From: a virus
Taxonomy: Duplodnaviria > Caudoviricetes
Length of the DNA stretch: 64,000 nucleotides
Virus record (IMG/VR): IMGVR_UViG_3300028563_000020
Span: 2,143 to 66,142 of that record
Reading direction: 5' to 3' (one strand)
Made by a program: the position numbers and the translations under genes. Within the stretch, counting starts at the first letter, position 1; each line of letters opens with the position of its first letter. Positions 1 through 64,000 of this stretch are shown here, one piece after another. The notes beneath the pieces are model-generated. The model made no database searches and was not told the origin of the DNA. It saw nothing but the letters and a program-made list of their open reading frames with translations.

Positions 1-867
1 TATAAAAAATGGATAATATATTCATATATTATTTTTGATAAATATGTATATACTGGTGCAAGTGATAATTTAATTAGAAGACATAATGATCATATTAACC
101 CTAGACTTAGTGATGTTTTATATAGAAAAATATGTGAAAAGAATATAGATGTTAGAAATTTAATAAAACTTTCATCTATTATAAGTAAAGACGATAACAA
201 AAATATTATAAATAGAGAGTATAACATAGAAAACTTTAATTCAGCTATTATTAAACTAATAATTGAAGAATGTAATATTACTACTCGTAATGAAGCTTCT
301 ATATTAGAAGGATTTTATTTAGAAAAAAGAATTAATGAAGGATATGAAAAATTAAATATTTTAAAAACCGGAAATATTAATGGATGTGTAAAGAAATGGT
401 ATTATGAAAGTGTAAAAAAGAAAGCATTAAAATACACTAATAAAAAGGATTTTAGAGAATGTTCGTATGGCGCATATAAAGTAGCAACATTTAATGGTTG
501 GTTGGATGATATATGTTCTCATATGAAATCAAGAATTACGAAGCCATATAATTATTGGACAAAAGAACGTTGTCATGAAGAAGCATTAAAATATAAGAAT
601 AGAAATGAATTTAATAAAAAATGCTCTGGTGCGTGTTATGCAGCAAATAAAAATGGATGGTATAATGAAATTTGTGCTCATATGACTCAATTATTAAAGC
701 CTGTTGGATATTGGACATATGAACATTGTAAAGAGGAATCAATTTTATCAAAAAATAGAGAAGAATTTAGTATAAAATCATCCACTGCATATAATTATTC
801 AAGAAAAAATGGATGGTTAGATGAATTTTTTCCTAAAAATAAAAAAACAATAAATAATATATTTTGA
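1..867 (+). CDS. GIY-YIG homing-endonuclease-like protein with W-T-x-E-x-C-x-E-E-A-L-K-Y repeats (5' truncated by window edge)
   Basis: Frame 1 is open from base 1 into the tracked ORF 502..867. It translates YKKWIIYSYIIFDKYVYTGASDNLIRRHNDH (GIY-YIG-like) followed by repeats shared with 23493..24419. Confidence 0.7.
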   Translation, partial: YKKWIIYSYIIFDKYVYTGASDNLIRRHNDHINPRLSDVLYRKICEKNIDVRNLIKLSSIISKDDNKNIINREYNIENFNSAIIKLIIEECNITTRNEASILEGFYLEKRINEGYEKLNILKTGNINGCVKKWYYESVKKKALKYTNKKDFRECSYGAYKVATFNGWLDDICSHMKSRITKPYNYWTKERCHEEALKYKNRNEFNKKCSGACYAANKNGWYNEICAHMTQLLKPVGYWTYEHCKEESILSKNREEFSIKSSTAYNYSRKNGWLDEFFPKNKKTINNIF

Positions 868-1928
868 AAACAAGAACTCTTTTAGTAGATACAAATTTTT
901 TAATTAAACGGTCACAATTTGGAGCAAAGAATGTATTCACTAGCAAATTCGGTGACATCGGAATTTTATTTTCATCAATGATGAAAATTCGAGAATTAAT
1001 CCGAAAATATGCCATTAATAAAACAATATTAGTATTTGATGGAGACCAGGGTGGAAAAAGTCGTTATTTACTCGATCCTGCATATAAAAGTACGCGAAAA
1101 AGTAAAAATTGGCATAATAAAATTGAATTATCAGAAGCTGAAATATTAAGAGAACAAGAAAAAGAATTTTCGTTATTAAAAAATAAAACAAGATTACAAT
1201 CATATGCAGAAGATTTATTCATTCGTCAAATTTCTGCTAATGAGGTAGAAGCAGATGATATTATAGCAGCATATTGTATAAAACATTGTAATGATGAATC
1301 AATAAAAATATATACAAACGATAGAGATTACTCTCAATTATTAAGTTTAGATGGAAATAATATTGAAATATTATTTGATAATATTCCAGAACCCATAACT
1401 AAATCCAATTATTACTTTCATTTTGGTATTACATATAAAAATGCATTGACAGTAAAGATTATTTGTGGTGATAAATCGGATAATATAAAAGGCATTGAAG
1501 GTATACAAGTTGATACGTTATTGAAATTATTTCCAGACATTGAATTTAAATATATGTCAGTTAGAGAAATTTGTATGAAGGCTAAGGAGATAAATGAAGA
1601 CAGAATAAAAAATAAAATGAAGCCATTAAAATGTTTAGAAAATTTATTAAATAATAAAGAAAGGCTTATATTAAATCATAAATTAATGAATTTACATGAG
1701 CCATTTTTAAATGATGAAGCAATTGAAGCATTAGAACAACTAGACTGTCCTTTGTCAGATGAAAATAGAGGTTCAAAAAATTTATATAAAATGATGGTTG
1801 AAGATGAGTTCCTAAGTGTTTATAATGGTAATTTTGTTAATTATGTAGAGCCTTTTTATACTGTTATTGCTTATGAACAACAATTATTGAAAGAATATTA
1901 TAAAGCAGTAAAAAATAATATTACATAG
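864..1928 (+). CDS. 5'-3' exonuclease / flap endonuclease (T4 RNase H-like)
   Basis: Motifs LLVDTN, LVFDG, EADDIIA, TNDRDYSQL, GDKSDNIKGIEGI. Confidence 0.9.
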   Translation: MKTRTLLVDTNFLIKRSQFGAKNVFTSKFGDIGILFSSMMKIRELIRKYAINKTILVFDGDQGGKSRYLLDPAYKSTRKSKNWHNKIELSEAEILREQEKEFSLLKNKTRLQSYAEDLFIRQISANEVEADDIIAAYCIKHCNDESIKIYTNDRDYSQLLSLDGNNIEILFDNIPEPITKSNYYFHFGITYKNALTVKIICGDKSDNIKGIEGIQVDTLLKLFPDIEFKYMSVREICMKAKEINEDRIKNKMKPLKCLENLLNNKERLILNHKLMNLHEPFLNDEAIEALEQLDCPLSDENRGSKNLYKMMVEDEFLSVYNGNFVNYVEPFYTVIAYEQQLLKEYYKAVKNNIT

Positions 1929-1964
1929 TCTTTAAAATTCCTTGCAATAATGGAATATTCATAG

Positions 1965-1972
1965 TATATTTG
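1965..1972 (+). promoter_or_regulatory. Bacteroidota-type -7 promoter element (TAnnTTTG)
   Basis: TATATTTG 35 nt before ATG 2007, with CTTG about 21 nt upstream. Confidence 0.6.
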
Positions 1973-2006
1973 TTATAAGAAATTTAATTAATAAAAATAA
2001 ATTTTT

Positions 2007-2603
2007 ATGCAAGAAAACGTATTTAAAATCTCTTTATTTCAAGAGAATAATTTAATTTGTGAGAGAGGATTTGATGCTGATATTTTTAGTCCATCTGTTA
2101 AGAGTCCGGTTGATATTAGAAATATTCTACCATCTATTATTAGTAGGTTACAAAGAGGTCTCTCGAAAAAAGAGTATTATACTGAATTTGAGGTTGGTGA
2201 AGAATTAGTATATGATATGTATGAATATCGAAATGAAATGATTGAGTCATACCCTCAAAGTTATCAATCATTAATGAATATTACTCCTCAAATAAAAAAA
2301 CAGGTTATAGAAAATAAAACAATTAGTGGTGTTGAATTTAAATTTAGTTTTTTTGTTAATGAAAATCTTATTGTTGAAAGATTATTTTATGTTCAAGGTT
2401 ATAATGAAGAAGTAAAATATTCAATGGATATTTATTTTATGATAAATGATATTTGCAATCAAATATTTACCTATTTAAAAAAATGTGATGTCGGATATAT
2501 ATGGGAAGATTATGATCTAATTAATTCATATAATATGACAATACAACAAATAAGAGAATTATTACCTAGTAAAAGAAATGATTTACTTAGGAAATTAAGA
2601 TAA
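2007..2603 (+). CDS. hypothetical phage protein
   Basis: 198-aa ORF with promoter upstream and terminator downstream. Confidence 0.7.
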   Translation: MQENVFKISLFQENNLICERGFDADIFSPSVKSPVDIRNILPSIISRLQRGLSKKEYYTEFEVGEELVYDMYEYRNEMIESYPQSYQSLMNITPQIKKQVIENKTISGVEFKFSFFVNENLIVERLFYVQGYNEEVKYSMDIYFMINDICNQIFTYLKKCDVGYIWEDYDLINSYNMTIQQIRELLPSKRNDLLRKLR

Positions 2604-2636
2604 TTTTTAGTTTTTTCATATTTTTCTATTTTTTTG

Positions 2637-2668
2637 AATCTTGCTCTGAAAATGGGCAAGATTTTTTT
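2637..2668 (+). terminator. intrinsic terminator
   Basis: AATCTTGCTC...GGGCAAGATT hairpin followed by T-run. Confidence 0.7.
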
Positions 2669-2701
2669 ACAATAAATATTTTAATAATATAATATTAAAT
2701 A

Positions 2702-4399
2702 ATGTCTAATATCGACAACGAAAATAGTAATAATACAATAAGCGGTTATCTTGGTTCAGAATTTCAATTAAAATTAATGTGGCAAATATTAGTAGAACCA
2801 GAATTTGCTGAAAAGACGATTCCATTATTATCAGTAGAATATTTTGATGATCCTGCATTAAAAAAATTATTCATCATAATGTTACAATATTTTAATGATA
2901 ATGAAAATAAAGTACCTAATCTTCAAAATCAAAGTATAAATCTTGCTATTCAAAAATATAAGTCGCCAAATGACCCAATTGAGGAAGAAGTTTTATTAGC
3001 AATAATAAATAAAATTAATTTATGGAATAATAGGGTTATAAATAAAGATATGTTAAATGATGGTGATGTTGTACAAAGAGAGACTTTTGTATTTTTTAAA
3101 CAACAAGAATATCGAAAATTATCTGAATTTATACAATCAAAGGTAAAAAGCGGTGATATAAAGAATAAAAATTTTATTGTTGAAGTAGATGATAAAGTAA
3201 GAAAAATTGATACTATTGGTGATGATGAAGATTATGGAATAGTAATACTTGATGATATTGATGATGCACTTAAAGATGAATTTCGTGAAACAATACCAAC
3301 AGGTATACAATTTTTAGATGATATTACTGGAGGGGGGTTGGGAAAAGGTGAAACAGCAATTGTTCTTAGTCCTTCGGGATATGGAAAAACGACATTACTT
3401 ACTAAAATTGCAAACACTGCTGTAAATGATAATAGAAATGTATTACAAATAATATTTGAAGATACTCCTAATCAAATAAGAAGAAAACATTTTGCTATTT
3501 GGTCTAAAATACAACTATCATTATTTAAAGGTAATGGATTAATGATTAAAGAAAGAATATTAAGTTATTTTAAAGAAAATAAACAAGGCCAATTAATAAT
3601 TAAACGTTTTATTGAAGATGAAACTACCATTCCACAAATAAAAAAATGGATTGAAAGATATCAAAAGAAGTTTGGAATTAAATTTGATTTATTAGTTTTA
3701 GATTATCTCGATTGTGTTGAATCGCATAAAAAAACTTCTGACCCAAATGAAGCAGAAAAGGCAATTATAAAATCATTTATGGCAATGGGTGCAGAGCTTG
3801 ATATACCATCGTGGACGGCTGTCCAGGGGGGGCGTGCGTCATTTTCTGCTGAAATTCTTGAAGCTGGACATATTGGTGGAAGTATTAAACGTGTTCAAAA
3901 AACTCATTTATTAATTTCAATAGCTAAAACTCCTGAGCAAAAAGAAAATGATTTAGCTAATATTAAAATTATTAAAGCTAGATTTGCTAAAGATGGCCAA
4001 GAAATAAAAGATTGTATATTTAATAATGATACAATGGAAATACGGGCTACTGATAATTCATGGAAAACCACATTAAAGAAATATGATGAAAAAGATTTAG
4101 AAACAATAGACGAAAAAGTAAATAAATTACATGCTGAAATTTCTCAAAAAATTGATGATGGTATAACTCCAAATACTGAATTTGATAATCAAACCGATAT
4201 TGTTACTATTATTGAGGAAGAAGATATTAAAAAACCTGATAGTATTATCGTAAATAATAAATCATATAATGTAATTACTCATAATATTAATATTAAGCCT
4301 ACATTTAATGATGTCGATGAATTTATTAAGAAATTAAATAATGGAGAATTAAATAGTAATGATAAAAATAATATTAATAATCTATTAAATAATAGTTAA
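2702..4399 (+). CDS. replicative DNA helicase (DnaB/T4 gp41-like)
   Basis: IPTGIQFLD, Walker A SPSGYGKTT, Walker B LLVLDYLD, KARF arginine finger region. Confidence 0.9.
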   Translation: MSNIDNENSNNTISGYLGSEFQLKLMWQILVEPEFAEKTIPLLSVEYFDDPALKKLFIIMLQYFNDNENKVPNLQNQSINLAIQKYKSPNDPIEEEVLLAIINKINLWNNRVINKDMLNDGDVVQRETFVFFKQQEYRKLSEFIQSKVKSGDIKNKNFIVEVDDKVRKIDTIGDDEDYGIVILDDIDDALKDEFRETIPTGIQFLDDITGGGLGKGETAIVLSPSGYGKTTLLTKIANTAVNDNRNVLQIIFEDTPNQIRRKHFAIWSKIQLSLFKGNGLMIKERILSYFKENKQGQLIIKRFIEDETTIPQIKKWIERYQKKFGIKFDLLVLDYLDCVESHKKTSDPNEAEKAIIKSFMAMGAELDIPSWTAVQGGRASFSAEILEAGHIGGSIKRVQKTHLLISIAKTPEQKENDLANIKIIKARFAKDGQEIKDCIFNNDTMEIRATDNSWKTTLKKYDEKDLETIDEKVNKLHAEISQKIDDGITPNTEFDNQTDIVTIIEEEDIKKPDSIIVNNKSYNVITHNINIKPTFNDVDEFIKKLNNGELNSNDKNNINNLLNNS

Positions 4400-4495
4400 A
4401 AATGATAAGAAGTATGGTTTATTTAGACCGTGAAGATGCTAAGCGGTGATGAGAATAAAACATTGTTGAAAGGTATATCAATACTTATTAATTTT

Positions 4496-4526
4496 AAATC
4501 CTTGGATAATTATCTGAGGATTTTTT
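4496..4526 (+). terminator. intrinsic terminator
   Basis: AAATCCTTGGATA/TATCTGAGGATTT stem (with G-U pairs) then T-run. Confidence 0.7.
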
Positions 4527-4561
4527 ATTTTTATGTTATTAATATAAAGATATTTTTTTAG

Positions 4562-4569
4562 TATTTATA
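4562..4569 (+). promoter_or_regulatory. putative phage late promoter TATTTATA (representative copy)
   Basis: Same octamer recurs on the sense strand shortly upstream of about 19 gene starts (see findings). Confidence 0.6.
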
Positions 4570-4589
4570 ATAAATTTATTGTAAGTACT

Positions 4590-5594
4590 ATGTCAAATTT
4601 CTTTTCAAGGCCAAGATTAGCTGATAATCAATTTAGACAATTAACTGGAGATACGCTTAATTTATCTGGTACTACTAATTTTAAAGGTGTTTTAAAATCT
4701 AAAGATGTTGAAATTGATGGTGGATTAAATAATGCAACTGGTGGTACAATAACATCTAAATATGTTTTAACACTTGATGGTACTAAAATTAGATTAAGAC
4801 CAAATGATGGTGGTGGTACAACTGTTTTTAATAGTAATAGAAATACGACTAGAAGTGGTGTCCCAAGTGTTTTTGTTGGTGGTAATACTGTAACTGATTT
4901 CCTTGAGGGTTATTTTTTTCCTGCTATTCCACCTGCTTCGATTATAAGTATTTCAAGTGGTGGATCAGATAGACAATTTGGCGATGGTACAATAGGAAGT
5001 TTAAGTTGGACTGCTGTTCGTAATACCAACCCAATAACTCAAATACAGTTAGATACTAATGGTAATGGTATATATAACTTAAATGTTACTGTTGTTAATG
5101 GTAATACTCAATCGGGAAGTGTTGCATATGCATTAACAAATAGTGATTATAATCCAGTTTCAGGAACATTAACTAAAAGTAGAACATATTCACTTAAAAC
5201 AAGTACTGCAACTGAAAATGCTGTATCTACTGCTAGTATTATGTGGAGACATAAAAGATATTGGTTTAGCAATATTAATCCGCTTACAAGTGCTGATGCT
5301 ATAACAATTCAAGGAATATTAAATAGTAGTGCGTCAAGTGAATTAACGACAAGTAAAGCTAAAACATTTAGCCCAATTACGTTTGTTAATCAATATTTTT
5401 ATTATGCTATACCATCTTTTTTTGGTGTGCCAGCATTTACAGTTAATGGTTTACCTAATAATGCTTGGGGGAATTTAGGCACTGGAACACTTTTTACTAT
5501 TTCTTTTACTAATAGTAATGGATATACAGAAACTTATTATATTGCTAAATCAGATCAAAGCATGAGTAATACTTTTAATATTATAAGTACTTAA
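4590..5594 (+). CDS. virion structural / tail appendage protein
   Basis: G/T/S/N-rich; N-terminal QLTGDTLNLSGTT module shared with three other genes. Confidence 0.6.
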   Translation: MSNFFSRPRLADNQFRQLTGDTLNLSGTTNFKGVLKSKDVEIDGGLNNATGGTITSKYVLTLDGTKIRLRPNDGGGTTVFNSNRNTTRSGVPSVFVGGNTVTDFLEGYFFPAIPPASIISISSGGSDRQFGDGTIGSLSWTAVRNTNPITQIQLDTNGNGIYNLNVTVVNGNTQSGSVAYALTNSDYNPVSGTLTKSRTYSLKTSTATENAVSTASIMWRHKRYWFSNINPLTSADAITIQGILNSSASSELTTSKAKTFSPITFVNQYFYYAIPSFFGVPAFTVNGLPNNAWGNLGTGTLFTISFTNSNGYTETYYIAKSDQSMSNTFNIIST

Positions 5595-5629
5595 TATATA
5601 AATAATTAAATATAAATATATAATATACA

Positions 5630-8062
5630 ATGTCATATTTTACAGGTACATTATTAGCTTCTCCAGTAGTAAACGGTTCAAGTGGCGATACGTATGGAAC
5701 ACATTTTTCCGTTTTAGGTATTGGTGGATATGTGGAAGTTAATACAATTAATGATAGAAATAATATTCCGGTTAATGCTGTTAATGGTTTAGATTTTGAT
5801 GGTTTATCATCAGGAAGAAGAAAATATGGAATGCTTGTTAATGTTGTATCATTAAATAAAATATATAAATTATCACCATCATATTCGTCATGGTTAACAT
5901 TTAATAATTCACAAAAAGTAGCTGCACTTAATGATAATAATAATTGGGTTGAATTTAGTACATTAAATGCTGAAAGAATAAGTAAAATATATACTCAAGC
6001 TCTTCATGGATTTGCTGTGGGTAGTGTTATAGGTTATAATAAATCATTAAATCAGTTTGTTAAAGTTACATCTAGTAAAAGTAATACCATTGAGCCTCTT
6101 GGTGTTATTAATAGTGTTATAAGTACTAGTTCATTTGAATTAACATTTGCTGGTTATATTACCCCAATTAGTGGTATAACGGATTCATCTAGTGTATCAT
6201 TAAGTGGTGGAACAGTATATTATTTATCTGATTCAATAACTGGTAAATTAACTAAAACTAAACCAATAAGTTCAAATAGTTTAGTTAAACCAATGTTAGT
6301 TACATTAACTAATAATGATGCTATTGTTTTACAATATCAATCAAATGAAACTAGTTTATATACTGCTGGACAGGGTATTAATAGTAACGATCTTTTAAAT
6401 AATCGTAAAATAAGTGTAGATCTTTCATCATTTACACAGCCTTTTGGCGGTATTAATATTACATTAACTGGAAGTAGTAATAATGCAATATATAATGATA
6501 ATACTGGTAATGGATATGGTATTCAATATGGTGCAAATTATAGTCCTACGTTTTTACCAAGTTCATTGGTTGATAAAAGATATGTCGATGCAGTAGCATT
6601 AGGTCTTTTTCCTAAAAAAGCTGCACTTGCTGCAACAACGATTAATATTGATTTAACTGGTGGTACATTTACTGGAATTATTGACGGTATTACTATCCCA
6701 AATAAAGCAAGAATATTAGTTCATAATCAAACAAATGAAAAGCAAAATGGAGTTTATGATTATGTATTAAGTGCTCATACATTTACTAGATCTTCAGATT
6801 TTAATAATAGTGTTAGTGGCCAAACTAAATCAGGTACTTTAGTTCCAGTAGTAAGTGGTAACACTTTATTTAATACCATTTGGATTGTTACAACAGAAAA
6901 TCCAATTAATATAGGAACTACTCCTATTGAATTTACATTATTTAGTAGAGTTAATACATATATTCCAGGAGTTGGTATTATTATAAGTGCTAATACTATA
7001 ATATTTGACGGTGCTAATATTGCTGGTAATAGTATGACATGGACTGGTAATAAATTGAATGTTGATCCTACTAGTGGTACATTAGCATCAGCATTATTTA
7101 ATAAGCTTAGTACATTAGTATATAATACTTATACTGGTAATACTTTAAATACATTAAATTATCATCAGCATGAAATATTAGTATTATCAGGTAAGACATT
7201 TACAGTTACTGGTACGACTATTGGTAATACTATTACTGGTAGTAAAATATATAAAACTACTAGTGGTAATACGAATATGCTTTTTAGAGCATTAGTTCCA
7301 AGTGGCGGAACTAAAATTAAAACAAGTGGTGATAATATTATTATATTTTCGCCAACTACATTTACTGGTTCAAGTAATAATAGTGTTTCTGCTCAAAATA
7401 TAAGTAAAAGTTTTAATCAATTATTACATGGCTTTGGTGTTAATGATGTTGTTGCATTTAGTGGTACTACATTTATTAGAGCTATTGCTGATGGAACAAT
7501 GGATGGTGAAATATTAGGTGTTGTTACAAAAGTACCTGATGGTGATAATTTTACAATCACATTCGCAGGATATATTAGCGGATTAACAGGTCTTGTAACT
7601 AATAGCACCTATTTTTTAAGTGATATTACTCCAGGTGTTTTAAGTTTAGTTGAACCAACAGCATTTACACATTTATCAAAGCCAGTATTACAAGCATTAT
7701 CGCCAACAGAAGCAGTAATATTTAATTATAGAGCTGATATTATATCGAGTGGTACAACTAGTGGCGGTGGATCAAGCATAAATATTATAATATCTAAAAA
7801 CCCAATATATAATGCTACTTCAGGCAATTATTATATTGGATGTTCTGGTACAACAACAGTTAATTTACCTGCTACACCATTATCTGGAAATGAATACACT
7901 ATTAGCGATCTTAAAGGAAATGCATTAACTAATAATATAACTATTAATGGTAATGGCTTTAATATTAATACTGGTGCATTTGCATTAATTAATACCAACA
8001 ATGGATCAATAACAGTATTATTTAATGGCGTGATCTGGAATGTTATTGGATTTGTAAGTTAA
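5630..8062 (+). CDS. tail fibre / virion appendage protein
   Basis: 810 aa, T/G/S-rich; internally duplicated domain (ISKxxxQxLHGF...TFAGYI...YxLSD...KP); RILVHNQTNEKQNGVY motif common in tail proteins. Confidence 0.7.
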   Translation: MSYFTGTLLASPVVNGSSGDTYGTHFSVLGIGGYVEVNTINDRNNIPVNAVNGLDFDGLSSGRRKYGMLVNVVSLNKIYKLSPSYSSWLTFNNSQKVAALNDNNNWVEFSTLNAERISKIYTQALHGFAVGSVIGYNKSLNQFVKVTSSKSNTIEPLGVINSVISTSSFELTFAGYITPISGITDSSSVSLSGGTVYYLSDSITGKLTKTKPISSNSLVKPMLVTLTNNDAIVLQYQSNETSLYTAGQGINSNDLLNNRKISVDLSSFTQPFGGINITLTGSSNNAIYNDNTGNGYGIQYGANYSPTFLPSSLVDKRYVDAVALGLFPKKAALAATTINIDLTGGTFTGIIDGITIPNKARILVHNQTNEKQNGVYDYVLSAHTFTRSSDFNNSVSGQTKSGTLVPVVSGNTLFNTIWIVTTENPINIGTTPIEFTLFSRVNTYIPGVGIIISANTIIFDGANIAGNSMTWTGNKLNVDPTSGTLASALFNKLSTLVYNTYTGNTLNTLNYHQHEILVLSGKTFTVTGTTIGNTITGSKIYKTTSGNTNMLFRALVPSGGTKIKTSGDNIIIFSPTTFTGSSNNSVSAQNISKSFNQLLHGFGVNDVVAFSGTTFIRAIADGTMDGEILGVVTKVPDGDNFTITFAGYISGLTGLVTNSTYFLSDITPGVLSLVEPTAFTHLSKPVLQALSPTEAVIFNYRADIISSGTTSGGGSSINIIISKNPIYNATSGNYYIGCSGTTTVNLPATPLSGNEYTISDLKGNALTNNITINGNGFNINTGAFALINTNNGSITVLFNGVIWNVIGFVS

Positions 8063-8073
8063 AAATATATAAT

Positions 8074-8568
8074 ATGAGTTACGAAAGTTTATATAATCCA
8101 TATTCATCATGTTTATTACATGAAACATATAATGATTCTTTTTCTGTACAATCAAATAAATTTAGTAAAGGAACAATAACAAATAATATTAAGTTTTCAA
8201 ATGGTATTTTAAAATTTGATGGAATTAGCGGTAAAATAACTAGAAAATTTAGATCTAATAATATTAAAACAATAATATTAAATATTAAACCAATTAGTTT
8301 ATCAAAAGATTTATTAAAGCTAAGCTCAAGTGTTAATATTAAATTAATAAATGGTGTTGTTACATTAGCTGGAATAAGTGGTGGAATAATTACAATAGAT
8401 GGAATAGTGACATCAAAGATTGGTTTAAATAAATTTCAAAAAATAGTTATTAATACCCCCAATAATATTATAGTTAATGATTTACAAGAAGGAATAGTAA
8501 CATCAAATTATTTTGATGGTTATATTGATCTTTTTGAATTATATAATGTACAATATTTTGGTCAATAA
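8074..8568 (+). CDS. LamG/concanavalin-like virion protein
   Basis: LKFDG...YFDGYIDLFELYN pattern typical of LamG-like folds. Confidence 0.45.
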   Translation: MSYESLYNPYSSCLLHETYNDSFSVQSNKFSKGTITNNIKFSNGILKFDGISGKITRKFRSNNIKTIILNIKPISLSKDLLKLSSSVNIKLINGVVTLAGISGGIITIDGIVTSKIGLNKFQKIVINTPNNIIVNDLQEGIVTSNYFDGYIDLFELYNVQYFGQ

Positions 8569-8570
8569 TC

Positions 8571-9155
8571 TTATTTATTTAATTCAATATTCTCATCATA
8601 ATTTTTTTTAAGTTTAATATCATACTGATTACTAGCATAACCTGATCCATTGTATAACTTAGCAAAAGTAGCCCAATCTTTAGCTTTTAAAGCTTTATAT
8701 TTATTACCATTACTATCATTCTTAATAAAATTTATAAAGGCTTGAAGTTGATGTTGTTCATCAATATACATGTCATTAACATAATCGGTTACATTATTAT
8801 ATCCGCATGAAAGATGATTGAATCCCATAATTTGAAATAATCCCCAACTTGTTGACTTTAAAGCAGCATCATTATTTATTTTTTTTGCTTTTTCTAATCT
8901 TAGATATTGATCTTCAGAATAATATATTTTAGTCCATTTAGAATAGACGATATTTTCATTTCCTTTAACAAACTTGTTAGGATCAAGACCAATTTTTAAT
9001 AATTGACTCCAAAATATATGTCCTTCAAATAATATTTTTGGCTTATTATCCGATATAAATCCATTTCCACCGCTTTCAACAATTATAACTGCTTTAATTG
9101 ATGCTGGCTCAAGATTATTTGCTTTGACTACTTTTATTATTGTACTGTTGTCCAT
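8571..9155 (-). CDS. N-acetylmuramidase (DUF3380) endolysin
   Basis: VESGGNGF, PKILFEGHIFW, STSWGLFQIMGFNH, FAKLYNGSGY. Confidence 0.9.
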   Translation of the reverse strand: MDNSTIIKVVKANNLEPASIKAVIIVESGGNGFISDNKPKILFEGHIFWSQLLKIGLDPNKFVKGNENIVYSKWTKIYYSEDQYLRLEKAKKINNDAALKSTSWGLFQIMGFNHLSCGYNNVTDYVNDMYIDEQHQLQAFINFIKNDSNGNKYKALKAKDWATFAKLYNGSGYASNQYDIKLKKNYDENIELNK

Positions 9156-9194
9156 AATAGTATAATACTTTATTTAATATAAAAATTATTATAA

Positions 9195-9800
9195 TTAATT
9201 TGTTTTAATGTTTTTATATATAATTTCATACTTATCATCATTTATAAGCATAAAAAAATCGACCATATAGTCTTCATAGTTACCATAATATTCTGGATTA
9301 AGATTTTTGCGGCACATAAATGTTGATTGATAACAATAAGTTATTTTATATATTATATTTAATAATTTACTTATTTTATATGATAATTTAAATAGATTTA
9401 TATGTAAATATACTAATACTAACCATTTAATTAAATTAAAATATTGATACATGAAACTTACACCTACTAAATACTGACAATAATTAGTGATTTTATTTTT
9501 TTCATCATCAGTTAATGGTATTTTTCTACGCATAATGACACATCCCTCATTAGGATCATCAAGTTTATAATGTCTTCTAAATAGCCAAGGTTTATACCCA
9601 CTATCTATAGAACCATATACATATAATTCATTTGCTATCCATATGAGTTCAGCAGCATGAGATAATACAATTTCTGATTTTATATTATGCTGCTTTGCAT
9701 ATTTTTTCATTACTTTAACTATAGATTTGCTAACAAAATCATCATAAGAAGTTGTTAAAAAATTATCACCTGTTTGAATATCATTTATTGATTGTATCAT
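9195..9800 (-). CDS. permuted papain-like NlpC/P60 family protein (putative)
   Basis: N-terminal QTGD, SHAA (His) preceding C-terminal YC (Cys), i.e. permuted order; adjacent to endolysin. Confidence 0.45.
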   Translation of the reverse strand: MIQSINDIQTGDNFLTTSYDDFVSKSIVKVMKKYAKQHNIKSEIVLSHAAELIWIANELYVYGSIDSGYKPWLFRRHYKLDDPNEGCVIMRRKIPLTDDEKNKITNYCQYLVGVSFMYQYFNLIKWLVLVYLHINLFKLSYKISKLLNIIYKITYCYQSTFMCRKNLNPEYYGNYEDYMVDFFMLINDDKYEIIYKNIKTN

Positions 9801-9822
9801 AATATTATATTTTATTTTTGTA

Positions 9823-10377
9823 TTAAAAAGTAACGCCTTGCAGAATTCTTATTCCACTTATATAACTATTAGCTCCAAATTGTAGACTTAAATAATTACT
9901 TGTAGTAAATGAATTATCTATAATATTAGTGTTTAATGATATCCATTTAATACTACCACTTTGTCTATAATAAACAATAAATGTATTATTTAACACATTT
10001 GTTGTTCTCTGAATTTGAAAGTCATATAATTTATTATTTAAATCTAAAGTATTATTTAATATTAAGCTGGTTGATACACCATTAATTAGTTTTACTAATC
10101 TAGCAGTAGTATTGTTGAGACGTTCAATAGCATATCCATTTTGTTTATTCAATTCTGGTCTATTTGTATTAAATATTATTCTATCATTATTATTTAATAG
10201 TAATACATTATTAAAAAAAAATGTTCCCAATACATTTTTTTGTAACATATATATTATTCCTGACGATGTACATTTTAAATATTTTTGGCCTAATATAATT
10301 TGAATATTATTATTTATTGTTTGTTCAGTAATAGACCAAGTACCTGATTTTTTAAACCAATTTCCTATTCCAGACAT
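9823..10377 (-). CDS. hypothetical beta-rich virion protein
   Basis: 184-aa ORF in structural block. Confidence 0.5.
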   Translation of the reverse strand: MSGIGNWFKKSGTWSITEQTINNNIQIILGQKYLKCTSSGIIYMLQKNVLGTFFFNNVLLLNNNDRIIFNTNRPELNKQNGYAIERLNNTTARLVKLINGVSTSLILNNTLDLNNKLYDFQIQRTTNVLNNTFIVYYRQSGSIKWISLNTNIIDNSFTTSNYLSLQFGANSYISGIRILQGVTF

Positions 10378-10404
10378 ATTGTTTTCTTTATATTATTTTT
10401 CATG

Positions 10405-11712
10405 TTAAATAAAACTATTTACTGTATATTGTGAAAAGTCTTCATATAATACTTCTTTCGAAGCCCATTGATTATGATAATTTTTAATTTGTTGATCTGA
10501 TAAGACTTTATTATAAATTTTTAAATCAATAAAAGTAGCACATAAAATATTATTATTATTTAACAGCATGTTTGTAAATGATATATTACCACCAGCTAAA
10601 CTATTTACTGTTCCTACCTGTAAAATACCATTTATGTATTGATTAAATACATTTCCAACTCTAGTAAAAACAACTGTTACTGTTGAATTCGTAGGTAAAG
10701 CTGAACCGCTAAATAAATTAGTACCAGCATCATTATTAATTCTTGTATAATCAAAATACATTAGAAAACTTTCTACGGTTGCATTTGAACCCATATCAAA
10801 CCTATATCCTGAATCTATTTTTAAAATTGTACATATAGTAAAATTAGCAGATCCTAAATTTAGCCTATTTGCGTATGTTACTTGACCACCAATTTTAAGT
10901 CCATTATTAGTAATAAGACATTTTTTTACTATTGTTCCATCATATTGTCTTGCATTATTTCCATTGGCTGGATTATCATATGCAATATTAACTATTTTAT
11001 TACCAACAGGATTAAAATTATATGCTGCAATTAATCCATTATCTTTTACTTCATTTGGTTTTAAAATAGATAAGTTTGGATTAAATATAACTGGTTTGGC
11101 TGTTGGTTTAGAATTGAGAAACTGAATATACTTATCATTAATCTCTTTTTGTGAAAGTATATGATTATATAATATAGCTTTATTACAAAAACCATAAAAC
11201 CTAAAAGCAGAAGATACATTTTGTCCACCTAAAATAAAACTATTTGTTTGTCCTGCAAAATATGCTGCTTGATTACTTGTTGATACTATTTTACCGTTAT
11301 TAATATCAAACTTAATAAAATTGTTTATTCTAGTTATTTTTAAGAATGTCCATTTATTCATCATATTATATCCCGGAATAGTAAAAGTATATGAACCACC
11401 TCCTCCATATTGATAGAATAAATAAGACGTATTACCGATGTTATAAAATCCTATAAGTAACCCATGAGAAGCATTATCAAAATTATCAAGTAAAACATAA
11501 GTGTTGTTTATTATATTTTTTGGTTTAATAGTAACAATATAACTAAAATTATTTGTTCCTAAATTTATACCTGTTGCATAGCCACCACTAGCAGAACTTA
11601 ACCCTTTTTCAGTTTGTTTAATTGTTGGTGTCCAAAAAGTAGTTAGTGGTTTACCAGAAACCTTCTCAATTAAACTTCCCTGCTCGAAATTAGTTTCAAA
11701 TATTTTTGACAT
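10405..11712 (-). CDS. tandem LamG-like domain protein
   Basis: Two domains ending ILYNHILSQKEI and KIYNKVLSDQQI; GLIAAYNFN. Confidence 0.7.
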   Translation of the reverse strand: MSKIFETNFEQGSLIEKVSGKPLTTFWTPTIKQTEKGLSSASGGYATGINLGTNNFSYIVTIKPKNIINNTYVLLDNFDNASHGLLIGFYNIGNTSYLFYQYGGGGSYTFTIPGYNMMNKWTFLKITRINNFIKFDINNGKIVSTSNQAAYFAGQTNSFILGGQNVSSAFRFYGFCNKAILYNHILSQKEINDKYIQFLNSKPTAKPVIFNPNLSILKPNEVKDNGLIAAYNFNPVGNKIVNIAYDNPANGNNARQYDGTIVKKCLITNNGLKIGGQVTYANRLNLGSANFTICTILKIDSGYRFDMGSNATVESFLMYFDYTRINNDAGTNLFSGSALPTNSTVTVVFTRVGNVFNQYINGILQVGTVNSLAGGNISFTNMLLNNNNILCATFIDLKIYNKVLSDQQIKNYHNQWASKEVLYEDFSQYTVNSFI

Positions 11713-11718
11713 ATTATA

Positions 11719-12948
11719 TTAATATAATTCTCTAAAACTAAATGATCCGAAAGTATTAGCAGCTCCACCAGTAGCTGTTATAACAATACTTAATATTGTT
11801 GGGTTAGCTCCATTAATATCTAATGATAAAGGTTTTCTATTACTAACAGTATTTGTAAATGAATCTCTAAAACCACCTATTGCAGGTATATAACCAGAAT
11901 AAATAATTTCACCACCAGTAACTGTTGTTCCAGCAACATCAAATTCTACAATAGAGTTCGCTCCTACTGAATTCCAAACTGGTGTTCCCCCTAATGCTCC
12001 ATTATAAACAATTTCATAAAAAATAGTTGCATCAGGAAATATGTTATATGATTCAGGTCTAATTAAACCTCTGTTAACAATGCTATTAAATGTTGCTTTA
12101 GGTCTAATACTCAATATTGCTCTTCTTGTTGTAACTGAAATTGATGTTGTTGCATTATTTGCTGTATGTACTAGTCCATATTCGTCTTTATTACCACCTT
12201 CAGAAGTAACAACAGAACATAATTGTAACATTCTGGTTGGTGTAACTGTTACAGCAGTGTTTTGTAACTCATAGCGTAATGGCAAATTAGCTGTTTGCAT
12301 ATAAACAGTAGTAAGATTATTGGCATTAAACATTTGATGACAATAATAAGTTATACCGTTTATATTAAAACCAAATCTAACTCTACCAACGCCAAGCCAT
12401 TCGAAATCAATAACAAATATTTGTGTTTTGGACATATCTAATAAAATACCTGATTTACCAGTACCATCAAGTCTATCTATATTCCATACTGATTGATTTA
12501 TTGGATTATCAGCTACTGCACCGCTTGTTTTAGTTCTACGAACGACTTTTAGATTAGTACCATCTTGTTCAAAAAATAATCCATTATTAGCATCAAATAG
12601 TCCTAATCTTTGTCTAACATTAGTTTTTTTAGCACCCATTACACCTGTCATTAATACTTGTTGTGATCTTCCAGGTTGATATCTATAATATTCAAATGTT
12701 TGACGAATAGCTGTTGAACCAGATGCTGTAGTCCCTGATAATATAACACCACTATCATTTGGTGAATGTGTAATACTACCGCCAATAGATGTTGAACTCT
12801 GCCAATATAATGGATTTAAGCCATATTGGAATACTGTATCTATTAATGTTGTTGGATTTGAAACTCTAACACGCCCAAAAGCATCTGTTCCTGGAGAATC
12901 AGCAAATGTAATATTTTCGGGAGGCGTAGGGGTTGTTTGAATTATCAT
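11719..12948 (-). CDS. phage virion structural protein
   Basis: DAFGRVRVSNP, YRYQPGRSQ, DFEWLGVGRVRFG motifs seen in phage structural proteins. Confidence 0.65.
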   Translation of the reverse strand: MIIQTTPTPPENITFADSPGTDAFGRVRVSNPTTLIDTVFQYGLNPLYWQSSTSIGGSITHSPNDSGVILSGTTASGSTAIRQTFEYYRYQPGRSQQVLMTGVMGAKKTNVRQRLGLFDANNGLFFEQDGTNLKVVRRTKTSGAVADNPINQSVWNIDRLDGTGKSGILLDMSKTQIFVIDFEWLGVGRVRFGFNINGITYYCHQMFNANNLTTVYMQTANLPLRYELQNTAVTVTPTRMLQLCSVVTSEGGNKDEYGLVHTANNATTSISVTTRRAILSIRPKATFNSIVNRGLIRPESYNIFPDATIFYEIVYNGALGGTPVWNSVGANSIVEFDVAGTTVTGGEIIYSGYIPAIGGFRDSFTNTVSNRKPLSLDINGANPTILSIVITATGGAANTFGSFSFRELY

Positions 12949-13061
12949 TTATATTATATATTTTCTATTATAAATAGTTAATGTTAATAATTATTTTTTT
13001 ATATTTTTATAAATTTCTAGTATTTATGTTTGAGTAGATATTATAACACAATATATAAAAA

Positions 13062-14288
13062 TTGAATTATATTGAATCACATATTGTAAATGCAACACCT
13101 GAGTTATTAGAAATAACTAATAAAACAAGAAATTTATATAATAAAGTTAATTATATTATTAGACAAGAATTTATTAATAATAAAAATTATTTGTCTAAAT
13201 ATACCTTATTTACAATATGTAAAGATCTAGATGAATACAAGTGTTTACCATGTAGAGTTGCCAGAGGAGTAATTAGAACACTTGATGCTAATTGGAATGG
13301 ATTTTTTGTAACTATTAAAGATTATAAAAAATCACCATTTAAATATACAGGAAGACCTAATTTGCCTAAATATCTTAAAAAAGAACAAAAATATTTTACT
13401 GCAATATTTACTGATTATGCAGTATTAAGAAAAAATTTAAATATAACAGGTAAAATAGGATTATCTGGTTTAAAAATGAAAATTAATTTTCAACATAAAG
13501 AAAATAGAATTATTGAAGCATATTTAATACCATATTATAATAAATTTAAAATAAATATAATGTATGAAAAAGAGAACATTTTCTTAAAGGAAGACAATAA
13601 TAGATATTATTCTATTGATCTTGGTGTAAATAACTTGATGACTATAACTTCAAATGATAAAGGCATAATACCTTTAATCATTAATGGTAGACCAATAAAA
13701 GCACTAAATCAATATTATAATAAAAAACAAGCTAATTTAAAATCTCAGTTAATAAAAGATAATAAATTATTTAGTTCTAAACGATTAAAAAGATTAAATT
13801 ATAAAAGAATAAATAAAATTAATGATTATTTTCACAAGTCATCTAAATTATTAATTGATAACTGTATTCTTAATAATATTAATACAATTATTATCGGTCA
13901 TAATCCATATTGGAAATTGGAATGTAATATGGGAAAGAAAAATAATCAAAAATTTGTTAATATTCCTTTTAATAGATTAATAAAAATGATACAATATAAA
14001 GCCTTATGTAAAGGAATTAAGGTTTTATTCCAAGAAGAATCTTATACAAGTAAATCATCGTTTATTAATTTAGATAAAATACCTGTTTATAATGGTAAAG
14101 AAAGCACTAATAAAGTTGAATTTAGTGGGGAAAGAATAAAAAGGGGATTATATAAAATAAATAACAATAATATTATAATAAACTCTGATGTAAATGGAAG
14201 TTATAATATTTTAAGAAAAGCAGTTCCAAAAGCATTCGTTGATGGGATAGAGGGTTTTGCAGTGAACCCAATAAAGGTAACTTTATAA
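13062..14288 (+). mobile_element. tnpB: IS200/IS605-family TnpB RNA-guided nuclease (no TnpA; IS1341-like)
   Basis: RNLYN, P-x-Y-x-K, RuvC-I SIDLGVNNL, QEESYTSK, RuvC-III NSDVNGSYNI; inserted antisense within the structural block. Confidence 0.9.
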
Positions 14289-14341
14289 ATATAATATATT
14301 TAAATATATATTATGATATTGTTGATACGGACGATGTTATT

Positions 14342-15403
14342 TTAATTAGTTAATTTATAACTAAATGTTAATGTATTTGAGGCAGCTCCACTCCATACTA
14401 CTTTTATCATTAGACGTTCAATAGGAAACGAATTCCATATCCAATAATATGACTGAGCTGTTCCATTTCCAATAGTTATTGGTGATTGTCCAGTAAGATC
14501 AAAGGTTATGTCTTTCCAATTCACGTCATCAGAATCCACACATGTGCTTTTTAATGGTACTTGTAATGTAACAATCATACTTGTTGATGCTCCAGCACTA
14601 CTAACAAGTCCAGCAAACCAATTTGTAAATCCAGCAGTATATAATACATCCCTTGTTGTGCCTGATGCTTGATTTGTGTAGTCTATAGGTTCATTTTGAT
14701 CTATGTAGTGACTCCATTCAGGATTTTGATTAATAATTTTATCAGCGTTAAGACCATAATCAATTGTTTCATCAGGAATTTCAACCCTTATAAATATTTT
14801 ATCATTAGCATTAAGTGTGGGTAATGTATTAAAATATTTTATATCATAAACATTTGTTGTTGTTGGTATACTTGTGGTTAAGCTTGCATCAGCAATAGTG
14901 TCACTAAATGTAGTTCCTGTAATATTATTAATTGTTGTTAATAATAAATAATTATTACTTGTAGTTCCAGTAAAAGCAGGAGTTCTATAAATGTTACGAG
15001 CAATTACTTGTGTATTACCTGTTGGTATATTACTTAATAATACTGTTTTACTTGCACCTGTAATATTAATAAGATTTGATGGTCTACTTGCTAGTGTTTC
15101 GTCGCCAGTGCTATATAGATAAGTAGTTGCATATAAGTGTTTACCTGTTGTAACAGATCCACCAGCAGTTGGATTTCCAGCAGTTAAAGTTGTTGTTGGT
15201 GTAGATCCTGTAATTGTAGCATTCCATAATGTAGGAGCACCAATAACGTAACCAATATTATTATTATTTAAACCTGTTTGATTAGCAACTAATTTTAATA
15301 CTGATTGATCAAAAAGAAATGGAAATCCAAAAACATTTATTATTCTTGAATTACTATTAAAAACATAACCTGTTTGCTTGTATTGACCAATTTGAATATC
15401 CAT
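14342..15403 (-). CDS. virion structural protein
   Basis: T/G-rich; ARNIYRT...LLTTINNITGTTFSD pattern. Confidence 0.55.
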   Translation of the reverse strand: MDIQIGQYKQTGYVFNSNSRIINVFGFPFLFDQSVLKLVANQTGLNNNNIGYVIGAPTLWNATITGSTPTTTLTAGNPTAGGSVTTGKHLYATTYLYSTGDETLASRPSNLINITGASKTVLLSNIPTGNTQVIARNIYRTPAFTGTTSNNYLLLTTINNITGTTFSDTIADASLTTSIPTTTNVYDIKYFNTLPTLNANDKIFIRVEIPDETIDYGLNADKIINQNPEWSHYIDQNEPIDYTNQASGTTRDVLYTAGFTNWFAGLVSSAGASTSMIVTLQVPLKSTCVDSDDVNWKDITFDLTGQSPITIGNGTAQSYYWIWNSFPIERLMIKVVWSGAASNTLTFSYKLTN

Positions 15404-15462
15404 GAAAAATTTATTATATTATCTTAATTTTCTATAAATAGTTTTTATAAAATTTTATATTA

Positions 15463-16860
15463 TTACATCACAAGTCCTGCATATATTAATGCTTTGTTAA
15501 TTCCAGAATCAATAACAGAACCACTTCCATTAAATACTGCTACATTGTTTTGTGTTGCACCAGTAACAATATTCATTTTATTGTTTAATACTGTCTGAGT
15601 ATTACCTGTATATGTATTAAATAATGTTGTATTTAATTTAGTATTAGTAACACCACTAATATGATTAATTTGATTTTGTACATTACTTGTAGTTCCAGTT
15701 AGATTTAAATAATTAGTTTGTGTTAAATGATAAAATTGATCTGATTGATTTCCGCCTTGTTTATTACCAGTATCGTTATGATTTATTACTTGTGATGTAG
15801 CAAATGTTCTTATAAAAGCAGATTCCATAAATCCCGTTGCTGATGTATTCTGAATTATTGCTCTACCAACAAGTGTACAATGATTCTTAATTAATATTGG
15901 TAAATCAGTTCTTTCAGTTGCTAATTCAGCATCTGCTTGATTATTATATTGTGAGTCTCCTAGTACATAAAATACTTGTTTAACATCACCGATACTTCTA
16001 TAAAACCATCTAACACCCCATTTATTACCAGTTAATGAGATTGGCCCTGTTGGTGGATTATATTGTGTATTATTATAAACAGATACATTATTATATGACC
16101 AAATACCACTTGTTATTGTTGATTCAGTTAAAATATCTGTACTACTATTAAATCCTAATACTGTTTGCACAATAGCACCAGTATAAACTAAAGAACTACT
16201 AACAATAACGGTTCTGTTAGCAGGACTTGATGATTCAGTAATAATTAAACCACCATCACTACTTCTAACATATTTTGCTTTATGATATTCAGCATCTTGA
16301 AGTTTATTTGATAAACCTAAACCAAGTCTGTCGAAATTTAATGAATGTATAGTTGTTCCTTGTCTCCAACAAGCAAATAAAGGTATAATATTACTATTAT
16401 TAATATTAGTACCAACAGTTTCTTTATACATTATTGGATTGCCATTATTATATTTAATAGCAACATATTCTTCATTACCATCAATAAATGTAAATGTACT
16501 ACCGCTAATATTATATAGATGCAAATAACCAGTATAACCAGAAGTGGTATATAATAATGCTTGTACTGAACTTATTGTAGCAGTTCCATTATTATTGATT
16601 AGTATAGGATCATTATTTCCAATAACACCAGCAGATAAATAACCAGTTGCACCGCTTAAAATATTTATTTTATTTAATAGATTACTAGTATTTCCAGTAA
16701 TAAAATTAACATCAGGAACTGATAATTTATTATAATTTGAACTATTATCAGTTAAATATTGTAAATTATGCACAAACGTATTACCCGATAATGTTAATGT
16801 ATTACCTGAAAATTGATGAACTTTGGTATTATCTAATAAAATTTTACTTTCGAAACCCAT
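15463..16860 (-). CDS. tail appendage protein
   Basis: Shared N-terminal QFSGNTLTLSGNT module; FNTYTG repeat unit. Confidence 0.6.
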   Translation of the reverse strand: MGFESKILLDNTKVHQFSGNTLTLSGNTFVHNLQYLTDNSSNYNKLSVPDVNFITGNTSNLLNKINILSGATGYLSAGVIGNNDPILINNNGTATISSVQALLYTTSGYTGYLHLYNISGSTFTFIDGNEEYVAIKYNNGNPIMYKETVGTNINNSNIIPLFACWRQGTTIHSLNFDRLGLGLSNKLQDAEYHKAKYVRSSDGGLIITESSSPANRTVIVSSSLVYTGAIVQTVLGFNSSTDILTESTITSGIWSYNNVSVYNNTQYNPPTGPISLTGNKWGVRWFYRSIGDVKQVFYVLGDSQYNNQADAELATERTDLPILIKNHCTLVGRAIIQNTSATGFMESAFIRTFATSQVINHNDTGNKQGGNQSDQFYHLTQTNYLNLTGTTSNVQNQINHISGVTNTKLNTTLFNTYTGNTQTVLNNKMNIVTGATQNNVAVFNGSGSVIDSGINKALIYAGLVM

Positions 16861-16866
16861 TATATA

Positions 16867-18525
16867 TTAGTTTATTGAACTTAATGTATACCACTTATTT
16901 GTTGTTTTATTAAATATTAGTTCGACAGCACCATAATTTGTATTTATTAATGATGTACTTGATCCATCAATATTTCTTGTGTTACCACTAATTGTAATAT
17001 TATTAACAAGAGCATTACCTCCAATATCTTTAATTTTAAATGCTGTCTCATCAATAGGATTTAATGGTAAATTTATTGTATATGCTAATGCTGAATTATT
17101 ACCATAAATAACATATTCATTCCCCGTTAATGTTACTCCACCGGTAATAGTGGTATGTTTATAATGATTTTGTATATTATTATTACCAATAGTATATGTA
17201 TTACCTGTTGGAATATTTATACCATATGTTGCAGTAAATTTACTGTTTGTTGTTAATGTTTGAGCACTTGGTAATATATTTGCTATTCCATATAATAGTG
17301 AATTTGTTTTTCCTAATGCTAAACTTGTTCTATCAATATTATCAATATATAATGTATTATTTCCTGTTTCATAATATCCAGCATATGAGCCTATAAAAAT
17401 ATTTGATGAACCAGATATGTTATTTACCCCTGAATTATACCCAATACTAACATTATTATTTCCTATTGTGTTATTACCTAATGCTGAGTAGCCATTTGCA
17501 ATATTATTGCAGCCAGTAGTGTTATTAAATAATGTTAAATAACCGCTTGCAATATTATTACATCCTGAGGTATTCATACCTAACGTAGAATAACCAATAG
17601 CAATATTTTCACATCCTATTGTATTACATCCTAATGTTGAAAATCCCGCAATTGGAAAACAAAAACCTAACCCAATATTATGACAGCCAGTAGTATTATT
17701 TTTTAATGTATTTTGACCTATTTTAAGATTAGAAAAGTTATTTCTATTAACATCAAATACGGTAACGCCACTTATTTTATAACTATTATAACTATCAAAG
17801 CCTTGACTTGTGTTACCGCTAGAAATAACTCTACCGTTATTAAATATTATGCTATTATTATTAAGATTAATATGTGTATTACCTGTTAGTGAACCACCTA
17901 AACTAATAATATTATTATTTTTTATTATGCCATTATTAAAAATAATACCATTAATACTATGTGTATCAATATATTCCTTATCTGCTATCCAACGAGGATT
18001 ATTTGTATTACCTGAAAAATAATTATTTGCTGCTTCTAAGCCATTTTGATTTAAAATATATGTAGCAGTTTTTCCTGTCTGAGATGTGGTTAAATATAAT
18101 GACGAATTATTCGTCTCTATTGTTGAAGAATCTGTTCCATTATAAAAATTTGTTAAGCTGAAATTTGATGGATCAATAGATAATAATGGCCCAAAAGTAG
18201 ATAATTCACCTAATCTAAAAGTATTACTATTTGTATCAATATCAGTATTATTATTTAATGATCCACCTAATAATACTGTTTTATTCAATAATGTTAAACC
18301 ATTTGTGGCACCACTAACCAATGTGCTTGAACTTCCAGTAAGATGTAAAAATCTATAATCTAAATACCCTTTATCAATTAAAGATCTATTATTATATGTT
18401 GAACTAGCATCTTTAATATATTGTGCTTTTCCTATAAATGTTGTGCCTGATAATGATAATGTATCACCTGTTAATTGATAATATTTATCATTTTTTAGTG
18501 AGATTTTAGTGGTGAAAATTGTCAT
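16867..18525 (-). CDS. tail fibre/adhesin-like protein with YadA-head-like repeats
   Basis: NTTGCNNIAxG 14-aa repeats; shared N-terminal module; C-terminal domain shared with 5630..8062. Confidence 0.65.
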   Translation of the reverse strand: MTIFTTKISLKNDKYYQLTGDTLSLSGTTFIGKAQYIKDASSTYNNRSLIDKGYLDYRFLHLTGSSSTLVSGATNGLTLLNKTVLLGGSLNNNTDIDTNSNTFRLGELSTFGPLLSIDPSNFSLTNFYNGTDSSTIETNNSSLYLTTSQTGKTATYILNQNGLEAANNYFSGNTNNPRWIADKEYIDTHSINGIIFNNGIIKNNNIISLGGSLTGNTHINLNNNSIIFNNGRVISSGNTSQGFDSYNSYKISGVTVFDVNRNNFSNLKIGQNTLKNNTTGCHNIGLGFCFPIAGFSTLGCNTIGCENIAIGYSTLGMNTSGCNNIASGYLTLFNNTTGCNNIANGYSALGNNTIGNNNVSIGYNSGVNNISGSSNIFIGSYAGYYETGNNTLYIDNIDRTSLALGKTNSLLYGIANILPSAQTLTTNSKFTATYGINIPTGNTYTIGNNNIQNHYKHTTITGGVTLTGNEYVIYGNNSALAYTINLPLNPIDETAFKIKDIGGNALVNNITISGNTRNIDGSSTSLINTNYGAVELIFNKTTNKWYTLSSIN

Positions 18526-18657
18526 ATTAATATAGTATTATTTTAATATTTTTATTATAAATACTAAATAAATAAGTTACTATAAATTTTTTATAATAAT
18601 ATTGTTTTTATAGATTTTTATACTATTTATAATAAATTATAAAATTTTATAAATGAT

Positions 18658-19563
18658 ATGGGCGAAAAATATGCAATTATAAGCGTATCAGGAGGTTGTG
18701 GTAAATCTATTTTAAGCACATCTGTAATAAGGGCTATGAGGAATCATTTCGATAATAATAATGAAAAAGATAGAAAAATTATTGTTGTTTCAGGTTATGA
18801 TGCACCTTTTATATATAATAAAAATATTTATAGGACATTTTTGTATGGACAAACTCCGTATTTTTTCGACGAATTTATTAAAGATAAAGATGTTAAAATG
18901 TTTATATTAGAGCCATATCAGGCAGAATCATATTTATTAAGACAAAAACATTTAACTAAAACTTGGTGTGATTTGTATGATATAAAAAATGATAATATAT
19001 ACCCTGAATTAATATTAAATCCAAGAATGACTGAAATGGTTATTGATAAGCTTAAACCAAATAGTCAAAAATTGTTCATGGTTCAATCAAATGGCGGAGC
19101 ACAAAATCAAATATCAAAAAAATCTTGGGCAAGAGACATCCCAATTCAGCAAGCGCAGCAAATAGCTAATTATTATCATAATAAGGGTTATAGAGTTTTG
19201 CATTTAAGACATGAAAATCAACCTAAATTAGAAAATACTGAATGGTTAAGTTTACCAATATTAGAATTATTTCATGTAATACCTTTTATTAATAAATCTC
19301 TTCTTATTGATTCATTCTTGAATCATGCATTTGCTGCATTAAATAAAAAATCTACTGTTTGTTGGATATCATCTTCTCCAAAAGTTTTTGGTTATGATAT
19401 ACATGATAATATTTTACCCAAATCAAAAGAAATATATAATTATGAAGCTGCTTCATTTCTTGAGCAATTTGATTTTACAGGCAATATGCCTTTTCAATTT
19501 CCGTACGAAAGTATAAATATTTTTGATATAAATGAAATTATTGCTTCTATTGATAAGCAATAA
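18658..19563 (+). CDS. glycosyltransferase, GT9 (heptosyltransferase)-like
   Basis: SGGCGKSIL, IDSFLNHAFAALNKKSTVCW, PKVFGY. Confidence 0.6.
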   Translation: MGEKYAIISVSGGCGKSILSTSVIRAMRNHFDNNNEKDRKIIVVSGYDAPFIYNKNIYRTFLYGQTPYFFDEFIKDKDVKMFILEPYQAESYLLRQKHLTKTWCDLYDIKNDNIYPELILNPRMTEMVIDKLKPNSQKLFMVQSNGGAQNQISKKSWARDIPIQQAQQIANYYHNKGYRVLHLRHENQPKLENTEWLSLPILELFHVIPFINKSLLIDSFLNHAFAALNKKSTVCWISSSPKVFGYDIHDNILPKSKEIYNYEAASFLEQFDFTGNMPFQFPYESINIFDINEIIASIDKQ

Positions 19564-19598
19564 TTGATTTTAGTATTTATATAAAAATTTAGCATAAA

Positions 19599-20234
19599 AT
19601 GAAAATAGTTGAAAGTTTAAATAATACTTGGTTTAAGCAAGAGAATAATGATATTTTAAATTTATCTGGTACTACAAACATATATGGTAATATTAATATT
19701 CTTGGTAAGTTAGATGTATCAAATGATTTCGGTTATGTTAAAACAATATTATTTAATAATTATACTGGTAATACAAAAAATATTTTTAATAAATATACTA
19801 AAAATACTGAACAAATATTAAATACTACATTAAGATTATCAGAAGATTCTAAATCATTTAATATTAATAATAGTATTAAATTAGGTATTAATAATAAAAG
19901 TCCACAGGCATTATTGGATATATTTACAACAGGAAAAACAACTGGATTTAGACTAGTTGATGGTAGTCAAAATAATGGTTATGTATTAACAACAGATAAT
20001 AAAGGATTTGGTACTTGGAAATCAATAGTTCATACATTAAGAACAGATTTAAGTAAAAATGGAACTTTATTAAATCATGATTTAGATATAATTCCAAGTA
20101 TTGTTACATTTTATGGCGAAGATCGTAGTTTAAATTTTGATTGGTCATATAATCACAGTGGTTTGAACCAATATAAACAAATTTTCATATATTCTACATT
20201 TGATTTAAAAGATATTACTGTTAATATTATATAA
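19599..20234 (+). CDS. tail appendage protein
   Basis: ILNLSGTTN module; LGINNKSPQALLDI; GYVLTTDNKGFGTW. Confidence 0.55.
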   Translation: MKIVESLNNTWFKQENNDILNLSGTTNIYGNINILGKLDVSNDFGYVKTILFNNYTGNTKNIFNKYTKNTEQILNTTLRLSEDSKSFNINNSIKLGINNKSPQALLDIFTTGKTTGFRLVDGSQNNGYVLTTDNKGFGTWKSIVHTLRTDLSKNGTLLNHDLDIIPSIVTFYGEDRSLNFDWSYNHSGLNQYKQIFIYSTFDLKDITVNII

Positions 20235-20299
20235 TTTATTAATTATATCATATCAATAAATATTTAAACTATTTATATAAAAATTAAATAGTTTATCCG

Positions 20300-23080
20300 A
20301 TGAAGACTCGTTCAAATATAGATCTAACCCAAACAGGTATTAGTGGTGCTAATCTTGGAAATGGTAATCAAGTATTTTCAAATGTAACAAATGGTGTAAA
20401 ATTAAATTTTAGAACACTTGTTGCAAGTGGTAGTACTAAATTAATAACTAATGGAAATAGTATTATTATTTCTGGTGCAACGGTTGGTGCCGGTTCTGGC
20501 GATATAACTAATGGTGGAAATAGAGGATCTGTGCTAGGAGCAGGAGTATTTTCAGTTAAATCAGGTACAACACTAACATTTAAGTCAATATCTTCATCAA
20601 ATTCTCAATTAATAAAGATTATTAATGATCCTGGAAACATATATATTTCTGGTGCAACAGTTACAGCAAATGTTGCTGGCTCTAATCAACAAATACAGTA
20701 TAATAATAATGGTGTATTTGGTGCAAATTCCAATTTTAAATATGATAGTACTGGTTGCACATTAACAATAGCTAATGGAGCTACATCAAGTATTGGAACT
20801 AATAATATCATAAATAAATCTAGCATACATGGTAATAATAATTTAGGTATTGGATGTGCAACAATTTGTGGTAATTCTAATATTACTAATGTAACAGCAC
20901 CATTTAGTTTTAGTGGTAATAGTAATATGTTTCTTGGTACGCCAAGTAATAGTCTTAATAGTTGCAATAATGTATTTAATGGGACAGGAAGTTTAAATAA
21001 TGCATCATATGGAATATCAATAGGTGCTAATAATATTATTTGTAGACAAATATTATATAATGTTGTTGGATGTGGAAATTCATTAATAAATAATAGTGTT
21101 GGTACTGCTAGAGATAATTTTATATTTGGTGAAACAAATAATATTTGTGGACTTACTGCGTGTAATACTGTTTTTGGGGTTTGTAATGTAATTAATGCGC
21201 CATCTAATGCTATAACAATATTTGGTGTAAAGAATAACATTACTTGTGGTAATAATATTAGTTTAATAAGTAGTGTTTGTAATAATATAACAGGAAGTAG
21301 TGGATGCTATAATTATTCTACATTTGCATCAACAGTTTGTTTTAATAGTAATTCATTACCAGCATTAACTAATTATTCTTGTCATTTATTTACTGGAAAT
21401 CTTGCTTTAATTTGCACTCCATTATCAGGTAGTACATCTAATGATTACTTATTATCATGGAACCCAACAGATAGAAAAGTAAAAAGATTAAATGTTAATA
21501 GTGTTGGTGGTGGCGGAGGATTTCCTGCTGGTATTAATAATAATATACAATTTAATAAAAATAATACTTTTGGTGCAGATACTAAATTTAATTATGTCTG
21601 TAGCGGTACAACAATGACAATTGGTAATACTTATCAATCACATACTAATTGTTCAATACTTGTTGGTGGTGCTGGATCATTAAATTCTACTTGTGCTAAT
21701 CTTAATTTAAGTATTGGTGATGGTCTTGTTAGCGATAAAACAAATTATAGCTTAAATATTGGATCTTCAAATCAAATTTGTAATTTGTCAACAACTTCCT
21801 CAAATTATGATTTTGTATTTGGTTTTAATAATTCATTAACTCATAATGGTACACCTGATTTAAATCATAATTATAGAACAATATTAAATGGATGTTGTAA
21901 TACTATAGGATGTATTAGTAGAGGTGCTATTATAAATTCTAATGATAGTATTATTTGTTATTCTAATAATAGAGCAATATTAAACTCAAGTAATGTTTGT
22001 TTATTTGATAACACTCCTGCTGCACAAGGATCTCATATTACAGCATTATCATTAAATAATTTTTGTTTAAATAGTTTATCTTCATATAATTATGGTTGCC
22101 ATTTAATAACTGGAAATCTTGCTATTGCTTGTACACCACAATGTGGAATAGCATCTGATAATATATTAGTATGGAATAATGCTGATAAAAAAGTTAAAAT
22201 AGTACCGCAAATAAATTTAGGCTGGTCTAATTTATTAAATGGCTCAACTATTATTGGATGTGGAACTGTTTTAAGTGCATCTACTATTAATTGTAATACA
22301 TTTTATGGCGTTTGTGCTGGTAGTAATATCACCACTAATGGTTGTAATAATGTTGCTAATGGTTTTCAAGCATTAACTCAAAATGATATAGGTAATAATA
22401 ATGTTGCTAATGGTACACAAGCATTACGTAACAATACTTGTGGTTCTAATAATGTTTCAGTGGGTTATCAAGCATTATATAATAATACATGTGGTAATAA
22501 TAATATTGGTGTTGGAGTTTTTTCATTACATTTAAATACTTGTGGTGGATCTAATATTAGTATTGGAAATTTTGCGCTTGAAAATAATATTGGTAATAGT
22601 AATATTGCACATGGATTATATGCACTTAATTCTAATACAACAGGATGCGGTAATATAGGTATGGGAGTACAATCATTTTTTAGCAATATTACTGGCATTG
22701 ATAACATTGGCGTTGGCTCTTGTGCTGGATATTTTAATAATGGATCATCAAATGTTATGATTGGGTGTGCTGCTGGCTATTGTAATGTGGGATCATCAAA
22801 TGTTATGCTTGGATATAGAGCAGGATATTTCGAAACAGGGTCTAATAAATTAATTATAAGTAATTCAAATACTTGTACTCCATTATTCTATGGTGAATTT
22901 GATAATAATAGATTAAAAATAAATGGTACTCTTGAAATTGTTAATGGCATAGATAATTTTATTTATCTTGGCGATAAAAATACTGATAATAGCTGGAGAT
23001 TCGATGTAAGTGGAAGTAATTTATTAATTCAAAGAAGAATATCGGGTGTTTGGACAACAAAATCAACAATAACAGGATAA
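20300..23080 (+). CDS. Cys-rich tail fibre/adhesin-like protein
   Basis: 926 aa N/G/S/C-rich; IQYNNNGVFGA duplicated; 14-aa NNxxGxxAL repeats. Confidence 0.7.
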   Translation: MKTRSNIDLTQTGISGANLGNGNQVFSNVTNGVKLNFRTLVASGSTKLITNGNSIIISGATVGAGSGDITNGGNRGSVLGAGVFSVKSGTTLTFKSISSSNSQLIKIINDPGNIYISGATVTANVAGSNQQIQYNNNGVFGANSNFKYDSTGCTLTIANGATSSIGTNNIINKSSIHGNNNLGIGCATICGNSNITNVTAPFSFSGNSNMFLGTPSNSLNSCNNVFNGTGSLNNASYGISIGANNIICRQILYNVVGCGNSLINNSVGTARDNFIFGETNNICGLTACNTVFGVCNVINAPSNAITIFGVKNNITCGNNISLISSVCNNITGSSGCYNYSTFASTVCFNSNSLPALTNYSCHLFTGNLALICTPLSGSTSNDYLLSWNPTDRKVKRLNVNSVGGGGGFPAGINNNIQFNKNNTFGADTKFNYVCSGTTMTIGNTYQSHTNCSILVGGAGSLNSTCANLNLSIGDGLVSDKTNYSLNIGSSNQICNLSTTSSNYDFVFGFNNSLTHNGTPDLNHNYRTILNGCCNTIGCISRGAIINSNDSIICYSNNRAILNSSNVCLFDNTPAAQGSHITALSLNNFCLNSLSSYNYGCHLITGNLAIACTPQCGIASDNILVWNNADKKVKIVPQINLGWSNLLNGSTIIGCGTVLSASTINCNTFYGVCAGSNITTNGCNNVANGFQALTQNDIGNNNVANGTQALRNNTCGSNNVSVGYQALYNNTCGNNNIGVGVFSLHLNTCGGSNISIGNFALENNIGNSNIAHGLYALNSNTTGCGNIGMGVQSFFSNITGIDNIGVGSCAGYFNNGSSNVMIGCAAGYCNVGSSNVMLGYRAGYFETGSNKLIISNSNTCTPLFYGEFDNNRLKINGTLEIVNGIDNFIYLGDKNTDNSWRFDVSGSNLLIQRRISGVWTTKSTITG

Positions 23081-23100
23081 CAAATTTAATATAATATATT

Positions 23101-23496
23101 ATGACATTCTTTATTAAAAAAAATAGCTCTTTACCATTATTAATATTTGAATTATCTGATAATATTTTAAATCGATATAATATTACTGATGATATGTTAG
23201 AAAATTGTGCAATCACTTTTTCTATGATTAATAGTGAAACAGGAATATATAAAATTGCTAATGTACCAGCAAAATTAAATATTGAGACACCTAATAAAAG
23301 CTTTACGGAATTTAAAAAATATAATATATATTACCAGTTTAGAACTAAAGATACTAATAAAGTAGGCGATTACGAGGCTGAATTTGTAATTGATTTTCTC
23401 GGAGGTGCTTGCCCTACTGGAAAATTAAAATTACCTGTTGATGATAAAATAATTGTTGTAGTAAGTGATACGTTAACAAAAACGGATGTTATTTAA
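23101..23496 (+). CDS. BppU N-terminal-like baseplate/fibre attachment protein
   Basis: FFIKKNSSLPLL...YQFRTKDT...GDYEAEF pattern. Confidence 0.5.
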   Translation: MTFFIKKNSSLPLLIFELSDNILNRYNITDDMLENCAITFSMINSETGIYKIANVPAKLNIETPNKSFTEFKKYNIYYQFRTKDTNKVGDYEAEFVIDFLGGACPTGKLKLPVDDKIIVVVSDTLTKTDVI

Positions 23497-24392
23497 GGCC
23501 GATGCATATGTGAACAAATAATTCTAATCCATTTATTTTTACTTGCAGCACCATATGCACTGCATGAATTTTTATTAAAATCTTTTTTAGTATTATATTT
23601 TAATGCTTCTTCTTGACATCTTTCAAAACTCCAATATCCAGTTGGTTTTTGTAGACTAATCATATGCGAGCATAATTCATTTAACCAATTATTTTTTAAT
23701 ATAACATTATAAGCACTTGGACAATTAAATCTAAATTCACTTTTTTTAGTATATTTTAAGGTTTCTTCTTGACATCTTTCAAATGTCCAATATACTTTAT
23801 TACCACCTAATGCTCCCGTCTTTTTTTTATTTAGAATTATCCATTTATCATTTTTATATTTACTAACATAAAATGATTCTAATTTTTGTGCTTCTATATA
23901 ATTAATATAGCCATTAGATAATATTTTTTTAATTGGAATTAAGTTTGTTTTATTTATATGTTTATAAACAGGACTTTTACTATCGGTGATATGTTCCGAA
24001 TGTCTTTTATTTGAATTACATGTAATTCCAACATATGCATGATTATCAGCAAATTCATATATATAAACAATTTTTTCTTTAATATTACCTAATGGAATCA
24101 TATGCTGACAAATAATTTTTATATATTTTTGTCTTTTAGATATTTGATATGCACTACTAGAATATTGCCGGAAATCTTTTTTTGTTGAATATTTTAATGC
24201 TTCTTCCTTGCATTTTTCAAATGTCCAATATTTCATAGGTTTTTTTGTTGATATCATGTGTGAACAAATTTCATTAAACCATTTATTTCTTTTAGCTGCA
24301 TTATATGCACTTCCTGAATTTAGATTAAATTCTGATCTCGTCTTAAATTTTAAAGCTTCTTTCTTACATGCCAAATATGTCCATTTTTTCAT
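23493..24392 (-). CDS. GIY-YIG homing-endonuclease-like protein with four flanking repeats
   Basis: IVYIYEF...AYVGIT...RHSEH; repeats WTFExCxEEALKY. Likely start is ATG at 24392, after a TATTTATA motif (track start 24419). Confidence 0.75.
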   Translation of the reverse strand: MKKWTYLACKKEALKFKTRSEFNLNSGSAYNAAKRNKWFNEICSHMISTKKPMKYWTFEKCKEEALKYSTKKDFRQYSSSAYQISKRQKYIKIICQHMIPLGNIKEKIVYIYEFADNHAYVGITCNSNKRHSEHITDSKSPVYKHINKTNLIPIKKILSNGYINYIEAQKLESFYVSKYKNDKWIILNKKKTGALGGNKVYWTFERCQEETLKYTKKSEFRFNCPSAYNVILKNNWLNELCSHMISLQKPTGYWSFERCQEEALKYNTKKDFNKNSCSAYGAASKNKWIRIICSHMHRP

Positions 24393-24484
24393 TATTGTAA
24401 ATATTTTATATAAATACATGGATACAATTTAATTTTTGTTTGTTTTTAAAAAAAAATGTTATAAATTTGTATTTTATTTTTACT

Positions 24485-26260
24485 ATGGATAAATTTATTG
24501 TAAATTGTCAAAAGCTAGGACGTGCTCAGAAATATGGTATTACATTTTTATATAATACGCAGTTAATTGAGAGAATTAAGAGTTTTTCTCGTGAAGAAAG
24601 AGAATTTAAAAATAATATTTGGATTTTAAAAACTTATACTTTATATAATCTTATACTTATATATAAAGGTTCAAATAAAATCAAATTTGAATTTATTGGT
24701 GAAAACGCTAAAGAAATATTTAAGGATAATGTTAATAAAATATTAGTCGAAGAACAAGAAAAACAACGTAAAATTGAAGAACTTGAAAGAAATAAGAAAG
24801 AATGGCTTGAATTTAAAGCTGATTTGGATGTTAATTATGAGAAATATAGTGAGATTGTTCATAAAAATTTAAAGGAAGGTACAAAGCTTTATGCACACCA
24901 GATTTCAGCGGTGATGTTCGGACAAAAAGTAAATAATGTACTATATGCACTCTCTATGGGGACGGGAAAAAGCCTCGTGTCAATTACATTATGTGAAATG
25001 AACCAATATGAGAAGGTTATCGTACTTACACCTAACTCATTGAAATTTAACTATTTACAGGAAATTCAGAAGTTCACAAATAGTACTGCACATATTGTTG
25101 GATGGAAAAATAATCAATATACTATCGAACAAGCCAAATATATAATAATAAATTACGAATTTTTCAACATTTCAAATAAAGAAAAAACATATATGAAATG
25201 GGAAAAATTAGGCATAAGAAACATAAATGCTTTAGTATTAGATGAATGTCAAAAACTTCAGCATACAAAAAATAATACATATAAAAATTTTAAAAAAGTT
25301 TTTAATGATGATTTATTTTTTAATAAAGAAAGACATTTTTATTTTCTTAGCGGTACTCCAGTAACAAATGAAATAAGTAACTTATATACAGTATTAAATT
25401 TAATATCTCCATTAGACTTCCCAAATAAATCATATTTCTTTAGTCATTACTGTGGTTTACAATACAATATAGGTGGATATGGCTATGTAATAAATCCCGA
25501 AGAAGTTAAATATGAAGAATTGTATTATAAAATTGAACCATATTGTTTTAGAAAAAAACTCGAAAATGTTGTTCAAATGCCGGAAAAACAGATACAAAAA
25601 ATTTTATTAGAATTAGATGATAAAGATCAAAAAATATATAATGAACTTGAAGAAGGCATTGCAAATGAATTTTTTAATGAAACAGTAACAAATCCTTTAA
25701 CAGTGATGTTAAGACTTAGACAATTTTTATCGAATGTTAAAATTAAAGCTATATGTGAATTAATTGACATTGTTTTAGAAAATCAGGATAAGATCGTTAT
25801 TTTTGACGTTTTTAAAGCCTCGCTATTAGACTTAAAAAATAGATATAAAGATATTGTTGCGCTACATACAGGTGATCAATCTATAGAAGAGCGAGCTGAA
25901 ATAATAAAAGAATTTCAAGATAAGAGTAGTAATAAAAAAATATTTCTAACTACTTTTGGCTCTGGAAACTATGGTATAACTCTCCATGCTGCTAATAAGA
26001 TGAGTTTATTAACATTACCTTTTAGTTATGCGGAGTACGACCAGTCACAGTCCCGTGTATGGAGAATAGGCCAATATGAACATGTTATGATATATCCATT
26101 TGTTGTAAAAAATACAATAGATGAATATGTATTTGCTAGATTAGAGGCTAGAGAAAATAATATGAAAAAAGTTTTTGATAACGAAGATTATAAATCTGAT
26201 GTTAATGAAAATTATTTAAATGATATTATCAAAATAATTAAAGAAAAGCATAAAAAATAA
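24485..26260 (+). CDS. SNF2-family helicase
   Basis: MGTGKS, LDECQ, LSGTP, QSQSRVWRIGQ; ATG 24485 follows TAAATTTG promoter element. Confidence 0.9.
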   Translation: MDKFIVNCQKLGRAQKYGITFLYNTQLIERIKSFSREEREFKNNIWILKTYTLYNLILIYKGSNKIKFEFIGENAKEIFKDNVNKILVEEQEKQRKIEELERNKKEWLEFKADLDVNYEKYSEIVHKNLKEGTKLYAHQISAVMFGQKVNNVLYALSMGTGKSLVSITLCEMNQYEKVIVLTPNSLKFNYLQEIQKFTNSTAHIVGWKNNQYTIEQAKYIIINYEFFNISNKEKTYMKWEKLGIRNINALVLDECQKLQHTKNNTYKNFKKVFNDDLFFNKERHFYFLSGTPVTNEISNLYTVLNLISPLDFPNKSYFFSHYCGLQYNIGGYGYVINPEEVKYEELYYKIEPYCFRKKLENVVQMPEKQIQKILLELDDKDQKIYNELEEGIANEFFNETVTNPLTVMLRLRQFLSNVKIKAICELIDIVLENQDKIVIFDVFKASLLDLKNRYKDIVALHTGDQSIEERAEIIKEFQDKSSNKKIFLTTFGSGNYGITLHAANKMSLLTLPFSYAEYDQSQSRVWRIGQYEHVMIYPFVVKNTIDEYVFARLEARENNMKKVFDNEDYKSDVNENYLNDIIKIIKEKHKK

Positions 26261-26266
26261 TTTATC

Positions 26267-26653
26267 ATGAAAGAAATTTTAGAAAAAGAAGTTGAAGAAA
26301 ACATACTCAGGAACATATTGTTACATGAATTATTTATCAGCGAAGAAATATGGACAGATGACTTTTTTGATAAACTACATGAATATTGTATTGATGTAAT
26401 AATAGAAATTTATAATAATTTATATGATAAAGAAATAGATGTTAATAAGTATTATGATATGAATATTTCTTATACAGATCATGGAAACTCTGTAAAAATT
26501 ATATGTAATAGCATAATTTGTGCATTATTCTTTTCCAATATTTTTCCTCCAGACAACCTCGATAAAATAATGTTGTTAAATAAATTTGAATTTAACAAAA
26601 AATTATATACATTTAACAAAAAAACAAAAAAGCTAGTTATAACTAATATATAG
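26267..26653 (+). CDS. hypothetical protein
   Basis: 128-aa ORF, tightly spaced in operon. Confidence 0.6.
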   Translation: MKEILEKEVEENILRNILLHELFISEEIWTDDFFDKLHEYCIDVIIEIYNNLYDKEIDVNKYYDMNISYTDHGNSVKIICNSIICALFFSNIFPPDNLDKIMLLNKFEFNKKLYTFNKKTKKLVITNI

Positions 26654-26659
26654 TATATT

Positions 26660-27409
26660 ATGTCAAAAAAAGTCATTGTATTATTTTCAGGAGGATTAGA
26701 TTCCACATATTTGATTTGGAAGAATTTAAAGGATGGTAATATTGTTAAACCTCTTTATTTTGAAATTGAAAATAATATGGATAAATCATCTATTGAAAAA
26801 CAACAAATAAATTTATTATGGAATCAATTTAATATTGAATTTAAAGATAATATAAAGCCAATTGAATATACGATTAAAATAAATATTCATTTAAGTGGTA
26901 CTAATGAATTAACATTTGTACAAGTTCCAATATGGTTATTAGGTATATTATTTTCAATAGATAGAAATTATGATGAAGTACAAATAGCATATGTTGGCAA
27001 TGATGATGCTATTTCATATTTAAAAGAAATAAAAAATATATATAAATCATATCAAGAAATTACCAATAATTTAATACCTTTGAAATTTCCATTAAGAAAA
27101 AATTTTAAACATGATATATTAAATGAATTACCGTTAAATTATAGAAATTTAACTTTTTCTTGTGAAAATCCTAAAATAATCAGTAATATAAATAATAATA
27201 TTATATTTGAACCTTGTGGTTGTTGTGAACCATGTAAAAAAATAATTATAAGCAATAATTTTGATTTTGGTTTAGATGAAAAATATAACAATGCAAAAAA
27301 AGAGTATATAAATAAAGAATATAATTATATTAATAATATACCATCTAAATATGAATTAATGGCAGTTTCTAAAAACCCAAGTACTCAACAATTACATATT
27401 AAATTTTAA
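26660..27409 (+). CDS. queC: QueC-like PP-loop ATPase (7-cyano-7-deazaguanine synthase family)
   Basis: LFSGGLDST PP-loop; C-terminal SCE...PCGCCEPC Zn site. Confidence 0.7.
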   Translation: MSKKVIVLFSGGLDSTYLIWKNLKDGNIVKPLYFEIENNMDKSSIEKQQINLLWNQFNIEFKDNIKPIEYTIKINIHLSGTNELTFVQVPIWLLGILFSIDRNYDEVQIAYVGNDDAISYLKEIKNIYKSYQEITNNLIPLKFPLRKNFKHDILNELPLNYRNLTFSCENPKIISNINNNIIFEPCGCCEPCKKIIISNNFDFGLDEKYNNAKKEYINKEYNYINNIPSKYELMAVSKNPSTQQLHIKF

Positions 27410-27418
27410 CCATATACA

Positions 27419-30400
27419 ATGTCTGATAATAAAAACCAAATTATATCTGAAATTAAACAATTTCTTGATGGTAGAAATGATGATATCAAGTATCTTGTTA
27501 ATCTTGAAACAAGTAAAAAGAACAATATAGCCAAATGCGTTTTACACCCAAAAAATCAACCAAAAAAATTAGTTGATATTTCATATATCCCATTTCTTTT
27601 TATTAAAGATTTAAAGAAGCATAATATTATTTTATATAATGGTGATAAACAATTACAATGCTCTAAAATGGGAGTATATGGTCTGAGTATCACCAAATTA
27701 AATTCAGGAAATCAAGATCGTCTTGAAAATGGATATAATTATTTAGTTCAAAGCACCATTTCTTATGATTCAATATTTGAATTTTTCAAAGATGGCGGCT
27801 TAGATCTTGGTAAAAAATTAACAGATCGTAAAGGAAAAGCTGTAAAAGATAATAGAGGTAATGTTCAATATGAACATCGAGATTTATACTATTCTGTTAG
27901 TACAAATGAACAATTTTTAATATCTAAAAAAACAAGATTTTATAAAGGTTTAAATGAATATAAAGATATTCATAGATTAATCTTCGATATAGAGACAACT
28001 GGACTTAGAGCCAATTTTTCTCAAATTTTTGCAATTGGTATTGCTGATAATAGAGGTTTTGAAACAATATTAAGTGTTGATAATATTGGTGATGAAGAAT
28101 CAGAAAGAAAAGTAATAAAAGATTTTTTTGAGATTATTGATAAATTAAAGCCAGCTATTATAAGTGGCTATAATTCAGAAGATTTTGACGTACCATTTAT
28201 TTTAGAAAGAGCAGCAATATTAGGACTTGATTTAAATTCTATTAAAACTAGTTTAAATGAAAATAGAACTATTTGGCGCAGGAATAATGCAAGTGTTAAG
28301 TTTGGTAATACTGCGGAAAAGTATACTGCTACTGAAATGTGGGGATATACTATATTTGATATTTATCATAGTGCAAGAAAAACTGCTGCATTAAATACTG
28401 AAATTAAGAACACTAAATTAAAATATATTGCAAAATTTGAAAATATTGCTAAACCTAATCGTACATATATTGATGGTGAAGATGGTAATATTGGTAGATT
28501 TTGGAAAGAAAATAAGGTATTTTTAATCAATAATATCAATGAATATGTTATTATTCCTGATGAATATCAAATATTAGGAGATAAATTATTATTGCTTCAA
28601 AATAATAAATCTAAAATAAGTACTGAGGAATATAATAAATTTAAAGGACAATTATTAACAAATAATGAAAATTTTATTGATTGGTTTAAAGTTAGTGCAT
28701 TACCAACTAATAAAATTAAATTTATTAAAGGTAAAGATATTGTTAAACAATACTTATTAGATGACTTATGGGAAACACAACAAGTAGATGAATTATATAA
28801 TCAATCTACATTTCTACTTTGTAAAACAATACCTGAAACAGCTCAGAAAACAAATGTTATGGGTACTGCTGCTGTTTGGAATTTATTATTAACTGCATGG
28901 AGTTATGAAAATAAAATTGCAATACCATATATTGTTAAAAAAGAAGATTTTTCTGGTGGATTAACAAGATGTTATAAAAAGGGATATTCTAAGAATATTA
29001 TTAAGATTGACTATGCTTCACTATATCCAAGTATTCAATTAACAGAAGGCGTTTTTCCTGTATTTGATATCTCAGGTGTTATTGAGAAAATATTAATATA
29101 TTTAACAACGACTCGTAATATTTATAAAAAATTAGCTAATGGCACTGATCTTGATGAAGAAGAAGTAATATTATTGGCTGAAATTGATTCTGAAACACAT
29201 ATTAAATATGTTAATAAAACTATAAAGCCAGAAGAATGGAATATTTATAAAGTTAAACAATTACCTATAAAAATTTTAAATAACTCCTTGTTTGGTGCAT
29301 TAGGCTCAGGTATATCATTTAACTGGTCAGATAATGTTTGTGCTGCACGTATAACATGTGTGGGCAGACTACATTTAAGACATGCAATATCTTGGTTTAA
29401 ACCATATAATTGTCAACCATTATTAGCTGTTACTGATGGTATTAACTTTATGATACCTGAAACAACAAATATTATTGTCGATAATGATAAAAGTAATGTT
29501 TTTATTGATAATTATATTCCAATTAAGGAAGCTTGGAAATATGGTAGTAAAACAGGAGTTTCTGCTATTATTGCTAAATTTAATCATGAAATAAAGATTT
29601 TTAATGAATCTCAAGGTAAAACTAATTTTATATCGGTAGACGAAGATGGTGAATTCCTTAGTTGTTTGAATCTTTCACGTATTAATTATGCATTATTATA
29701 TGAGAAAAAGAATAAAAAAACTGGTTTAATGGAAACAAAAGTCAAATTAACTGGTAATAGCATCAAAAGTAAAACAATGCCTGAATATATTGAAGATTTT
29801 ATTAATAAAGGTATGAGATTAATACTTGAAGGTAAAGGTGATGAATTTGTTGATTATTATCATAATTATGCTGAAGATATTTTTTATAAAAAAATACCAT
29901 TAAGAAAGATTGCTAGTAAAAGTAAGATTAAATGTACAATTACTGATTATAAGAATAGAGGTAAAGACAAGAATGGTAGAGCTAAGGGTAAACAAGCTCA
30001 CATGGAATTATTAATAGAAGAAAGAAATAATACTGCAATTCAATTATTTAAGAATAATATTGATAAATATATTAATGTTGAAAATAATAATATCAATAAA
30101 ACTATTGATGATTATAGTATTGAAGAAATAACAAATTATGTTTCTGATTTAATGCCATTAGAACCTGATTTAGATTCAATGTTATACTATATTAATATTG
30201 GCACAAGAAAAGGTGATGGTGATTCTAAAATCATTAAAGATCCTATAAATGGCAAAGATATGTATGCATCTAAACTTATTTCTAATAAGGAAATGGATGA
30301 AAATCCTGACATGACTGGAAATTATAATGTTTTAAAATATCTAAGTAATTTTAATACTAAGGTTAAAATCTACCTTGAGGGTTTTGATCCTGAAATAAGA

Positions 30401-31144
30401 GATCAAATATTGGTTCAAACAATCAAGAAAAAAATGAAAGATGCTAATGGTAATAAAACTGAAAAGATTGAATTTGTAAAAAATTATTTTACTAAAGATC
30501 AATTAATATTAAAAAATTTTGATCATGATGAGTATGAACCATCAATGAAATTAGAACATAAAGAAGTATTATTCTGGAATAATTATGGATATAATCCTAA
30601 TAAAATATGGGATGGTTATGATACTTATGATGATGATAAACTTTATCCTGAAATCTATCAACATGCATTGGATTATCTTAATAATAAAATGAAAGAATCA
30701 AATAAATCACAAGTAATAAAATCTATTAATGATAATCTTAATAATAACGATTTAATATTATTTAAAAATAAGAAAAATTATCATTTAGGCCATTATAATG
30801 GTCAATTTATTGAGATTATAAGAGAAAATGTTGATATTCCTAAACATGAAATCGAGATTGAACTTGAAAAACAAAGCGTACTTGATGAAGCTAAATTAAA
30901 AAGATTAAAATTAGATGAAGGAATTGATGAAACAGAGGTTACATTAAAATCTATTGAACAATTATTTATTGACTTCAAGCTAGAATATAAAATACCTGAA
31001 AAATTTACTATCGAGGATATTAATAAAATTCCTAAGGCTAAACAAGCATTTAACGATTATATTGAAGATTATAATAATAGTTTAGAGGAAGACGATGAGG
31101 AAAATGAAAGTATCGAGGAATTTGAGGATTATTCATATGATTAA
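27419..31144 (+). CDS. family B DNA polymerase
   Basis: ExoI FDIETTG, ExoII GYNSEDFD, motif A DYASLYPS, motif B KILNNSLFG, motif C variant VTDG. Confidence 0.92.
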   Translation: MSDNKNQIISEIKQFLDGRNDDIKYLVNLETSKKNNIAKCVLHPKNQPKKLVDISYIPFLFIKDLKKHNIILYNGDKQLQCSKMGVYGLSITKLNSGNQDRLENGYNYLVQSTISYDSIFEFFKDGGLDLGKKLTDRKGKAVKDNRGNVQYEHRDLYYSVSTNEQFLISKKTRFYKGLNEYKDIHRLIFDIETTGLRANFSQIFAIGIADNRGFETILSVDNIGDEESERKVIKDFFEIIDKLKPAIISGYNSEDFDVPFILERAAILGLDLNSIKTSLNENRTIWRRNNASVKFGNTAEKYTATEMWGYTIFDIYHSARKTAALNTEIKNTKLKYIAKFENIAKPNRTYIDGEDGNIGRFWKENKVFLINNINEYVIIPDEYQILGDKLLLLQNNKSKISTEEYNKFKGQLLTNNENFIDWFKVSALPTNKIKFIKGKDIVKQYLLDDLWETQQVDELYNQSTFLLCKTIPETAQKTNVMGTAAVWNLLLTAWSYENKIAIPYIVKKEDFSGGLTRCYKKGYSKNIIKIDYASLYPSIQLTEGVFPVFDISGVIEKILIYLTTTRNIYKKLANGTDLDEEEVILLAEIDSETHIKYVNKTIKPEEWNIYKVKQLPIKILNNSLFGALGSGISFNWSDNVCAARITCVGRLHLRHAISWFKPYNCQPLLAVTDGINFMIPETTNIIVDNDKSNVFIDNYIPIKEAWKYGSKTGVSAIIAKFNHEIKIFNESQGKTNFISVDEDGEFLSCLNLSRINYALLYEKKNKKTGLMETKVKLTGNSIKSKTMPEYIEDFINKGMRLILEGKGDEFVDYYHNYAEDIFYKKIPLRKIASKSKIKCTITDYKNRGKDKNGRAKGKQAHMELLIEERNNTAIQLFKNNIDKYINVENNNINKTIDDYSIEEITNYVSDLMPLEPDLDSMLYYINIGTRKGDGDSKIIKDPINGKDMYASKLISNKEMDENPDMTGNYNVLKYLSNFNTKVKIYLEGFDPEIRDQILVQTIKKKMKDANGNKTEKIEFVKNYFTKDQLILKNFDHDEYEPSMKLEHKEVLFWNNYGYNPNKIWDGYDTYDDDKLYPEIYQHALDYLNNKMKESNKSQVIKSINDNLNNNDLILFKNKKNYHLGHYNGQFIEIIRENVDIPKHEIEIELEKQSVLDEAKLKRLKLDEGIDETEVTLKSIEQLFIDFKLEYKIPEKFTIEDINKIPKAKQAFNDYIEDYNNSLEEDDEENESIEEFEDYSYD

Positions 31145-31382
31145 AAAAACTAAATATCTTGAAATACTTCTAGTAAGTGAATTAAAATTTAATAATTTAA
31201 TAGAAGAACAATATAATTCTGCTTCTAAAAGGAATATAAATTATTCAAAAAAATATACACGAAAAGAAATGAAAGAATTTTGGTATAATAAATTGAAAAA
31301 TATTGGCGAAAAAGAATGTGAGGAACTTTTAAGAAATATAGTATATTGTGCTAATAATAATATTTCTTATCATCCTGTTTAA
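31138..31382 (+). CDS. hypothetical protein
   Basis: Small ORF overlapping the polymerase stop; start approximate (MIKKTKYLE). Confidence 0.45.
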
Positions 31383-31414
31383 TATAATATATAAAATAAT
31401 TAATTATAGGAAAA

Positions 31415-31954
31415 ATGAATATGTTCGTAATGGTATTATTAATATGTGTTTTAATATTTACATTTTTTGAGTATATTGGTGTTTCGATACACAATATAAA
31501 AAAATATTTTATAGAAAAAAGGAAAAAACTAAAAATAAAAGATCGAATATTAAATAATTTATTACTATTATTTGAAAAAAATAAAGGTTTAAATGATGAA
31601 AAAATTTTAATATATGAAATCGATAATATTGAATATAGGGAAACACATGAACAATATAAAAAGTATTGTAATATATTTTTAAATTATAATGATTTGGAAA
31701 TGATTGATTGTTTAAATGAATTAGAAATCGATAATTTTATTAATATTAAAAGTATTCCTTGTTCATACACACTCATGGATGATTTTAAATGGATAAATAA
31801 AACATCATATTATTGTACTAACATAACAGAATTAGCCAAAGTAAAAATAAGTAAAGGTGGATTTATTGAGAAATATAATAAACGATTGATATTAATATTT
31901 ACTTCAATTATAGTTCCTATAACTATAGCAATTATAGAAATTATATTTCGTTAA
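31415..31954 (+). CDS. hypothetical membrane protein
   Basis: Hydrophobic segments at both termini. Confidence 0.55.
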   Translation: MNMFVMVLLICVLIFTFFEYIGVSIHNIKKYFIEKRKKLKIKDRILNNLLLLFEKNKGLNDEKILIYEIDNIEYRETHEQYKKYCNIFLNYNDLEMIDCLNELEIDNFINIKSIPCSYTLMDDFKWINKTSYYCTNITELAKVKISKGGFIEKYNKRLILIFTSIIVPITIAIIEIIFR

Positions 31955-31991
31955 TGTAATTAATTAACTATTTATATAAAATAATCACATA

Positions 31992-32432
31992 ATGAAAGAA
32001 AATTTATTACGCAAAATAGTTAATGAGATCATTGATTCTAATGGAGATATCATAGGAAAAGAAGATATGCCAGATAATGATGGAAACATGGATTCAATGG
32101 CAAATACAACATCAGATAAAACACAAATGGTTGGGCATCAGAGTTATAGGTCAAATTATGCTGGACTTCTTGGGTTTAGTGTAATGGAAGATAAAGAAAA
32201 AGATGATTCTAATGTAATTGAAGAAGATAAGATATCCGATGAAAAGAGTGATGATAAATCAATTAATAAGGAAAAATCAACTGGAAATGATGTATTAGAT
32301 AAAAAATTGAAGGATATTGCTGATGTTCTTAATAAAAAATTCGATAAAACTCAATTGAATAAATTAGTGAATCTACTTGAAGTCAATCGCCCTTTAGCTA
32401 ATGAAGTAAGGGGCTTGAACCGTAAGGTTTAA
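31992..32432 (+). CDS. acidic putative head-associated protein; C-terminus altered by IscB insertion
   Basis: Late motif upstream; last 16 codons (VNRPLANEVRGLNRKV) run into the omegaRNA. Confidence 0.6.
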   Translation: MKENLLRKIVNEIIDSNGDIIGKEDMPDNDGNMDSMANTTSDKTQMVGHQSYRSNYAGLLGFSVMEDKEKDDSNVIEEDKISDEKSDDKSINKEKSTGNDVLDKKLKDIADVLNKKFDKTQLNKLVNLLEVNRPLANEVRGLNRKV

Positions 32433-32650
32433 GGGTAACGGGTTGATTAGGGGGCAAAAAATTAAAAAATAATGCAGCAGTTAAAACAGAGAACTAAAAA
32501 GAACACACCTACGAATGCTTCACAAGTTCGTAGCAACTGTGGTTTACTATTAAACAAAGAGGAAACTCTTAGTGTAGTAGACTCAAAAACCTGTTTTAAC
32601 AATCCCGATGTGAATCAAGTTCAACATACAGAACGGTCATTAAAACCAAC
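32382..32650 (+). ncRNA. IscB omegaRNA (HEARO-like) scaffold
   Basis: GC-richer structured region starting GTCAATCGCCC, pairing with GGGTTGAT; hairpins CTACGAATGCTTCACAAGTTCGTAG and AAGAGGAAACTCTT; directly upstream of PLMP motif. Confidence 0.8.
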
Positions 32651-33821
32651 TGTGTATGTAATTAATTATAATGGCAAACCACTAATGCCTTGTAGTTATG
32701 CTAAATCTAAAAGATTAGTGAAAAAAAATGCTGCAAGTGTAATTAAGTTATACCCGTTTACAATTAAACTTAAATTTGAATGTAAAAACAAGGTACAACC
32801 AGTTACGTTAGGAATTGATAGTGGTTATAACAACATTGGTTTCTCTTGTACTAGTGAAAAATCTGAATTAATCTCTGGAACTCTTGTTTTAGATGATAAA
32901 ACATCTAAAAGATTGACAGAGAGAAGAATGTATCGTAGAAATAGAAGAAATAAACTATGGTATAGAAAACCAAAATTTTTAAATAGAAAGAAGAAAGAAG
33001 GTTGGTTAGCACCATCAATCCAAAGAAGATATGATACTCATTTATCTTTGATTAAAAAATTAAAATCTATATTACCTATAGCAGAGGTGATTATGGAGAC
33101 CGCTAATTTCGATATACAAAAGATCGAAAATCCTGAAATAACAGGAATTGATTACCAACAAGGTAATATGTATAATTATCAAAATGTTAGAAGTTATTTA
33201 ATGGCTAGAGAAAAGGGATTGTGTCAGTTATGTAATAAAGAATTTACAAAAGGTAACTCAAGTCATATACATCACTGTAAACCAAGAAGCAAAAATGGAT
33301 CAAATAGGGCAAAGAATCTTGCATTATTACATGAAAAATGTCATACCAAACTTCATAAACAAGGATTAAAACTAAAACCTGCTAAAATTTATAAATCAAA
33401 TACGTTTATGTCAATCATCCGTAAGAGGTTTTGGAATGATATACTTGATTTGAAAGTTACTTATGGTTACATAACCTTTTTAAAAAGGCAAGAATTTGGA
33501 ATAAATAAAAGTCATAATAACGATGCTTTTATCATTGCAAATGGATCAATACAAGAAAGAATAAAATCAATTAATATTAAACAAAAACATAGAAATAATA
33601 GAGCAATTCAATTAAACAGAAAGGGATTTAAACCCTCTATACGCAAACAAAGATATGCAATACAACCAAAGGACTTAATTTGGATATGTAACAAAAGATA
33701 TGTTGTTATTGGTATACAAAATAGCGGAGCTTATATTAAGGTTGAAAATTGCAAGAAAATTTTACCTGTAAGCCAGATTATAAAGATTTATAACTTTGGA
33801 AGTTTAACATACAATAATTAA
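32472..33821 (+). mobile_element. iscB: IscB RNA-guided nuclease (IS200/IS605 OMEGA)
   Basis: KPLMPC, RuvC-I GIDSG, bridge helix RRMYRRNRRNK, RuvC-II IMETANFD, HNH CQLC...HIHH...N...HEKCH, RuvC-III SHNNDA. True start may be GTG 32652. Confidence 0.92.
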
Positions 33822-33890
33822 CAGTGCCATTTGACCAACGAGACTGAATATTTCGTAGTTTTCTGGCATAAATATATAAATAAAAAAACG

Positions 33891-35150
33891 ATGAATTCTG
33901 AATTATATGGCAATGAATATACTATTCCAGATAAAATATTAAATAATATTAATAAAGTATTAATTAATAATCCGAATGATGAAGGTATAAAAAGGGCTAA
34001 ATATTTATTAAATAATAAACGCATAAGTTATAGTAATCTTAAACGTCTAAAAAATTTCTTTGATCATTATTCCCCTACTGTAAATTCTGAAGTGCAATTT
34101 CAATTATCTGGTGGTCTTGAGATGAAAAATTGGATAGATAGTATATTAAATTCCGAACGAAAATCTGTTGAAACAAGCAAGGAAATAAGACAAGATATGA
34201 GTGATAATAATGTCAATAAAGATCTTAAGATTAATAATGATATTAGTAGAAGTATTCATGAAGATGTGGATAGTAATAATCAAAATAATATATTAGATAA
34301 TCCTAATTTTAAAAAATGGTTTAGTGGATCTAAGGTTGTTGATGGTAGTGGTAAACCTTTAAAAGTATTTCATGGAACAAACAAAGAGTTTGGCGAGTTT
34401 GAAAGAACATCTGGACAATTTGGTAGCGGAATGTATTTTTCAAGAAATAAAGATGATGCAAATTATTATGCAATTCTTAAAGGGGGAGAACAAAATATAA
34501 TGCCTGTTTATCTTTCAATAAAAAATCCATTTTATTATGATATATATAATGATAAAAAATCGTTACCAACAAGAACTAATTTAATTAAGAAAGGATACGA
34601 TGGTGTTATTGGTAAAACATCAAATGGAACAGAAGAAATTATTGCTTTTTATCCTAATCAAATAAAATCAGCTACTGGTAATAATGGTAATTTTAGTACA
34701 ACATCCAATAATGTAAATGAAAATATTAATAATGTTGATGAAATATGTAATCCAGATACTATTAGTGATTGCGCTATAGCTATTATATTTAATAATGATA
34801 GAAAAATATTGTTACTTAAAAGAAGTGAAAATATTGGTTGGATGAATGGAAAGTGGGCATTAGTTGGAGGATCTGTTGAAGAGAATGAAACTCCATTAGA
34901 AGCAGTAAAACGTGAAATATTTGAGGAAACAAAGATCAATATAAGTAAAATTAAAGAGAAAATATGTTTTGATAGAAACATAAATAAAGAATATTTATTT
35001 GCAGCTAAGTTTGATGGTAATGATGATGATATTGTACTTAATGAAGAACATTCAGCTTATGGATTTTTTAATTTAAATGAGATTAAATTATTGGACATTG
35101 TTCCTAATATCATTTCTTACGTAAATATTGCTATAAAGGATTATAATTAA
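33891..35150 (+). CDS. multidomain protein: N-terminal phage domain + ADP-ribosyltransferase-like (polyvalent-protein type) + NUDIX hydrolase
   Basis: NFKKWFSGSKVVD...VFHGT...GMYFS...VYLSIKNP...GYDGVI...EIIAF; NUDIX box GGSVEENETPLEAVKREIFEET; ATG 33891 preferred over TTG 33831. Confidence 0.75.
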   Translation: MNSELYGNEYTIPDKILNNINKVLINNPNDEGIKRAKYLLNNKRISYSNLKRLKNFFDHYSPTVNSEVQFQLSGGLEMKNWIDSILNSERKSVETSKEIRQDMSDNNVNKDLKINNDISRSIHEDVDSNNQNNILDNPNFKKWFSGSKVVDGSGKPLKVFHGTNKEFGEFERTSGQFGSGMYFSRNKDDANYYAILKGGEQNIMPVYLSIKNPFYYDIYNDKKSLPTRTNLIKKGYDGVIGKTSNGTEEIIAFYPNQIKSATGNNGNFSTTSNNVNENINNVDEICNPDTISDCAIAIIFNNDRKILLLKRSENIGWMNGKWALVGGSVEENETPLEAVKREIFEETKINISKIKEKICFDRNINKEYLFAAKFDGNDDDIVLNEEHSAYGFFNLNEIKLLDIVPNIISYVNIAIKDYN

Positions 35151-35209
35151 TAATCGTTATTTAAAGTATTTATAATAAAAATAATAATAAATATTAAAAA
35201 TATAAAATT

Positions 35210-35443
35210 ATGTCAAAATTAAGTGATCAAGGTGCTATATTATCTGTACAGCAGACGACGAAAAATGTTTTTAAGCAAGGAAATGAATATAATATTGGTA
35301 ATAAAGCAGCTATTTCGCCAATTGGAAATGCACCTGATAGTGCTGGTAATACAGGTGATGCTGCTGATATAAAAGCTCGTGCTAGTATGCTGGTGAAAAA
35401 TAAATTTAAGGATGGCAATGAATATAATTTGAATAATGCTTAA
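35210..35443 (+). CDS. small virion protein (putative)
   Basis: Late motif upstream; internal repeat KNxFKxGNEYN twice. Confidence 0.55.
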   Translation: MSKLSDQGAILSVQQTTKNVFKQGNEYNIGNKAAISPIGNAPDSAGNTGDAADIKARASMLVKNKFKDGNEYNLNNA

Positions 35444-35457
35444 AATAAGATAGTTTT

Positions 35458-36210
35458 ATGTTTTTATTTGATAAAGAAACAAAAAATAAATCTGGTGTAT
35501 ATGCTATTATTAATAAAGTTAATAATAAGTTATATGTGGGTAGTGCATCATGCTTTTATAATAGGTTACATGCTCATTATAGTGAATTGATTAATAATAA
35601 ACATGCTAATAGTTATTTACAAAATAGTTGGAATGAATATGGTGAAGAATCATTTTATTTTGAAATTATCGAGTTTGTTGATATTATTGAAAACAAAGAT
35701 TTATTAATCGAAAGAGAACAATACTGGCTTGATTATTACCAATCATATATAAGAGATAAAGGTTATAACTTACAACCATGTTCTAAAAATGCGTTAGGTT
35801 ATAAACATAGTGAAGAAACTAAGAAAAAATTAAGTAAATTAAGATCAGGAAAAGGAAATCATAATTATGGAAAAGTAACACCTCCTGAAGTTAGAGAAAA
35901 AATAAGTGAAAGTCTTAAAGGAAAAATGCTTGGTGTTAAATTTACTGAAGATCATAAAAGAAAAATAAGTAAAGCAAATAGAGGGAAAAAAATGTCAGAT
36001 GATGCAATAAAAAAATCATCAGAATCACGTAAAGGTATGTATATTGGCGAAAAAAATCCATCAGCAAAATTAACAATTAATCAAGTTATAGAAATTCGTG
36101 AGAAATATACATCAGGGAATTATTCTTATAGTGATTTAGGAAAAGAGTATGGTGTTGATAGAATGCATATTGGTTCAATAATAAGAAGAAAAACATGGAA
36201 GCATATTTAA
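35458..36210 (+). CDS. GIY-YIG homing endonuclease with NUMOD3 repeats
   Basis: SGVYAIIN...YVGSA...R...H; EREQYWLD; GYN; HSEETKKKLS repeats. Confidence 0.9.
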   Translation: MFLFDKETKNKSGVYAIINKVNNKLYVGSASCFYNRLHAHYSELINNKHANSYLQNSWNEYGEESFYFEIIEFVDIIENKDLLIEREQYWLDYYQSYIRDKGYNLQPCSKNALGYKHSEETKKKLSKLRSGKGNHNYGKVTPPEVREKISESLKGKMLGVKFTEDHKRKISKANRGKKMSDDAIKKSSESRKGMYIGEKNPSAKLTINQVIEIREKYTSGNYSYSDLGKEYGVDRMHIGSIIRRKTWKHI

Positions 36211-37016
36211 ACGAAAATAATTTCATTAAAGAAAATATAAAAGATTTTCGAATGTTACTTACAGAAGGTGTGAGCCAAAATGATATTATTGATGCTATAA
36301 AAAACAGGAAAGTTATATATATTTTTTACAATGGAGATGCCACAATATCAAGAGGTTACAGAACTTGTGAACCATATGCAATCGGAATTAGCACTGCCGG
36401 AAATTTAGTTTTACGAGCTTTTCAACAAGCTGGAAGTAGTGATAGTAATAAAGGATTAAAAAGACCTATTAGACCAGATAAAGATCTTCTTCCCTCTTGG
36501 CGATTGTTTTATGTCGATTCGATTACATCATTATTACCTACTGGTAAGCATTTTGCCACAACCCCTAATAAAATTAGACCAAAATACAATCCAAATGATA
36601 AGCAGATGAGTGAAATCATTTTTGCTATTCAGCCATCAGATACTGATATAAAGTTTATTGGTAGAGACTCGGTTACAGAACCGGATGCAACAATACAAAA
36701 GGTTGATACTGGTGATAAAGATCAATTAGGCAAAGAAATACAAAAAAAACAAGAATTAACAAAAGAAAAGATAATTGACCTTTATGACCTAGTAAGAAGA
36801 CATTATAAAAAATCTGTTAAAGACTTTATTGTTGTTAATAAAAACAATGAATATATGTTGGACTATGAACGCAACAAAAACAAATATAATCCTAATGATG
36901 TAATGGGAAATTTATATCAGTTATTTAATCAGTATACTGGTCAGGAAGGGTTTAAATTATCAAATAAATGGATAGATCAACAAAGAAAAGATTTTGCGAA
37001 TAAAATGAAGCAATAA
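36195..37016 (+). CDS. WYL-like domain protein
   Basis: AIKNRKVIYIFY...RTCEPYAIG...LRAFQ...WRLFYVDSI. Confidence 0.55.
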   Translation: MEAYLNENNFIKENIKDFRMLLTEGVSQNDIIDAIKNRKVIYIFYNGDATISRGYRTCEPYAIGISTAGNLVLRAFQQAGSSDSNKGLKRPIRPDKDLLPSWRLFYVDSITSLLPTGKHFATTPNKIRPKYNPNDKQMSEIIFAIQPSDTDIKFIGRDSVTEPDATIQKVDTGDKDQLGKEIQKKQELTKEKIIDLYDLVRRHYKKSVKDFIVVNKNNEYMLDYERNKNKYNPNDVMGNLYQLFNQYTGQEGFKLSNKWIDQQRKDFANKMKQ

Positions 37017-37077
37017 TTTAAATTTTTTATAAAAATCATACTATTTATAAAAAATAATAAAATTTTATAATACTAAT

Positions 37078-37833
37078 ATGGCAGGATTAAATTTAGATAA
37101 ACTTAAGAATGAAATAAATTCACGTAAACAGGAACGTGGAGATGAAGTAGTAGCTTTAGCTGGAGAAGGAAAAGCATCATTACCAAAAGATATGATGTTA
37201 CATAAAATTATTGAAGCAACTAAAACAGGAAGGGTAAATGAAGCAATTATTGCAATTAAAACTGTTGATCATAATGCAAATAATGTTGCTGGTGTTGAAA
37301 AATCTAAGTATAATGCAATGGCATTATCTCCTGATTTAAATGTTCATATAAATTCTTCGGTTAATGAAACATCTAAGCCATTATCACAAGCATTATCAAA
37401 TAATACCACACCAACATCATATAAACCTCCTGTTGAATCAATAAATCAATTAAATGAAGAAAAGGAAAGAGGATTATATGATGAAATTGAAAGAATGAAT
37501 AGTCATCAAAAAAAGATGAACCCTAATTATCCAACAGTTAACCCACTGGCAAATACTAATAATATGAATAATAATAATCAATCACAACAAATATTAAATG
37601 AAAATGCGTTTGTTGAAAGTGTTGAAAAAAGGGTATTAACAAATTTAAATGAAAGCTTAGGTGCTGGTATTAAAGAAATATTAAAAGAAACAGTATTAGA
37701 GCTATATACAGTTAATAAAATAAAAGATGTATTAACTGAAAATACTGAAATAACAAAAAAGATGCTTAATGAAAATAGAGCATATTTAAAACAAATTGTG
37801 ATTGAAATTATAAGAGAATTGCAGAAAAAATAA
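37078..37833 (+). CDS. hypothetical (scaffold/core-like) protein
   Basis: Late motif upstream; several (I/L)xE motifs; low complexity. Confidence 0.5.
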   Translation: MAGLNLDKLKNEINSRKQERGDEVVALAGEGKASLPKDMMLHKIIEATKTGRVNEAIIAIKTVDHNANNVAGVEKSKYNAMALSPDLNVHINSSVNETSKPLSQALSNNTTPTSYKPPVESINQLNEEKERGLYDEIERMNSHQKKMNPNYPTVNPLANTNNMNNNNQSQQILNENAFVESVEKRVLTNLNESLGAGIKEILKETVLELYTVNKIKDVLTENTEITKKMLNENRAYLKQIVIEIIRELQKK

Positions 37834-37857
37834 ACATCAATATAACTACAAACAATG

Positions 37858-37892
37858 AAAATCCTGAAAATGTTAACGATTCAGGATTTTTT
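37858..37892 (+). terminator. intrinsic terminator
   Basis: AAAATCCTGAA...TTCAGGATTTT stem then T-run. Confidence 0.7.
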
Positions 37893-37948
37893 ATTATAAC
37901 AAATATTATATAGTATTTATATTAAAATATTATATATAATTTTATTTT

Positions 37949-40321
37949 ATGGCAAAAATCACATTGTATCAAGAACCAAATAAGCAACAAGTCAATATTG
38001 ATCTTAATGAATTAATGGATTTAAATAAGGAAGATGAATTAACAAATTTTGTTGCTCCACAATTTGATCATAATATGGGTTTTAATATTGATCAACAAAA
38101 AGTTTCTGAATTTGATAATACTATTCCAGAAAATAATAAAGATATTGTTGTTGGTGAAGATTTAGAATATTCTCATGCAAGTAATGCAAATAATGATGAA
38201 TACGAATTAGGTGAAGAAAAAATTAATGCTATTACTAATAATATTAGTGAACGTATTAAATATTATATGCCAGGAAGTGTTGAAGTTGCAGTCAAGAAAA
38301 AATGTACTATTGGGGGTAATGGTGATGGTACATCGACTGCTTGCAATCAAGGAGATGTTAACAATCTTATATTAACACCTATTCCTGCTGAAAATAAAGA
38401 AACTAAAAATATTCCTAATCAATTACATGAAGATGAAAGTAATGATATTGATTATGAAAATAAATTAATTGAACTACAAAAAAAATTTCCTGATTATGAT
38501 TTAAGATATGACAAATCTTTAAAATTTAAAAATAGTTATATTGGAACATTATATAAAAATGATGAATATTTATACGGATTAAAAGGCCCTGTATCTATTA
38601 AACAATTATATGATTTTTATTATAATATTTTGAATAAAAATAAAATAAATGAAGATGATAGAAATAATAATCCAAAATATGAATATAATGCTCTAATGTT
38701 ATATTTTGATATTCCAAATTGGAATAAGATAACATCATTTATTAATAAAAATGATTTATGCGATAATAATGATTTAGTGATTGAACAAAATCCTCATGTA
38801 ACACTATCTTATGGTTTTGATAATATTAGTGTTGATGAAATATTTGAATTATATAAAGCAATTACAAAAATTGAACCAATAACTGTAATATTAAAAGGAA
38901 TACAATGTTTTGAAAATAATGATAATGATGTACTAAGTTTTATTGTTGAATCACGTAATTTAATAAGATTTCATAGATATTTAAATGAATTACCACATAT
39001 AAATAATGAAAAAAATATGAATTATGTTCCTCATATGACAATTGCCTATTTAAAGAAAGGAACAGGTAATAAATATTGTAAGCTATTTAAAAATGATAAG
39101 TTTATTACAAGTAATAAATTAGTGTTTTCTGATAAGGGTGAAAATGAAACTATATTGAATTTAAATAATAATTTAAATATTAAAGATAATATTACTGAAA
39201 GTCCTGATGGATTTAATATTAATGGTACTAGAGCTAGTTGGGAGAGTGCTGATGCAATTCCATTTACTATGATTAATGGTTATAATGATAAGATATTTAT
39301 TGGTGATAAGAGTGAAACACATCTTAACCTCATACATAAATATAATTTATCGCCAAAATTAATTTTATTAAGAGACTCTGAATTTATTAATGATGGTAGA
39401 ATATGGATGAATAAAAAAATAATATCTTTTTGGAAATATCCTTCACAAGCTGATTATAAAAACTTTATAATAAATTTAGGAAAAGCATTAAATATTGATA
39501 TTTGGAATGATCCAGATTATAAATTAGAGATAGAACATAATAATAAACAAGAATTAATACCAATACAGCAATATTCAGGCAGTGTAAATCCGCCAGAATC
39601 AGAAAAATTGAAACATTTACAATCTCCAATGGAAAAAAAGAACGTAAATGTTCCACAAGGTGTTGGTTCTAAGAAATATTTAGAAAAAAAGCCTTTAGAA
39701 TATCAACAAGCATTACACACTTCTGAAAGTGTTATAAAAAGTATCATATATGATATTTTAAAAGAAGATACTGATGGCCAGCCAGAAAAACAAATTATGT
39801 CAGATGTTAAATATGTTGATCAATCATCCATGAAAAATGAAAAGTGTAGTAGTTGTGGATGGTTTAATATAAACAATAATAATCAGTGTGGAATGGTTGA
39901 AGGTAATATTAATCCTGAAGGTTGGTGCAAGTTGTGGGGGACTAAAAAATTCTGTAATGAAAATTTAATTAGAAATATTATTAAAAAAGAAATATTAATA
40001 GAAAATAAAAGTAAATATTCCGAAACTAAAGATGCTTTGATAAATTCTAAAAGTATTTCTAAAGAAGTTAAAAATGAAATATTAAAATATTTAACATCTG
40101 GATCATCATATAAATTAAGTAAACATGGAAATGGCGGTTTTATTAATGGTCTGATAAAGCCTAAAGAATTTACAGAAAAAACATCTAAATCAAGCGGAGT
40201 TTCATTAGGTGCTGATAATGATGGATTTTATTGTTACACACATCGCGCAAGGTCAAAAAGTTATGAAATACCTGGAAAAATACCAATTAAAGATATTGAA
40301 TTTATAGAATCAACAGGATGA
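37949..40321 (+). CDS. multidomain polyprotein containing 2H phosphoesterase (Acb1/T4 57B-like) and HiPIP-like Cys domain
   Basis: Two HxT motifs PHVTLSYG and PHMTIAY; CSSCGWF...C...INPEGWCKLW. Confidence 0.7.
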   Translation: MAKITLYQEPNKQQVNIDLNELMDLNKEDELTNFVAPQFDHNMGFNIDQQKVSEFDNTIPENNKDIVVGEDLEYSHASNANNDEYELGEEKINAITNNISERIKYYMPGSVEVAVKKKCTIGGNGDGTSTACNQGDVNNLILTPIPAENKETKNIPNQLHEDESNDIDYENKLIELQKKFPDYDLRYDKSLKFKNSYIGTLYKNDEYLYGLKGPVSIKQLYDFYYNILNKNKINEDDRNNNPKYEYNALMLYFDIPNWNKITSFINKNDLCDNNDLVIEQNPHVTLSYGFDNISVDEIFELYKAITKIEPITVILKGIQCFENNDNDVLSFIVESRNLIRFHRYLNELPHINNEKNMNYVPHMTIAYLKKGTGNKYCKLFKNDKFITSNKLVFSDKGENETILNLNNNLNIKDNITESPDGFNINGTRASWESADAIPFTMINGYNDKIFIGDKSETHLNLIHKYNLSPKLILLRDSEFINDGRIWMNKKIISFWKYPSQADYKNFIINLGKALNIDIWNDPDYKLEIEHNNKQELIPIQQYSGSVNPPESEKLKHLQSPMEKKNVNVPQGVGSKKYLEKKPLEYQQALHTSESVIKSIIYDILKEDTDGQPEKQIMSDVKYVDQSSMKNEKCSSCGWFNINNNNQCGMVEGNINPEGWCKLWGTKKFCNENLIRNIIKKEILIENKSKYSETKDALINSKSISKEVKNEILKYLTSGSSYKLSKHGNGGFINGLIKPKEFTEKTSKSSGVSLGADNDGFYCYTHRARSKSYEIPGKIPIKDIEFIESTG

Positions 40322-40689
40322 TGGAAAATAAAATAGATAAATATTACTTTATATCAAAAAACAATAATGAATATGTTTTATATTTCATTCAAAGAAATGA
40401 TAATGAATATGAAATTTATTTTGATTTAAAAGATAACGAATTTAAAGATATTAATTATAAAAAAACAAATTTATTTGAACAATTCGAAGTTCTTAGAAAT
40501 ATTTGTTGGAAAATAAGTGGCTCTCTTTATAAATATCCTAATATAAAATTTTATATTAAAATTTTTAATGAGCAATTTAAATATATATATGACTATATTG
40601 TTGAAAATCATTCTTATCATTTATTCTATGACGTTGAAATAAAAGATGAATATATGATTTTTGCTAGAAACGATGTTACAATATTTTAA
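40318..40689 (+). CDS. hypothetical protein
   Basis: ATGA overlap with upstream gene. Confidence 0.55.
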   Translation: MMENKIDKYYFISKNNNEYVLYFIQRNDNEYEIYFDLKDNEFKDINYKKTNLFEQFEVLRNICWKISGSLYKYPNIKFYIKIFNEQFKYIYDYIVENHSYHLFYDVEIKDEYMIFARNDVTIF

Positions 40690-40712
40690 ATAAAAAATAA
40701 ATAATTAAAATA

Positions 40713-41537
40713 ATGACAATATTTAGAAAATCAAAACAATTACCAAATATTAAGATTCCTTACACTGAAGTTGTAAAGGAGCTGGCTAAAAATGGTATTC
40801 ATCATAAACTAATTAGTATTGATCCAAATATATTAAAACCAATACATAGTATACTTGTTGGTGGTATAAATGAATCAGATGATGACAATACTGAACCAAT
40901 ATATATTACAGATGATCATTCTGTTATTGATGGGCATTATAAATTAGCTAATGCATTAATGAAGAAGAAACCTTATATTAAAGCAGTTAAAATTTTCTTA
41001 AATGTTGATGATGCATCTAATATATTAAATAATATTCAAAATTTTCATGAATATAAGAGTAAGAAAGAATTAGAAGAAGTTGCTGCTCAAGATTATATTA
41101 ATGCTGAAAATAATGCAGATACTGGTTCAACACAAAGTGAATTTTTAGGTTCATTGGATGATAAATCAATGATTATTGATAAAGCACCATATCAATTAAC
41201 TGAAAAAAAAGGTGAAAAGATTATTGGGTATCGTAATTCACCAATTAATGAAAAATCTAATGTTGGTAATTTCTTTTTATTAGATCCTCAGGAAGGTTTT
41301 GACAAATATGAAATAGAATTCGATAATTTACTTGATTTTTCTGATCTTAAAAGTAAATATGATAATCCAGTTGAATATCTTGCTGGTTTATGGTTTCCAC
41401 ATGTAGATTTTAATAAATTATCTGTTGAACATGGTATACCATCAATAAATCTTATTAATAAAGCAATCGCTGATAAAGCAATGAGCATGGGATTTGATGG
41501 GATACTTTATAAAAATATGGTTCAAGCATTGAAATGA
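40713..41537 (+). CDS. ParB/Srx-like N-terminal domain protein
   Basis: PIYITDDHSVIDGHYKL; C-terminal GFDGILY. Confidence 0.5.
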   Translation: MTIFRKSKQLPNIKIPYTEVVKELAKNGIHHKLISIDPNILKPIHSILVGGINESDDDNTEPIYITDDHSVIDGHYKLANALMKKKPYIKAVKIFLNVDDASNILNNIQNFHEYKSKKELEEVAAQDYINAENNADTGSTQSEFLGSLDDKSMIIDKAPYQLTEKKGEKIIGYRNSPINEKSNVGNFFLLDPQEGFDKYEIEFDNLLDFSDLKSKYDNPVEYLAGLWFPHVDFNKLSVEHGIPSINLINKAIADKAMSMGFDGILYKNMVQALK

Positions 41538-41583
41538 AATAATAATTAATACTATTTATAATAAATTATAAAAAATACACAGT

Positions 41584-41928
41584 ATGAATAACTACAAAAT
41601 TACAAACATAACTAACCAATTAGGTAAAAGAGATGCTAATTTTAATTCAATATTAGATATTGACTATATTGATGGAATGACAAAGAAAGTCTTTAAATTG
41701 ATGCCTAACCAGACTGTTTTTATGAAATTAGTATCATTACCCATATCTGTTCATAAAATGAGAATTAGAAATTTTGTAATTGTACAAGAAGTTAATGATG
41801 CAACTGTATTAGCTGAAATAAACAAATATGTTGTTGTAAATAATGTAGTACCTGTTACTCATGTTGAAGAATCTGAAGAATCAAAACAAGAAAGAAAAAC
41901 TCGTAAAAATAAAAATAATAATGAATAA
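41584..41928 (+). CDS. hypothetical protein
   Basis: Late motif upstream. Confidence 0.6.
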   Translation: MNNYKITNITNQLGKRDANFNSILDIDYIDGMTKKVFKLMPNQTVFMKLVSLPISVHKMRIRNFVIVQEVNDATVLAEINKYVVVNNVVPVTHVEESEESKQERKTRKNKNNNE

Positions 41929-41967
41929 TTAAGCTTTCATAATTTTCCATATATATCTCCTTTTTTA

Positions 41968-42004
41968 AGCCCATAAAAAAATAAAAAATTTTTATGGGTT
42001 TTTT
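41968..42004 (+). terminator. intrinsic terminator
   Basis: CCCATAAAAA...TTTTTATGGG stem then T-run. Confidence 0.6.
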
Positions 42005-42075
42005 CATTTTTATTAATCTTTTATAAATTTTTATACTATTTATAAAAAAATATAATATTTAATAAAATTTTATAA

Positions 42076-42351
42076 ATGGATAGAAAATATAGAAAGGCAA
42101 ATGTAAGTATTGAAACAGAAAATAATATTGTTAATGATTTTAAAAATGGGGTGATATTATCAAATTTAGAAGCAAAATATCCACATAATAGACAAACAAT
42201 TAGAAATATTTTATTTAAGCATAATCTAATTGATAGTCCTTTGCCTAAAAGAAAGTGTTATTTTAGAGGTAGTGATCCAGCAAGAAAAGAATTAATGGAA
42301 ATGCTAGGAAATTTTATGATTTTATATATAAAGACGCTACAATGTTTCTAA
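42076..42351 (+). CDS. small HTH-like protein
   Basis: IVNDFKNG...LEAKY...RQTIRNIL. Confidence 0.4.
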   Translation: MDRKYRKANVSIETENNIVNDFKNGVILSNLEAKYPHNRQTIRNILFKHNLIDSPLPKRKCYFRGSDPARKELMEMLGNFMILYIKTLQCF

Positions 42352-42410
42352 AGAGAAAAAAAGAAAAATTTGAATTAATACTTAATAAATAATTAAAATA
42401 ATAAATAAAA

Positions 42411-43769
42411 ATGAACAAAAAGAAAATATTATTTTACTGTCAAGATGTCGCAGGAGTAGCTTATTTTAGAATCACAACCCCTATGGTTGAATTAGAAAGA
42501 AATCATAGTGATGAATTTCATTGCGATATTGAAAAAAGTTTAGATTTTAATGATCCTAATCTTATTGAAAAATTAAAACAATATGATATTATTCATTATC
42601 ATCGTCAACTGGCTCCAACAGTGCCACAAATGCTTAAAATAGCTAAAGAGCTTAAGGAAGCAGGTGTAGTATTAGTTGTTGATATTGATGATTACTGGCA
42701 TTTGGATAAAAAGCATCCAATGTATGGTTTATCTATAGAACATAAAATGCATCAGGAAATAACAGATAATCTTAAGATTGCTGATTATGTAACTACAACA
42801 ACAGAATTATTTGCTGAAGAAATTAAGAAAATAACTGGTAAAGATAATGTAATTGTATTATATAATTCTATTAATCCTGATTGGATGAAGCAATTTAGTG
42901 ATAATAGAAAACCAGATCCTGATGGTTTAGTAAGAATATCTTACATGGGCGGATCTAGTCATTTAGGTGATTTACAGCAACTTGAAGGTGTTATTAATAT
43001 GCTTGAGGCAGATGTTGAAACCAAAGGTAAGTATAAGATCAATCTTATTGGTTGGGATTCTAATGGTACAACCCAGGAAGTTGTATTTAATCAAGAATTA
43101 ATGAAAGATTTACAGAGTCGTAATCTTTGGGATCAAAAAATGATTGATTTTATTAATAAATGTAAGGGTGATATTGATAAGATTCCTATTATGCCTAGTG
43201 ATCTTAAAACATTATATAAAGGAAAAATATTTACTGTTAATCAAAGACAAATTAAGGCTGATGAATCTGTTTATTATCAATATGAAAAAATATTAACCGA
43301 TAATTATAAATTATTAAAGGATGATAATTATAAACGTTGGTTACAAAATTTTCAACGATTAAATTATCCAGGTAAACAATATTTTTCAAGAATTTGGACA
43401 CGTCCTGCCAATACTTATGCTGAAAGTCTTGATCAAACAGATATTGTTTTAGCTCCATTGGACGACAATAAATTTAATCGAATGAAATCGAATCTCAAAC
43501 AAACTGAGTGTTGGTCTAGGAAATTGCCAATAGTATGCAGTGACATGGCTCCATATAATGTACACGGAAAAAACAATGAAAACTGTATATTAATTAAAAC
43601 AGAAAAAAATACAAGAGATTGGAAAAATGCTTTAAAAAAATTAATTTTAGATCAAACACTAAGAGATAGACTTGGTAATCAGTTATATGAAGATTTTAAA
43701 GAAAAGTATCATCTTACAAATGTTACTAAGAAAAGAGCAGAATTTTATAGTGAAATAACGAATAAATAA
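42411..43769 (+). CDS. glycosyltransferase (GT-B, GT4-like)
   Basis: DIDDYW, ADYVTTTT, GGSSHLGDL, DIVLAPL...FNRMKSNLK...PIVCSD. Confidence 0.8.
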   Translation: MNKKKILFYCQDVAGVAYFRITTPMVELERNHSDEFHCDIEKSLDFNDPNLIEKLKQYDIIHYHRQLAPTVPQMLKIAKELKEAGVVLVVDIDDYWHLDKKHPMYGLSIEHKMHQEITDNLKIADYVTTTTELFAEEIKKITGKDNVIVLYNSINPDWMKQFSDNRKPDPDGLVRISYMGGSSHLGDLQQLEGVINMLEADVETKGKYKINLIGWDSNGTTQEVVFNQELMKDLQSRNLWDQKMIDFINKCKGDIDKIPIMPSDLKTLYKGKIFTVNQRQIKADESVYYQYEKILTDNYKLLKDDNYKRWLQNFQRLNYPGKQYFSRIWTRPANTYAESLDQTDIVLAPLDDNKFNRMKSNLKQTECWSRKLPIVCSDMAPYNVHGKNNENCILIKTEKNTRDWKNALKKLILDQTLRDRLGNQLYEDFKEKYHLTNVTKKRAEFYSEITNK

Positions 43770-43860
43770 TAATATGGTTTAAGGTTATTGCTTGAAAAAT
43801 ATACTTAAATTTCAGGTTATAACTATTTATAAAAAATAATTAAAATTAATAAAATATATA

Positions 43861-44745
43861 ATGAAAAAACTAATAAATAAGTTAATAAGATTTTTCAGTA
43901 ATAAAATCTTTTTTATAAATAAAAATAATGATGATAATTTAAAAAGAATTGAGAAACTAGAAGCAGAACTCTTTAAATTAAAACAAGCATCATTTAATGA
44001 TATTAACGTAAATATTTCAGATTTTTTAAAATCAAAAGAAAGTAGATACAATAATATGATGAAAAATATTATTGATAGCTGTATTAAAATGAATAATCAT
44101 TATAAAACACAAAGAAGTAATTCTTTAAATATTATAACAGAAAAAAACATATATAACGATATTAAAAATTTAATCCATCAAATTAGCTGTAGTAATGATA
44201 ATTATTCATTGTTTTTAATATATAGAGATATAGATAGTTTAATTTCTAATTATAATAAAGAATATAAAGAAATTTGCAGAGAATTAAAAGGTATTACTAA
44301 TGAAATTAAATGTTTTAATAATGTTTTTAATAAAAATTTTAAATCATTTAAAAAACTTTTTAAATTGAATAAGAAATATGATATTAATAAACATCATAAA
44401 ACAATTATTTCTATTATAAAAATAAATGAATTATGGGATAAAGAGAGAGTTTTTAATGCTAAAAAAAATAATTATCAATACATATTTGAAAATTTGGTTA
44501 ATATAACAAACACTAAAAATTCAAGCAAATATGATGTTGCTATTGAACTTAAAAAAATATTTAATAAAGTAATGGGAAAAACATACATTCCAGACCATAT
44601 GGTTGTTAAATTAGATTCTGTTAATGAAAATGATATTAATTCATTTGTTAAAGAGAAAATAAATAATGATGAAACATGTATTAAAGGACTCTCACATGAA
44701 TTATTAAAGAAAGAAATCGAAAAACGTAAAAATGAAATAGAATAA
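43861..44745 (+). CDS. hypothetical protein
   Basis: 294-aa ORF. Confidence 0.55.
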   Translation: MKKLINKLIRFFSNKIFFINKNNDDNLKRIEKLEAELFKLKQASFNDINVNISDFLKSKESRYNNMMKNIIDSCIKMNNHYKTQRSNSLNIITEKNIYNDIKNLIHQISCSNDNYSLFLIYRDIDSLISNYNKEYKEICRELKGITNEIKCFNNVFNKNFKSFKKLFKLNKKYDINKHHKTIISIIKINELWDKERVFNAKKNNYQYIFENLVNITNTKNSSKYDVAIELKKIFNKVMGKTYIPDHMVVKLDSVNENDINSFVKEKINNDETCIKGLSHELLKKEIEKRKNEIE

Positions 44746-44746
44746 C

Positions 44747-45652
44747 ATGATAAAAATCCTTAAAAACCTTTACATCTGGCTTTATATCCGTATTCATAGT
44801 ATATTTATGAATATTGGTATTATTTTATCTAGATCTGAAGATCAAGTATTCAGAGTTGATCCAGATATTAGTGAAAAAAATAAAATGAATTATAATAAAT
44901 CGCATAAGATTCCATTTATAAATCATATGCATCAAGGACAAAAAGATGAAAAGTATGCTAGAGATTATTATGAAATCCTAAAAAAAAGCGAAACTTTTTT
45001 GAGAAAATCTACGTCTAATCGCATTGCTCAAGTTGCTGATAGATTTTCAATGTCATTAGGTCAAGAAGATTTAAGCGGTATAAAACATGATCATTTTGGA
45101 TTTTTTGACGAGAATCATAAGCACTATGGTAAAACATTAGAAGAAGTTTTACAATTAGAACTTGAAGAACGTAAACTTAAAGATGATAATAATCTTGAAG
45201 TATTATATGTATTCAATAATAAGCCTATTGATATTGGTTTAAGCAAAGCATGGCATGATCATATTATAGAGACTGAGGAAGACAATTATATTGGGCTTAC
45301 TGAAGCACAAAAAGCTCTTAAACGTAAATTCCCAATGATTGTTGAACGTGATGTTGAAACTAGTAATAAAATTGAACAATTAACAGAAATTGTTTATGTT
45401 AAAAGACTTGATGATACAAATAGAATATTTGAATTTTTCATTCCTAAGAAATATAAATTATATGAACAAGATGAAAACGATAGTATTATATTTAAACAAA
45501 TAATAAATTTTAAAAGATTTTGGTTTATAGATGAATATGGTCAAAAAATAGGATTTACTATAAATGAATATCAAAATCATATAGTTGATTTTAATGATCA
45601 ATATGAAATATTAATATTTTCAGGTATTCAAATAATTGAAATGGGTAATTAA
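44747..45652 (+). CDS. hypothetical protein
   Basis: 301-aa ORF, coupled to upstream gene. Confidence 0.6.
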   Translation: MIKILKNLYIWLYIRIHSIFMNIGIILSRSEDQVFRVDPDISEKNKMNYNKSHKIPFINHMHQGQKDEKYARDYYEILKKSETFLRKSTSNRIAQVADRFSMSLGQEDLSGIKHDHFGFFDENHKHYGKTLEEVLQLELEERKLKDDNNLEVLYVFNNKPIDIGLSKAWHDHIIETEEDNYIGLTEAQKALKRKFPMIVERDVETSNKIEQLTEIVYVKRLDDTNRIFEFFIPKKYKLYEQDENDSIIFKQIINFKRFWFIDEYGQKIGFTINEYQNHIVDFNDQYEILIFSGIQIIEMGN

Positions 45653-45860
45653 TAATTAAATCGTTTTTCGTCTATTAATCTAACGTTTATATCAAAATTA
45701 AATATATTATTTACATAATTCCCACCTATTTTTTTTCATATTTATATGATTTACAATTAATTATGAAATAAAACAATAAATTGATTTTTTTATGTTGGTG
45801 ATTTTTTGGTATTTATATTAAAATAATAATAAATAATATAAAAACTAAAAAATTAAAATT

Positions 45861-47141
45861 ATGGATCAATTTATTAGAATTGACTGGCAACCAAGTCCAT
45901 CACCTATTTCTGGATATAATGTATATCGTGGTAATTCTGATGGCAACGTATCAAATATTCCACTTAACAATTTTCCAATAACGGATACATTTTATGAGGA
46001 TCATACAATATTTTCCGGTCAAATATATTCTTATGTGGTTACTGCTGTTTTTAATGGAGTAGAAAGTAGTAGTTCATTAGAAATATTTACTGAACCTATT
46101 GCATTTGTAAATTCACCGTCACCATTAAGTTTAAATGCATTTGCTGGATTTGGATTATTGGCTGCTTCTACAATCACTAATGTTCCTGGAACTAATTCAA
46201 AAATTACTGGTGATGTTGGTGTATTTCCTGGATCATCTATTACAGGATTTGAATCTGTAAGAATTTCTGGTTCATTCCATTTAGCAGATTATGTAGCTGC
46301 CGCAGCACAAAATTCAATAACAACTGCTTTTACTTCAGGTATGAGTCTTTCTGGTGTAACTATTCCAGCAGATTTAGGTGGATTAAGATTAACTCCAGGA
46401 GTTTACTCAAACACTACTTCAGTTGGAATTACAGGAACATTAATATTAGATGGTGAAGGTAACCCAAATTCAAGTTGGGTTTTCAAAGTAGGCACAACAT
46501 TAATAACTGCGGCTGCAAATAGCCACGTTGTTTTAGTTGGTGGTGCTCAAGCAACTAACATTACTTGGTTAGTTGGTTCATCAGCAACAATTGGTGTAGA
46601 TACAAGTTTTGCTGGAAATATTATAGCACTTGCATCTATAACAGTTAATACTGGTGCTTGTGTTTCTGGTAGATTAGGTGCAAGAACAGGAGCAATCACA
46701 TTAGATGATAATTCTATTATTATATATGGTTCTTGTTTCCAAGCATTACCACCATCACCACCAAATGTGCCACCATCACCACCGCTTGCGCCAACAGGTG
46801 TTACAATTAATGATAGAAATGCTGATGGTATTAGTAATAACGCACCAATGTTGCCAATAGTTTTCACAACAGAAATTACGAGTATTATATCTATTAGTGC
46901 TGTTGGTGGTGGTAATATAACATTTAATGGTTATGCACCAGTTATTTCTCGTGGTGTAGCATTTGCTACTTCGCCTAGTCCTACTGTATTAAGTACGAAC
47001 GATGGTTCTGGCGATGGTGTTTTTGTTAGTTCTATTAATGGATTATTGCCAAGCACAACGTATTATGTTAGAGCATATGCAATAAATTCTGCTGGAATAG
47101 CTTATGGTAATGAAGTAGTTTTCACAACATTACCAGCATAA
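45861..47141 (+). CDS. FnIII + DUF3494 ice-binding-domain + FnIII protein
   Basis: ITGDVGVFPGSSITGF, DLGGLRLTPGVY, LDGEGNPNSSWVF, WLVGSSATIG, FAGNIIALASIT, GAITLDDN; flanking GYNVYR and LLPSTTYYVRAYAINSAG. Confidence 0.85.
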   Translation: MDQFIRIDWQPSPSPISGYNVYRGNSDGNVSNIPLNNFPITDTFYEDHTIFSGQIYSYVVTAVFNGVESSSSLEIFTEPIAFVNSPSPLSLNAFAGFGLLAASTITNVPGTNSKITGDVGVFPGSSITGFESVRISGSFHLADYVAAAAQNSITTAFTSGMSLSGVTIPADLGGLRLTPGVYSNTTSVGITGTLILDGEGNPNSSWVFKVGTTLITAAANSHVVLVGGAQATNITWLVGSSATIGVDTSFAGNIIALASITVNTGACVSGRLGARTGAITLDDNSIIIYGSCFQALPPSPPNVPPSPPLAPTGVTINDRNADGISNNAPMLPIVFTTEITSIISISAVGGGNITFNGYAPVISRGVAFATSPSPTVLSTNDGSGDGVFVSSINGLLPSTTYYVRAYAINSAGIAYGNEVVFTTLPA

Positions 47142-47146
47142 TAAAT

Positions 47147-47186
47147 TATAAATCATCACGATTATTATTAATCGTGATGATTTATA
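47147..47186. repeat. perfect 18-bp inverted repeat
   Basis: TATAAATCATCACGATTA-ttat-TAATCGTGATGATTTATA. Confidence 0.85.
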
Positions 47187-47222
47187 TCAAAAAATAAAAA
47201 TTATCTTTTAAAAAATAAAAAT

Positions 47223-48311
47223 ATGGTTTCAATTTTTAAGAAATTAAAAATAGCAAATAATGCAACTGTAACAGCTACATTATTTAATAAATTAATGGAC
47301 GCTTTTGATGGTGGCGTGGATGGTATTTTTTTTACCACGCCTATTCGTTATTCTACCAGTTATGGCATATCAGCCCAACCAGGAGGTGGCCAAACACATG
47401 CAACAAGATTGCTTACAGAAATAAATAATGTAGATATCGTTAGAACAAACGGAGATAGTGTAAAATTAATGTCAGCACTACAAGGATATTCTATTACAGT
47501 AAAAAATACTGGTCTAAATAATTTATCAGTTTATCCATATGAGTTAGATAGTATTGATGATGAATTAGTTAATGTTCCAGTAACAATGTTGCCAGAAGAA
47601 ACAAGAGTTTTTAAGGCTATTAGTGATTCTAGATGGGAAAGTATGCAAAACATTACCCCTGTTTCAAGTGGAAGTACATCATTAACTCCATCGGTATATA
47701 GTCTACAATCTGCCTCAAAATTTGCACTTCTTACACGTGGTACAATTACAATTAGTAATCCAAAATTAATGATTCCTAAAGGAGATTCTGGTGAAACTAC
47801 ACTAACACCCACAAGTGGTATAACATTTATGAATGGTTCTAATAGGGGGTTAAGTATAACTGCCTCAACTGCTTCAAATAATCTATATAATCAATTAGTT
47901 GTTTTAAGTGGCCATACTTTTGGTGCTGTAAATTTAGAAACTGTAAATGTTGGGTATGGTACTGGAAGATTTACATCAGGTGTTTATATTGGAACAACTG
48001 GTATAGTAACTGCTGCTTCACAAATAATTACATTAGTTGGAGATGGTGATTATGTATTCATAAGTCAAGGTGCAATGACATTAGGTGCAACAACAACAAT
48101 ATTACTGACTCATGGTGCTCAAGCAAATAGAGTATATTGGGTATCAGTTGGTGCTATTACTACAGGGGCAGTTAATGTTCTTAAAGGAAACTTTATAACA
48201 ACAGCAGCAATTAATATTGGTGCTACAAATGATATTGAAGGAAGACTTTTATCAACATTGACAGCAGCTATTACGATAAATGGTACGGCTACTAATATTT
48301 ATTTACCGTAA
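47223..48311 (+). CDS. protein with C-terminal DUF3494 ice-binding domain
   Basis: FTSGVY, GDYVF, LLTHGAQANRVYW, LKGNFI, IEGRLLS. Confidence 0.75.
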   Translation: MVSIFKKLKIANNATVTATLFNKLMDAFDGGVDGIFFTTPIRYSTSYGISAQPGGGQTHATRLLTEINNVDIVRTNGDSVKLMSALQGYSITVKNTGLNNLSVYPYELDSIDDELVNVPVTMLPEETRVFKAISDSRWESMQNITPVSSGSTSLTPSVYSLQSASKFALLTRGTITISNPKLMIPKGDSGETTLTPTSGITFMNGSNRGLSITASTASNNLYNQLVVLSGHTFGAVNLETVNVGYGTGRFTSGVYIGTTGIVTAASQIITLVGDGDYVFISQGAMTLGATTTILLTHGAQANRVYWVSVGAITTGAVNVLKGNFITTAAINIGATNDIEGRLLSTLTAAITINGTATNIYLP

Positions 48312-48323
48312 TAATTCATTAAT

Positions 48324-48602
48324 ATGAAAAATACTAAACAATCATTAAAAATAAATGAAGAGAATGATATTACGCTTTGGTCTTATGATACAAAGCGTAA
48401 TAAATTATTAATAGTTAATGATTCAATATTATTAATTAAAAAAATTAATGAGAATAAACCTATAAATTTATATTTAGGAAAAAAGATGATAAATCTTCAT
48501 AATGAATATAGATTTCCACTTGCTCAGCTTATGGATGCCACTCAAGAAAACATTAATATTGCATATCAATTTTTGATTTTTTTATCTAAAATAAAAAAAT
48601 AA
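48324..48602 (+). CDS. hypothetical protein
   Basis: 92-aa ORF. Confidence 0.45.
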   Translation: MKNTKQSLKINEENDITLWSYDTKRNKLLIVNDSILLIKKINENKPINLYLGKKMINLHNEYRFPLAQLMDATQENINIAYQFLIFLSKIKK

Positions 48603-48695
48603 TTGATATTTATGAGCTTTTATTGATATGGTATTAATTAATTATTAATACCATATATTATATAATATAAAAACATATTTAAAATAAACAATATT

Positions 48696-50381
48696 ATGGA
48701 TAATATAATTATTGATTATAAAAAACAACTTAATATTAGTCTATTTGCTAGTATAAACGTAAGCGCATTACAATGTGTTACTACATGGATAACAATTGGT
48801 TCAACAGTACAGAATGTTGTTCGCACAACATTATCTGATAATATACCAAAGATAATTATACCAACACCTGTCATAAATTTTAGTAGACAATTAAGTTATT
48901 TAAAAGTTAATAATTATGATAATGTTAGTGCAATAATTTTAATTAATATAGGTGATGTTGATATTACTAACTATAATATGAATATTATTAATGTTTTACT
49001 TTCACCTAAAGATATATTATTTTATAATGTTAAAGATGGTTTTTTTATTATAGATTCTAATGGTAAATCGAAAAATATTCAAAATAATGTCGAAATAATT
49101 TCTACATCAGTATATACTAGTGGTGCGACCAATAATTCATTAGATCATTATACTAAATTAGAAACAAATTCATTAATTAATACTAAATTAGACAAAACAA
49201 TATTTAATACTTTTACTGGAACAAGCACCAATACAAATATTAATAATAAGTTAGATAAAAGTATATTTAATACGTATAGTGCAAGTACTTTAACTAACAT
49301 TAATAATAGATTATTAAAGACTGTATTTAATATTTTTACTGGAACAACTAATATTAATAATAAATTAGATAAAAGTGTATTTAATTCTTTTACTGGAGTA
49401 ACTAATTTTATAATTAATGGTATTGAACAAGATATAATTCATATTAGTGGAATTACTAGTACTAAATTAAACAAAACTGATTTTAATACTTTTACTGGAA
49501 CGAGTAATACGTTAATTAATAACAAATTATCAACAAATACGTTTAATATATATAGTGCAAGTACTTTAACTAATATTAATAATAAATTAGATAAAAGTGT
49601 ATTTAATTCTTTTACTGGAACAACACTACCTGCAAATTATTATAATAAAGCACAAATTAATGTTTATACTGGTGTAACCAATACTAATATTAATACTAGA
49701 TTATCAACTAGTATATTCAATAGTTATAGTGCAAGTACTTTAACAAACATCAATAATAGATTATTAAAAACAACATTTAATACGTATAGTGGTGTAACTA
49801 ATTCGCTAATTAGTACTAAATTAGATAAAAATATTTTTAATAGTTATAGTGGTATCACATTAACTAATATTAATTCCAGACTATTAAAAACTGATTTTAA
49901 TATATATACTGGAACAACTAACAATATTTATGTAAAAGCAGCATACGGAGCTTTATATGAAAGTACTTCGGGAGGAACTGTTGTATCAGTAAGTAATGCT
50001 GGATATACTGGTTGGATAACTGCTGTTTCTGTTAATCATTTATTAACTACATTTACAGATAATGCAACTGCTGATAGAATAACCATTTCAAATGGAGGCT
50101 CTGGCACTTATCATATTGTTGCAGTCGTTTCTGCTAAATACTCAAGTGCTGTCCCAATTTATCATATGAGTATTTTTAAAAATGATGCTCTATTAACATC
50201 TCTTCAAAGTTATGTGTCTCCAGCCAATGCAACAGATAGATATACTTTCACGGCTAATTCTCAAGTGTCTGGAGTAGTTGCTGGTGATTTTTTTGATGTT
50301 AGATTTAATAGTAATAATGCAACGCCAAGAAATATAACTATATTTGACATAACATTTAATATGAGTAGAATAAGTACCTAA
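48696..50381 (+). CDS. fibre-like protein with tandem KLDKSVFNxYTG repeats
   Basis: About a dozen degenerate ~19-aa repeats followed by a C1q/TNF-like beta-rich C-terminus. Confidence 0.65.
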   Translation: MDNIIIDYKKQLNISLFASINVSALQCVTTWITIGSTVQNVVRTTLSDNIPKIIIPTPVINFSRQLSYLKVNNYDNVSAIILINIGDVDITNYNMNIINVLLSPKDILFYNVKDGFFIIDSNGKSKNIQNNVEIISTSVYTSGATNNSLDHYTKLETNSLINTKLDKTIFNTFTGTSTNTNINNKLDKSIFNTYSASTLTNINNRLLKTVFNIFTGTTNINNKLDKSVFNSFTGVTNFIINGIEQDIIHISGITSTKLNKTDFNTFTGTSNTLINNKLSTNTFNIYSASTLTNINNKLDKSVFNSFTGTTLPANYYNKAQINVYTGVTNTNINTRLSTSIFNSYSASTLTNINNRLLKTTFNTYSGVTNSLISTKLDKNIFNSYSGITLTNINSRLLKTDFNIYTGTTNNIYVKAAYGALYESTSGGTVVSVSNAGYTGWITAVSVNHLLTTFTDNATADRITISNGGSGTYHIVAVVSAKYSSAVPIYHMSIFKNDALLTSLQSYVSPANATDRYTFTANSQVSGVVAGDFFDVRFNSNNATPRNITIFDITFNMSRIST

Positions 50382-50429
50382 AAATAAAATATATATTTAA
50401 TAAATATATAGATAAAAAAGTTTCAGTGT

Positions 50430-50957
50430 ATGATATTGACAATAAAAAATATGAGAAGTAAATCAGCTATTATATATGTAAAAAATATTTTAAAAAAATT
50501 ACATCTAAACTATATTACGGTTGAGCTTGGTAAAATTGAAATTGTCGAAGAATTAGAATGTAAAATGTTAAATAAATTTAATACCCTTCTAAAATATGCT
50601 GAACTTGAATTAGTAGAAGATAAGGAAATAATTATAGTGGAACAAATAAAATTAATTATATTTGAATTAATACAAATTAATAAATTACCAAATTATACTT
50701 TTTCTATTTTTATAAGCAAAAAATTAGGAAAAAAATATAGTTATTTGTCTAAAATATTTTCAAAACAATGTAATATTAATATTAAAGAATATATTAATCA
50801 AATAAAAGTAGCAAGAATAAAACAATATATTCAAGAAGACAAATTAACCATGTCTGAAATTTCTAATAAAATGCATTTTAGTAGCCTATCTCATTTATCA
50901 TATATGTTTAAAAAAGTAACTAATATGACACCTACACAATTTAAGAATAATATATAA
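50430..50957 (+). CDS. AraC-family transcription regulator (Bacteroidota type)
   Basis: YSYLSKIFS...LTMSEISNKMHFSSLSHLSYMFKKVTNMTPTQF. Confidence 0.85.
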   Translation: MILTIKNMRSKSAIIYVKNILKKLHLNYITVELGKIEIVEELECKMLNKFNTLLKYAELELVEDKEIIIVEQIKLIIFELIQINKLPNYTFSIFISKKLGKKYSYLSKIFSKQCNINIKEYINQIKVARIKQYIQEDKLTMSEISNKMHFSSLSHLSYMFKKVTNMTPTQFKNNI

Positions 50958-51068
50958 GAATTGCTTATATATTTTATTTTTTCAATTTAATATAAAATTT
51001 TTTCATAATTAATAAATAATACTTGTTTAATTGAAAATTATTCGTTATGTTTGTACTTTATTAAAAGT

Positions 51069-51446
51069 ATGAAAAATAATAATTCAGTAATCATATCAAC
51101 ATTTTTAACAAATTTCATTGCTTATTGGGATTATAGAGGTATTTGTCATCAATCAAATAGTCATTATTATGAAACTCAGTGGGAATGGAATCAAACATTG
51201 AGTACAAAAATCAATCAAATTTCTGCTAAAATATACGAAAAGTCTAGAAAATCTGGTATTAAAACAATACAAGTTCCTAATAAATATAGAAGCTTATTAG
51301 AAAGTCTAGACTATTATTCTAATGGCAATAATGATCAAAATTTTGATGCTACTTTAAGTGGTAGATATAATATTAAATATGTTGATGATGGTAATGATAT
51401 TATCATTGATAGTGTAGGTATATTAAAAATATTAGGCTTCGAATAA
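51069..51446 (+). CDS. major-capsid-fragment-like protein (central region)
   Basis: WDYRG...TQWEWNQTLSTKINQISAKI...TLSGRY resembles T4-like gp23 of Bacteroidota jumbo phages (from recall). Confidence 0.55.
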   Translation: MKNNNSVIISTFLTNFIAYWDYRGICHQSNSHYYETQWEWNQTLSTKINQISAKIYEKSRKSGIKTIQVPNKYRSLLESLDYYSNGNNDQNFDATLSGRYNIKYVDDGNDIIIDSVGILKILGFE

Positions 51447-51447
51447 C

Positions 51448-51858
51448 ATGATAGGAGTAAATAAAAGCACGTTTTTGTATTATGAATTAGTTGGACAGAC
51501 TAATAAAATTGTTAATACATGGACTAAGATTGGATTACTAGATGGATTAAGTAAACGTAAAAGTATTAAATGCGCTATTTATCTCGAAGAATGTTTTATT
51601 CATTTAATATCAACTGGAAATAATAATGCAGAAAGAATAAATAATTTTAATGCGATGTTATTTCCAGTTATTCGTAGAGTTATAACTGGAATAAGATTAA
51701 ATATAGATTTTAATATTTTTAGTATGACTCAAGAATTTTTTAGATATTATACAAATAATATATCTAAATTTTATGAAGTACAAAACATGGACGTTGAAGC
51801 TGAACTATGCTCAGATTTTTCAAAATGTTACATCAAAAAATTAAATAAAAATAACTAA
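51448..51858 (+). CDS. major-capsid N-terminal-fragment-like protein
   Basis: WTKIGLLDGL...AIYLE...LFPVIRRV resembles the gp23 N-terminal region (from recall). Confidence 0.55.
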   Translation: MIGVNKSTFLYYELVGQTNKIVNTWTKIGLLDGLSKRKSIKCAIYLEECFIHLISTGNNNAERINNFNAMLFPVIRRVITGIRLNIDFNIFSMTQEFFRYYTNNISKFYEVQNMDVEAELCSDFSKCYIKKLNKNN

Positions 51859-51872
51859 ATTAATATACAATT

Positions 51873-52346
51873 ATGGCAACACCTGAGTTTTTAAAGAAAA
51901 TGAAAGCAGCATTAGATAATGGAAATGTTGATAATGAATTATCTAATAAAATTAGTGAAATCTATGAAATTGATAAATTAGCCGATAAAAAATTAGCTGA
52001 AAATGATTTTAAGATCACTGATAAAATTAAAGAATTAGCTAAAGAAGGTTATTTTAAGGATAAAATAAGCTCTGAAGAGGTAGAAAAAGCAAATAGTAAT
52101 GCTGATAAATTTCTCAAAGATATTAATAATAGTGATATTGAACTTAAAAAAGAACTAGATGAAGAAATAACATCAAGTGTTTTTCAAGAATTAACGGATT
52201 TTGAAAATAATCTATCTGAATTATTATATAAAATGGATAATTATTTTAAAAATAATAAAGATAGGGTATTTGATGATAATGACAAGCTTCTTATTGAAGT
52301 GGCAAAAGAAAAGTTTTATAAATTATTTAATTTGTTTAATGAGTAA
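51873..52346 (+). CDS. hypothetical acidic protein
   Basis: 157-aa ORF. Confidence 0.6.
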   Translation: MATPEFLKKMKAALDNGNVDNELSNKISEIYEIDKLADKKLAENDFKITDKIKELAKEGYFKDKISSEEVEKANSNADKFLKDINNSDIELKKELDEEITSSVFQELTDFENNLSELLYKMDNYFKNNKDRVFDDNDKLLIEVAKEKFYKLFNLFNE

Positions 52347-52804
52347 AATAGACACCATAAAATATATTCTTTATTATAAATTTTAATCATGCAAAGCATA
52401 ATCATATAATATATTCAAATGATTTATATAATAATTATTGTGTAAATGGTTTTGAAAAAAAAATTGTCTTATGTAAAAATATATACGACATATATAAAAG
52501 TCAAGAATCTGGCGATATTAAATATTTAATAAACGTAATTAACCCAATTGAAGCCAAATCAATATATAACAAAATATTAAAGAATATCTCATATAATGAT
52601 AATATATATAGTGTATCCATACCTATTTGTAAAATTAGTGGTATAAGTTATCCAATAATACTTAGAGTATTTGATAATATTAAGACATTATTAAGTTTTA
52701 TTGATAATAGTGGTATAATTTGTGTATATAATTTTTATGTTTTAGATGATTATAAGATTTGTTTAAGATATTGTGAATTAGATAATAAGGATATTGAAAA
52801 GTAA
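52339..52804 (+). pseudogene. frameshifted hypothetical gene
   Basis: ATG 52339 frame stops at TTT-TAA (52381-52386); the +1 frame stays open to TAA 52802-52804. Confidence 0.5.
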
Positions 52805-52819
52805 AATATACATAAATTA

Positions 52820-52859
52820 AATATTATGTCTTGATATTAATTTATTGAGACATAATATT
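52820..52859 (+). terminator. hairpin / probable terminator
   Basis: AATATTATGTCT...AGACATAATATT inverted repeat then T-run. Confidence 0.6.
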
Positions 52860-52911
52860 TTTGTATTAAATAATTTGTATTATATTTGTAACTTAAATTA
52901 AAAATAATAAT

Positions 52912-53211
52912 ATGGAATTAGTAGATGAAATATATGTTATATTTAATAAATATAAAAATATTAAAAAATCTAATTTATTGAATTTTGAACTATGTCATAA
53001 AATAAATTTAATTAATAATAAGAATTTAATTATTGTTAGTTCGCCAATATTTAGATATAAAGGTATAAATCTATGTGTTAATGAGGATTATTTATCAATG
53101 GAAAAAATAACCAGAGCATTAAAAGAAAATTATCTTGTGTTTTTATATGAAACGGACAAAAACTCTAATAGTTATAGAGGAAATATATATAATAAGAATA
53201 GGTGGAACTAA
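52912..53211 (+). CDS. hypothetical protein
   Basis: 99-aa ORF after TATATTTG (52881-52888). Confidence 0.5.
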   Translation: MELVDEIYVIFNKYKNIKKSNLLNFELCHKINLINNKNLIIVSSPIFRYKGINLCVNEDYLSMEKITRALKENYLVFLYETDKNSNSYRGNIYNKNRWN

Positions 53212-53343
53212 TATATTAAGTATTTTATAAAATTAGAAATAAAAAAATAGTGAAAATTAATAATTTATATGATAAAAGAATCGATTTTTTATATTTAATT
53301 TTGAGTCTATATTATTGTAAATCACAATAATTATTTAGGGTAT

Positions 53344-53907
53344 ATTGTAATTATATAAAATTTAGTATGAAATCACAACAAACGAGTTTTTATTAACTCA
53401 GCAACTAATATTGTAATTATATAAAATTTAGTATGAAATCACAACATTTAAATCTGGATTATTCGATGAGATTAAATTGTAATTATATAAAATTTAGTAT
53501 GAAATCACAACTATATATCAAAGATATCAGGTTAGAATATCATTGTAATTATATAAAATTTAGTATGAAATCACAACTCAGGTTCTGATGATTTTACATT
53601 TTATGTAAATTGTAATTATATAAAATTTAGTATGAAATCACAACAACATGGCTTATCAGTGGCGTGAAAACATTATTGTAATTATATGAAATTTAGCATG
53701 AAATCACAACAGTTTCGTTATTCCCCGCATTCGAATAAGCATTGTAATTATATAAAATTTAGTATGAAATCACAACTCTGCTTTGGAAGGTGTTCCATTT
53801 CCTTTAATTGTAATTATATAAAATTTAATATGAAATCACAATTATTCGGGAGAACTGCCCATTATTTTTTAATTATAATTATGTAAAATCTATATTGAAA
53901 TAAAAAT
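53344..53907. CRISPR. CRISPR array: 8 repeats + 1 degenerate terminal repeat, 8 spacers
   Basis: Repeat ATTGTAATTATATAAAATTTAGTATGAAATCACAAC (36 nt) at 53344, 53410, 53476, 53542, 53609, 53675, 53741, 53807; degenerate copy 53872-53907 (27/36); spacers 30,30,30,31,30,30,30,29 nt. Confidence 0.97.
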
Positions 53908-53913
53908 TATTAT

Positions 53914-53921
53914 TATATTTG
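53914..53921 (+). promoter_or_regulatory. Bacteroidota-type promoter for cas3
   Basis: TATATTTG 18 nt before ATG 53940. Confidence 0.6.
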
Positions 53922-53939
53922 TAAAATAAAAAATGTAAA

Positions 53940-56234
53940 ATGATGAATAAACTTGACGAAATTTTAGCTAAAAGCAATGGATTATCTTTGATAACTCACT
54001 CTAAAGCAGTTGCTAAAATATGTGAATTATTATGTAATAAAATATTGAAACATAATAGTTCTTATGAATTAACAAAAAAATATATTATATTATCTGGATT
54101 ATTACATGATATTGGTAAATGTTGTAAATTTACACAAGACTATTTTAGGTATAATATAAATAAAAAAGATGTTAATATTTTTCATAATGAAATTAGTTGG
54201 GCATTTTTAAATAGTATATCAAATATTCAAAATGAAGAAATATCATATTTTTTAAATAGCGTATATTGGCATCATCCACATAATAATTCGAAAGCATCAA
54301 AAAATTATCAAGATATATTGTATAATGATAATATAAATTATGATGATGATATTAATTTAATGATATCATTATATAATGAGTTAACTGGTGATAATATCGA
54401 TAAATCTAAAATAAATTTAAATAAATCTTATAATAAGACTCCTGATTTTTTTTCAAATCACAAAGATTTAAACACTAATCCTAATTTTAAGAATATTCTT
54501 TACAGAAGTATTTTGATAAGTGCTGATAGAATAGTTTCTTCATTAGAAAATAATAGTGATGTAGAAAAAATTTTAATAAATGATCAATATTGTTTAGATT
54601 TAATTAATTGCGATAAAATAATATATGAAATAAATAAACCTGATGAATATGATAATAAAAGATTTAATAAACAATTAGATTGTTCTATTAAGGCACGTGA
54701 TTATAATACAACTATAATAAATGCAACTGCGGGATTTGGTAAAACATTAATTGGAACATTATGGTCACTTCCTTCAAAAAATAAATTGTTATGGGTTTGT
54801 CCTAGAAATGTTGTTGTAGAAACAGTATATGAGTCGATTATTAAAGAATTAAATGTTTTAAATATTAGTGATATAAGTGTTGAATTATATATTACTGGAG
54901 AAAGAAAAAAGTGTAACAATATTAATATCCCTATTTTTAATTCAGATATAATTGTTACTAATATTGACAACTTTTTAAAGCCATTTATAAGTAACGATGT
55001 TGCAAAAAGGTCATATTTCATACATGATTGTGATGTCGTTTTTGATGAATTTCATGAATTTATTGGCAATGAAGCATTGTTCTCAATGTTTATACAAATA
55101 ATGAATGTTAGAAATAATTTAACTAATTCCAAGACACTTCTTTTAAGTGCTACGCCTAGTAATATTAATTTTCTTTGGGATAATAATATTAATAAAACTT
55201 GTATATTACCAAATAAATATAAACATTATTCAGCGATACATGATAAAAATTATGAAATAAATATTATTAATGAAGATAACATAGTAAAAAATGATGATAC
55301 ATTAATAATAACAAATTCAATATTTAAAGCACAAGAATTAAAAAAATTTTTAGACATTGATTTATTAGTTCATTCTAAATTTCAAGAAAAAGATAAAATA
55401 GAAAAGATAGAAAAACTGAATAACTTATATGGTAAATCAAATAGAGATCAAATTAATAGATCTCCCGTTGTTGCAGCTCCTATTATCCAAGCAAGCATGG
55501 ATATATCATTCCCTTATTTAATTGAGTCATGTTGTTCGCCTGAAACAACATTACAAAGAATCGGAAGATGTAATAGATGGGGTAATTATAATAATTCTTG
55601 TATTAATATTATTAATTTATATAATAATAGGAGTGAACAAATGTCAATTAAAAACTTCTATGATATAAATTTAAGTAAATTATGGTTTAATTTTATTAGC
55701 AAAAAAATAAAAATATATAATAATGAAATTACTTTAGATGAATTATATATATTATATAATGAATTTCATGTAAATTATGAGACTGAAATAATTTCTTTTA
55801 TTAAGAATAAGTATAACAAGAGTTTAGAAAAATTAGAAAATGTATTCCCAAGTAGGAATATTAAAACATTACAAGAAGAACAAAATTATAATAATATTCC
55901 TAAAAATGGTTTAAGAAATAGTAAAGATAGTTATTATTGTATATATAAGTTTAATTCTAATAATGAATTTACTGAACCATTTTTAGAAAATGTTATGGAT
56001 TCTATAGATCGAGATCTAAAAGAAGATAGTAAAACATTAAGTAAAATAAAAAAAGTCATACCTAGGTTAATTGAATGTGGCTATAAGTATTCCAAATATA
56101 AACAATATTTGAAAAATTTAACATTGAGTAAATTATATGAAAAATCATATAGTAATGAAACGCCATATATTGCTTTTAATAAGGAATATTCTAAAGAATA
56201 TGGATTAGCAAAAAAAGAAATTTATGAAAATTAG
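53940..56234 (+). CDS. cas3: CRISPR-associated helicase/nuclease Cas3 (HD + SF2), no Cas2 fusion
   Basis: THS, LLHDIGK, HNEIS, YWHH, SADR; ATAGFGKT, DEFH, SAT, HSKF, QRIGRCNR. Confidence 0.95.
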   Translation: MMNKLDEILAKSNGLSLITHSKAVAKICELLCNKILKHNSSYELTKKYIILSGLLHDIGKCCKFTQDYFRYNINKKDVNIFHNEISWAFLNSISNIQNEEISYFLNSVYWHHPHNNSKASKNYQDILYNDNINYDDDINLMISLYNELTGDNIDKSKINLNKSYNKTPDFFSNHKDLNTNPNFKNILYRSILISADRIVSSLENNSDVEKILINDQYCLDLINCDKIIYEINKPDEYDNKRFNKQLDCSIKARDYNTTIINATAGFGKTLIGTLWSLPSKNKLLWVCPRNVVVETVYESIIKELNVLNISDISVELYITGERKKCNNINIPIFNSDIIVTNIDNFLKPFISNDVAKRSYFIHDCDVVFDEFHEFIGNEALFSMFIQIMNVRNNLTNSKTLLLSATPSNINFLWDNNINKTCILPNKYKHYSAIHDKNYEINIINEDNIVKNDDTLIITNSIFKAQELKKFLDIDLLVHSKFQEKDKIEKIEKLNNLYGKSNRDQINRSPVVAAPIIQASMDISFPYLIESCCSPETTLQRIGRCNRWGNYNNSCINIINLYNNRSEQMSIKNFYDINLSKLWFNFISKKIKIYNNEITLDELYILYNEFHVNYETEIISFIKNKYNKSLEKLENVFPSRNIKTLQEEQNYNNIPKNGLRNSKDSYYCIYKFNSNNEFTEPFLENVMDSIDRDLKEDSKTLSKIKKVIPRLIECGYKYSKYKQYLKNLTLSKLYEKSYSNETPYIAFNKEYSKEYGLAKKEIYEN

Positions 56235-56293
56235 TATTTTATTTAAAAATTTTTTATATATTTGTTGTATTAATAACTAAAAATAATTTTAAA

Positions 56294-57361
56294 ATGAAGA
56301 AAGTAAAAAATGTAATGTTTAGGATTACGATCAAAGGTAATGGAATTGTTAATTATGATAGCGGAGAACAGAAAAATGTATGGAAAGAATTCAAAAATAA
56401 AAAAGAGTTTGATAAAAAGAATGATAATTATATCTTTGCTAAGAAAAACTATTATTCATCTAGTGATGGTGAGCTTGAGTATAAGACAAAAATATCAAGT
56501 GATTGCCTTCGTCACAATATATTTATTGATGATATTCCATTTCAATCACCAAATATTGCTAGTGTTCCTGAATTATTATTACAATTTATAGCATCCCCCG
56601 CAGCTCTTACAAGAGGATATTTCTTTGGTGTAAGAGGAGATTCTTCAATAAAAAGATCAACTAAACTCGATATTATTGACGCAGAACAAACAAATAATGC
56701 AATTAGTGATTTAGAATTTTTTTCTAGAAGTGGAGAAAAAAATGACACTTCCATTTTCAATAAAGAAACAATAGGAAATGTTGAATATAAAACAAATGGT
56801 AGTATTGATTTGGAAGAATTACAATTTTGTTCTTGCGATGAAAAATTTGATAGATATAGTTTTAATCCAGATTTATTTCCGCAATATAAAAAAATATTAC
56901 AAACAAAACTTAAATCTTTTAATAGCGAATTAGGGTTTTATAAAATAAAAGGTACTTGTATTGATATTTCAGAATATGGTTTTAAATTATCTAATGACGA
57001 TATGTTAAGTTTAATTAAATATTTATTTATAAAAATATTAAAATTAAATATAAAACGTTCTAAAGCATTTGCTAAAACAGATTCTTTAGAATATAAATTA
57101 GTTTATGATCCATTTGAAGATAAATTGAATGATAATGAAGGGTGGATTACTATTAATAATTTGGATGATATTAATAATATTAACTTTGAAATTGAGGATC
57201 ATTATATTAAAACAGATACAGAAGATTCTTTGGCAATAAGAAAAACATTAGATGATAAGGCTAAAGAAAAAAAAGAGATTAAGGATAAGGAAAATAAAGA
57301 AAAAAGGGAGTATATAGAAAAAAAGAAATTAGAAAGAGAAGAAAAATCTAAAAATATATAA
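56294..57361 (+). CDS. cas7: Cas7 backbone subunit, Cas7fv (type I-F2)-like
   Basis: GNGIVNY, ISSDCLRHNIF, ASPAALTRGY, SGEKNDTSIFNKETIG, GSIDLEELQF, DEKFDR are collinear with my recollection of Shewanella Cas7fv. Confidence 0.8.
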   Translation: MKKVKNVMFRITIKGNGIVNYDSGEQKNVWKEFKNKKEFDKKNDNYIFAKKNYYSSSDGELEYKTKISSDCLRHNIFIDDIPFQSPNIASVPELLLQFIASPAALTRGYFFGVRGDSSIKRSTKLDIIDAEQTNNAISDLEFFSRSGEKNDTSIFNKETIGNVEYKTNGSIDLEELQFCSCDEKFDRYSFNPDLFPQYKKILQTKLKSFNSELGFYKIKGTCIDISEYGFKLSNDDMLSLIKYLFIKILKLNIKRSKAFAKTDSLEYKLVYDPFEDKLNDNEGWITINNLDDINNINFEIEDHYIKTDTEDSLAIRKTLDDKAKEKKEIKDKENKEKREYIEKKKLEREEKSKNI

Positions 57362-57363
57362 TT

Positions 57364-58266
57364 ATGATATATTATCTTTTTTTAGATTTTAAAAATGCTG
57401 GATGGTTTAACAGTAATGAAAATACTAAAGACTATGTTTATAATATAAATGGAAAAAGTAAAAGAATTAATACAAAAAAATATGTTGAACCAATAACTGT
57501 ATTTCAAATAAGTAACATGCTTCATGTATTATTAGGAGAAAGGCCAAAGCCATCATTACGAAAAACTGATGATAATTATATTAAAGAAATAGATATAATT
57601 AAAAATTTTGCACTTAATGGATGGATTAAAATAAATCCATATACATATTATGATAATAAATTTGAGAAGACAAGTATTTTATCTGAAAAATTGAAAACAA
57701 AAAAGTGTCAATGGGATAGTACGAATAAACAATGCTCAATTTATTGGAAAAAAATTGAACAATATCTAGAAAATTCATTATATGATGAATATATTGGAAT
57801 ACTTAAACAAACATTAAATATCAAAAATGTATATCAATATACAGTTGTTGAATGTTTGGATTTAATTTCTAAAATCTCTAATTCATTGATAGATGATTTT
57901 AAAATTAAATTAAAGAAATATAATAAAACAGATATGATTAATTTTATCGAAAAGGGTTCAAAAACGAAACATAAGTTGAATGATAATCCAAGAACTAGAT
58001 TAACATATATTGGTGGAATTACTGATATTACAAGATTGTCGGGAAAAATTATTATTCCTATTGATATGTGGGGTATTAATAAAATAAGAAATTCTAAAGG
58101 CTATGCTAGATTATTAGATGGTGGTCTTGTAACTATCGAAAATTTAATTGCTGAAGATATGTTCTATGATTCAATATTAAATGAATATACACCAATTAAA
58201 AATATTTCCACTGAATTAATTAATATTAAACTTAATAATGTAACTGAAGATGAGAATAAAAATTAA
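57364..58266 (+). CDS. cas5: Cas5, Cas5fv-like
   Basis: Between cas7 and cas6; ITVFQISNMLHVLLGERP helix, ITRLSGKIIIPID, C-terminal LLDGGLV loop; 300 aa. Confidence 0.65.
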   Translation: MIYYLFLDFKNAGWFNSNENTKDYVYNINGKSKRINTKKYVEPITVFQISNMLHVLLGERPKPSLRKTDDNYIKEIDIIKNFALNGWIKINPYTYYDNKFEKTSILSEKLKTKKCQWDSTNKQCSIYWKKIEQYLENSLYDEYIGILKQTLNIKNVYQYTVVECLDLISKISNSLIDDFKIKLKKYNKTDMINFIEKGSKTKHKLNDNPRTRLTYIGGITDITRLSGKIIIPIDMWGINKIRNSKGYARLLDGGLVTIENLIAEDMFYDSILNEYTPIKNISTELINIKLNNVTEDENKN

Positions 58267-58969
58267 TTTTACAAAGAATATTACGCCTGTTAAGAATAAT
58301 AATTTGCCTGATATTATGTATTATATTCATACTAAATGTTTAGGTAAAAATAATAAATATCATGGTTCTAAAAATAAAGATTATTCAATATCACAATTAT
58401 ATGGTGGTAAATTGGATATTGTTAATAATGTTCTTAATTTTAATAATGGTAGTTATATTATTATTAGTTCACAAAATGAGGAATTCTTAAGAAATATTAT
58501 TAAAAATATATACAATGAAAATTGTAATGAATTATTTAATGGTATGATGTTTGATAAAATTGATTATGTTTTTGAAGATTTTTATAATGGATGGAATTAT
58601 TTTTCTACATTATCACCTTTTATTATAAAGAAAAGAGGGGAAATTAAAGAAGGCGAAAGTAAATTTTATACATTAAATGATAATAATTTTAGCGAAATTG
58701 TTACAGAACATACAAAAAATAAATTATCTAAGATTAATAGCAATTTGAAATTAAATGATTTTAAGATAACTATTAATAATCATCCTAAACATAAAGTCAA
58801 AAAAGTTGAATATAATAATATTAAAAATCAAGCTAATCAATGTCAAATAAATATTTTTTGTAACAAAAATGTTGCAGAATTAATATATAATTTAGGTATT
58901 GGTCAATCAACTGGATGTGGCTTTGGCACAATCTATAAAACAGAAAATCATTCTAAATATAGAATATAA
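58250..58969 (+). CDS. cas6: Cas6 endoribonuclease (I-B/III-like rather than Csy4)
   Basis: YSISQL, TLSPFII, C-terminal G-rich loop LGIGQSTGCGFG. Confidence 0.9.
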   Translation: MRIKINFTKNITPVKNNNLPDIMYYIHTKCLGKNNKYHGSKNKDYSISQLYGGKLDIVNNVLNFNNGSYIIISSQNEEFLRNIIKNIYNENCNELFNGMMFDKIDYVFEDFYNGWNYFSTLSPFIIKKRGEIKEGESKFYTLNDNNFSEIVTEHTKNKLSKINSNLKLNDFKITINNHPKHKVKKVEYNNIKNQANQCQINIFCNKNVAELIYNLGIGQSTGCGFGTIYKTENHSKYRI

Positions 58970-59001
58970 TATATTCATTAAAATATTCTATTTTAGAAAG
59001 G

Positions 59002-59102
59002 GTCTATAATTATATAAAATTTATGTTAAATCTAAACGTTGTCGGTGGTGCTGCTAATAGTATTTGTCTATAATTATATAAAATTTAGTATGAAATCATA
59101 TT
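59002..59102. CRISPR. degenerate mini-array (2 repeats, 1 spacer)
   Basis: GTCTATAATTATATAAAATTTA at 59002 and 59066; the second copy matches repeat positions 5-32 exactly; spacer GTTGTCGGTGGTGCTGCTAATAGTATTT. Confidence 0.8.
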
Positions 59103-59263
59103 TAAACTTATAGAATCTATATTATTTTTTAGATTTTATAGGTTTTTTTATTTTAAATCTATAAATATTAAAAATATGTTTTCATTATTTATAGATTTTT
59201 CCATATTTTAAACTATTTATATTTGTAATATAAAAATAATAAATATTAATTAAATTAAAAATT

Positions 59264-59764
59264 ATGCTAATATCGATTAAAAAATTTGCTGAAATATGTG
59301 GAGTAACAGTAGAAACAATTAGAAATTGGGAAAAAGAAGGTAAAATAACCTCCCAAAGAACCCAAGGTGGACACAGAAGATTTGAATTAGAAGATGTTTT
59401 TAAGATAAATGATTTTGATGAAAAAATTATAAAAAGATGGGAAAACACAGAATTATTGAATGATGTTGAAGATAATAAAAAAATTAAAACAGTTAAGTAT
59501 TTTGAAGAATGTCTTAAAATAATAACAAATGAAAATTTTGAATTAATATTAGGAATGCATTCTTTTGATCATAGAATATTTTTTGTTCTTAAAAAAATAA
59601 TTGTAGAATCAGATATTAATTTTAATGTGCTTGATTTAATATTTAGTTATATAGATTATTCGAAATCAAAATTCTATGAATTATTTAAAACACCAAATAT
59701 TGATTTTGATAAAGAATTAGTAAATGGTTTTGTTGAATATTATAAACCTATTATAAATATTTAA
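59264..59764 (+). CDS. MerR-type HTH fused to capsid-N-terminal-like domain
   Basis: ISIKKFAEICGVTVETIRNWEKEGKI...RTQGGHRRF; then KRWENTELLNDV, similar to 51448..51858. Confidence 0.65.
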   Translation: MLISIKKFAEICGVTVETIRNWEKEGKITSQRTQGGHRRFELEDVFKINDFDEKIIKRWENTELLNDVEDNKKIKTVKYFEECLKIITNENFELILGMHSFDHRIFFVLKKIIVESDINFNVLDLIFSYIDYSKSKFYELFKTPNIDFDKELVNGFVEYYKPIINI

Positions 59765-59863
59765 AATAAAAATAAATAATATAATAAATGAAATTAATTT
59801 AGGAAAAATGAAATAATAAATTTATATTTGTAAATTATTAATTAATTATAAAAATTTTAAATT

Positions 59864-60331
59864 ATGGCAAAGTATAACGGAGTTGATGAAGATGATGAAA
59901 TTCAAATTATTTTTGATTCAGTATTAAATGCAACATCAATACCCAAGTGGGTGACATTCAGAGTGTTAACAAATGAGAAGGCTAAAGTTTTAATTGAGGC
60001 AAAGAAAATGTCTGATTTAATGATTACATTATCGGATGTTAATATTGCAATTGTTATTAATCCTAAGGTTTTTGATCAGTTAGAAGATGAGTATAAAAAA
60101 CTTGTGATTCAAGAATGTCTTACTGGTATTAGTGTTGATATGGAAAATGATAAAATTAATATTGAAAAACCAGACTTCACTACTTACAGTAGTTTTTTAA
60201 ATATTCATGGAAATGAAAAAATTATTAGAATTAAGGAAGTAACAAAATCAATTTTTGATAAAATTGAAGAGGAAGAAAAGCAATTGAAACAACAAAAGAG
60301 TGAAAAGAAAGCTAAAAAGAAATCTTATTAA
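59864..60331 (+). CDS. hypothetical protein
   Basis: 155-aa ORF after TATATTTG (59823-59830). Confidence 0.6.
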   Translation: MAKYNGVDEDDEIQIIFDSVLNATSIPKWVTFRVLTNEKAKVLIEAKKMSDLMITLSDVNIAIVINPKVFDQLEDEYKKLVIQECLTGISVDMENDKINIEKPDFTTYSSFLNIHGNEKIIRIKEVTKSIFDKIEEEEKQLKQQKSEKKAKKKSY

Positions 60332-60362
60332 TATAATAAATAATTATTAGTAAAACTTTTTT

Positions 60363-60388
60363 AAATCCGGTTAATAGCCGGATTTTTT
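60363..60388 (+). terminator. intrinsic terminator
   Basis: AAATCCGG-ttaatag-CCGGATTT then T-run. Confidence 0.75.
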
Positions 60389-60418
60389 ATTTATACTATT
60401 TATATTAAATTTAATATA

Positions 60419-60814
60419 TTGGCCTCAAGTATAAATATAAAATTTCCTCTTCAAGATGATGCTGTTACGAATCAATTTTTTCAATTGAATCAAACAACCA
60501 AAAATGCTTATTCATCTGATTTATTGTTGCTACTATTGACTAATAAAGGTGAAAGAGTGTATGATCCAAATTTTGGAACAAATCTTCAAAAATTTCTCTT
60601 TGAGCCAGAAGACTCTGTTACTCAATCACTTGTAGAAACTGATATTCGAGATACTGTAAGTAAATACATTCCTGACCTAACAATACAAAATATTCAATTT
60701 ATAACAAATCAAGATGATATCACAATTAATGAAAATCAAATAAATGTAAAAATAAATTTCACGTATGCTGAAGGAAGCTATGTTGACACCAGCGACATAA
60801 CAATTACATTTTAA
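60419..60814 (+). CDS. baseplate wedge protein, gp25/GPW-like
   Basis: LLLTNKGERVYDPNFGTNL..FLFEP. Confidence 0.9.
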   Translation: MASSINIKFPLQDDAVTNQFFQLNQTTKNAYSSDLLLLLLTNKGERVYDPNFGTNLQKFLFEPEDSVTQSLVETDIRDTVSKYIPDLTIQNIQFITNQDDITINENQINVKINFTYAEGSYVDTSDITITF

Positions 60815-60828
60815 ATATATAATATATA

Positions 60829-62655
60829 ATGGCAAATATCATATCGTATAATTCAATGACTTTTAGTCAAATAAATGATGAACTCATTGCTCTTGTTAAA
60901 CAATATTATCCTGAAATACAAGATTTTAGTAGTTCAAGCATTGGAATGTTGTTATTGAATCTTAATAGTGCCGTTTCAAATAATTTACATGCAAGCCTTG
61001 ATAAATCATTTAATGAGACTCAGTTGAAGTACATGCAACTAAAAAGTTCATTATTAAGTAAGGCTGTTGATATGGGTTTAAATACAAGTATCACTGCGAA
61101 AAGAGGATCGGTTACACTTCTTGATATTCAGGCGGTTATACCAGTATTGGGCGATAAGCCAGACCAATCATACTACCCAACAATTCAGGCGGGTGCTCAA
61201 TTTATTGGTGCTGGTAAGACATTTGAGACATCATCAAATGTAGATTTTTCACAGCCGACTGATGCAATGGGAAACCCAAATGTAAAAATTACACCATTAT
61301 TAGATTCTAACGGAATTATAAGTGGCTATAATGTTACTAAACGTGAAATTGTGGTCAATGGAACTACAAATATATATAAAAAAATAATAACAAGTTCCGA
61401 ACAATTTTTTCAAATTACACTTCCAGACCCTGATGTTTTGGAAGTAACAAGTGTAATACTTTTAGATAGTACAAACTTCAGCTCAAATCCTTCATTCTCT
61501 GATTTTAACAATTCAACTAATAAATATTATGAAGTAGATAATTTAGCACAACAAAGAGTATTTGTTGAAAATACTAATATTAGTTCAATTTCTGGAATAA
61601 CTGCTGGAAAATGGATTAATATAACTAAAAAATTTGTTAAAGAGTATACACCAAATGGAGGATGCACCCTTACGTTTGGAGGAGGAAATCCAGACTTGGA
61701 CACGTTCAAAACTGGTATGATTAAAAATGGTGTAACTAATCAGGAATTTTTAAATAATTATCTTTTAAATACCTCATTAGGCGAAATGCTTAAGGCTAAT
61801 AGTACATTATTTATACAGTATAGAACTGGTGGCGGAAGCTCAACAAATATTGGAGCAAATACTATTACAAGTACTGGTTCTATTCAAATAAGTGTCAATG
61901 GATCAAGACAAGATTTCAATACACAAGTTCAAAGAAGTATAACTGTTAATAATCCTATTCAAGCTGTTGGCGGTACTGATGGCTTAAATATTGAGCAATT
62001 AAGAAATTTAATAAAATACAATTTCTCAAGTCAAAATAGAGATGTAACATTAACTGATTATCTTTTACAGGTATATAAAATGTCTGGAAAATATGGAGCA
62101 CCTTTTAGAGTAAATTCTTTTAAGGAAAATAATAAAGTTGTTATACCAATACTTGGGCTAGATGCTAATGGTAAATTAAGTAATATTAGTAGTTCATTAA
62201 TGAAACAAAATATTGCCAATTATCTTTCTAATTATAGAATGGTAAATGACTATATTGAAGTTAGAGATGGAGAAGTATTTGATCTTGCTATAGATATTGA
62301 TGCATATGTTGGTAATCAAAATAGTAATACTGAAATTTCTAATAATCTTATAACATTAACTACTAATTTCTTTGATATAAATGTACACCAGATGGCTGAA
62401 AATATTTATATCGGTGATTTAAATAATATATTATCTCAATCTGCTGGAGTAATAAATATACTTGGTATAAAGATATATAATAAGGTTGGTGGTAATTATT
62501 CAATGAATATTGTCCCACAGGCATTTTCTGATACTACAACAAATCAAATTAATCTTATTAATCAAACATTATATGCTGTTGAAGATTCTATGTTTCAAAT
62601 AAGATATCCAAGTAAGGATATTAGAGTATTTTTGAGAAAAAATACTAATTCTTAA
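60829..62655 (+). CDS. baseplate wedge protein, T4 gp6/BaseplateJ-like
   Basis: DFSSSSIGMLLL, LTFGGG, YRTGGG, GGTD, QNRDVTLTDY. Confidence 0.85.
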   Translation: MANIISYNSMTFSQINDELIALVKQYYPEIQDFSSSSIGMLLLNLNSAVSNNLHASLDKSFNETQLKYMQLKSSLLSKAVDMGLNTSITAKRGSVTLLDIQAVIPVLGDKPDQSYYPTIQAGAQFIGAGKTFETSSNVDFSQPTDAMGNPNVKITPLLDSNGIISGYNVTKREIVVNGTTNIYKKIITSSEQFFQITLPDPDVLEVTSVILLDSTNFSSNPSFSDFNNSTNKYYEVDNLAQQRVFVENTNISSISGITAGKWINITKKFVKEYTPNGGCTLTFGGGNPDLDTFKTGMIKNGVTNQEFLNNYLLNTSLGEMLKANSTLFIQYRTGGGSSTNIGANTITSTGSIQISVNGSRQDFNTQVQRSITVNNPIQAVGGTDGLNIEQLRNLIKYNFSSQNRDVTLTDYLLQVYKMSGKYGAPFRVNSFKENNKVVIPILGLDANGKLSNISSSLMKQNIANYLSNYRMVNDYIEVRDGEVFDLAIDIDAYVGNQNSNTEISNNLITLTTNFFDINVHQMAENIYIGDLNNILSQSAGVINILGIKIYNKVGGNYSMNIVPQAFSDTTTNQINLINQTLYAVEDSMFQIRYPSKDIRVFLRKNTNS

Positions 62656-62656
62656 G

Positions 62657-62941
62657 CTAGTATATTATTAGGTTAAAATCATTTTCTATTGTTTTTATGA
62701 AAAATGGTTTTAATTTATAAAACCAAATCAAATCTTTTTCAGATAAATTTTGAGTAAAACTATATCGATTTTCTTTATAATTTTCATTGTTTTTTACGAG
62801 AATACCCTGATGAAAATAGAATACTTCATCAAAAGGTTTAATTTTGTATGTTAAAACATTAGTGATATTACTATTAATGTTACTAATTATGTCTTCAACT
62901 GGAAGACATAATCTAATGCTTAGAATTTTACTGTTTTTCAT
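62657..62941 (-). CDS. hypothetical protein (paralog of 62953..63309)
   Basis: MKNSKILS N-terminus. Confidence 0.5.
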   Translation of the reverse strand: MKNSKILSIRLCLPVEDIISNINSNITNVLTYKIKPFDEVFYFHQGILVKNNENYKENRYSFTQNLSEKDLIWFYKLKPFFIKTIENDFNLIIY

Positions 62942-62952
62942 ATTATATATAT

Positions 62953-63309
62953 TTATAGTTGATTATGATCGCATATTCTTTGTATCATAATATAATTATT
63001 TATGCTATATATTTCAATACCACTTGTTTTAAGTAATTTATTTAAAATTATTGATAATTTTAAATCACGATTGCCATAATAAGAATTATAAAATTGTTTA
63101 AATTTTTCTCCGAAGATTTTATAGTCAATTAAATATTGACAATCATTTTCTAATAAATTATATTTTGCAATATATTTATTATTATAAAAATAAAAAATGA
63201 TATCACTAGCTTTTTTAAAATTAGAAAAGTCGATATTAATTAAAATATCTAATATTTGATCTATGTCTTGATAAATAATTTTAGCACTTAAAATTTCTGA
63301 ATTTTTCAT
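62953..63309 (-). CDS. hypothetical protein
   Basis: MKNSEILS N-terminus; TAAGTTTG promoter element on minus strand at 63328-63335. Confidence 0.55.
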   Translation of the reverse strand: MKNSEILSAKIIYQDIDQILDILINIDFSNFKKASDIIFYFYNNKYIAKYNLLENDCQYLIDYKIFGEKFKQFYNSYYGNRDLKLSIILNKLLKTSGIEIYSINNYIMIQRICDHNQL

Positions 63310-63386
63310 ATATATTATATTAAGCTACAAACTTACAAAATATATTTCTATTTACCAAACTTTTTAATAACTATTTATAGTTGATC

Positions 63387-64000
63387 ATGGAATACATCAA
63401 AAAAGTTTTTAAACAAATATTAACAACAGATACTACAAGTGGTTTAACTAGTAATCAATTTATTATTATACCTAATACAGGTGTTACATACAATTTTAAT
63501 GTATTATTATCTAAAGATAATGTTGATTTAGGCTTTTATGATACTATAGATGACATTAATGAAAATAATGATCCTGATTTTAATAGAAATTTTATAGTAA
63601 GTGGCTATACTGTCACTGGAACATGTGCAAGTAGGTTAAATGAAATTAAAAAGAATGCAATATCTCAAGTATTTTACAAACAATATTTTTATTCCATTGA
63701 TACTACAGCTAATGGCCTTGATGTATATGATTCATATTTTTATACTGGAAGTACATTAAGTAATCCAATGCCAATATTAGGTATAAGTGGAATCACAGGA
63801 GTAACACAATATTTATTGAAATATTATATCGATAAAATAAAATATATTGAATATTCAGGTAGTACTGCAACAGGTGTGACATTTAGTTTTATTAGCAATG
63901 GTTTGAATAATCCTGATAATTTTAACTATAATAAGCTTATTAAAGATGAAAATAAAAACAATGTTATTAATAATCCAGAAATTACTTCTGATGTATTTAT
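63387..64000 (+). CDS. structural protein, 3' truncated by window edge
   Basis: ATG 63387 after TATTTATA (63372); reads MEYIKKVFKQILTTDTTSG... and appears open to the end. Confidence 0.6.
   Translation, partial: MEYIKKVFKQILTTDTTSGLTSNQFIIIPNTGVTYNFNVLLSKDNVDLGFYDTIDDINENNDPDFNRNFIVSGYTVTGTCASRLNEIKKNAISQVFYKQYFYSIDTTANGLDVYDSYFYTGSTLSNPMPILGISGITGVTQYLLKYYIDKIKYIEYSGSTATGVTFSFISNGLNNPDNFNYNKLIKDENKNNVINNPEITSDVF

What the first reader, a model, noticed from the sequence alone, without database searches (positions are those of the whole stretch)
53344..59102. Chimeric phage CRISPR-Cas: I-F2-like Cascade + stand-alone Cas3 + non-Csy4 Cas6, paired with a type II-C/VI-B-like array
Seen: array, then cas3-cas7-cas5-cas6, then a mini-array; no cas1, cas2, cas4, cas8 or cas11 in the window. 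Known: type I-F2 (I-Fv) uses Cas5fv/Cas7fv without Cas8, but normally with a Cas2-Cas3 fusion, Cas6f (Csy4), 28-nt repeats and 32-nt spacers. Here Cas7 motifs follow Cas7fv (by recall), yet Cas3 starts directly at the HD domain and Cas6 has the GIGQSTGCGFG loop of I-B/III enzymes. The array geometry (36/30 nt, GTTGT...TACAAT on the minus strand) is that of II-C/VI-B arrays. Inference: a minimal four-gene class 1 interference module that borrows the host's type II-C Cas1-Cas2 for spacer acquisition. I do not know of a described subtype with this combination, but cannot exclude one.
Basis: partly seen in the sequence, partly recalled or inferred. Interest (0 to 1): 0.92.

Follow-up and report, generated by a model that had tools for sequence, protein, structure and literature searches.

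The report
Huge-phage Cas8-less CRISPR-Cas3 module
A fragment of a very large bacteriophage carries an intact four-gene DNA-targeting CRISPR system with no large subunit and no spacer-capture genes. Its repeat array is laid out like the Cas9 arrays of Bacteroidota bacteria, so the host probably writes the phage's immune memory.

Summary
The locus holds an array (53344-53907: 8 good and 1 decayed 36-nt repeat, 29-31-nt spacers). It is followed by cas3, cas7, cas5 and cas6 (53940-58969) and a two-repeat mini-array (59003-59102), on a phage record that is 21% complete.

Cas7, Cas5 and the Cas3 helicase are nearest to type I-F2 (PDB 5O6U, 9G44). Cas3 has no Cas2 part, Cas6 is Cas6b-like, and the repeats are 36/30 rather than 28/32.

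The same four genes plus a 66-bp-period array recur in 21 further distinct long loci, and no fifth gene is conserved. Cas1 was absent from 19, Cas2 from 15 and Cas4 from 11 viral records, three of them at least 98% complete.

In 401 Bacteroidota genomes, the four arrays with the same period and repeat end all lie beside cas9-cas1 and have the same leader polarity. A covarying hairpin with U-G pairs puts the crRNA on the cas-gene strand, opposite to type II-C crRNAs. Related phages gain and lose spacers at the leader end.

Host-mediated acquisition is inferred, not shown, and no target was found for this window's spacers. This scan has noted the same family on other DNA, in at least 13 genomes. 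I found no published name. It is a new variant of a known kind.

The parts
53200..53343 (+). Putative leader, AT-rich. It ends in GGTAT at the junction with the first repeat. It contains a 15-nt 'collapsed repeat', ATTGTAAATCACAAT, at 53314-53328.
   Evidence: Sequence. The decayed repeats lie at the other end of the array. A GGTAY junction recurs in relatives' leaders (by eye). The leader function is inferred.
53344..53907 (+). CRISPR array: 8 conserved and 1 decayed 36-nt repeat, 8 spacers of 29-31 nt. The newest end is inferred to be at 53344.
   Evidence: The strand is assigned from the family-wide hairpin covariation and U-G pairs.
53940..56234 (+). cas3: an HD nuclease plus SF2 helicase of 764 aa with no Cas2 fusion.
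   Evidence: Pfam HD, DEAD and Cas3-like_C_2. TIGR01596 cas3_HD scores 55.1 bits, above its cut-off. PADLOC Cas3fv 1.3e-56 covers the helicase only; Cas3b 2.1e-42 covers the full length. PDB 9g44_A 6.4e-34. Motifs.
56294..57361 (+). cas7: the Cas7fv-like backbone subunit, 355 aa.
   Evidence: NCBIfam NF040577 Cas7fv 5.1e-24, at 85 bits below the 200-bit cut-off. PADLOC Cas7fv 1.2e-23. PDB 5o6u_C 1.5e-17 and 9g44_F 1.6e-17. 142 homologue clusters, none named as Cas.
57364..58266 (+). cas5: a Cas5fv-like subunit of 300 aa with a helical insertion at about residues 128-207.
   Evidence: No hit in Pfam, NCBIfam, PADLOC or PDB sequences. AF2 model pLDDT 87.6. Foldseek 5o6u_F E 2.8e-4 with prob 1.00, and 9g44_B 4.0e-4. 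VIA Z 7.6 and 6.8, then Cas5 of other type I systems at Z 5.1-5.8. It lies between cas7 and cas6 in 22 of 22 loci.
58250..58969 (+). cas6: a Cas6b-type endoribonuclease of 239 aa with a C-terminal G-rich loop, LGIGQSTGCGFG.
   Evidence: PADLOC Cas6b 6.3e-38, full length. TIGR01877 at 71.8 bits, above its cut-off. PF01881 1.7e-13. Translation.
59003..59102 (+). Mini-array: two variant repeats and one 28-29-nt spacer, at the place where relatives carry their main array.
   Evidence: In relatives the main array starts about 100 nt after cas6. Its function is unknown.

Best explanation
This is an intact, phage-borne, Cas8-less type I interference module, a distant and rebuilt relative of type I-F2.

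Inferred mechanism:
- The array is transcribed from its leader on the + strand.
- Cas6 cuts each repeat at a small hairpin (repeat positions 16-30). This leaves an 8-nt 5' handle (AUCACAAC), the spacer, and the 5' part of the next repeat.
- Cas7 and Cas5 assemble on the crRNA without a large or small subunit. The helical insertion of Cas5 stands in for Cas8, as in I-F2.
- The unfused HD-helicase Cas3 is recruited to the R-loop and degrades the target, most likely a rival phage or another mobile element.

Acquisition: the phage has no adaptation genes. Its repeats keep the length, spacer length, end motifs and leader polarity of Bacteroidota type II-C arrays, so new spacers are probably inserted in trans by a host Cas1-Cas2(-Cas9). 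Because the phage reads the strand opposite to II-C crRNA, a motif selected 3' of a II-C protospacer would fall 5' of the phage's protospacer. That is the side where a type I complex reads its PAM.

Shown here: gene identities, conservation of the four-gene set with its array, absence of adaptation genes in complete relatives, the II-C format of the array, the strand-specific covarying hairpin, and spacer turnover in relatives.

Inferred: processing, assembly, interference, the identity of the integrase, the PAM geometry and the targets.
For: Gene identities.

Family conservation:
- 65 fetched loci reduce to 21 distinct loci of at least 8 kb, plus the window.
- Cas7 is present in 22/22, Cas5 in 22/22, Cas3 in 21/22 and the Cas6b-like gene in 20/22.
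- The next most frequent ORF families (7, 5 and 4 loci) are ORFs of about 78 aa; the window's members lie antisense inside cas3 and cas7.

Family size: the Cas5 profile finds 535 representatives of 50%-identity clusters at E<=1e-3, and 294 at E<=1e-30.

No adaptation genes:
- Cas1 is absent from 19 distinct viral records, Cas2 from 15 of 15 and Cas4 from 11 of 11.
- These include records of 362 kb (100% complete), 310 kb (100%, with terminal repeats) and 597 kb (98%).

II-C format:
- The pattern AATYACAAC-N57-AATYACAAC hit 6 of 401 Bacteroidota genomes. One was the L017 locus itself and one was a simple tandem repeat. The reversed control hit 1 genome.
- The other four are arrays of 36-nt repeats and 30-nt spacers. 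All four lie in the order cas9, cas1, array on the same strand.
- The decayed repeat is at the cas-distal end in the 2 of 4 whose far end was printed.
- Outside the pattern columns they share 16, 16, 14 and 14 of 27 positions with the best phage repeat. Shuffles reached this 14, 9, 145 and 98 times in 2000.

Strand, from 26 distinct family repeats:
- The hairpin at columns 16-20/26-30 is 86.2% paired on the + strand, with 7 double-change cells (0 of 500 shuffles reach this).
- Pair 20-26 reads CG 14, UG 11, UA 1 on the + strand. The same 11 cells are unpaired on the - strand, where the hairpin is 77.7% paired.
- Arrays are co-oriented with the cas genes in all 26 loci.

Polarity: decay at the 3' end is clear in 20 of 26 loci.

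Turnover: phages that share one repeat differ in their leader-end spacers and share their trailer-end spacers (L113/L118 against L114/L115 against L112; L051 against L111 against L072).

Precedent: in Flavobacterium columnare a Cas1-less 36-bp VI-B array is filled by II-C Cas1. It is read from the leader while the II-C array is read towards it, and the PAM flips to the upstream side (PMC8092290, passages read).
Against: - Nothing about RNA, processing, binding or cleavage was measured.
- This window's own hairpin is weak (U-A, U-A, U-G). Its repeat folds no better than shuffles on the + strand (-1.8 kcal/mol, z 0.19). It folds better on the - strand (-5.6 kcal/mol, z -1.98).
- Each repeat also carries a sigma-70-like TTGTGA-17-TATAAT on the - strand. 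An end-to-end stem is more often paired on the - strand (73.1% against 54.3%), though without covariation and no better than shuffles.
- No protospacer was found for any window spacer, so targets and PAM are unknown.
- The record is 21% complete, so a cas1 elsewhere in this phage is not excluded.
- The host is not identified. The Bacteroidota link rests on two relatives' contigs that lie in Bacteroidota MAGs (L017's flanks look phage-like; L018's are uninformative) and on repeat likeness.
- In F. columnare the II-C acquisition motif lies 5 nt away from the protospacer (PMC8092290). Known type I complexes read the adjacent bases, so PAM compatibility is an open problem.
- Cas7 and Cas3_core score below the NCBIfam cut-offs.
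Confidence: 0.7

Rival explanations
1. The interference module is real, but the array is not filled by a host II-C system. Spacers come from an unrecognised phage-encoded integrase, or from another host system such as type I-B or a VI-B-linked machinery. Alternatively, arrays change only by recombination between co-infecting phages.
For: No direct evidence identifies the integrase. The host is unknown. One search also shows internal blocks of different spacers, which fits recombination or deletion as well as acquisition. A sister branch pairs the same Cas3-Cas7-Cas5 core with a Cas6e-like gene and 32-nt repeats, so the array type is exchangeable. The II-C likeness could be inherited rather than in use.
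Against: Repeat ends, length, spacer length and leader polarity match II-C arrays. These are the features an integrase reads. They are kept across 26 diverged repeats while the middle of the repeat varies. Leader-end differences with shared trailer ends are the signature of polarised insertion. No Cas1, Cas2 or Cas4 occurs in three complete genomes.
Confidence: 0.2
2. The array, or part of its output, is read on the minus strand in II-C fashion from repeat-embedded promoters. It would then feed or jam the host's Cas9, with Cascade use secondary or absent.
For: TTGTGA-17-TATAAT lies in each of the 8 good repeats on the - strand. The - strand repeat folds at -5.6 kcal/mol with z -1.98. The terminal stem is 73.1% paired on the - strand against 54.3% on the + strand. 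II-C arrays are transcribed from within repeats towards the leader (PMC8092290).
Against: The terminal stem shows no covariation and does not exceed shuffles (440 and 472 of 500 shuffles reach the observed pairing). The promoter-like motif is one sequence repeated in a region of about 20% G+C (92 promoter-like sites found, 72 expected). Bacteroidota promoters differ from the sigma-70 consensus (recalled). No tracrRNA or cas9 was looked for or seen in the window. The array always travels with cas6-cas7-cas5-cas3, on their strand.
Confidence: 0.1
3. It is an ordinary member of a described subtype (I-F2, I-B or another) that has been misjudged as a variant.
For: Cas7 and the Cas3 helicase hit I-F2 profiles and structures. 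All 120 listed Cas7 relatives carry a precomputed Pfam accession, PF28157.1, whose name I could not retrieve. Al-Shayeb et al. 2022 (Cell) and the data files of the 2025 classification could not be read.
Against: Four defining I-F2 features were tested and not met: the Cas2-Cas3 fusion, Cas6f, the 27/28-nt repeat with 32-nt spacer, and an adjacent cas1 (PMC12956352). Cas7 scores 85 bits against a 200-bit cut-off. There is no Cas8b for I-B. Full-text searches found no description.
Confidence: 0.07
4. It is a decaying, non-functional remnant.
For: The last two repeats are decayed. The main array has moved relative to its position in relatives, leaving a two-repeat remnant after cas6. No targets were found.
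Against: All four ORFs are full length compared with their homologues. The Cas3 HD and Walker A motifs are intact. Six of nine repeats are identical. The same sequence, with no differences in the listed pieces, is present in contigs of three other runs.
Confidence: 0.05

Closest known systems
Type I-F2 (formerly I-Fv) CRISPR-Cas, e.g. Shewanella putrefaciens CN-32 (PDB 5O6U, 5O7H, 9G44; PMC4937334, PMC12956352)
   Same: There is no Cas8 and no Cas11. The backbone is Cas7fv-family (5o6u_C 1.5e-17). Cas5 has a Cas5fv-like fold with a helical insertion (Z 7.6). The Cas3 helicase is nearest that of Cas2-3f2 (9g44_A 6.4e-34). The interference set has four genes.
   Different: Cas3 is not fused to Cas2. 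Its HD region aligns with Cas3b-type profiles, not with Cas3fv. Cas6 is Cas6b-type, not Cas6f. Repeats are 36 nt with 30-nt spacers, against 27/28 and 32. There is no cas1. The system sits on huge phages rather than on plasmids or islands. Cas7 is below the NCBIfam Cas7fv cut-off.
Type II-C arrays of Bacteroidota (cas9-cas1-cas2-array), found here in G379, G129, G097 and G361
   Same: 36-nt repeats and 30-nt spacers. The repeat reads NNTGT...AAAT(C/T)ACAAC on the cas-gene strand. The leader lies on the NNTGT side and the decayed repeat at the far end.
   Different: The window has no cas9, cas1 or cas2. I did not look for a tracrRNA. The phage repeats carry a covarying hairpin (columns 16-30) that the four II-C repeats lack. 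The phage crRNA is inferred to come from the opposite strand.
Cas1-less type VI-B (Cas13b) array of Flavobacterium columnare, filled in trans by II-C Cas1 (PMC8092290)
   Same: A Cas1-less effector with a 36-bp-repeat array that shares the GTTGT leader-distal repeat end with II-C. It is read from the leader, so the acquisition motif ends up upstream of the protospacer.
   Different: The effector is Cas13b, which targets RNA, not Cascade-Cas3. It is chromosomal rather than phage-borne. Trans-acquisition was shown there by a cas1 deletion and is only inferred here.
CRISPR-Cas systems of huge phages that lack adaptation genes (Al-Shayeb et al. 2020, PMC7162821)
   Same: Phage-borne, no Cas1, Cas2 or Cas4, and thought to act against rival phages.
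   Different: In the passages I read, the type I variant described there is I-C-like. It lacks Cas6 and has another helicase in place of Cas3.

Membership tests
Type I-F2 (I-Fv) | Cas7fv/Cas7f2 backbone protein | tested here: inconclusive
   NF040577 scores E 5.1e-24 but only 85.1 bits against a 200-bit cut-off. 5o6u_C scores 1.5e-17 over residues 54-265. It is a clear relative but not an equivalog.
Type I-F2 (I-Fv) | Cas5fv/Cas5f2 with a helical domain that replaces Cas8 | tested here: inconclusive
   There is no sequence hit. The model's best fold matches are 5o6u_F (Foldseek E 2.8e-4, prob 1.00, TM 0.34; VIA Z 7.6, rmsd 3.4, 128 aligned) and 9g44_B (Z 6.8). Helices span about residues 128-207.
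Type I-F2 (I-Fv) | No Cas8 and no Cas11 | tested here: met
   The operon has four tightly packed genes. No fifth gene is conserved across 22 loci. The scanned neighbours give no Cas hit. I ran no HMM search of the whole window for Cas8 or Cas11.
Type I-F2 (I-Fv) | Cas2-Cas3 fusion (Cas2-3f2) | tested here: not met
   Cas3 begins at the HD domain. The Cas3fv profile is matched only from position 293 of 951. There is no Cas2 Pfam match in the record.
Type I-F2 (I-Fv) | Cas6f-type endoribonuclease | tested here: not met
   The best PADLOC hits are Cas6b (6.3e-38) and generic Cas6. No Cas6f model is listed.
Type I-F2 (I-Fv) | 27/28-nt repeats with 32-nt spacers | tested here: not met
   Repeats are 36 nt and spacers 29-31 nt. 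The I-F2 values are taken from PMC12956352.
Type I-F2 (I-Fv) | cas1 in the locus | tested here: not met
   PF01867 is absent from the record and from 18 related viral records.
Type I-F2 (I-Fv) | GG PAM read by Cas5 | not testable with these tools
   No protospacers were found for the window's spacers.
Type I (any subtype) | Cas3 HD nuclease-helicase together with Cas7, Cas5 and Cas6 | tested here: met
Type I-B | Cas8b large subunit with Cas6b | tested here: not met
   A Cas6b-like protein is present. There is no gene for a large subunit in the operon and none is conserved across 22 loci.
Type II-C array format (Bacteroidota) | 36-nt repeat and 30-nt spacer, GTTGT at the leader-distal repeat end, leader on the other side | tested here: met
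   PMC8092290.
Type II-C system | cas9, cas1, cas2 and a tracrRNA beside the array | tested here: not met
   cas1 and cas2 are absent from the record. The flanks of the array are a 99-aa ORF and cas3. I did not search the record for cas9 or a tracrRNA.
Type VI-B | Cas13b effector beside the array | not tested
   I ran no Cas13b profile. The ORFs that flank the array are accounted for otherwise.

The most novel reading that the evidence does not exclude
Huge phages of Bacteroidota carry a rebuilt, Cas8-less Cascade-Cas3 whose array is a deliberate copy of the host's type II-C array format. The host's Cas9-Cas1-Cas2 machinery writes spacers into the phage genome. The phage reads them from the opposite strand through a Cas6 hairpin that it evolved inside the II-C-type repeat, which turns the host's 3' PAM into the 5' PAM a type I complex needs. 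The sister branch, with a Cas6e-like gene and 32-nt repeats, would be the same core re-fitted to hosts with another array type. On this reading the Cas6-plus-repeat cassette is an exchangeable adaptor between a phage effector and whichever host integrase is available.
Probability: 0.4. Interest if true: 0.85.

Novelty: new variant of a known kind. Interest (0 to 1): 0.72.

Why it matters
If the reading holds, three things follow.

1. It would be a case of a virus using its host's adaptation enzymes to build its own DNA-targeting memory across CRISPR classes: a class 2 integrase serving a class 1 effector. So far such trans-acquisition has been shown for a chromosomal VI-B locus in one bacterium and for IV-A3 plasmids.

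2. It widens the Cas8-less design, known only from I-F2, to a large and diverse family (535 representatives of 50%-identity clusters for Cas5). This gives many natural variants for asking how Cas5 and Cas7 replace the large and small subunits and how Cas3 is recruited.

3. The interference genes span about 5 kb and include an unfused Cas3. That is of practical interest for compact long-range deletion tools.

The strand and PAM prediction, and the cas1 dependence of spacer gain, can both be tested directly.

Tried and rejected
Targets. I looked for protospacers of the window's spacers and found none.
- The whole array against INPHARED phages gave 15 short hits, all E >= 0.05.
- The array against PLSDB plasmids gave 4 Bacillus hits of 77-79% over about 70 nt that span a repeat and a spacer, which I take as chance.
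- The array against 401 Bacteroidota genomes gave 15 genomes with hits at 1e-5 to 1e-3. The top hits I mapped by coordinates lie on repeat sequence, on a repeat-spacer junction or in non-array tandem repeats; the rest I did not map.
- Five of the 8 spacers, written with N at every sixth base, gave 0 matches in IMG/VR. The other three spacers and the mini-array spacer were not scanned there.
- Within the window the best partial self-matches are 19-22 of 28-30 nt.
- A local BLAST of 333 unique family spacers against all held loci gave one plausible match, an L017 spacer against L053 at 26/30, and two low-complexity ones. That is too few to infer a PAM.
- The arrays of L009 and L023 against 10 viral records each gave array-to-array matches and short junction matches only.

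Other negative or uninformative steps.
- The repeat core was not found elsewhere in IMG/VR.
- BLAST of the L017 array against 401 Bacteroidota genomes gave chance-level hits. G375's 14-24 matches are a 213-bp protein repeat, not an array.
- The profile of 48 Cas5 homologues against PDB sequences gave only unrelated weak hits.
- Rfam gave no match in 53200-59300.
- Sequencing runs: no RNA holder is listed. Four DNA runs labelled rhizosphere metagenome hold the stretch, one of them possibly the source. Their contigs break inside the array, so nothing can be said about spacer variation in this phage.
- No intrinsic-terminator-like site was found in 53000-59400.
- The Cas1 found in MAG G006 lies on another contig, with no array in the 3.9 kb fetched, so it does not bear on L017.
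- I did not send a complex-prediction job, because homology and synteny already carry the assembly claim.

Papers.
- Read in passages: PMC8092290, PMC12956352, PMC12669027, PMC11656645, PMC7162821, PMC11127173.
- Abstract and outline only: PMC10161043. It describes the ICP1 I-F system, which is not this one.
- Al-Shayeb et al. 2022 (Cell) is not held.
- Supplements were not opened. Fig. S5/S6 of PMC8092290, and Extended Data Fig. 1 and the data files of PMC12669027, may bear on repeat likeness and on whether this variant is already listed.
- 'No published name' rests on searches only.

Recalled and not tested, and not used as evidence: the likeness of these repeats to particular published Cas13b direct repeats; the likeness of the 32-nt sister-branch repeat to type I-C repeats; the Bacteroidota promoter consensus.

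Full report
OBSERVATION

The window is bases 2143-66142 of a 66,142-bp IMG/VR virus record that CheckV rates 21% complete. It encodes a DnaB-like helicase, a DNA polymerase and virion proteins, and has about 20-29% G+C.

At 53344-53907 there are eight copies of a 36-nt repeat with 0-2 changes and a ninth with 9 changes. Start-to-start spacing is 65-67 nt and spacers are 29-31 nt. Four tightly packed + strand ORFs follow at 53940-56234, 56294-57361, 57364-58266 and 58250-58969. Thirty-four nt after the last stop lie two variant repeats around a 28-29-nt spacer (59003-59102).

THE FOUR PROTEINS

ORF1 is Cas3.
- It matches Pfam HD, DEAD and Cas3-like_C_2. TIGR01596 cas3_HD scores above its cut-off. 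TIGR01587 cas3_core scores 89.5 bits, below its 102-bit cut-off.
- PADLOC's best model is Cas3fv (1.3e-56). It is matched only over residues 152-707, to profile positions 293-864 of 951. Cas3b models cover the whole protein (2.1e-42).
- The only PDB sequence hit is the Cas2-truncated Cas2-3f2 of the I-F2 complex (9g44_A, 6.4e-34, residues 176-613).
- The protein starts with the HD motifs (H20, HD55-56, HH110-111 and H113) and has a Walker A at 267.
- So there is no Cas2 part, and only the helicase is I-F2-like at the sequence level.

ORF2 is a Cas7fv relative. NCBIfam NF040577 gives 5.1e-24, at 85 bits below the 200-bit cut-off. PADLOC Cas7fv gives 1.2e-23. PDB 5o6u_C gives 1.5e-17 and 9g44_F 1.6e-17.

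ORF3 has no hit in Pfam, NCBIfam, PADLOC or PDB sequences, alone or as a profile.
- It has 48 unnamed homologues in the word-indexed search.
- A profile of these finds 535 representatives of 50%-identity clusters at E<=1e-3, 467 at 1e-10 and 294 at 1e-30.
- An AlphaFold model built on the 48-sequence alignment has pLDDT 87.6.
- Foldseek finds 2 matches at E<=0.001 among 430 listed. Both are Cas5 of I-F2 complexes: 5o6u_F (2.8e-4, prob 1.00, TM 0.34) and 9g44_B (4.0e-4).
- VIA-align gives Z 7.6 (rmsd 3.4, 128 aligned) and 6.8. Cas5 subunits of I-B, I-E, I-D, I-A and I-F complexes follow at Z 5.1-5.8.
- The Z values are middling by the tool's own caveat. The ranking, the helical insertion (about 128-207) and the gene's fixed place between cas7 and cas6 make Cas5 the best reading.

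ORF4 is a Cas6 of the Cas6b kind. PADLOC Cas6b gives 6.3e-38 end to end. TIGR01877 scores above its cut-off. PF01881 gives 1.7e-13. The G-rich loop LGIGQSTGCGFG is present.

A CONSERVED FOUR-GENE FAMILY ON HUGE PHAGES

Scans with Cas7 and with the Cas5 alignment fetched 8 and then 26 viral loci, 55 metagenome loci and 2 genome loci.
- Of the 65 loci L009-L073, 21 are distinct and at least 8 kb long. With the window that makes 22.
- Cas7 is in 22/22, Cas5 in 22/22, Cas3 in 21/22 and the Cas6b-like gene in 20/22.
- The next most frequent ORF families occur in only 7, 5 and 4 loci. They are ORFs of about 78 aa; the window's members lie antisense inside cas3 and cas7.
- The usual order is cas3-cas7-cas5-cas6-array with a 66-bp period. 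Some loci have the array between cas6 and cas3 (L009, L017, L023), and the window has it before cas3.
- Carrier contigs reach 597 kb.
- The two 'genome' loci are contigs of Bacteroidota MAGs. L017's flanks look like phage: a Thg1-like enzyme, a helicase and a methyltransferase.
- Cas7 has 142 homologue clusters in the word-indexed search. None is named as Cas.

NO ADAPTATION GENES

- Pfam Cas1 is absent from the window's record, from 5 related records and from 14 more, one of which repeats. That makes 19 distinct records.
- Cas2 is absent from 15 of 15 and Cas4 from 11 of 11.
- Three records are essentially complete: 362 kb at 100%, 310 kb at 100% with terminal repeats, and 597 kb at 98%.
- The controls found the families in 6-8 of 14 reference genomes.
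- For the family, lack of an adaptation module is therefore real. For this 21%-complete phage it is likely but not shown.

THE ARRAY IS IN BACTEROIDOTA TYPE II-C FORMAT

I extracted 26 distinct 36-nt repeats, one per locus. They align without gaps. The 3' end AATCACAAC and the TGT at columns 3-5 are nearly fixed, and the middle varies.

I then searched 401 Bacteroidota genomes, a sample of the phylum centred on the MAG that holds L017. The pattern was two copies of AATYACAAC set 66 bp apart.
- Six genomes matched: the L017 locus itself, one simple tandem repeat (G405), and four arrays (G379, G129, G097, G361; 22, 13, 21 and 2 pattern matches).
- The reversed control pattern matched once.
- All four arrays have 36-nt repeats and 29-31-nt spacers.
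- All four lie just downstream of cas9 (TIGR01865, E 5e-107 to 3e-211) and cas1, on the same strand.
- On that strand the repeat reads NNTGT...AAAT(C/T)ACAAC.
- In the 2 of 4 arrays whose far end was printed, the decayed repeat is at the cas-distal end, so the leader is cas-proximal.
- The phage arrays have the same polarity. Decay at the 3' end is clear in 20 of 26 loci and ambiguous in one (L108). It is absent in five, four of which run into a contig end.
- Outside the nine pattern columns, the four II-C repeats share 16, 16, 14 and 14 of 27 positions with their best phage repeat. Shuffles of those columns reached this 14, 9, 145 and 98 times in 2000. This is modest but real extra likeness for two of them.
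- The window's own repeat shares 16-22 of 36 positions with the four.

This matches what Hoikkala et al. describe for F. columnare (PMC8092290, passages). There, 36-bp II-C and VI-B repeats share the GTTGT leader-distal end, which is the reverse complement of the end conserved here.

WHICH STRAND MAKES THE crRNA

On the 26-repeat alignment, a hairpin at columns 16-20/26-30 with a 5-nt loop (GNAAG in most) behaves as follows.
- It is 86.2% paired on the + strand, with two covarying pairs and 7 double-change cells (0 of 500 shuffles reach this). It is better than every slid control.
- Pair 19-27 reads CG 19, UA 5, AU 1, UG 1. Pair 20-26 reads CG 14, UG 11, UA 1. Both are paired in 26 of 26.
- On the - strand the 11 U-G cells become unpaired, and pairing falls to 77.7%.

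It shows no covariation and does not exceed shuffles (440 and 472 of 500 shuffles reach the observed pairing). I read it as the inherited inverted ends of II-C-type repeats rather than as an RNA fold.

Taken together with co-orientation with the cas genes in all 26 loci and the leader polarity, the crRNA is best placed on the + strand. Cas6 would then leave the 8-nt handle AUCACAAC; an 8-nt handle is the usual Cas6 product (established knowledge). This strand is antisense to II-C crRNAs, which are transcribed towards the leader (PMC8092290).

Caveats for this window:
- Its own hairpin is only U-A, U-A, U-G.
- Its repeat folds no better than shuffles on the + strand and better on the - strand.
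- Each good repeat has TTGTGA-17-TATAAT on the - strand.

A minus-strand transcript is therefore not excluded.

ARE THE ARRAYS ALIVE?

In phages that share one repeat sequence, the spacers differ at the leader end and agree at the trailer end.
- L113/L118 (25 spacers) and L114/L115 (22 spacers) share 13 spacers in the same order, including the trailer-most ones, and differ at the leader end. L112, cut by its contig end after 2 spacers, shares one spacer with L114/L115.
- L051, L111 and L072 share spacer 2. L051 and L111 also share spacers 4-16 and differ ahead of them.
- L101 differs from seven sister contigs only in the first spacer.

This is the pattern expected of polarised acquisition with occasional loss. 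It occurs in lineages where no adaptation gene was found, though those particular records are only 4-64% complete.

For the window itself only one version exists. Contigs of three further runs labelled rhizosphere metagenome are identical where they cover it, and they break in the array.

A SISTER BRANCH

L043, L058, L062 and L069 (with L071, a duplicate of L043) keep Cas3 (Cas3fv 1e-72), Cas7 (Cas7fv 2e-26) and Cas5. They have a 178-aa Cas6e-like gene (2e-24) and 32-nt GC-hairpin repeats at a 66-67-bp period. The core is therefore constant, while Cas6 and the repeat change together. That fits the idea that the cassette adapts the effector to a given array type.

MECHANISM AND ITS WEAK POINTS

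The best-supported reading is an I-F2-like, Cas8-less Cascade with an unfused Cas3 that acts on DNA of competitors. Its array is probably written by a host II-C Cas1-Cas2.

In F. columnare, spacers enter with the PAM side facing the leader (PMC8092290). Reading from the leader therefore puts that motif 5' of the protospacer, next to the 5' handle, where Cas5 reads the PAM in I-F2 (PMC12956352).

The geometry works, but the F. columnare motif sits 5 nt away from the protospacer. Whether this Cas5 reads a distant motif, an adjacent one or none is open.

No protospacer was found for the window's spacers. Targets, PAM and host therefore remain unknown.

COMPARISON AND NOVELTY

Against I-F2, three features are shared: no Cas8 or Cas11, and Cas7fv-like and Cas5fv-like subunits. 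Four were tested and not met: the Cas2-3 fusion, Cas6f, 27/28-nt repeats with 32-nt spacers, and cas1. It should not be filed as I-F2.

- The 2025 classification mentions only HNH variants and 'a I-F variant intermediate between I-F1 and I-F2' (PMC12669027, passages).
- The 2020 huge-phage paper describes a different, I-C-like variant (PMC7162821, passages).
- Six full-text searches found no description.
- I could not read Al-Shayeb et al. 2022 or any supplements.
- A precomputed Pfam accession (PF28157.1) on all 120 listed Cas7 relatives shows that at least the Cas7 family is already modelled, under a name I could not see.

This scan has already noted the same family on other DNA, in at least 13 genomes. 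My tests agree with those notes. They add the bacterial II-C arrays with their gene context, the strand test by covariation, and the spacer-turnover comparison.

VERDICT

This is a real, intact member of a widespread but apparently unnamed huge-phage variant of type I, related to I-F2, with an array in II-C format. It is a new variant of a known kind, and interest is high but not extreme.

Noticed in passing
L043:6596-13488, L069:6618-12149, L058, L062: A sister branch keeps the same Cas3-Cas7-Cas5 core but has a 178-aa Cas6e-like gene and 32-nt GC-hairpin repeats ending GTTGAAAG, at a 66-67-bp period, in place of Cas6b and 36/30 repeats.
   Followed up: partly
window:53314-53328: ATTGTAAATCACAAT lies 15 nt before the first repeat. 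It consists of the first 6 and last 9 bases of the repeat joined together (last base changed), inside a short inverted repeat. It could be a collapsed repeat or a leader element.
   Followed up: no
window:53350-53841, minus strand, once per repeat: Each of the 8 good repeats carries TTGTGA-17-TATAAT on the minus strand, pointing towards the leader. This recalls the repeat-embedded promoters of II-C arrays. In relatives a TTATAT block (repeat columns 9-14, + strand) is conserved at the matching place.
   Followed up: partly
window:53688 and 53697 (repeat 6): Repeat 6 differs from the consensus at exactly two positions (A>G and T>C). These would pair in an inner stem of this phage's repeat, and the change is compensatory on either strand. 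That stem is not conserved in the family alignment.
   Followed up: partly
leaders of L020, L026, L027, L030, L033, L037, L042, L045, L051, L055, L056, L063, L109: About half of the family's leaders (13 of 26, by eye) share GTTCTTTGACRT followed by a T-run within the 90 nt before the first repeat. The window's leader lacks it, which fits the array having moved.
   Followed up: no
L053:8390-8755 and 11724-12485; G016:C1:595594-596542: Some relatives carry two arrays of the same repeat. L053 has one between cas3 and cas7 and one after cas6. The 597-kb phage has a second array about 30 kb away, near the contig end.
   Followed up: no
L017:11792-11821 against L053:20247-20276: A spacer of one family member matches another family member's contig at 26 of 30 positions. 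This hints that these phages target each other.
   Followed up: partly
window:59264-59764: A MerR-family HTH gene (166 aa) follows the mini-array. It also hits the PADLOC model mad1 (5e-14) through its HTH. It might regulate the locus.
   Followed up: no
window:56294-57361 and its homologues P0049-P0168: All 120 listed Cas7 relatives carry the precomputed Pfam accession PF28157.1, which is missing from the Pfam copy I could search, so its name is unknown to me.
   Followed up: partly

Follow-up and report, generated by a model that had tools for sequence, protein, structure and literature searches.

The CRISPR locus and its phage

What is a CRISPR unit with a single spacer doing directly behind the last cas gene of a phage that carries a larger array on the other side of the same genes? 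The question is raised by a 64,000-nt stretch of Caudoviricetes DNA (hereafter the window), which belongs to a phage known from a single virus record of 66,142 bases, rated ~21% complete, so that its whole genome may be expected to measure ~300 kb. Its CRISPR locus comprises a main array, whose good 36-nt repeats read ATTGTAATTATATAAAATTTAGTATGAAATCACAAC, four cas genes and the one-spacer unit, here called the mini-array (Table 1), and it is followed by baseplate and other phage genes. Judged by gene content, the system is phage-borne, Cas1-less, minimal and type I-Fv-like. No Cas1 was found in the phage's own 66,142-base, ~21% complete record, nor were any cas pseudogene fragments found around the locus.

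Table 1. Coordinates in the window of the two arrays, the cas genes and the elements associated with the mini-array.
Feature	Position	Strand	Description
Main CRISPR array	53344..53907	+	8 good 36-nt repeats, 8 spacers of 29-31 nt, degenerate terminal repeat 53872-53907; upstream of cas3
cas3	53940..56234	+	HD nuclease and helicase domains, stand-alone, no cas2 fusion; Cas3-like_C_2 7.7e-15; cas3_core 2.3e-25; cas3_HD 9.6e-15
cas7fv-like backbone subunit	56294..57361	+	NCBIfam Cas7fv E 5.1e-24; 85 bits, under curated 200-bit cut-off
cas5fv-like subunit	57364..58266	+	no family match; named solely from position and conservation, 30-47% identity to the equivalently placed gene in relatives
cas6 endoribonuclease	58250..58969	+	general Cas6 family, not Cas6f; Cas_Cas6_C 1.7e-13; TIGR01877 1e-19, above cut-off; PF01881
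Putative truncated leader, 32 nt	58970..59001	+	terminal bases AAAGGGTCT match L008 leader-repeat junction
Variant repeat R1, leader-proximal	59002..59037	+	hairpin arms ATTT/AAAT kept, loop changed, last 8 nt ATCTAAAC
Single spacer, 28 nt	59038..59065	+	nt 1-22 identical to crAss-like phage cargo-protein-1 gene
Variant repeat R2, terminal-repeat type	59066..59102	+	equals consensus at positions 6 to 33; last 4 positions degenerate
Intrinsic-terminator-like element	59104..59154	+	16-bp hairpin 59104-59145, then U-rich tail

Anatomy of the mini-array

The initial annotation had described a one-spacer array immediately after cas6, and the description is borne out: two variant repeats flank a GC-richer spacer of 28 nt, and the first of them begins after a gap of 32 nt past the cas6 stop codon, which ends at 58969. 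Read directly from the sequence, R1 consists of GTCTAT followed by AATTATATAAAATTTA and TGTTAAATCTAAAC. The 22 5' bases of R1 and R2 are identical, and the remainder of the two repeats differs by one gap and six mismatches. Against a profile built from the eight good main-array repeats, R2 is significant (nhmmer, E 4.5e-7), whereas R1 alone is not (E 0.7); R1 is nevertheless credible as a repeat because of its 22-nt identity to R2 at a CRISPR-like spacing, the distance from R1 to R2 being 64 nt as compared with 66 in the main array. The pair thus has what a type I array has, namely cognate direct repeats at array-like spacing. Across the 64 kb, the 16-nt core of the repeat is found without mismatch only in seven main-array repeats, R1 and R2, and with up to two mismatches it gives 19 matches against 8.25 expected. 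Relative to the consensus, R1 carries ~9 changes overall, 5-6 of them in its 3' half, and R2 carries ~7. The eight hairpin-arm bases of R1 are untouched despite six changes in its 20-nt 3' half, which has a probability of ~0.02 under random placement.

The spacer has a GC content of 43%, compared with 25% for the contig, and in this respect resembles the older main-array spacers S5-S8 (34-43%); its 28 nt compare with 29-31 nt in the main array. The 22-mer common to R1 and R2 was not found in IMG/VR, and Rfam returned no matches over 53200-59400. Three further DNA runs cover the mini-array without a difference (X2, 58815-59168; X3, 58896-59087; X4, 58922-59225), which reflects one strain present in several samples and is no evidence of conservation or selection.

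A sequence left of the main array, at 53305-53328, had been put forward as a further remnant of the variant repeat. The sequence is present, but as a repeat it is unsupported (nhmmer, E 13), the only hint in that direction being that three of the five plus-strand copies of GTCTATA in the window lie at repeat-like elements. The stretch forms a small ATTGT...ACAAT inverted repeat and may simply belong to the leader.

The same site in relatives

Scoring of 545 candidates gave 219 Cas6 homologs at E <= 0.001. A search of IMG/VR loci with the window Cas6 alone returned no relative, and an alignment was needed as the query; an alignment of 31 Cas6 homologs recovered 24 IMG/VR loci and one GTDB contig, and the closest Cas6 (P0002, 67% identity) led to six metagenome loci. 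The 25-kb JGI record that carries P0002 (L026) has only the cas operon in common with the window phage. Judged by virion protein, the phages most closely related are L032-L034; these are fragments in which neither cas6 nor repeats occur, and they say nothing about the array site. All relative loci contain the same four genes, in the order cas3-cas7-cas5-cas6-array or cas7-cas5-cas6-array-cas3.

In every one of the 12 lineages with readable post-cas6 DNA (L001, L007, L008, L009/L014, L016, L017, L018, L024, L025, L026, L027 and L028-31; L019 and L022 are cut by contig ends and stand outside the count), a multi-repeat array in plus orientation begins 84-158 nt past cas6, so that the mini-array has the place and the orientation of its relatives' arrays in 12 cases out of 12. 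Leaders measured 84-158 nt in 10 of 10 relatives. Their repeats, which end in ...GGAATCACAAC, become more degenerate the farther they lie from cas6, and decay tails of 4-9 mismatches are common. No further repeat unit was seen within ~10 kb in any of 10 relatives scanned, and no repeat remnant upstream of cas3 in any of seven (p 0.37-1). The idea of a reciprocal decay, with a repeat remnant upstream of cas3 in L026, was considered and set aside as not significant (p 0.37). Among the relatives are three complete genomes of huge phages (310-597 kb), none of which has Cas1, and the family is therefore a phage-borne one without adaptation genes.

The junction before R1, AAAGGGTCT|AT, shows an 11-nt identity with the leader-repeat junction of L008, and the main-array junction at the equivalent place is TTAGGGTAT|AT. 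The motif TTCTTTGACA, which inspection by eye showed in some relatives' leaders, is absent from the mini-array leader and from the whole window.

Because all 12 readable relatives have a normal array at this site, we take the mini-array to be what is left of the family's canonical post-cas6 array after its collapse, and not a special insertion. The simplest history would be loss of internal units from a normal array, together with an internal deletion in the leader, what remained being both leader ends (32 nt), the first repeat R1, one spacer, the terminal-type R2 and the trailing terminator. In a lineage unable to add spacers with genes of its own, the lost units would stay unreplaced. A decayed array remnant was the scenario that the initial annotation had named as speaking against its own proposal, and as to origin this scenario is right, given that the element occupies the array site of all 12 readable relatives. 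As for the rearrangement behind the second array upstream of cas3, neither cas pseudogenes at the locus nor upstream remnants in the seven relatives gave a pointer.

Transcription

The hairpin at 59104-59145 lies 2 nt past R2 and has a predicted folding energy of -14.8 kcal/mol (z -4.65), with none of 200 shuffles folding as well, whereas the stretch from the cas6 stop to R1 folds no better than shuffled sequence (z 0.79). With a strong terminator just past R2 and none in the gap behind cas6, the layout and the predicted fold suggest that the mini-array is probably transcribed as the 3' end of the cas3-cas7-cas5-cas6 message. A consensus promoter and terminator scan was uninformative in this AT-rich DNA, with 102 promoter-like sites as compared with 89 expected; the same scan demands three G-C pairs per terminator and so missed the hairpin. 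Hairpins of A-tracts and T-tracts, seen by eye after the cas6 genes of relatives, fold no better than shuffles in L008 (z -1.36) or L026.

A candidate target

The spacer had been thought to resemble the phage's own fibre repeats. Its reading frame, VVGGAANSI, is real, but the likeness did not hold up: the best match in the contig is 19/28, a score equalled by 45 of 200 shuffled spacers. Searches of the window for the spacer at up to three mismatches, and of the contig for its k-mers, gave nothing beyond chance. Also considered as the target, and rejected, was an ortholog of the virion structural gene that the window carries on the minus strand at 11719-12948: the in-frame 19/28 match, which includes the motif GGAAN, is at chance level. 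None of 120 homologs of the virion structural protein has this motif at the aligned site, and 80 virion-gene ortholog loci (515,359 nt) match the spacer at no more than 20/28, none of them at the site of the window gene. A related motif occurs at another site in one virion homolog, P0227. Further searches were made with the spacer against 119 loci (1.08 Mb) and, over IMG/VR, with its last 19 nt and with a pattern in which every sixth base was N; all gave nothing beyond chance. At up to three mismatches, the spacer was not found in the 401 genomes searched from the phylum of L025. In the phages collection (2.3 Gb), the best results were a 19-nt run with E 0.7 and a partial alignment with E 3. 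The main-array spacers likewise had no target in the searches run.

A scan of IMG/VR with spacer nt 1-17 returned 104 stretches, all of which were read. Three of the 104 (L197, L179 and L134) match the spacer at 25/28, with nt 1-22 contiguous and mismatches at 23, 24 and 28. The records concerned measure 65, 61 and 112 kb, the largest being rated 99% complete, and have a GC content of 36%. The 25/28 site lies in frame within a gene of 1098 aa in which Pfam recognises the domain crAss_CARG1 (1.9e-49) and whose neighbour is a crAss_CARGO2 gene (1.3e-45), and the target frame reads VVGGAANKI as compared with VVGGAANSI in the spacer. The 1098-aa protein had no match in a PHROGs search; elsewhere it matches 54 phage records, of which those opened belong to Crassvirales, and the tally names no bacterial host other than Bacteroides. 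Three other crAss-like phages match the spacer at no more than 19/28 at any site, and the spacers S1-S8 show no match beyond 12 nt to the crAss-like target records.

For a 22-nt run in IMG/VR we arrive at a borderline E of ~0.1-0.3, a value that is our own extrapolation from the 19-nt exact run (E 0.7, 2.3 Gb) and not the output of a tool. Our belief in the match was raised because it is biologically coherent, joining a Bacteroidota phage target to hints of a Bacteroidota host, and we put the chance that it is real at roughly two in three. A Bacteroidota host of the window phage is weakly indicated: the closest cell-labelled cas locus is titled 'Bacteroidetes bacterium', and TAnnTTTG, a Bacteroidota-type promoter motif, lies upstream of 9 of 58 ORFs against ~3.4 expected by our own calculation from motif density. 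In type I systems every sixth position is unpaired and PAM-distal mismatches are tolerated; if this rule applies here, only positions 23 and 28 would count as mismatches. The 5' flank of the protospacer is GGT and not CC, the PAM of type I-F systems. The arrays of L001 and L017 gave no match in the phages collection, hence no PAM could be derived from them.

Borderline as the match is, it suggests an ordinary spacer against a rival phage. The proposal of the initial annotation, a fixed guide that is either regulatory or directed against a relative's fibre gene, is thereby plausible in so far as it concerns another phage, given a 22-nt seed-side match in the very frame that had been spotted; the target, however, would be not the fibre gene of a relative but the cargo-protein-1 gene of an unrelated crAss-like phage. 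If the match is true, it would point to a jumbo-type phage in conflict with a crAss-like one, the contested host probably being a member of the Bacteroidota, and would provide the first protospacer and candidate PAM flank for an uncharacterised minimal type I family.

Working guide or remnant

Taken as a whole, the explanation that we favour is a collapsed canonical array that is still transcribed and yields one crRNA, most likely directed against a competing crAss-like phage; we give it a probability of about 0.5. It starts from the observed position, site homology, repeat anatomy, terminator fold and 22-nt match, and supposes transcription, cutting by Cas6, loading into Cascade and interference. 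Cas6 would cut R1 and R2 and release one crRNA consisting of the 8-nt handle ATCTAAAC, the 28-nt spacer and the R2 hairpin, which the phage's own Cascade-Cas3 would use like any other guide, the likeliest target being a competing crAss-like phage of the same host group. That the mini-array is still a working guide stands at about even odds.

The point on which this turns is the state of R1. Two of the eight positions of its handle ATCTAAAC depart from the nearly invariant ATCACAAC, which is the consensus in 9 of 10 relatives and occurs in 96 of their 156 repeats, and the R1 version occurs in none of the 156. Changes akin to those of R1 (ATCAAAAC, ATCACAAT) mark the decaying tail repeats of relatives, and to judge from its sequence, R1 may have lost the ability to be cut or loaded. 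In folding, no repeat of the phage outperforms shuffled sequence, and R1 comes out at 0 kcal/mol. The same collapse might accordingly have left a dead fossil, with R1 past recognition by Cas6 or Cas5, no usable crRNA, and a unit that has merely not yet been deleted. We regard this as possible, with less credence than we give to a crRNA still being made. The changes in both repeats (~9 in R1, ~7 in R2), the handle seen in no relative, the failure of R1 alone against the repeat profile (E 0.7), its lack of a stable fold, the long decay tails common in relatives and the lack of Cas1 for renewing the array all fit a fossil. It is less easily reconciled with the hairpin arms of R1, intact amid six changes in the 3' half (p ~0.02), with the identity of the 22 5' bases of R1 and R2 though their 3' parts have diverged, with the position of the unit within the operon and immediately before a strong terminator, or with a spacer that retains an unbroken 22-nt seed-side match to a plausible target.

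Other readings give the unit a role apart from ordinary interference. It would be unlikely, in our estimation, that the unit is a hard-wired, non-expandable guide in the 3' untranslated end of the cas operon, in which the altered handle and the 28-nt spacer would lead the phage-encoded Cascade not to cut but to bind, and so silence, a host or rival-phage gene that matches only in part; were it so, this would be a phage crRNA-like regulator that works with phage-encoded Cas proteins and is delivered by every cas transcript. A regulatory crRNA-like RNA of the CreR, CreA or crlRNA kind, by which Cascade would bind without cutting a partly complementary promoter, be it one from the remaining ~80% of the phage genome, from the host or from a rival's CRISPR locus, seems quite improbable. 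The order variant repeat, short spacer, variant repeat and terminator within a cas locus is a known layout of regulatory mini-arrays (10.1101/2023.03.03.530964; 10.1101/2024.10.29.618823, in the portions of each drawn on here), and in what we take from the former, phage mini-arrays have spacers 2-3 nt shorter than the matching mini-arrays of hosts, as here 28 nt compare with 30 in the phage's own main array; moreover, the sequence at hand covers only ~21% of the phage genome and no host genome. As set out in the relevant part of the same source (10.1101/2023.03.03.530964), however, regulatory mini-arrays are defined by a partial, PAM-flanked promoter match and by conservation in related loci, and those with neither conservation nor a target are judged to be degraded repeats. 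Degenerate repeats around a spacer in a cas locus are indeed present, but a promoter seed match and conservation were not found. The 66-kb contig holds no perfect 10-position seed match; its 12 one-mismatch seed sites (shuffled mean 6.9) all lie in Gly/Val-rich coding DNA, with none in the intergenic DNA of 52.8-59.3 kb, and the loci of 15 relatives (255,688 nt) likewise hold 12, about our own chance expectation. A conserved mini-array was seen in none of 10 relatives, a remnant upstream of cas3 in none of seven, and an uninterrupted run of 22 nt matching a coding gene resembles an interference spacer and not a partial, regulatory match. Seed matches thus do not exceed chance in either the 66-kb contig or the cas loci of 15 relatives, and 10 relatives show no conserved mini-array, which leaves the CreA/CreR-like role that the initial annotation had raised unsupported; for the annotation's second idea, a crRNA-mimic anti-CRISPR, no support was found.

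Highly improbable is a protein-binding RNA without a guide role, which might act as a Racr-like decoy, titrating the Cas6 or the Cascade subunits that belong to a related system, or might offer Cas6 a cut site by which the cas mRNA acquires a defined and stable 3' end. RNA anti-CRISPRs that mimic repeats are known (PMC10651486, in the part used here), and since R1 lies 32 nt past cas6 with no terminator between, cleavage by Cas6 at that point would fix where the mRNA ends; in addition, a cas6 relative of another organism, with L009-like downstream sequence and loose ends at 58951, occurs in the same runs X2 and X4. A decoy would, however, poison the phage's own system too, as the phage encodes a cognate Cas6 and Cascade, and the mini-array repeats fit the phage's own repeat better than the repeat of any relative seen. 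Nor would such an RNA call for what lies between the repeats, a bona fide spacer of foreign composition.

Comparison with known systems

Repeat-repeat recombination shortens ordinary CRISPR arrays, in which the terminal repeat is degenerate, and the type I-F loci of P. aeruginosa PA14 and Vibrio phage ICP1 have an array on either side of their cas genes. The present locus resembles such arrays in its cognate repeats oriented with the cas genes, its leader-proximal first repeat, its degenerate terminal repeat and its second array across the operon; it differs in having only one spacer, an altered 5' end in both repeats, a 32-nt leader without TTCTTTGACA and no adaptation module. The mini-array is, in our view, a real but fairly ordinary feature, and the finding opens no new mechanism. 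It is a clean case of CRISPR array decay in a phage unable to write new spacers, with the canonical post-cas6 array down to one unit and the array upstream of cas3 carrying the working set.

The virus-borne mini-arrays, in their original description, reportedly lack cas genes and are aimed at close relatives, whereas the phage studied here has a full effector set, with a crAss-like phage unrelated to it as the candidate target. With the mini-CRISPR arrays that viruses carry in virus-virus conflicts (PMC7099407, in the passages on which we rely), our unit shares the small number of spacers, one or two, the carriage by a virus and the aim at another virus.

Mini-arrays of the CreR, CreA and crlRNA kind are described, in the parts of these reports considered here, from type I-B, I-E, I-F1 and V-A loci (10.1101/2023.03.03.530964; 10.1101/2023.03.10.532045). 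As compared with what is said of them there, the likeness lies in two degenerate repeats around one short spacer within a cas locus. The differences are that our unit stands after the last cas gene and not by an effector-gene promoter, that its spacer matches a foreign coding gene over a long uninterrupted run, and that neither a partial target in a cas or toxin promoter nor conservation in related loci was found.

Huge phages carry CRISPR-Cas systems without Cas1, Cas2 and Cas4 and with compact arrays, some of them aimed at other phages (PMC7162821, as far as drawn on here). The present system is like these in belonging to a large phage and in having no adaptation genes, small arrays and a likely target in the structural gene of another phage. 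In the portion of that source considered here, a type I-C variant and class 2 systems are covered, and neither the cas3-cas7fv-cas5-cas6 family nor a one-spacer array after cas6 is described.

In the effector itself there is a likeness to type I-Fv (I-F2) of Shewanella putrefaciens CN-32, in which, in the part of the account used here (PMC4937334), Cascade is minimal and lacks both a large and a small subunit; the window phage likewise appears to have only Cas7fv-like, Cas5fv-like and Cas6 subunits. Its Cas7fv match has E 5.1e-24 but reaches 85 bits against a cut-off of 200, and the protein in the Cas5 position has no family match. Cas6f, a Cas2-Cas3 fusion and Cas1, further marks of type I-Fv, were not found. 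In contrast to the system of strain CN-32, again as given in that part of PMC4937334, the phage has no Cas1, its Cas3 is unfused to Cas2, its Cas6 is of the general family and not Cas6f, and its repeats measure 36 nt and its spacers 30 nt.

Distribution of the cas module and origin of its spacers

The cas3-cas7fv-cas5-cas6-array module occurs in three complete huge-phage genomes, those carrying the related loci L008 (G406; 362 kb), L016 (G407; 310 kb) and L017 (G408; 597 kb), and Cas1 was found in none of the three (0/3). The family as a whole looks phage-borne, and its spacers must be acquired by some other route than a Cas1 of its own. A related CRISPR-Cas carrier is also present in the same samples as the window phage, since two further sequencing runs, X2 and X4, yield contigs from another organism or phage that part from the window at 58951, just before the cas6 stop codon, and carry on with the downstream sequence of the related locus L009 (depths 13.3 and 7.6).

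The main-array spacers (53380-53871) fall into two blocks by GC content, with 23-27% in the leader-proximal S1-S4 as against 34-43% in the older S5-S8, which suggests that the target pool shifted over time. At 43% GC, the single spacer of the mini-array behind cas6 resembles the older block.

Transcription and leader sequences

The main array ends only 32 nt (53908-53939) before cas3, and no convincing hairpin was found in this gap when its folding was compared with that of shuffled sequences (z -1.46). The main array, the cas genes and the mini-array may form one transcription unit. On the minus strand, each main-array repeat (53350-53841) presents a promoter-like TTGTGA-17-TATAAT (10/12 matches), although matches of this quality are near shuffle expectation in the AT-rich DNA of the window; the orientation of the array in the relatives favours plus-strand transcription.

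Several relatives share the motif GTTCTTTGACATA in the leader that links cas6 to the array (L009, L016, L019 and L026, with a variant form at L017), as judged by eye from the printed sequences rather than by a scripted count. The motif may be an array promoter or an integration signal, and it is absent throughout the 64-kb window.

Candidate promoter motif and paralogous flanking genes

A different motif, TATTTATA, lies 5-80 nt upstream of 14 of the 58 window ORFs of at least 100 aa, against ~1.7 expected on our calculation from motif density. This enrichment fits the candidate late promoter proposed in the initial annotation. One copy, at 59214, precedes the MerR-like gene, whose product is paralogous in its C-terminal part (residues 54-160) to that of a small ORF (32% identity, E 2.5e-9).

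Paralogous ORFs on either side of the CRISPR locus
Feature	Position	Location
MerR-type HTH gene	59264-59764	just after the CRISPR locus
Small ORF	51448-51858	opposite side of the CRISPR locus from the MerR-type HTH gene
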